From a virus (Duplodnaviria; Caudoviricetes): a DNA stretch of 24,258 nt. The position numbers and the translations under genes are program-made. The notes below the pieces were generated by a model. It made no database searches. It was given only the letters and a program-made list of their open reading frames with translations, and was not told where the DNA came from. Shown here in pieces: positions 1 to 24,258 of the stretch. The stretch's first letter is position 1. Each line of letters opens with the position of its first letter. The stretch spans positions 1 through 24,258 of IMG/VR virus record IMGVR_UViG_3300031519_000219; one strand, written 5' to 3'.

Positions 1-105
1 AGTCTTAACTTTTTTTGGAGCTTCGTCTATAACTTCTGGAATCTCTTTTATAATTTCTTCTGCCATCTCATCTGTCATCTCATCTGTATATTTTATGTCT
101 GACAT
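1..105 (-). CDS. Hypothetical acidic protein, N-terminal part only (runs off window edge)
   Basis: Not in ORF track. ATG at 105, preceded by GAAAAGGAAAAAATT. Reads MSDIKYTDEMTDEMAEEIIKEIPEVIDEAPKKVKT with no stop before base 1. Confidence 0.6.
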   Translation of the reverse strand, partial: MSDIKYTDEMTDEMAEEIIKEIPEVIDEAPKKVKT

Positions 106-122
106 AATTTTTTCCTTTTCAG

Positions 123-560
123 TTATTGATACTCGCCAGTTTCTATCATAGCTGCCAGCTCAACAGAGCGACCCTTAACGGTTCTACTCCAGTCAGAGTC
201 TAGGAATTCCTCTGAAGCAGTTTGATAATCTGCTATTGCCATCGCATCTAGTGCTAATAGGAATTTACGCAATTTAGTAGCACCGAGATTAAAGCTGATA
301 TCTATCATTGCGTCTTTACGAACGTCATCCAAATGGTTGAACCACGCGTATTCTGTACTCAGTTCTTTAATTACGCGCTCAATGTCTTGCTCAAGTAAAA
401 AGTCTACCTCTTTTTCTGAAAGACCTAGCCCGCCGTTTACATCAACATTCCTGCCTATTCCTATTGTCCAATGACCAGCAGAGCATTTATATATTAGATG
501 ACGGCCATTAGTAACGACCTCACCCTCATGCCTTTTTAGCATCTCGATTAAGTTCAGCAT
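123..560 (-). CDS. Endolysin, T4-lysozyme-like muramidase (GH24)
   Basis: HEG...YKCSAGHWTIGIGRN gives an E...C-x5-T catalytic triad; DISFNLG and DSDWSRTVKGRS match the T4L-like C-lobe; directly downstream of the holin. Confidence 0.9.
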   Translation of the reverse strand: MLNLIEMLKRHEGEVVTNGRHLIYKCSAGHWTIGIGRNVDVNGGLGLSEKEVDFLLEQDIERVIKELSTEYAWFNHLDDVRKDAMIDISFNLGATKLRKFLLALDAMAIADYQTASEEFLDSDWSRTVKGRSVELAAMIETGEYQ

Positions 561-935
561 TTACTTCTCCCTGCTCACGCCTTTAGTTTTCTCAAATGAG
601 CGCATAGCACCGAGGCCAAGCATACCCATTAGGACTGTAGTGAGCAATGAAACGTCTACCTCTGGGACAACAACCCAGATGCCTAGAATTGGAGAAATGA
701 TTGTTGAGTATGCGAGAGCAGAGATACAGACCCATCCGCAAGCCGGACGCCATCCCGATACAAAGAGGCTAGGATGACTTGCTTCAACCTTATTGACCTC
801 TATCTGAGCGGTCATCTGCTTATCTGCAAGCACTGCCAGCTCATGCGATAGCTTCTCGCGCAGGTCTTTGTCTGGAATTGCCTTCTCCAGAATTGTCATG
901 GCTGGGCCAATCAAAGCAGTAAGCGAGGCAAGCAT
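561..935 (-). CDS. Holin, 3TM (GTA-holin-like) family
   Basis: IPDKD...QIEVNKVEA.HPSLFVSGWRPACGWVC...LMGMLGLGAMRSFEK signature; hydrophobic segments; stop abuts the lysozyme ATG. Confidence 0.85.
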   Translation of the reverse strand: MLASLTALIGPAMTILEKAIPDKDLREKLSHELAVLADKQMTAQIEVNKVEASHPSLFVSGWRPACGWVCISALAYSTIISPILGIWVVVPEVDVSLLTTVLMGMLGLGAMRSFEKTKGVSREK

Positions 936-1070
936 TTAGATAAATATCCAGAGAGCAACGCCCAGTAACAGTGCTACGATGATACCGCCTAGAATATGAT
1001 GCTCTGTATCATCAATAATCTGAGACACTGGACTGCCAACTTTGGCTAATGCGTTTTTTATCATTTCCAT
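936..1070 (-). CDS. Small membrane protein, 44 aa (not in ORF track)
   Basis: MEMIKNALAKVGSPVSQIIDDTEHHILGGIIVALLLGVALWIFI*. GAGGA RBS upstream; TAA abuts the holin ATG; fills the gap; one C-terminal TM helix. Confidence 0.75.
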   Translation of the reverse strand: MEMIKNALAKVGSPVSQIIDDTEHHILGGIIVALLLGVALWIFI

Positions 1071-1080
1071 TTTAAAATCC

Positions 1081-1563
1081 TCAGTTAATAGCGAGTGTAA
1101 AAACTAATCCTGCAACTCCAATCATTAATATAACTAGACCAACAACCAGTTTTACAATGAGATAAAAATCTTCATCTCTTTTATCTTTAAGTATTTTTCT
1201 TCTATTAGCTTGAGCCAAATTGAAATCTCGATTCTTTTGAATATTTGCTGCGTCTTTTTTTACTTTAGCCCATTTGTGTGACTTGCCTTGCCGACTGTAC
1301 TCTTTCCCAATTCGGGACATCATGTCATTTATCTTTTGAGCTTGCTGCTCTATCTGGATGGCTTCTTCTAGGGCAGAGCCTGCATAGCCGCCTTGGTTTC
1401 TTTTTACTTCTTCAATCTTGGCTTCAATCTCTTCCTTAGAAGCAAAGAACGAAGAAATCTCACTACCCATTGCCTCGATGTCTTTCTTGCGGTCAAGACC
1501 TGTTCTAACCAGTTTGCAGGCTGTATCGAGTCCTTTTATGAGTAGAGCTATTTCGCCTATCAT
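1081..1563 (-). CDS. Hypothetical coiled-coil protein with C-terminal TM helix
   Basis: 160 aa, helical and charged, ending FYLIVKLVVGLVILMIGVAGLVFTLAIN; in operon spacing. Confidence 0.7.
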   Translation of the reverse strand: MIGEIALLIKGLDTACKLVRTGLDRKKDIEAMGSEISSFFASKEEIEAKIEEVKRNQGGYAGSALEEAIQIEQQAQKINDMMSRIGKEYSRQGKSHKWAKVKKDAANIQKNRDFNLAQANRRKILKDKRDEDFYLIVKLVVGLVILMIGVAGLVFTLAIN

Positions 1564-1566
1564 TTA

Positions 1567-1812
1567 TCATTGCTTATTGAAGAAATTAAGATAAGAGCCA
1601 GCAATAAAAGCGGACAATAATAAAGTAGTTAGTGCTTGTAAGACTGTTTTCCCAACTGTTCGCTTTGCAGAACGCCAAGACTCAAGCAGTCCCCGAAGCT
1701 CAGACACATCGGACAGAGCATCATCATCGCTAAGACCAATATCTCTCAAGGCTTTTCTGGCTCCAAGTTCTGCGGACTGCTCCACCAGTTTTGCCATCTC
1801 GTCTTTAGTCAT
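1567..1812 (-). CDS. DUF6127-like small membrane protein
   Basis: SAELGARKALRDIGL.DDDA..DVSELRGLLESWRSAKRT pattern plus C-terminal TM helix; typical position between fibre and lysis genes. Confidence 0.7.
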   Translation of the reverse strand: MTKDEMAKLVEQSAELGARKALRDIGLSDDDALSDVSELRGLLESWRSAKRTVGKTVLQALTTLLLSAFIAGSYLNFFNKQ

Positions 1813-1821
1813 AACTATTAT

Positions 1822-2133
1822 CTACCTATTAAGTAACTCTTCTGCATCTACCGGATTAGGGTCATGTTCTCCAACTTCTGGAGTTTCTTCCCAAGAAGCA
1901 TAAGTCTCATTTTCAGACCAAGTCTCAGACTCTGAATCATAGCAATATTTAAGATCAACATAATCGTCTGGCAGAGTTACCTCTTCAACAATTTTTGAAT
2001 TATCATTATCATACCCACTATAAAAAGCATTAATTGGAGCGTGAGCGCATAGAGTAGGCGTATATTCAAGGGATACATCTTCATCAAAACTAGCAATCAC
2101 CCAATTATCTTCATTGTTAACTAAAATATTCAT
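1822..2133 (-). CDS. Putative tail fibre assembly/accessory protein
   Basis: Acidic 103 aa immediately after the fibre; V.LPDDYV..KYCYD....W..N motif typical of fibre-associated small proteins. Confidence 0.55.
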   Translation of the reverse strand: MNILVNNEDNWVIASFDEDVSLEYTPTLCAHAPINAFYSGYDNDNSKIVEEVTLPDDYVDLKYCYDSESETWSENETYASWEETPEVGEHDPNPVDAEELLNR

Positions 2134-2135
2134 AC

Positions 2136-5100
2136 TTATCCTTTGATGTACATATTAGTAGCATTGATAGCCAACCCAACTCGGCTGGTATTAGAGCTGG
2201 TTGTTAAAACCCCATCTGCTCCAGCATAATAGGTACTACCTCCAAGAAGCCCTGATTGAGAAGTGTTTATTCCCCCTATCAAATCAACTTCAGCATTTAA
2301 TCCAAGAGCTGTGTTTGAGTTAGCAATACCAAAAAATGACGTAGAGTTAGAACTAAAACTGCTGAATGCATAACTATAATAACCAGTGGTAGTAGCGGTT
2401 CTCCAGCTCTGATATATAGTGTCAGTTTGAGGCTGATAGTAAACCCCATTTGAATTGTATGTCGAAGCATTTTGCGAACCGACTCTATATATAACTGTCC
2501 CATCAAACATATATGAGCGCACCCTCCCGCCAGTGCCTATAATACAAATTCCTGATTCACCAGCTACCTGCCATCTTGGTTTTGAATATGTATTATAAGT
2601 ATTATAAGAGTCTGTCCATGTTGAGCCTGCAACCACAGCTAAGTATGGAGTCGTGGCTGAAATAGTCAGAGCAGTAATATTCATATAGTAGCCACTAGCA
2701 CCTATATGCATAAACAGCATCTTCTGCGAAGCAGGGTCATAAACTGAAGGAATACCTACCGCATAAGTCGAATTGGAATGACTAGGAAACGAGGTTCCAG
2801 CTATATAAAAGTTCGCAAACGCGCCAGTGCCAGAAGTTTGATATACATCACTTGCCGCATTATAAATATACCCATCAAAATAATATTGAGCAGAATACTT
2901 TTTATTCATATAATAAATATTATCTCGGCTATTCCATCCCCACCCCCAGGCCAGCGTAACCGGAAGTCCCCCAGAAAAAGCAGCACCAACTAGAGTTGAT
3001 TTGCCTGTGGTTGGAGCGTGTCTTCTGAATTGAATATTCGCGTAGCTGCCACCACTAGCATTTTGCATCATGGCTACATAGTCACCAGTTTGTGGGAAAA
3101 GGCCTAGCTGAACGCCCCAATTGTTTCCTCCATAAGCTCCAAGGTAGTCTTTTGTTATACTGTTCCCGCCATTGTGACTAGACTCCATTATAACGTCATT
3201 ATTTTTTTTCCTCGCGTAGAACATATAGACGTAATAACTTGTAGAATGCTGAATGATAAAAACCCACTGCCCCACAGCGTCATCCCAGACGGCATCAAAA
3301 TACATTGCTGGAGTATTTGAAACTCCATAACCGTTATTAATATTATAAGCATACCCAAAAGTTATAGTTCCACCATTGTTAACGTACGGAATTACATAGG
3401 GATAGTTGCTTGTGCCTAGCATAACCATTAGCCCGCCACCATCAGGAGTGGGAAGATTAGCAAAATAACCTTGAGTAAAAGTTGCGAGGACACTTGGTGA
3501 GGCCCCACTGTAATTATTCATTGGGTTTGCTTTTTCAGTCGCAACAGTAAATCTTTTTTCTATTGGTGCTGGTAATCCAGAACTATCAACAAATAACAAA
3601 TCGCCAGAGGAAACCCCGCCATTTACTTCGTAAGCTCTTCTTGAAGTGTAAGCAGGAAAAGTAGCATTCAGTGAGTTTGCAGTTAGCAGTATACTTGTCG
3701 AGCTTCTAGCAAGGCCAATTTTAGAAAAAGTTGTTTCAGTGCTAGAAAAAGAACCATCATAAGCCAACCAATATTCAGTGTTTGTTGATAGACCAGATAC
3801 GCTGTTATTTGTTGCACTAATTATGTTTATCCTACCAGTTGCTCCAGAGGCAATATCTTCAGCAGCCAAGCCGATATAATCGGCGGCATTTGTAGTTTCA
3901 TATCCGACAGAAATTACTTTTGCGAAAGTTCCGTCTGGGTCTCCCGCGCTATTAGCAGAAACAACACAAATAGCATTTATCGAGCTTGCATAAATCGCTG
4001 AACTAACAGCAGTGTCTTGTACAGAGTTTCCAAAATATCTCGGGTCTATTGTTCTTGATTTCCCGTTTTCAGAAATAGTTGTTCCTGAAACTGTTATTTC
4101 ATTATATTTTTGCTGCCCGCTGCCTACTGTATTTGTTCTTATATAAGTCGTATTAATTGCAGTCATATATACTGCGGTTTGGGTACTGTAATCATTGGAA
4201 TCATTTATTGCGTTGTTGTTTAATTTGATAGGTGTGCCAGCAGAATAAGTAGCAAAAACAGGTGTGCTAGCAGTACCTCCCATTCCTGAATGAGCAGAGC
4301 AGTAATAATATAAAGTTGGTGCAGATGTCGCCACGACTATCTGCGTGTAAGCTCCTGCGCTTCCAGCAGTTCCTACAGTAGTTACCCCAGTTGTATAAGC
4401 AGTACCGCCGCCATGAGTTCCGTCAGATGTTGTAGATAAAACTAATGGATGACCTGTATTAGTTGATGCAGACTGATCAAATATATAAGTATTACCTTCG
4501 GTTAATTGGAGACTCGCTTGTAGAACGCCATCTATATAATATTTATTCCCAGACCCTGCGTCAGCCACCGTAACCGCTAATGTTGTAGTTGATATCGCAT
4601 TTATTTTCCATGCAAAAGCATACGCCTTCCTAGCACTGTCTTCACATGAGACAACATAAACATCTTCTTGTGAGTTATAAACAATACATTGGTTTCTCTG
4701 GTCAGCTCCAAATATAGATACCGTTATTTCTGGGTTAGCCCCTGTTCCTACTTTTGTTAATACGCTTCCATTAGAAGTAAAGGCTACCGCTCTAACCCCA
4801 CCAGTTCCGTAAGCAGCCGCGATAACCGTTCGAGCATTTACTGCATCGTACATAGAGCTAACATGAGTAGCACCAACAGAAAGATTTGCTGGAGTAGTAA
4901 TTGACGGTGTTATATTGCTGATTGTTATTATCGAGCCGTATAGAGCAGTTCCGTTGTTAGACCATGCCATAGTCCACTTATTGTTTGCCGTATCCTTGCT
5001 GAGAGAAATGGTATATGGCTGCGTGGTAGTAAATTGAACCGGAGTTCCAAAAGAAATATTTGACCCTATTATTTGACCAATGACTACATAACCGTAATTA

Positions 5101-5939
5101 GAAGCACCTTTGTATGCGACAATCACTCTTTCTGCTGACTCATCATAACCAACATCGAACGCCCAGCTATGAGCTGCATAAGTCACCGCAGCAGTGCCAA
5201 AAACAATGCCTCCCGAAGTAACCACACCGACCCGCACATTAAGACCTACTGGAGCAATATTGCTGGATTGTGCAATTATTATTTTCTTGTTCGCCTCATC
5301 AAATGCGGTTCTAATAACCGCTGATGGTCCAGCAGCATTAACGTATGAAGTTTCATAACCAGCAAGCTGAGTTCCTGATACACGAGCAGCTTGGCCGTTT
5401 GCTTTTAAAATAAGACTTTGACCAGCAGTAATAGCTTCTGATGCCACAGCTTGAATCTCGCCAGCCGCAGCAGCAGCCGCCGCCCAAGTCGCTGAAGTTC
5501 CATCAGTCTGTAAGAACCTGCCAGAGTTTCCTGCTTGATTGGGCAATACAGATGATATCTTCTCCCAGTTTGTAGCGTCAGCACTTGGGTCTGTAGTTCC
5601 TGCGCCATTAGTTTTTCTACGATAGGTTTGATATGTTATCGGAGACCATGTTGCATCGCCTTCAGCGTAAGTGGTTCCACTAACCCATTCAGTAACGCCA
5701 GCAGCACCAGCCGCAGCAGCAGCAGAAGCGGCAGCAGCACTAGCAGAACCAGCAGCAGCAACTGCATCCGCATTTACTCCAGCAATATCAACATTCATTG
5801 CACCGATTGAAGTATTCATCTGCGTAGAAAAAGGGCTGTATAACGCACCTAGAAAAGCATCAGCCCTAGTATTGAAGACTGCTGGAGCATCAGTTCTCGC
5901 TGGAGCTGTAGGCAAGACGGTAATAGTTGGAATGGTCAT
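2136..5939 (-). CDS. Tail fibre / receptor-binding protein, multi-domain
   Basis: 1267 aa rich in G/S/T/A/Y. N-terminal anchor (LPTAPARTDAPAVFNTRADAF), Ala-rich stalk, CBM5/12-like WVSGTTYAEGD...DPS...NWEK, propeller-like repeats. Confidence 0.85.
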   Translation of the reverse strand: MTIPTITVLPTAPARTDAPAVFNTRADAFLGALYSPFSTQMNTSIGAMNVDIAGVNADAVAAAGSASAAAASAAAAAGAAGVTEWVSGTTYAEGDATWSPITYQTYRRKTNGAGTTDPSADATNWEKISSVLPNQAGNSGRFLQTDGTSATWAAAAAAAGEIQAVASEAITAGQSLILKANGQAARVSGTQLAGYETSYVNAAGPSAVIRTAFDEANKKIIIAQSSNIAPVGLNVRVGVVTSGGIVFGTAAVTYAAHSWAFDVGYDESAERVIVAYKGASNYGYVVIGQIIGSNISFGTPVQFTTTQPYTISLSKDTANNKWTMAWSNNGTALYGSIITISNITPSITTPANLSVGATHVSSMYDAVNARTVIAAAYGTGGVRAVAFTSNGSVLTKVGTGANPEITVSIFGADQRNQCIVYNSQEDVYVVSCEDSARKAYAFAWKINAISTTTLAVTVADAGSGNKYYIDGVLQASLQLTEGNTYIFDQSASTNTGHPLVLSTTSDGTHGGGTAYTTGVTTVGTAGSAGAYTQIVVATSAPTLYYYCSAHSGMGGTASTPVFATYSAGTPIKLNNNAINDSNDYSTQTAVYMTAINTTYIRTNTVGSGQQKYNEITVSGTTISENGKSRTIDPRYFGNSVQDTAVSSAIYASSINAICVVSANSAGDPDGTFAKVISVGYETTNAADYIGLAAEDIASGATGRINIISATNNSVSGLSTNTEYWLAYDGSFSSTETTFSKIGLARSSTSILLTANSLNATFPAYTSRRAYEVNGGVSSGDLLFVDSSGLPAPIEKRFTVATEKANPMNNYSGASPSVLATFTQGYFANLPTPDGGGLMVMLGTSNYPYVIPYVNNGGTITFGYAYNINNGYGVSNTPAMYFDAVWDDAVGQWVFIIQHSTSYYVYMFYARKKNNDVIMESSHNGGNSITKDYLGAYGGNNWGVQLGLFPQTGDYVAMMQNASGGSYANIQFRRHAPTTGKSTLVGAAFSGGLPVTLAWGWGWNSRDNIYYMNKKYSAQYYFDGYIYNAASDVYQTSGTGAFANFYIAGTSFPSHSNSTYAVGIPSVYDPASQKMLFMHIGASGYYMNITALTISATTPYLAVVAGSTWTDSYNTYNTYSKPRWQVAGESGICIIGTGGRVRSYMFDGTVIYRVGSQNASTYNSNGVYYQPQTDTIYQSWRTATTTGYYSYAFSSFSSNSTSFFGIANSNTALGLNAEVDLIGGINTSQSGLLGGSTYYAGADGVLTTSSNTSRVGLAINATNMYIKG

Positions 5940-6860
5940 TTAATTTAAACCCTCAATTGATAACGTGGTCAAAGATACATTGGGATTAGTCATTAAAATA
6001 TTAAATTCCCTAAAATATCCGTAAATAATTAATCCTTGAACATTTGGCTCCACCACCCAAACGCTAGGAACAGATCGAGCATCTGTAAGGATTTTCTTTA
6101 TTTCTGCAAACTGAGATGTCTCTATTAAAACATCCACATCGGCTATATCGCTAAAGCTGCCAGCTTGAATAGTAACATTTCCAGCGGCATCAGTGGTTTT
6201 TGTTGAATAGTCTTGTATACCAAAAGACGCGCCATATTGAGATATACCAATTGTTTGTGTAGTCCCAAAGACCAAAGCTCCACATTTAGCATCACCAGTA
6301 GAATTGAATGTAACAGTAATCACGGCATTAGCGTAAGGAGGTAATCCAAGAACAGCCAAGTCGCTATCTCTGGTTATTGGCGTGAAAAAATAGGCATACC
6401 AGCTAGTGATTCCTGAATTTGAAACCATTGAAAATGTCTGGTTAAACACTGTTCCCTCAGACGGGTCAACCATCAGTATAGTAATTGATTCACAATCTGC
6501 ATTTAATACTGATATACCAGAAACTATTGCCGCTGGAGTTATGACAACATTAAAGCCTCCTGTTTTAACTGTCTGCTGCTGAACCGTCTGATTAAACATC
6601 TTCCAGCGATTAGTGCTGTTTAAAGGAGTCCAGTAGGTTAGTCCAGTTGAAGCCGTTGGGTCATTACCGCTATTTGACCCTGCAACAGACTTGTAAATAA
6701 GATGAGTTGCTACAGCAGCACCGTTAGCCGTAGTGGTAACCATGCAGGTCGCATTAATCGCAAAGCTGCCGCCAGAAGTCCACTCAGTAGTATCATTTTC
6801 AGGAACAGAAGAAGATGTCAGAGTGCTATTGGTTAATGTTTGAGCGGTAATAATTTGCAT
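5940..6860 (-). CDS. Tail-tip/baseplate structural protein
   Basis: Between tape measure and fibre; beta-rich; SSVPEND..EW, TNRWKMF, GIQDYSTKTTD and IYGYFREF motifs seen in siphophage post-TMP proteins. Confidence 0.7.
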   Translation of the reverse strand: MQIITAQTLTNSTLTSSSVPENDTTEWTSGGSFAINATCMVTTTANGAAVATHLIYKSVAGSNSGNDPTASTGLTYWTPLNSTNRWKMFNQTVQQQTVKTGGFNVVITPAAIVSGISVLNADCESITILMVDPSEGTVFNQTFSMVSNSGITSWYAYFFTPITRDSDLAVLGLPPYANAVITVTFNSTGDAKCGALVFGTTQTIGISQYGASFGIQDYSTKTTDAAGNVTIQAGSFSDIADVDVLIETSQFAEIKKILTDARSVPSVWVVEPNVQGLIIYGYFREFNILMTNPNVSLTTLSIEGLN

Positions 6861-6862
6861 GA

Positions 6863-9800
6863 TTAAGTCCTAGTTGGTGGCAGTCCGTTTATGTCCCAAC
6901 GAGACTCTATTCTAGCCGTTTTGCTTACTGCTTTTGCAACTACCAACATAAGATCATTTAAATTACCTCTCAGACTATTCATCTCAGAAGCCATAAGATC
7001 AGCTCTTTTAACTTCCGCTACGCTCTGTACTCTTTCGCCTTCATGCAATTCTGCCCTAAACCCATCAAAAGGAATTCTTTCTATACCGCTTGCTAAAGAG
7101 CCATCAGGCTTGGTTCTATTAAGAATTCCAGCCGCTGTACCACCGCCAATAACATCAGCGATAACGGATGGGTCTACGCCATTTGCACTTCCAACCATGT
7201 TTATCCATTGAGTAGCATAGCTGTCTAACTGATCTTGAAGGCTTACGCTTTTATTATTGCCATCTTCACTAGCAGAACCCAAAAAGGCTCCTTTTCCAAA
7301 ATTCCGGCCTCTTTCATCACTACCAGTAAAATTCTTCGCTAATAAATTAGGTGTAATGCCTACTGCTAATGCCGCTTCTGTTAATGCCGAATCAAGAGTA
7401 GCGAAAGAATCTACAACGGCACTAGCTGTGCTTTGTTCTTCCCTTCGCTTGAAGCCATAAAATTGGGCTCCTGAAGCAAACTTGGGGATAGCAAATTTTC
7501 TACTAGCATCAACACCAGCAAGATTTTGGGTTAACATTCCCGCATTAGCAGACATAGTTCCACTTTTGTCTAATAGCTTCGCAGCAACCGCCGCAACAGC
7601 AATAGCTATAGTCACAGGGTTAGTAGCAAGGGCAAGAAGTTTAGCTCCACCAGCTTGTAGTCCTGCTGTTACACCAGAGCCTGCCATAGCCGCCGCTGTA
7701 GGTGGACCCATAGTTCCCGCAGCAATACCAGTTGCACTACCTGTCATTCCAGCTATGAATTGACCTGCACCAGCAACCACACCGCCTAAAGTAGCACCAC
7801 CAGCCGCGCCAGCAGCAGCTCCACCAGTAGCTCCACCAGCAGCATTAGTAGCCACACTAGCAGCAGTGCTACCAGTAGCACCAGAAACCGCGCTGCCAGT
7901 TATAGAGGCAAACATTGATTTGGCTCCGTTTGTTATTGTGGCTATTATTCCATTCATACCGCCAGACAATGAGCCAAGAAACCCAGTTATCCCGCCTTCT
8001 CCAAAAATTATATCCATTATTTTCTTAGAGGCAAACTCTGAGACCATTGTTTTCCAGCCTTCTTTCACTGAAGAAAAGAAGCTCTTGAAATCCAACTTTC
8101 CAGAAATAATAGTGTCTTTTATCAATGTAGCAAAAGCCGTTTGAGTGTTCACTACCGCTGTTGCGAATGTTTGCTGCTCAACAGTAAGAGCGGTAACGGC
8201 AGGAGTCGCTGCCGAAGATGAAGAACCAACTGCTTCAATATTTGTTGCTGTAGTATCTGCTGCGGAGGCAACGGCTCCAGTATTTGTGGCAAGAGCTGCC
8301 ATGACTCCGTTTACAACCCTAAAAGAACCATCTTGTCCGGTATTTACAGTAATTGCTTTGCCTAAAAGGTTTACGTTTTCAGTTGTTTTATGAAATTCAG
8401 TTTTTAATACCCCTATTGAATCAGACGCTGATTTGATTTGATTTGCTGACGCATTTTGTAATGTTGTCGCAGTATTAACAATATCAGTACCAAAATCCTT
8501 AAAGGCTCCACCAACATTATTTACAGTTGTAGTGAATGAAGTGTAAACATTACTTAAAAAACCAGTCTCTTCTTTTACGTCAATCTGCTTTAATCTTTGC
8601 GCTTCAAATGCACTACTAATGCTATTAATTGAAGCTAATTTCTTATCATTAATAACTTTCATCTTTGCAGCAGTTACTGCTTCGCTATCATAAAGAGATT
8701 GGGCTTTTACTTTCATAGTCGCGTAAAAACTTGAAATATTTGTACTAAGGTTAGCGATGGAGTTCTTAACATTCATAAAAGCATTTTTAAAAACATCAAC
8801 AAAATTTGTTGCCGCAATTTTTGCATTTGTTGATATAAAGTTAAAAAGACCTGAATAGAAACCCACTAACGTATTTATAGCTGAAGCATAAAAATCTATT
8901 AATGGAGCAAATAAATCCGCTAAATACTTAAACAAACTTTGTACTTTTGAAGAAACCAAGTCAGCAAAGTCATCCCATTTAACTTTAATTTCTTTTAGAG
9001 CATTGCCAGTTACAATTGCTATCGCTTTAAAATAGACAATATAGGTTTCATAATCTATTCCAAAAACATTTTCTAATATTTTGTACAGCCCAAATAATGC
9101 AGCAACAGTAACGCCAATAGGACCACCTAAAGCAGATAATCCAACTTTTAGTATCCCCGCAGAGCTTGCGGTAGTTAAAAATGCAGTGCTAGTTGAGACA
9201 AGACTGACAATAACCTTAGTGAATAATATTACTGACAAAGTTTGTAATGATATGGTTAGTATTTTAATAAAATCATCAAACTTATCTGACTTTACAAAAT
9301 CATCAACTTTTCTGGAAAAATCAGTAGCAGCTTGAAGACTTTTTCTAATTGCTGGCTCTAACATTTTGCCAAAGGTAATTGCCAAACCTTCATTTGCTGA
9401 ATTTAAAGACAACATATCGCCTTCCATGTTGTCAAAATTTGTAGCTGCCATCTCGCTTGCTATACTTGTTCCTGTTATAGCTGCTTCTAAAGTCCTTGCG
9501 TCTCCAGCTCCCGATATCATTACCGCTGCCGATTTCATGGCTTCTGCGCCAAATAAACCAGTAAGCTCAGTAAGGCTCATATTTTCTGCCGCTAGATTTT
9601 CTAAAGCTCCAGCAAGACCAACTATAGAAGGCTTAAATTTATCTTCAGCTTCATTTTCTAGTTTTAATAAGACCTGCCTAAATCCTGTTCCTGCTTCAGC
9701 AGCAAATAATCCACCTTTTGCTAACAACTGAACACCAACATTCGCCTCTTCAAAACTTAGGCCAGCCAATTTAGCCGCAACACCAGCATTCTTCATTGCC

Positions 9801-10351
9801 GCTGATGTATCAGTGATAGATGAAGAACCCTCCTTTGCGCCAGCAGCCAATACATTTACGAAACGAGACGCTTGATCAGCCTCTGCTCCAAATTGATTTA
9901 AAGAAACACCAACAGTTGAGGCTGCGGATGCTAAATCAACTCCAGCAGCTTCTGCTAATGTGACGGCTTCTTTTGTAACGGCTGCTAATGCTTCTTTTGA
10001 TTGAAGAAGGTCAGGTTTTGCACTCGCTATCAACTTGAATGCTGTTGCAGCTTGACTAGCTGACAGTGTGGTTGTTTTACCAATTTGCGCGGCTTGTTCT
10101 TCGTAGAATGCTAAATCCTTACCAGTGGCTCCTGTGATAGCAGAAAGCTCACTAATAGATTTAGTGAATTGATTGGTATCGCTGATTACTTTAGATAATA
10201 CTCTACCTGCGCCCATAGCAACTAAAGCACCGCTGAGTAATTTAACCTTGGACATAGCACTTTTAGAAGCCGCACCCATGCCTGCAATGTTTGCGGATGC
10301 TGCCTTAACTGAAGTTGAATTTACCCTGACATCTAGGTTTGCTACGTCCAT
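6863..10351 (-). CDS. Tail tape measure protein (TP901-like N-terminal core)
   Basis: 1162 aa, Ala/Gly-rich helical; TP901-type core (ELSAITGATG...TTTLSASQAA...LNQFG); central hydrophobic segments; C-terminal GSLASGIERIPFDGFRAELHEGERV. Confidence 0.93.
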   Translation of the reverse strand: MDVANLDVRVNSTSVKAASANIAGMGAASKSAMSKVKLLSGALVAMGAGRVLSKVISDTNQFTKSISELSAITGATGKDLAFYEEQAAQIGKTTTLSASQAATAFKLIASAKPDLLQSKEALAAVTKEAVTLAEAAGVDLASAASTVGVSLNQFGAEADQASRFVNVLAAGAKEGSSSITDTSAAMKNAGVAAKLAGLSFEEANVGVQLLAKGGLFAAEAGTGFRQVLLKLENEAEDKFKPSIVGLAGALENLAAENMSLTELTGLFGAEAMKSAAVMISGAGDARTLEAAITGTSIASEMAATNFDNMEGDMLSLNSANEGLAITFGKMLEPAIRKSLQAATDFSRKVDDFVKSDKFDDFIKILTISLQTLSVILFTKVIVSLVSTSTAFLTTASSAGILKVGLSALGGPIGVTVAALFGLYKILENVFGIDYETYIVYFKAIAIVTGNALKEIKVKWDDFADLVSSKVQSLFKYLADLFAPLIDFYASAINTLVGFYSGLFNFISTNAKIAATNFVDVFKNAFMNVKNSIANLSTNISSFYATMKVKAQSLYDSEAVTAAKMKVINDKKLASINSISSAFEAQRLKQIDVKEETGFLSNVYTSFTTTVNNVGGAFKDFGTDIVNTATTLQNASANQIKSASDSIGVLKTEFHKTTENVNLLGKAITVNTGQDGSFRVVNGVMAALATNTGAVASAADTTATNIEAVGSSSSAATPAVTALTVEQQTFATAVVNTQTAFATLIKDTIISGKLDFKSFFSSVKEGWKTMVSEFASKKIMDIIFGEGGITGFLGSLSGGMNGIIATITNGAKSMFASITGSAVSGATGSTAASVATNAAGGATGGAAAGAAGGATLGGVVAGAGQFIAGMTGSATGIAAGTMGPPTAAAMAGSGVTAGLQAGGAKLLALATNPVTIAIAVAAVAAKLLDKSGTMSANAGMLTQNLAGVDASRKFAIPKFASGAQFYGFKRREEQSTASAVVDSFATLDSALTEAALAVGITPNLLAKNFTGSDERGRNFGKGAFLGSASEDGNNKSVSLQDQLDSYATQWINMVGSANGVDPSVIADVIGGGTAAGILNRTKPDGSLASGIERIPFDGFRAELHEGERVQSVAEVKRADLMASEMNSLRGNLNDLMLVVAKAVSKTARIESRWDINGLPPTRT

Positions 10352-10354
10352 GAA

Positions 10355-10732
10355 TTATCGCCTGTCATTGCGTATTTGATCACGAGTGCTTAATGAAATT
10401 CCTTGCGGAGCGTCATAATCTCTATATGGCGAGGGAACACTGCCACCTTCGTATTGCTGTGAATAGTTCCGGTACATCGCAGACAGCTTCTTTATCTGTT
10501 TGATTTCCCATAATCTAAGCTGCACTCCGGTAAGTTCCATCCAGTGATATATCTCACTCCATGTAACACCGTTCAGTCCTATTTCTGCAATTAAAGAAAT
10601 CATGTAATGAAAAGGTTCGATGTCAGGCATTTGGACATCAACTAATGATTCAATCCTAGCCTTTGTCGAACCTTTACTAGCTGTAGTCAGCCACGCCCAA
10701 TACTGGACGTATTCCTCTAATTGCTTTTCTAC
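10355..10732 (-). CDS. Tail assembly chaperone, T (frameshift extension) segment
   Basis: The frame of ORF 10355..10630 stays open upstream to overlap the G stop (VEKQLEEYVQYWAWLTTASKGSTKARIESLVDVQ then MPDIEPF); TWSEIYHWMELTGVQL..WE motif; directly before the TMP. Confidence 0.75.
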   Translation of the reverse strand, partial: VEKQLEEYVQYWAWLTTASKGSTKARIESLVDVQMPDIEPFHYMISLIAEIGLNGVTWSEIYHWMELTGVQLRLWEIKQIKKLSAMYRNYSQQYEGGSVPSPYRDYDAPQGISLSTRDQIRNDRR

Positions 10733-11130
10733 TTTGTGTCGTATTTACTCCGATCAACAGCATCTTCGATTACTTGTTCTGTAATCCAACTGCGTTGGGT
10801 GTACATCATTAAGGCGTTTTCTTTATTACAAACTAACTTCTCGCCATCATAATCAATGTTTTGCCAACTGATCGTGCATTCAGCAAGTGCCTCTCTCACA
10901 TTATTTTCAGTAACGGAGGTTGGCACTGGCTTATTACGATATTTGGCTGCATTCCTTTGCTCCAATTTTCGCATTATTTGTTGCCATTTTTTACTGTCTC
11001 TTCCCAAGACTTTAATGGTAATTCTTTTACCGCCCTCATCTTCTAAAGGCTCTCCAGTTACGGGATTGGCAAGTTCAGTTGTAATGCCCTTGTCTGCCGC
11101 TGCTGTTAGGTCAATCTTACTTAAATCCAT
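10729..11130 (-). CDS. Tail assembly chaperone G
   Basis: Between tail tube and TMP; NPVTGEPL...ITIKVLGRDSK...LAECTISWQNI...WITEQV motifs. Confidence 0.8.
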   Translation of the reverse strand: MDLSKIDLTAAADKGITTELANPVTGEPLEDEGGKRITIKVLGRDSKKWQQIMRKLEQRNAAKYRNKPVPTSVTENNVREALAECTISWQNIDYDGEKLVCNKENALMMYTQRSWITEQVIEDAVDRSKYDTK

Positions 11131-11140
11131 AGTCTGTACC

Positions 11141-11596
11141 TTATGTGGTAACTACTACTGACCTAGTGCGCTCAACCTGTATGGTTCTCTGAACCAAAGA
11201 GTCTGCGCCTCCAGCGACAGTATTAAAAGAAACGACTTTGCCCGTCCAATAATCATCAGTACCATCCTGATAAGTTACCTTGAAAGCATAGTCGACCTCG
11301 GCTTGTAAGGCAGCCAATACAATAACTTGACCCGCATCATCATCGTCACGGTTGACGGTAATAGAGTCAGCATCATTGTTATAAGTGCCTTTGTACTTAT
11401 CGGTAGACCGCTGGTTGATAGGGTTAGAGGTAACTACGTTAAAAGTTTGTCCTCCAGCCGACCAATCAGTGACCTGTCCAACTGTTGTATAAGTTGAAGA
11501 CGGATAGCCAGTAGTGGCATCTGAATCAAATGTTGTAGGTAGTGTTGCTGAAATTGCAATTACGGATTCTACTAATGTCTGCGCTGAAGTTGGCAT
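11141..11596 (-). CDS. Major tail tube protein
   Basis: 151 aa, beta-rich; VGQVTDWSAGG, KYKGTYN, DDDAGQ, AFKVTYQDGT..YWTGKVVS motifs; canonical position. Confidence 0.85.
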   Translation of the reverse strand: MPTSAQTLVESVIAISATLPTTFDSDATTGYPSSTYTTVGQVTDWSAGGQTFNVVTSNPINQRSTDKYKGTYNNDADSITVNRDDDDAGQVIVLAALQAEVDYAFKVTYQDGTDDYWTGKVVSFNTVAGGADSLVQRTIQVERTRSVVVTT

Positions 11597-11599
11597 AAC

Positions 11600-12001
11600 T
11601 TAATTCCTCGGTATAAATGCTCTATATGATATTGTGATTAGGGTTACATACCAGCTTTCTTCAACTACACCCTGCTGGCGGTTTACTGCGGTTATTCTAG
11701 CAGATTGACCTGAATATGAAACACTGCTCCCAATGGAGTAGTCTGCCATGATCGTTTCTGCTTGGTTCTTTGCTGCAAAAGCACCTGAATCAACAGGATA
11801 CCTCAAGATTATACGAAACAAACCATCTGTTTCATTGGTAGATTTTAAATCTAAAGCTGTAATGTCATTAGGAATATTTAGCAATTCAGCGTAAGGAGTC
11901 CCAGCCGTAGGCGTATAGGGTTGATTTTGATAGGCCGTTTCTAGCCCATAAGCACCATCAATGAAGCTCTGAATAAAAGCCTGATCTATCTTAATGCTCA
12001 C
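11600..12001 (-). CDS. Tail terminator-like protein
   Basis: AYQNQPYTP...GLFRIILRYPVDSG...W....ITISYRA; directly upstream of the tail tube gene. Confidence 0.75.
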   Translation of the reverse strand: MSIKIDQAFIQSFIDGAYGLETAYQNQPYTPTAGTPYAELLNIPNDITALDLKSTNETDGLFRIILRYPVDSGAFAAKNQAETIMADYSIGSSVSYSGQSARITAVNRQQGVVEESWYVTLITISYRAFIPRN

Positions 12002-12363
12002 TGGGCTTTCCTTACTTCTGCTTTAATGTTCCGTTCAATCCTAGCCATATTCTTGGCAACCATTGCGTCTTGTTGTTCCCAATATGGAGCATAAGGGACA
12101 TTGTTTGTAATTATATTGACTACGCCAGATTTAACTACACCTTTCATTTGTCTGATAGTTTCCCGCCCATTTATATCAGTTCTTGTTGTTTCTCTTGTAA
12201 TTGGGATTCCAATACTTGCTTGCCAATTACCTTTCATTCGACCAGTATCGGCTCTGGTATTCTCAATAATAGAAGAAAACAAATTAATGGTTATACCTCT
12301 AGCCGCTTCATCTAGGGTTGTGTTAGTTTTCTTTGCCCATGCTGAGATGTTTACAGTAGCCAT
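11998..12363 (-). CDS. Tail completion/neck protein (HK97 gp10-like)
   Basis: DTGRMKGNWQASIG and ITNNVPYAPYWE motifs. Confidence 0.75.
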   Translation of the reverse strand: MATVNISAWAKKTNTTLDEAARGITINLFSSIIENTRADTGRMKGNWQASIGIPITRETTRTDINGRETIRQMKGVVKSGVVNIITNNVPYAPYWEQQDAMVAKNMARIERNIKAEVRKAQ

Positions 12364-12723
12364 TTATCTTCTCGCCTGTATAAAATACACAATCCCAATA
12401 GTGGAAGGCTTTGATTCTTTCACATCTATTATTGACCAATCCTGAGATGACAAAGTAATTTTGTCCGTAGTTAATGGCTCAACCGTATTATCTACAATAA
12501 CTAATCTGTCAGAAGATAGAATTCTTGTTCCGTCTATTTGTTCATCTCTGTAACGCTGAACCAAACCCTGCGGAGTATAGGTTGCGGTACTTCCAGCCAC
12601 GACAGCACCAGTAACAGGGCTAATACTACCGCCTGTAGTTCTTTTAATAGTAATTGTCATGCCAAACTTTTTGAGCAACCTTGATGCAGTTGCCGCCATG
12701 CTTGTGTAAAAGGTTGCGCTCAT
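12364..12723 (-). CDS. Head closure / head-tail joining protein
   Basis: A.RLLKKFG...YRDEQIDGTRILSSDR...YFIQARR; connector gene position. Confidence 0.75.
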   Translation of the reverse strand: MSATFYTSMAATASRLLKKFGMTITIKRTTGGSISPVTGAVVAGSTATYTPQGLVQRYRDEQIDGTRILSSDRLVIVDNTVEPLTTDKITLSSQDWSIIDVKESKPSTIGIVYFIQARR

Positions 12724-13232
12724 TACGACATCGCCAGAGGTATACCTAGACCATTAAATTTCATTAGCAAAGACAATAAATTGCCGCTTCTGCTTCTTCT
12801 TGCAGACTTAACAGCGTCTGAAACGGCGTATTCTACGACTACCGCTCCGACAACTTCTTCTTTCTTAATTCCTGTGGCTCCGCTTTGCGATACATTCCAC
12901 AAGTCCTCGCCTGACTGTATATCAATAGCTAAAGACATCTGCGCTTCTTTTACTTGCGTAGGAATCTCATTACTAGCCCAAGACCAGTTAGCTATATCCG
13001 TTAGATTGTTTCTGGGATAAGCCATTGGCTGAGTCTTGGTTGTGGTCTCGCCTTTTAAGACGTTTTCTAAACCGTCAATAAATTGACCAGCCTCAATAAT
13101 CTGAGTTTGGAATATCTGACTGTCAGTAACGGTAATGTTGAGGGTGGCAGCATAAGCTATGTACTCTGCCATCGAGACATAGCTATTAGCTCCAGCAACA
13201 ACACTTCCATCTTCAATTACGATAGTTGTCAT
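12723..13232 (-). CDS. Head-tail adaptor (DnaT-like-annotated family)
   Basis: IVIEDGSVVAGANSYVS...QPMAYPR...IPTQVKEAQ...KKEEVVGAVVVEY motifs. Confidence 0.8.
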   Translation of the reverse strand: MTTIVIEDGSVVAGANSYVSMAEYIAYAATLNITVTDSQIFQTQIIEAGQFIDGLENVLKGETTTKTQPMAYPRNNLTDIANWSWASNEIPTQVKEAQMSLAIDIQSGEDLWNVSQSGATGIKKEEVVGAVVVEYAVSDAVKSARRSRSGNLLSLLMKFNGLGIPLAMS

Positions 13233-13271
13233 TTACCTTCCCTTGGGCTTCTTCTTTTTGCCTTTATACAT
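13233..13271 (-). CDS. Putative 12-aa Lys-rich micropeptide MYKGKKKKPKGR (not in ORF track)
   Basis: TAATG overlap with the upstream stop; AAGGAG Shine-Dalgarno; TAA abuts the adaptor ATG; fills the gap exactly. Confidence 0.6.
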   Translation of the reverse strand: MYKGKKKKPKGR

Positions 13272-13552
13272 TACCACTTCTCCTTATTCGACCAGTAAGC
13301 CGCAGACATCCTGCCTTTCTTTATATTTTCAGCGTGTCTTGCCTTGAAAGATGCCCTTCTAGCAGCGTCAGCCTTTGATTCGTTTGCTCTAGGAGGTGAA
13401 CCGGATACTCCTTGCTGACCAAATCGAATAGTCTTTATTTTATCGCCTACTTTGGCAACAACGACATGGGATTTGGTTGGATGCTTCGGGGTGCGTTTAG
13501 CTTGATTGAATTTATCCAAGCCTAATCGAGTGAGTCTTGAATCTTTTGGCAT
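13271..13552 (-). CDS. Highly basic small protein (possibly DUF5754-like), putative DNA-binding/core protein
   Basis: 93 aa, K/R-rich; KTIRFGQQG...ARRASFKARH...SAAYWS..KW; GGAG RBS; directly after the coat gene. Confidence 0.7.
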   Translation of the reverse strand: MPKDSRLTRLGLDKFNQAKRTPKHPTKSHVVVAKVGDKIKTIRFGQQGVSGSPPRANESKADAARRASFKARHAENIKKGRMSAAYWSNKEKW

Positions 13553-13561
13553 TTGAACTCC

Positions 13562-13594
13562 AAAAAAGAAAAGGGGCAGCAGAAGCCACCCCTC
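13562..13594 (-). terminator. Rho-independent terminator after the major capsid gene
   Basis: Minus strand GAGGGGTGGC-TTCT-GCTGCCCCTT followed by TTCTTTTTT, about 8 nt after the coat stop. Confidence 0.8.
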
Positions 13595-13601
13595 ATTCTA
13601 T

Positions 13602-14765
13602 TTAGCCTAACAGTACAGCGGTGAACTCTGGCTTCCAGACTTTATAGCCATAGAGACAAGAGATATCAAACATCGCTTTGTTATAGCCTTTATAGGCAGC
13701 TATGTTGTAGATAATGCCAGACATTGGGTCTTGCACTGTCATACGATCAACAGCAGCATCGCCACCCATTGGTTGAGCCATGCCTCGGATACCAATCTCA
13801 ACAGCAGCACGATGAAATGCTACGTTCTTGACTGAAGAAGCTACTACTGTAATGGCTGTAGTTGAAGCAGCTATCGCTACTTGCAGACCATTTGCACCTA
13901 GAATGATAGTGCCGCCTCCAGATACATCGCCATCACCTGTTGTTACAACATACTGATTAGTATCACCAGCAAAAGTAACAACGTCACCAGCTAGGATAGT
14001 TCCAGTTCCAGCAGAAGCTAAAGTGATCGTAGTTGCGCCAACAGCATAACCAGCATCGTCAGTAGTTGCACTAGACCCAGTTCCTGCCGTGTGATTATTA
14101 AGACCTGCGCTTTCCTTCATCATAAGACCTTGAAGATCAAGCAAAGTGCCTCTTCGCAACATATCATCGTTACCAGAAGAATCAACCTGATTGAGTTGAG
14201 CAAGGTTTCGCAACTTAGTACCAGCCGCAGAGTTAATGACAAGAGTTGCCTGTCGATCATTTGAAGGCATTCCGTTATCAACTAGAATCTGACGAACTTC
14301 TGCAACAGTATTAAAATCTGACGCGAAAGGAGTCGTACCTGCCGTACCAACTGCGCGTGAAGCGCGATCAGCAATATCAAGAGCAACTTCTGTTTCAATC
14401 TGATTAGTGATTGCTCTCATGGCTTGCTTGATTTGATCACCGTAAATAGTGTCAAAACCCGCGCCATTGTTTACAAACTTAATGTTTTCACCCGTCCAAG
14501 GTATTTTAACCGAAGCCGTAGAGCTAAGAGTCATCGTCTTATTATCTACAGTCTGGTCAGCACCTTCTGGGATAGTCATTGAAGGGGTCACGGTAGTTAC
14601 CGCTTGCTCTTGTGTGAAGGCAGCACGAATTACTTCGCCTTGAGCTGCTACTTCTGTCGCATTAGTGTTAATTGTTACCGAAGGAATTACACCAACAAGT
14701 TCACGACCTACCGTGTCTGCTGCTGTATATATGTCTGCCGCTAAATCAGTTAGAACATTAGCCAT
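13602..14765 (-). CDS. Major capsid protein (P22 coat-like)
   Basis: 387 aa after the scaffold; MANVLTDLAADIY.AADTVGRELVG.IP start; beta-rich insertion domain; C-terminal LYGYKVWKPEF; followed by a terminator. Confidence 0.9.
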   Translation of the reverse strand: MANVLTDLAADIYTAADTVGRELVGVIPSVTINTNATEVAAQGEVIRAAFTQEQAVTTVTPSMTIPEGADQTVDNKTMTLSSTASVKIPWTGENIKFVNNGAGFDTIYGDQIKQAMRAITNQIETEVALDIADRASRAVGTAGTTPFASDFNTVAEVRQILVDNGMPSNDRQATLVINSAAGTKLRNLAQLNQVDSSGNDDMLRRGTLLDLQGLMMKESAGLNNHTAGTGSSATTDDAGYAVGATTITLASAGTGTILAGDVVTFAGDTNQYVVTTGDGDVSGGGTIILGANGLQVAIAASTTAITVVASSVKNVAFHRAAVEIGIRGMAQPMGGDAAVDRMTVQDPMSGIIYNIAAYKGYNKAMFDISCLYGYKVWKPEFTAVLLG

Positions 14766-14776
14766 TTGTATTCACC

Positions 14777-15493
14777 TTAATCATCAGTAATTGTGCCGCC
14801 GCTTTTGGCGTATTTAGAGCGTTCAAATTGACTTAACCCGTCAAAATCTGCTCTGGTTATTTGCTGAGAAGTAGCACCGCCACTATCCTTGCCTCCTGTA
14901 CGCCCCGCGCCATTGGCTTTTGTTCCTACTATTAGCGGAGCAAAACTCGCACTATTTTGAAACTCTTTCTTTAATTCTGCAACTGTCATAGCTGATGGCT
15001 GTCCGTCATTATCTAATACAATGATATTAGGAACCCCATCTCTATTTTCTGTAGAGAGCCTTCTTTCAATATGCGGCAATAAAACATTAGCCGAACCTTG
15101 AACGGCAATCTCAGAAGCAATTTGTGATGCAGCTTGACCACTGGTTAGCTTGACGATAGTTTTCGTTAGCTCTCCTATATGGTCTTGCATCTCATTTTCA
15201 CGGGAATTAAATTTCTCTTCCCAGCTCTTATGCAAAGCCTCTGTATCATTACCTTTCTTGGCCGATTCCATTTGGGCTTGCTCTGCCGCAGATATAGCTT
15301 CCCTAGCCTTTTTCTTGGCGGTTTTGCTTTCGGTCAATAATTCTTCTACTTTCTTTTTTAACCCAGAGAGATTAGATTCATCCTGTTCTGGCAGTCCTGA
15401 GATTTTAAGTTCAAACCCGTCATCCTTTTGCTCATACAGCTCTTGAATGGATTCTGGCAAATCTTCAACACTCTCAACTTTAAAATCTATCAT
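14777..15493 (-). CDS. Capsid scaffolding protein
   Basis: Acidic N-terminus (LPESIQELYEQKDDGFELKISG), long coiled coil, Gly-rich linker, C-terminal ITRADFDGLS coat-binding-type helix; no protease gene nearby. Confidence 0.85.
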   Translation of the reverse strand: MIDFKVESVEDLPESIQELYEQKDDGFELKISGLPEQDESNLSGLKKKVEELLTESKTAKKKAREAISAAEQAQMESAKKGNDTEALHKSWEEKFNSRENEMQDHIGELTKTIVKLTSGQAASQIASEIAVQGSANVLLPHIERRLSTENRDGVPNIIVLDNDGQPSAMTVAELKKEFQNSASFAPLIVGTKANGAGRTGGKDSGGATSQQITRADFDGLSQFERSKYAKSGGTITDD

Positions 15494-15536
15494 AAATCTC
15501 TCCGAGATATTTGCTAACCCAGTTAGCGACTTCGAC

Positions 15537-15565
15537 AGTCTAATGTCCGTGTTAATGTTTGTCTA
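15537..15565 (-). promoter_or_regulatory. Putative sigma70-type promoter for the scaffold/capsid operon
   Basis: TAGACA (15565-15560), 17-nt spacer, TAGACT (15542-15537); predicted +1 near 15530. Confidence 0.6.
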
Positions 15566-15574
15566 CCCCATAGC

Positions 15575-15613
15575 GGGTTACCTAACCCACTAATTTGGGT
15601 TACCTAACCCACT
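15575..15613. repeat. Two direct copies of GGGTTACCTAACCCACT, each with a palindromic core (putative operators)
   Basis: Exact 17-mers at 15575-15591 and 15597-15613, 22-bp period; core GGGTTA-CC-TAACCC. Confidence 0.85.
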
Positions 15614-15622
15614 TACGGAACC

Positions 15623-16753
15623 TTAATCAATAAACTCGGTTACATCTGCCTTTTCAAATGCCAAAGGTTGTAATCTATTCATATCCTTCAAAGTCAGCTC
15701 TTTAAAGTCTTTTGATAATTGAAGTTTGGCAAATTTTTCTGAGGACAAGCCGCCATCTCTTAATAACTTAGCTCTGTTTTCTCCAATTACTGAAGCCTGA
15801 AATTTGTTGGGTTGTCTTTTTAGCCAATCATAATAGGTCTCATTAGCTGGAATGGACTTAACAGCTCCCTTTCCTTTTATTTGTTTTCCTTTTGAATCGT
15901 ATTGTCTGGCAACTCTTGTTCTGCCCTCATCTAAAGAATCAAATCGGCTATCCAATACTGCTACTGTCGTGCTTCTACAGTTAAGATGAATAGGCGGTCT
16001 TGGACCTTCTGGCGGTCTATTATTGAAAACTTGACCATCCAGTGATCTGCAAACAGCAGAAGTTCTGCCATCTAGCACTGAAACCCATTTTACCCTTTCA
16101 ACAATATCTTCATTATCTTTCCAAACTTGATTTCTAGCTTGAGCTGATGCGTGTTGTACTGCTGTTCTAGTTGCTGTGTTAAGTGCGCGATTAATCCTGT
16201 GCATAGCCCCGTCTTTAAACAAGGCTGCTTTGGTTCCTCTAATTGTTCTAACAATCTCTGGCGTGGTTTGCCCCATATAATAGCCAGCTCTAATTATTCC
16301 ATCTATCTGCTCAACAGCTTTTCTACTTGTGTCTTTTAAAAAAGGTTTTAACAGTTTGCCAGTATCCGCACCTTTCATTGTTAGAGGATTTGCAAAAACA
16401 GCAGCGGCTAATTGAGCCTCAGAAGGAACAGAATATTCGATTGGAGCAACAGTCTTTAAAGTTTTAATTTCAAAGTCCCTTGAATTTTTTGCAATATCAA
16501 CAGATTCCCCAGAAACCATCTTGGAGAAATCATCAGAGATTACTTTTAAATCCTGCTTAACTGAGGTCAATAACTTGTTAAGCTTATTCTTTGTATATCC
16601 GCTAATATCTTTATTCATCAACTTTTTGCTGACAATCTTATCAATATCTTTTAAGAATATTTGATTCTTTTTAACCTCATGCGTCTTCAAGCCTTCAAGA
16701 TAAACCTGATGTCTAACAGCAATATCTGAAAGCTCTTGTGGTGTTTGAGGCAT
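15623..16753 (-). CDS. Minor head morphogenesis protein (SPP1 gp7 / Mu gpF family)
   Basis: ATRTAVQHAS...WVSVLDGRTSAVCRSLDG...PPIHLNCRST motif; after the portal gene. Confidence 0.9.
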   Translation of the reverse strand: MPQTPQELSDIAVRHQVYLEGLKTHEVKKNQIFLKDIDKIVSKKLMNKDISGYTKNKLNKLLTSVKQDLKVISDDFSKMVSGESVDIAKNSRDFEIKTLKTVAPIEYSVPSEAQLAAAVFANPLTMKGADTGKLLKPFLKDTSRKAVEQIDGIIRAGYYMGQTTPEIVRTIRGTKAALFKDGAMHRINRALNTATRTAVQHASAQARNQVWKDNEDIVERVKWVSVLDGRTSAVCRSLDGQVFNNRPPEGPRPPIHLNCRSTTVAVLDSRFDSLDEGRTRVARQYDSKGKQIKGKGAVKSIPANETYYDWLKRQPNKFQASVIGENRAKLLRDGGLSSEKFAKLQLSKDFKELTLKDMNRLQPLAFEKADVTEFID

Positions 16754-18156
16754 TAGATTTCTTCGTCAAGGTCAACCATTGCGTCTTGTACGCCTATCTC
16801 TTCAGAGTATTCTTCCAGTGTTTTATCTCTATCGACTAGGCCATGTCTTTGCTGCCAGTTCAATAGATCACTCAAAGGAAGCGCACCTTGTAAGAACGAG
16901 GCAACCATTGCCGTAATATCTTGGGAGGTAGCATTAGGACGAATAAACTCTCTGTTGATAAGAAGTGTGGCTTCTTCATCCCCGCCCATAAACAGTTGTA
17001 CATAGCCTAGTGCTTGATTATAAGCCTCTGAGACATTGGACGATATTAGACTTAGAACACTATGCTGCGCCATTAACTCGCCATCTACTTGAGTTGCTGT
17101 CTTGGCTTGACCCGCTGGAGATAGAAACATAGCCCCTAGACCAATCATCATGTGAACTTTGTCCATCATTGCCTCTCTTGCAAGGCTATTCGGTTTAGCT
17201 TGAGCAAAGTCAAACTTCTCGCCAGATGGAACACCCATTAATGTACCAGAGCCAATAAACTGACCATTGTTTCTAAGGTCTTCAAGAGTATCGCCAGATA
17301 TGCCTGACATCCACGGTTGGACTTGGCCTATAACGAATACTGAATCTTCATAGATTGCTGAGTTGTTGTAATGTCCCACGTTAATCTTAGCTAGGTCGTA
17401 CATAGGAGCAAAATCAACTCGCGCAGTATTAGCCTCTGAGCCAACAAATACGAAAGGAATGCTTGTCAGTCTTTGACCTTTACTATCGAGCGGTACAGCT
17501 TCGCTATAAATATAATATTTATCTGTGTCTTTGTTTAGCCGCCATTCTCTCTGGAAATAACCGTCATTCTCTAATCGCAGCTCAATGAATATAGGGACTT
17601 CATTAAAACCAAAGCCGTCTTCATGTAATTCTTGTTCTACTGAAGACAAAACAATTAGTACAGGCTTGATTTTTGAGCCTATCTTCCTAACCTGCCAGTT
17701 CACTATCTGCTCTGCTGAGAACCGCGTAACCGTTGCGGCAGTCTCGTTATTAACCATCTCTTGTCTTGAGACATCGCCATCAACGCTTGGGAAGTCTATT
17801 AATAATCCTGCTCTTCCAACCCTTACAACATCCTTGAATACTTCTTGAGCCTGTTGATAGATAGATATTCCTGCTCCATCAATATCGTATCTGATGTAAT
17901 CTAAATCATCTGGGACTATACACTTGGCTGGCTCACTAAAAGCCTTTCCCAGAAACCCTTGTGCTGTATACCCAGCAATCGCATAAAAAACACTTCTATG
18001 AAAGAATTGCTTCCTGCGCTGAACAGCAGACATCGAGGCATCATGCGGGTTTATTTTGACTAGATATTTTGAGAGATTCTTGGCTTCGCAGATGTCATCT
18101 ACAAGCTGCCATTTTGGGATATTCAATTTATATTTGGGGTGTTCGAAGTTAATCAT
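16753..18156 (-). CDS. Portal protein (DUF4055 type)
   Basis: IDGAG, GRAGLLIDFP, IVNW, IPFVFVGS, P.YDLAKINVGHYNNSA motifs. Start placed at ATG 18156, which overlaps the TerL stop (ATGA), rather than 18204. Confidence 0.88.
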   Translation of the reverse strand: MINFEHPKYKLNIPKWQLVDDICEAKNLSKYLVKINPHDASMSAVQRRKQFFHRSVFYAIAGYTAQGFLGKAFSEPAKCIVPDDLDYIRYDIDGAGISIYQQAQEVFKDVVRVGRAGLLIDFPSVDGDVSRQEMVNNETAATVTRFSAEQIVNWQVRKIGSKIKPVLIVLSSVEQELHEDGFGFNEVPIFIELRLENDGYFQREWRLNKDTDKYYIYSEAVPLDSKGQRLTSIPFVFVGSEANTARVDFAPMYDLAKINVGHYNNSAIYEDSVFVIGQVQPWMSGISGDTLEDLRNNGQFIGSGTLMGVPSGEKFDFAQAKPNSLAREAMMDKVHMMIGLGAMFLSPAGQAKTATQVDGELMAQHSVLSLISSNVSEAYNQALGYVQLFMGGDEEATLLINREFIRPNATSQDITAMVASFLQGALPLSDLLNWQQRHGLVDRDKTLEEYSEEIGVQDAMVDLDEEI

Positions 18157-19397
18157 AGCGACATACCTATATTCGTAACCACGACAGGTCTGCCCAGCGA
18201 CCATTTGCGGTTGATAAAATAACCCGCCGCATCGACCCAGTCATCTATTGCAGGATGTTCACTGAACTTTTCGGGTACGCCCTTCATATAACCTTGCGAT
18301 TCTAGCGCATCAGTTAAGTGTGGGCAGGTATCCGTATTAATTAGCCATCTATCGTGCGATAGCAATCCGTTAACTGCATTAATCCGGTCTCTGACCATTG
18401 GATTAGCATTAGGACAGTCAACAGAATAACCGTGAGCGCGTATTATATCAATATCTGAACCAGTAGCGTTAGTGCTACCAGACTTCCCACTAGCGTCAGG
18501 ATAAACTATTATTTTCCTGCCTGCCCTCTCATACTTAGAAAGTCTTGAACAAAAGTCTCTAGTGTCGTGGCTAATAAACTCGTCAACTGTAATTGGATTC
18601 TTGCCGTCTATTACACTAACTATCGAACAGCAGCCGCCAATATTGAAATCAATACCAACGTATACATATCTATCATTGTCAGTAAGTATGCGGTCTGTGT
18701 GGTGTTTCTCTCTAGCAAAGAAGTGATAGACCTTGTTAACGGATAGGCTAACGAACTCCCCTTTTAAGAATAGATCGGCTAGAACTGGGTCGTAGTTATC
18801 TCTTATCTGTTGAATATAACCTTCTGGCAAGAAAGGATTAGATTCTGTAGGGGATTTTATTACAGTATAGCCATCTTGTAATGACTTGACCCATTTCTGA
18901 TATACAAACCCGCTATATCCTTGGTCTGGCGTAGTCACACAGCCGATAGTATTCCCAGCAGGGTTAGTACACTTCTGTCGGTTTCTTTCACTAATCTTTC
19001 TCCAAACTAATGCAGCCTTATCTTTAGGAAGTGTATCCAGCTCATCAACTATCGAGTGCGCTACCTCATAGGCCACAATTCGTTCAGGTCTATCGTATGA
19101 TCTAAGTATCATTGTCCCATAGCCTTGAATCTCTACAGTGTATTCAGAGCGGTTAGTTTTATAGCCTATACCTAGTTTTTCTAATTCTTCTTCAACTCCT
19201 GACAGTGCGCGTAATCTGAGAAGGTCATAGGTAGGCATATAGTATGCGCCATTGATGCTTGGGTCAGACATCATCAGGCATAGTAATCTATAAATGCCAG
19301 CCATAGTCTTACCGCTACCAAGTCCACCAACTAGAGCAGGGTATTTAGATTCAGAGCATACAAACTCTTCTTGGGGTTCAGTCAGGCTTAACAGCAC
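18153..19397 (-). CDS. terL: Terminase large subunit
   Basis: Walker A GGLGSGKT, Walker B SIVDELD, motif III TTP, nuclease GIDFN, YPDASG and DDWVDAAGY. Confidence 0.95.
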   Translation of the reverse strand: MLLSLTEPQEEFVCSESKYPALVGGLGSGKTMAGIYRLLCLMMSDPSINGAYYMPTYDLLRLRALSGVEEELEKLGIGYKTNRSEYTVEIQGYGTMILRSYDRPERIVAYEVAHSIVDELDTLPKDKAALVWRKISERNRQKCTNPAGNTIGCVTTPDQGYSGFVYQKWVKSLQDGYTVIKSPTESNPFLPEGYIQQIRDNYDPVLADLFLKGEFVSLSVNKVYHFFAREKHHTDRILTDNDRYVYVGIDFNIGGCCSIVSVIDGKNPITVDEFISHDTRDFCSRLSKYERAGRKIIVYPDASGKSGSTNATGSDIDIIRAHGYSVDCPNANPMVRDRINAVNGLLSHDRWLINTDTCPHLTDALESQGYMKGVPEKFSEHPAIDDWVDAAGYFINRKWSLGRPVVVTNIGMSL

Positions 19398-19752
19398 GAA
19401 TGATCTGTATTACGTTATCTGTCGTTGTAGATATGGTCGTTGTATCTTGCTCTTTCCATCCTGCCTGAGTCTTTAGATAGAATATTGCCGCAGTTGTATT
19501 ACCATTTTGTGCTTGATTGACCAGATTACCCGCAACACTAGCAATAGCCTTGCTTTTTCCTTTTTTATAAGCGTCAGAAACCTCTGACTGTCTTTCTTCA
19601 ATAGCTCGAAAGGTAGTCTCAGATATTCCAAAGTAATCAGATAACTGAGCTTTAGTTAAAACTGATGCAAGTTTTCCAACCATAATAATTTGATCTTTAT
19701 CAAACTCAACTATAGGTCTGCCGCCGCCTTCACCTTGATTGCCCACTTTCAT
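19378..19752 (-). CDS. terS: Terminase small subunit
   Basis: GGRP start, HTH (TKAQLSDYFGISETTF), AYKKGK and GNTTAAIFYLKTQAGWKE; overlaps the TerL start. Confidence 0.88.
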   Translation of the reverse strand: MKVGNQGEGGGRPIVEFDKDQIIMVGKLASVLTKAQLSDYFGISETTFRAIEERQSEVSDAYKKGKSKAIASVAGNLVNQAQNGNTTAAIFYLKTQAGWKEQDTTTISTTTDNVIQIIRAVKPD

Positions 19753-20690
19753 TGACTATCCTTATTGCTTTCGCAAGCATTCTCAAAAAATAAAACTATA
19801 TCTTTTTCAAGATTTAATGTTTGGTTTATAGCGTCAATTTTCCACTTCATTTGCAAACTCATCAATTCTTCATAGTTATCAGCAGAATAATTGTTTAAAT
19901 CCTCATTACAAGAAACAATAAAAGGTTCATAGCCAATAAGGCCTGCCTTTTTTATATTTGACAAACAGTTTATGTCAAACAGAGTTACTACATTACTTCC
20001 AATATTTTCGTAGAATCTATTTGATAAATTATTAAATCTTGTATGAGTTGAAACATCCTCAATATATAAGCTAAATCTAAAAAGACTTAAATCACCTCTG
20101 CTAATGTCCAATTCTTTGATTAACGGTGAAGTACTGCCATCTTTTTTAAATTCAATAGAGTTTTTATTCTTACAAGAAAGATAAATATTCTTTTTTAAAT
20201 ATATACCATGATATTTTTTCCTATCTGGTCTATGAGTCCCAAAGTAAATATGGTCATACTTTTTTTCCTTAACAGTTTGAAACTCATTGAAAAGTATAAG
20301 ATTTAAATTTTTTGTTACCTTGTTTTTGACAGATTTAAATTTATTAATAAAATCATAATTGGCTAAAATATAAGAAGGTCTTTCCTTTAATTGATTATTA
20401 AAAAAAGAGTTTGGAACTACATCGTATTCGTTGGCAATCCATATATAAGGTGAATTATTGTTAAAAAACAATGCTTTTAATTTTTTATGAGGTCTAAAAA
20501 AAGCAGAGCCGTAATGTGATACTAAAAGGTCATACTTAACGCTAGGATTGATTCTTTCTTGAGTATTAGAGTAAAAAATATCAACTTTATGTCCTTTGTC
20601 TTCTAAGACTTTATTAATCCATATAGCGTTTTTTATATAAGCAGATATGGTATTTCCCGTAGGATGTGGTATTTGACAAAAAATTCTCAT
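19749..20690 (-). CDS. GT-B glycosyltransferase resembling T4 DNA beta-glucosyltransferase
   Basis: Motifs NAIWINKVLEDKGHKVDIF, YDLLV, IWIANE, KYDHIYFGTHRPDR, SLYIED, NRFYENIGSNVVTLFD, FIVSCNEDL and ELMSLQ occur in the order of the equivalent T4 BGT segments (recalled from memory); very AT-rich. Confidence 0.65.
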   Translation of the reverse strand: MRIFCQIPHPTGNTISAYIKNAIWINKVLEDKGHKVDIFYSNTQERINPSVKYDLLVSHYGSAFFRPHKKLKALFFNNNSPYIWIANEYDVVPNSFFNNQLKERPSYILANYDFINKFKSVKNKVTKNLNLILFNEFQTVKEKKYDHIYFGTHRPDRKKYHGIYLKKNIYLSCKNKNSIEFKKDGSTSPLIKELDISRGDLSLFRFSLYIEDVSTHTRFNNLSNRFYENIGSNVVTLFDINCLSNIKKAGLIGYEPFIVSCNEDLNNYSADNYEELMSLQMKWKIDAINQTLNLEKDIVLFFENACESNKDSQ

Positions 20691-21253
20691 CTCTTAACCA
20701 TTAGTTTTTCAAAGTCTTTATAGAAAATTTCGTTTTTTTGTAAACGCAAAAAGCCCTGAAGTTGCTCCATTTCCTCAATAGTTTCGCATTTAATTAAAAA
20801 GTTTTGATTTTCTTTGTATGTTTCCTCTGTAATATCTATATCAAGGTCATCATCACTGTTAAGCATATAGGCCAATTCATCAACATTAAATCCTATCAAA
20901 CTTATATCAAAATCTAGCATTTGCAGGGTTTCTATCTCCTGCTTTAACATATTTTCGTTCCATGCAGCATTTAGTGCTAGTTGGTTATCGGCTATAATAT
21001 AAGCCTGCCTTTGAATTTCTGTTAAGCCTTTGAGAGTAATAGTAGGGACTTCATCTATACCTAGAATTTTGGCAGCTTCAGTACGCCCGTGACCAGCTAT
21101 AATCATGCCCTTTTCATCAATTAAGACAGGGTTAGTGAAGCCGAATTCAACTATAGATGCTGTGATTTGATGAATCTGCGCCTCTGAATGAGTGCGCGAA
21201 TTGTTGATATACGGAATTAGATTGTCCGTAGCAATGTATTGTATCTCTAACAT
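20687..21253 (-). CDS. ParB/Srx N-terminal domain protein, no fused methyltransferase
   Basis: LIPYINNSRTHS..QI.QI.ASI.EFGFTNPVLID...IIAGHGR...AYIIADN.LALNAAW. ATG 21253 preferred over GTG 21259 because AGGGGTG serves as its RBS. Confidence 0.9.
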   Translation of the reverse strand: MLEIQYIATDNLIPYINNSRTHSEAQIHQITASIVEFGFTNPVLIDEKGMIIAGHGRTEAAKILGIDEVPTITLKGLTEIQRQAYIIADNQLALNAAWNENMLKQEIETLQMLDFDISLIGFNVDELAYMLNSDDDLDIDITEETYKENQNFLIKCETIEEMEQLQGFLRLQKNEIFYKDFEKLMVKR

Positions 21254-21255
21254 AA

Positions 21256-21303
21256 TCACCCCTAGTGATCTGGTTTAGCCTCTGGCTAGGGGTGAGTGTA
21301 CCA
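21256..21303 (-). promoter_or_regulatory. Extended -10 promoter plus RBS-sequestering 10-bp inverted repeat
   Basis: TG-G-TACACT at 21303-21295; perfect inverted repeat TCACCCCTAG/CTAGGGGTGA at 21256-21265 and 21286-21295. Confidence 0.55.
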
Positions 21304-21325
21304 ATGTTGATTTTAGAATACTATC

Positions 21326-21691
21326 CTAGTGATATTGGCTTTTAAAAAAATCGAGGTATTTAGAGACATCATCGACAGGCAACTCTTGTGTCTGATTATG
21401 ATAGGATTTTCTTCTAGTTCTAGTCTGAAAGAAACTTTTATGTTCTGGATGTCTCTCCATAAACAACCGAGCATAGTGTGAAATCCACCCATCATCTATC
21501 TTGTAATCATCATCTGTACCCGTCATTGCTGTCTCCCAGCGAATTCTATGAAAAATACATTTAGCTGAAAAATAGGATTTTTTACTCGCTATTTGTAAAG
21601 CAAAGTGTTCAAACATTTCATAAATTTTTGGATTGTCAAAATGATATATCTTAAAATTTTCTTGTGTCCACTTCCCTTCTGGCTTGCTCAT
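21326..21691 (-). CDS. Conserved phage hypothetical protein (possible DNA-binding)
   Basis: NPKIYEMFEHFA...SAKCIFHRIRWET...YKIDDGWISHYARLF...FF; AAAGGGT RBS. Confidence 0.7.
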   Translation of the reverse strand: MSKPEGKWTQENFKIYHFDNPKIYEMFEHFALQIASKKSYFSAKCIFHRIRWETAMTGTDDDYKIDDGWISHYARLFMERHPEHKSFFQTRTRRKSYHNQTQELPVDDVSKYLDFFKSQYH

Positions 21692-21703
21692 AATTATTAC
21701 CCT

Positions 21704-22105
21704 TTAGTTTGAATAGAATATGTGTCTACCTATCTTGCGCGTAACATCTAGCCCTGCTGACCAATACGGTTGTACATCATCACGATGATAGAATACTGCC
21801 CCATCTGTAACATCAAATAATCTAATACTGGCCAACATAGCGATTGATAAGGCCACGCTATAAGCCTCTTGGTCATTAATCGTCTCTAGTTTGCCATCGC
21901 ACCAATAGCTGAAATGACATTGGTTCCTGATGGGATGATCACCGATATACCTTGCTTGCTTTGTAACTTCGCAGGAGGTTGAAGGGAACTTGTCAGACTC
22001 AACTCTATTGATAATCGTATTAGCTACCGCAAGCTGCCCTTCTAAGGGCTCAGACCGAGCCTCAAAGTAGACAGCCATAGCTAGACAAGTTAGTGAAGCA
22101 ATCAT
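21704..22105 (-). CDS. Cell wall hydrolase, SleB/Hydrolase_2 family
   Basis: CLAMAVYFEARSEPLEGQLAVANTIINRV...CHFSYWCDGK...GAVFYH...IGRHIFY; catalytic Glu in EAR. Confidence 0.92.
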   Translation of the reverse strand: MIASLTCLAMAVYFEARSEPLEGQLAVANTIINRVESDKFPSTSCEVTKQARYIGDHPIRNQCHFSYWCDGKLETINDQEAYSVALSIAMLASIRLFDVTDGAVFYHRDDVQPYWSAGLDVTRKIGRHIFYSN

Positions 22106-22416
22106 AAGCAGTGGTGAGCGTCTAAGATTGAGGATTCATATCCCATGATAGTCTCATAGGACACTGCTCTGAGCTTTCTTAGAATAAACATTTGCATGGC
22201 CGCTGCTGTAGTTATCCAGTTATTTTCAGCAAGATTAAACATATAATGGTCAAGCGTACCAATATCATCTCCTATAGCTACCTCCAATAAATCGGGTTGA
22301 ATCGTTTTAAGATGTTTCCAAACCATATCTAATATTAAGGCAGTTGGTTCAACCTTCTCGTCTTTAATTAGCTCTGGCATATTATCAAGCAATATCTTAG
22401 TTATTTCTGCGCTCAT
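22102..22416 (-). CDS. Hypothetical protein
   Basis: 104 aa; GGGGAG RBS; ATGA overlaps at both ends. Confidence 0.7.
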   Translation of the reverse strand: MSAEITKILLDNMPELIKDEKVEPTALILDMVWKHLKTIQPDLLEVAIGDDIGTLDHYMFNLAENNWITTAAAMQMFILRKLRAVSYETIMGYESSILDAHHCL

Positions 22417-22583
22417 TGGTCTTGCTCCCCTTTTAAAAAAGAATTTACGGTAAAAACATTTCCTTTATCGTCTGTAAATCTATATTTTGTAACTGTAAAT
22501 GGTCTGCCGACCGCCTCAAGAACTTCAGTAGTGATTTCTACTTCTTTAATGTCGTGAATATTCAGGCTGTTCATTGTCTTCAT
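22413..22583 (-). CDS. Hypothetical protein, 56 aa (not in ORF track)
   Basis: MKTMNSLNIHDIKEVEITTEVLEAVGRPFTVTKYRFTDDKGNVFTVNSFLKGEQDQ*; GAGGAG RBS; ATGA overlaps at both ends. Confidence 0.7.
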   Translation of the reverse strand: MKTMNSLNIHDIKEVEITTEVLEAVGRPFTVTKYRFTDDKGNVFTVNSFLKGEQDQ

Positions 22584-22595
22584 TGGTCTTGCTCC
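22413..22595. repeat. 16-bp direct repeat at consecutive gene junctions
   Basis: TCATTGGTCTTGCTCC at 22413-22428 and 22580-22595 (minus strand GGAGCAAGACCAATGA). Confidence 0.9.
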
Positions 22596-22729
22596 TCAAT
22601 CTGCTTTATTTCCACCTTCATTTCAGGCCATTTCTCTTCTGATTTTTGCTTAAATCGTTCAGCCTCTTCTTTTGTATCGCAGAGCGGGTAACACCCATGT
22701 TCGTTGTAGAATAGCTGGTATTTTGTCAT
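22580..22729 (-). CDS. Hypothetical protein, 49 aa (not in ORF track)
   Basis: MTKYQLFYNEHGCYPLCDTKEEAERFKQKSEEKWPEMKVEIKQIEEQDQ*; starts 1 nt after the upstream stop; AAGGGGTG RBS. Confidence 0.7.
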   Translation of the reverse strand: MTKYQLFYNEHGCYPLCDTKEEAERFKQKSEEKWPEMKVEIKQIEEQDQ

Positions 22730-22730
22730 C

Positions 22731-22913
22731 TTATTTGCACCCCTTTTCATAGGTATTTTTATAGTCAGGCCATCCTATATCGCCATTTGATTGCTTGTGA
22801 AGATTAACCATCTCGCAATAGTTCTGATCTGCATCCCGCTCTAGCTCTGAATCATTGGCTGATACCAGTAGAATTGAGCCTAGTAAAAATAAGGTGATTA
22901 ATAGAGGCTTCAT
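22731..22913 (-). CDS. Small exported or membrane-anchored protein
   Basis: Signal-peptide-like MKPLLITLFLLGSILLVSA; YCEMV...GWPDY...C with two Cys. Confidence 0.7.
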   Translation of the reverse strand: MKPLLITLFLLGSILLVSANDSELERDADQNYCEMVNLHKQSNGDIGWPDYKNTYEKGCK

Positions 22914-23305
22914 GCTAGAGCCTCCGCAGCATCGATATTGCTCATGATGAATTCATTTAGACTTCCAGAGAATATTTCTTTCCAATATGTGGTGAATCCC
23001 TCGCCATCTCCCAACGAAACGTGTCTTGAATGGCAGATGATATCGGCTAACCCGTAACCAGTGCTGGTAATAGAGTAACGATAGTCTGTATCTCCATGCG
23101 TACTATGACAGCGGGTAATCTCTGCTCTTTTATTGGCAGCTATGAATGACTCTAGTAATGGACGCTTGTCCCTAGATGATAGGTGCTTGGCGTTGCTTAG
23201 ATACTGTGCTGCTCCTGATGGATAGCCATCGTGATGAATATAGATGCAGACATCTTCGCCTGCCATTGATGTGTTGCTGAATAGATAAGTTGCTCTTGTA
23301 CTCAT
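22910..23305 (-). CDS. Conserved phage hypothetical protein (MSTR...HxDGYP family)
   Basis: MSTRATY...IYIHHDGYPSGAA...HGDTDYRY; AAGGGG RBS. Confidence 0.75.
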   Translation of the reverse strand: MSTRATYLFSNTSMAGEDVCIYIHHDGYPSGAAQYLSNAKHLSSRDKRPLLESFIAANKRAEITRCHSTHGDTDYRYSITSTGYGLADIICHSRHVSLGDGEGFTTYWKEIFSGSLNEFIMSNIDAAEALA

Positions 23306-23316
23306 GTGATTTCCCC

Positions 23317-23523
23317 TTATGTAACTTTATGAATTAAGCCATCTTTCATAGTGACTTCAGCAAAGAATTCTCTGCCTTGACCAGTGATATGAGGACGATT
23401 AGCTCCGACTAAATAGCCATTTGCTTTGTATTCTTCTCCAAATAAACTGGTTTCTATGAAGTTCAATTGAGAACCAATGTTTTCTTTTAAGACTTTCTTG
23501 CTTGGGTAATTAAAAATAATCAT
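23317..23523 (-). CDS. Conserved small phage hypothetical protein
   Basis: YPSKKVLKENIG..L.FIETSLFG.EY...REFFAEVTMKDGLI.KV; AAGGGG RBS. Confidence 0.75.
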   Translation of the reverse strand: MIIFNYPSKKVLKENIGSQLNFIETSLFGEEYKANGYLVGANRPHITGQGREFFAEVTMKDGLIHKVT

Positions 23524-23577
23524 TTGCTGCCCCTTTTATTTATTAAATTTTAATTTTGTAAACTTATTTTATAATTA

Positions 23578-23889
23578 TTACAGTTTATTATCAATTAGTT
23601 CATCAAAGTTTAATATCTTGACGATGGGTGCTTCTGACCATCCGCACTCTACTCTTGCCCCTGTATCTTCTACCACTCCAGCAGATACGAGAGCCTCTAG
23701 CATTCCCTCGTTCTCTGTCCATACTTTGATAGCTGTCTCATCTTCTTTGAGGTCTATGTTGCAGCAAGTAGAGGCTTTAGCTATTAACTCCCCGTCCTCT
23801 CTGTCTATAAGCACTAGAGCAGCTTGTCCGTTGACGTATCTAGTAACCTGCACGTTGCAATCCCAATCCTTATATCTCATGGCTTTCAT
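23578..23889 (-). CDS. Hypothetical protein, possibly DUF4313-like
   Basis: Y.NGQAALVLID..DGE...ENEGMLEALV.AGVVEDTG...GW; GGAGG RBS. Confidence 0.65.
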   Translation of the reverse strand: MKAMRYKDWDCNVQVTRYVNGQAALVLIDREDGELIAKASTCCNIDLKEDETAIKVWTENEGMLEALVSAGVVEDTGARVECGWSEAPIVKILNFDELIDNKL

Positions 23890-24245
23890 TTCGCCTCCTC
23901 CGCTTCAACTATGTAATCGGTAACTAGCACCCTGATAACTCTGCCAAGCTGGCTATCAGCAGAATGTGATACGAACCCGTTAACTGCATCTGAACTGCTA
24001 CACTTAACCGCTTCTAGCAAAGCCTCTGTAAATATATCTCGGTGGTAAGTGCTATCGAATAGAAGTGCTTCTCCACTAATAGCTTCATGCAGCACATCGC
24101 TATTATTTTCAATCTTTCCAACTACCAGCTCTTCAATCTGCATTCTTATATTGTCTTCATTGATTTCCATGTCTCTATCCCTTTTCTCTTGTTCAAGTTC
24201 ATAAGCATTTAGTGCTGCGGTATTTCCATCTAAGTTGTCGTTCAT
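23886..24245 (-). CDS. Hypothetical acidic protein
   Basis: 119 aa; AAGGGG RBS at the window end; ATGA overlap with the next gene. Confidence 0.7.
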   Translation of the reverse strand: MNDNLDGNTAALNAYELEQEKRDRDMEINEDNIRMQIEELVVGKIENNSDVLHEAISGEALLFDSTYHRDIFTEALLEAVKCSSSDAVNGFVSHSADSQLGRVIRVLVTDYIVEAEEAK

Positions 24246-24258
24246 TTTGCTTCCCCTT

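Follow-up and report, generated by a model that had tools for sequence, protein, structure and literature searches.

Gene organization of the locus

The window, i.e. the whole 24,258-nt stretch of DNA analyzed (IMG/VR record IMGVR_UViG_3300031519_000219), covers most of a small tailed-phage genome, whose minus strand encodes the terminase and portal, the head and tail proteins and the lysis functions. Genome G001 is 99.97–100% identical to it across window positions 1–23164 and provides 6.6 kb more; G002, a relative of the window genome, appears to wrap around. On the minus strand, parB (20687–21253; ATG start, 188 aa, with an in-frame GTG at 21259) is followed by a gene encoding a 313-aa protein (19749–20690), by terS, encoding the terminase small subunit (19378–19752; phrog_309, E 1e-19), and by terL, encoding the large subunit (18153–19397; PF03237, phrog_2). 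ATGA overlaps connect parB with the 313-aa ORF (20687–20690) and the latter with terS, the start codon of which overlaps the preceding stop codon (19749–19752), while terS and terL share 20 nt. These ORFs, their overlaps and the identities of ParB-N, terS and terL had been proposed in a sequence-only reading of the locus; the coordinates proved exact and the profile matches bear out the identities, the ParB N-terminal domain being recognized by PF02195 (E 4e-4, below the curated cut-off) and by phrog_15396 (E 4e-55). A ParB-N gene and an enzyme gene thus lie directly upstream of terS/terL, and the locus is of the known ParB–terminase type, as described in PMC4738411. The GC content of the gene for the 313-aa protein is 27%, versus 40.5% for the window. 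The tape-measure gene contains another low-GC stretch (8001–9500, 33–35%). Two cell-wall hydrolase genes are also found on the minus strand, a SleB-type one upstream of the cassette (21704–22105) and a phage lysozyme gene after the holin gene (123–560).

An RNA hairpin with a 10-bp stem is predicted on the minus strand at 21256–21295, where it covers the parB ribosome-binding site. Its z-score is −1.8. In an alignment of 18 sister sequences, the hairpin is retained irrespective of the cassette that follows, with one-sided changes only and no compensatory ones. Translational control of parB, which would be reminiscent of the translational block on Mu mom, is therefore possible, the evidence being suggestive only.

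The 313-aa protein is a predicted BGT-like glycosyltransferase

The protein itself has no sequence match in Pfam, PHROG, NCBIfam or the PDB. The profile of its unnamed family, which comprises 343 clusters, aligns with T4 DNA β-glucosyltransferase (BGT, from NC_000866) with a probability of 96.7% over 290 columns at 18% identity. The best structural match is also T4 BGT and the two top structural matches are both DNA enzymes; the GT-B fold is nearest to that of BGT, GT4 structures scoring more than 3 Z units lower. The likeness to BGT that had been noticed by eye is thus real, and a comparison of BGT with CgeB/GT4-type enzymes comes out in favor of BGT. A CgeB/GT4-like non-DNA glycosyltransferase was rejected as an identity for the protein, PF13524 giving weak matches in 6/123 family members only (best 8e-5). 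As for the BGT family models, PF09198 is matched by none of the 123 members at E 0.01 and phrog_7922 by six (best 5e-7).

In the profile alignment, E88, R154, D212, R225 and E228 correspond to D100, R191, D258, R269 and E272 of BGT, respectively, and R157 lies one column from BGT R195. E88 is the predicted catalytic residue and R154, R157, R225 and E228 are predicted to bind UDP; the residues matching the BGT set, in which these arginines and glutamates presumably contact UDP, are invariant in the family. Like BGT, the enzyme is basic, as judged from its pI. Altogether, these data support a BGT-like fold with a BGT-like active site. The enzyme differs from T4 BGT, a member of CAZy family GT63, in being about 40 residues shorter, in sharing only 16–19% identity with it across comparisons, in carrying N21 in place of BGT E22 and in having the invariant residues E211 and H216, unlike BGT, around the predicted donor site. 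The low identity and the N21 replacement mean that its chemistry may differ from that of BGT. Also unlike BGT, it has no gp42 partner and is accompanied in nearly every locus by a ParB C-terminal domain; the T4 b-gt neighborhood has no such domain.

A ParB C-terminal domain is co-inherited with the enzyme

ParB consists of an N-terminal domain (20924–21253; residues 1–110, AGHGR motif), which is common to most cassettes found in the same slot in sister phages, followed by an acidic linker and a C-terminal domain of about 50 residues (20687–20902; residues 118–188) with an invariant C156 and the motif DI..E..NF.IKC..E....L....I.Y..F. The earlier designation of the gene as "ParB-N" therefore stands for the N-domain and misses the C-terminal domain, which travels with the enzyme. 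We examined 83 loci, namely 80 of the 228 found plus L010–L012. Upstream DNA is available for 81 of them, and in 78 of these the C-terminal domain precedes the enzyme, directly abutting it in 77; it is fused to ParB-N in 72. Because the domain profile was built from the same loci, independent matches are limited to L010–L012, L043, L081, L087 and L172–L174. The three loci without an upstream C-terminal domain (L088–L090) form a single lineage. In this larger-phage lineage (L088-L090:9839-10831), the glycosyltransferase has neither ParB nor the C-terminal domain and is encoded near a deaminase-like gene.

Comparison with six close relatives shows that the C-terminal domain and the enzyme are 94–96% identical at the DNA level, versus 72–74% for ParB-N and 77–81% for terS/terL; the mobile unit is therefore the domain plus the enzyme, recombining within parB. 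Each cassette type found in the slot has its own ParB C-terminus, and the C-terminal domain is likely a partner-specific adaptor. In the T4-like phages S13 and Ci1, the gene upstream of the enzyme has lost the GHGR motif but retains the linker and two copies of the C-terminal domain, and in L076, L087 and L174 the C-terminal domain stands alone, the N-domain being absent.

A described parallel is provided by the ParB-dependent phage T-dioxygenases (PMC13229309), with which the system shares the N-domain/linker/C-terminal domain organization of ParB, the absence of a DNA-binding domain and a cognate DNA-modifying partner. Our case differs in that ParB is paired with a glycosyltransferase and that its C-terminal sequence is unlike that of the TET-linked ParBs of sister phages. 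According to the same text, activation of the dioxygenase needs both ParB domains, the NTP motif is dispensable in some members, and no stable complex was trapped. Since NTP-site mutants of this related TET-activating ParB kept activation, and since the nucleotide motif of ParB-N is lost in S13/Ci1 and the whole N-domain in the Csf-linked loci, we regard CTP dependence of ParB acting with the glycosyltransferase as doubtful. An identification of the protein as a chromosome-partition ParB (ParABS) was rejected: TIGR00180 matches residues 19–90 only of the 188, below cut-off, and there is no ParA among the ORFs of the window.

The slot is shared with known DNA-modifying cassettes

The slot upstream of the terminase genes was surveyed in 78 loci fetched by terL, of which 54 had enough upstream DNA to be analyzed. 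Among the 29 loci with terL at least 78% identical (one being the window's own genome), six carry the BGT-like cassette. The other 23 slots contain, as identified by scanning one or a few representatives per cluster, TET (6), the glycosyltransferase TAGT without TET (3), an ABC-ATPase–GNAT fusion, which we take to be a DNA-modifying family (8), Mom (3) or FolE/QueD/QueE/QueC/TGT (3). All 23 alternative cassettes hence belong to known or predicted DNA-modifying families, in agreement with the earlier statement that phage ParB-N genes beside terminase often carry or adjoin DNA-modifying enzymes. Of all observations, this exchange speaks most strongly for DNA as the substrate of the enzyme, and it supports the role in DNA modification initially proposed for it. 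In more distant relatives, the slot holds ParB with a PAPS reductase or ParB fused to an N6/N4 methylase. In L097, whose terL is 99% identical, it holds a glycosyltransferase with TET. Thus the slot is that of the ParB–terminase (ParB-Tls) loci (PMC4738411, citing Iyer et al. 2013), with TET, TAGT, Mom, methylase, PAPS-reductase and deazaguanine cassettes in sister phages; what differs is the cargo, here a lone BGT-like GT-B enzyme without a priming enzyme.

Several other cargoes were encountered. Sister phages L104:792-1721, L111, L123 and L133 encode ParB with a TAGT (GT-A) glycosyltransferase, often with a cytidylyltransferase; no TET was found beside these cassettes in the two records searched, and ParB plus TAGT without TET is a second orphan glycosyltransferase of the same slot. 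The TET cassettes of very close relatives (L103:689-1974, L108:395-2918 and L121:874-3873) include a P-loop kinase, a nearby TGT-like gene, or a nucleotidyltransferase/kinase plus TAGT, and are further hypermodification variants. In L141:3055-4215, a fatty-acid-desaturase-family gene located between a ParB–methylase fusion and terS is a candidate further cargo.

Genomic context of the cassette

A terL gene lies at most 1.5 kb downstream of the enzyme gene in 62/83 loci; terS alone is present in 2, 5 are too short and terL is absent from 14. Counted by enzyme clusters (90% identity), terL is downstream in 39/51, and the adjoining terminases belong to three families. In several loci without a near terL, the next gene is an HNH gene, a common start of the packaging module. 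The true exceptions to terminase adjacency are the T4-like phages S13 and Ci1, in which the ParB/enzyme pair lies between uvsY and uvsW, and the Csf-linked loci.

The latter (L076:6412-11293, L087:6-2580 and, in a Massilibacteroides MAG, L174:7097-11498) are three homologous type IV CRISPR-like operons in phage-gene surroundings. The enzyme is encoded inside csf1–csf2–csf3-like operons, the Csf1, Csf2 and Csf3 matches being below cut-off, with a Cas6-like gene in L076. This resembles the type IV-B Csf complexes (PMC8175902), except that the accessory protein there is CysH-like and that here the stand-alone C-terminal domain, the glycosyltransferase and a protein resembling TGT make up the accessory set. 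No cas genes occur in the window.

Among 50,697 phage records, the family was clear only in three cultured phages, Cronobacter phage S13, LPCS28 and Citrobacter phage Ci1; one query also matched T4-type BGTs weakly. The whole annotation of S13 shows no gp42 and, in the place of the T4 dCTPase, a trimeric dUTPase; the S13 thymidylate synthase has an Asn at the specificity position. S13 retains Alc and DenB, which in T4 act against cytosine-containing DNA. According to PMC8056088, the presence of Alc and DenB is a possible sign of non-canonical bases, and other T4-like phages keep both without a known enzyme.

Search for a priming enzyme and for restriction-site avoidance

Phage DNA glycosylation, as described in PMC13326640 and 10.1101/2023.12.21.572611, starts from a base hydroxylated by a hydroxymethylase, a hydroxylase or TET. 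No hydroxymethylase, C5-methylase or TET gene was found in the window, as had been noted, nor in near-complete relatives. We extended the search to 45 carriers: 43 IMG/VR records, 8 of them at least 90% complete and the rest fragments, and 2 complete GenBank phages. TET/JBP was found in 0/45 carriers by searches that were positive in 3/5 sister-phage controls, and gp42 dCMP hydroxymethylase likewise in 0/45, most records being fragments, with a positive T4 control; the thymidylate-synthase family was present in 3/45, all of the S13 lineage, and a C5-methylase in 2/45. Of the extra ORFs of G001/G002, 28 were scanned and yielded only recombination, SSB, replication-initiator and lysis genes, the recombination and replication genes of this ~31-kb genome being lambda-like only. 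A Pfam scan of 171 of the 172 called ORFs (90–700 aa) of four near-complete carriers revealed neither an oxygenase nor ThyA, most ORFs matching nothing. It had been suggested that the acceptor base is made elsewhere in the genome or is unconventional; the former is not supported by the near-complete relatives, in which no priming gene was found, and the acceptor appears to be made by no recognizable phage gene.

In most carriers, the neighborhood of the cassette is free of sugar-pathway genes, and in most loci the enzyme gene lies directly between parB and terS, leaving no space for a third gene. GT2 glycosyltransferases are encoded in G023 and G009, and further sugar-pathway genes in G023. 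In the latter (L178:13614-17454), divergent nucleotide-sugar dehydrogenase and epimerase genes adjoin the parB/enzyme pair; a GT2/cytidylyltransferase/DAHP-synthase cluster is found at another place in this genome.

The observed/expected ratio of 6-mer palindromes is 0.62–0.63 in G001 and G002, which represent the window's lineage, indicating strong avoidance; it is 0.50–0.75 in sisters with known cassettes and 0.85 in S13, between RB49 (0.66) and T4 (0.95). A 34.7-kb carrier, G009 (L182–L183), has no GATC, GGCC, ACGT or CGCG site at all. Palindrome avoidance in carriers speaks against protection of the whole genome, but it is seen in sisters with known cassettes as well. The anti-restriction role of the cassette is one that we infer only.

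Discussion

On balance, we favor the following explanation: the locus is a mobile two-gene cassette in which a ParB with a partner-specific C-terminal domain would assist a BGT-like enzyme that, late in infection, likely adds a sugar directly to a canonical base of the phage DNA just replicated, probably to blunt host nucleases. What computation shows is a BGT-like fold with conserved active-site residues, joint inheritance of enzyme and C-terminal domain, a slot otherwise used by known DNA-modifying cassettes, and no TET or hydroxymethylase in the searches. The cassette would be expressed late, along with the terminase operon, and the hairpin over the parB ribosome-binding site possibly gates this expression. 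The ParB C-terminal domain would engage the enzyme and ParB-N would retain it on double-stranded DNA, as has been proposed for the ParBs that activate TET; the enzyme would then flip a base into its cleft, where E88 (D100 in BGT) would activate it, the donor being a host UDP-sugar, and modification may occur at some sites only. That the substrate is DNA is highly probable. That the acceptor is a canonical base is somewhat better than an even guess; it would most likely be an exocyclic amine, a class of poor nucleophiles, with cytosine N4 as the first guess. Cytosine was considered because S13 keeps the cytosine-sensing Alc/DenB without gp42, but the argument is weak since other phages keep Alc/DenB without a known enzyme and the family was seen only in S13, Ci1 and LPCS28; we thus look on cytosine in particular as possible but rather doubtful.

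The first reading of the locus had ParB-N recruit the enzyme during packaging; ParB would then couple it physically to the terminase, and bases or freshly cut ends of the DNA would be glycosylated. The frequency of terL downstream of the cassette, in loci (62/83), enzyme clusters (39/51) and three terminase families alike, and the overlapping start and stop codons of parB, the enzyme gene and terS fit with this scheme, and PMC4738411 predicts that ParB–terminase loci modify DNA as part of packaging. We nevertheless find it unlikely: the pair is retained away from terminase in S13, Ci1 and the Csf operons; a specific interface would resist both the exchange of the cassette at 94–96% identity while terS is only 77–80% identical and its occurrence beside unrelated terminases; and a TET of the same locus kind is activated by ParB in Escherichia coli without terminase (PMC13229309). 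Because the pair is also found at uvsY/uvsW, in Csf operons and without a nearby terL in 14/83 loci, its position beside terminase may reflect late co-expression instead, and late timing explains it as well as physical coupling does. Timing alone would also account for the late operon if the enzyme glycosylated virion proteins or another non-DNA acceptor, but we give little credit to such an acceptor given that the two top structural matches are DNA enzymes, that the protein is basic like BGT, that the 23 alternative cassettes are all of known or predicted DNA-modifying families and that the T4-like carriers place the enzyme among replication and recombination genes.

If DNA is the substrate, the enzyme might, like BGT, glycosylate a primed (e.g. 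hydroxylated) base, the primer coming from an unrecognized phage gene, the host or a co-infecting phage. The described phage DNA glycosyltransferases act on pre-existing hydroxyls (PMC13326640 and 10.1101/2023.12.21.572611), the catalytic acid E88 is kept, most carrier records are fragments (only 8/43 IMG/VR carriers are at least 90% complete), most ORFs of the four near-complete carriers have no Pfam match, and an acceptor base could be inserted by the TGT-like protein encoded next to the enzyme in the three type IV Csf loci. However, with TET and gp42 in 0/45 carriers, a mobile unit made up of enzyme and C-terminal domain alone, too little space for a third gene between parB and terS in most loci, and a ~31-kb genome whose recombination and replication genes are lambda-like only, we consider priming improbable. 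Even less credible to us is an action on DNA other than on a base amine, with sugar added to backbone phosphates, nicks or ends, or from a donor other than UDP-hexose: E211, H216 and N21 do differ from BGT around the predicted donor site and nucleotide-sugar dehydrogenase and epimerase genes adjoin parB in G023, but the residues matching the UDP-binding set of BGT are invariant and sugar-pathway genes are missing from the vicinity of the cassette in most carriers.

The locus type and the fold are already known; what is new is that a BGT-like enzyme travels unaccompanied by a priming gene. Known counterparts include the TET-associated glycosyltransferases, including the GT-B families GT53, GT66 and GT94, which have BGT-like folds, glycosylate DNA after replication and have ParB/terminase neighbors but need a C5-methylase and TET for 5hmC, neither of which accompanies the window's enzyme; glycosyltransferases without a TET or ThyS neighbor were set aside as less likely to be DNA-modifying (10.1101/2023.12.21.572611). 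Our literature search, whose scope left out Iyer 2013 and the supplements of the papers, found no description of the BGT-like family.

In conclusion, a 343-cluster family that moves without a priming gene means that a normal base is glycosylated directly or that priming follows a route as yet unknown, each of which would be new DNA chemistry. We tentatively propose, at slightly less than an even chance, that this widespread family attaches sugar to an unmodified DNA base in a single step, without prior hydroxylation or methylation and probably through an N-linkage, and that a small swappable adaptor plugs the enzyme into ParB–terminase loci, a degenerate T4-like ParB or Csf complexes. If true, the cultured phage S13 would contain a natural DNA base not known before, and the cassette would be a two-gene anti-restriction module, possibly usable as a reagent for labeling native DNA. 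Finally, since the ParB C-terminal domain varies with the partner enzyme, the activation of DNA-modifying enzymes by ParB could be approached by domain swaps.
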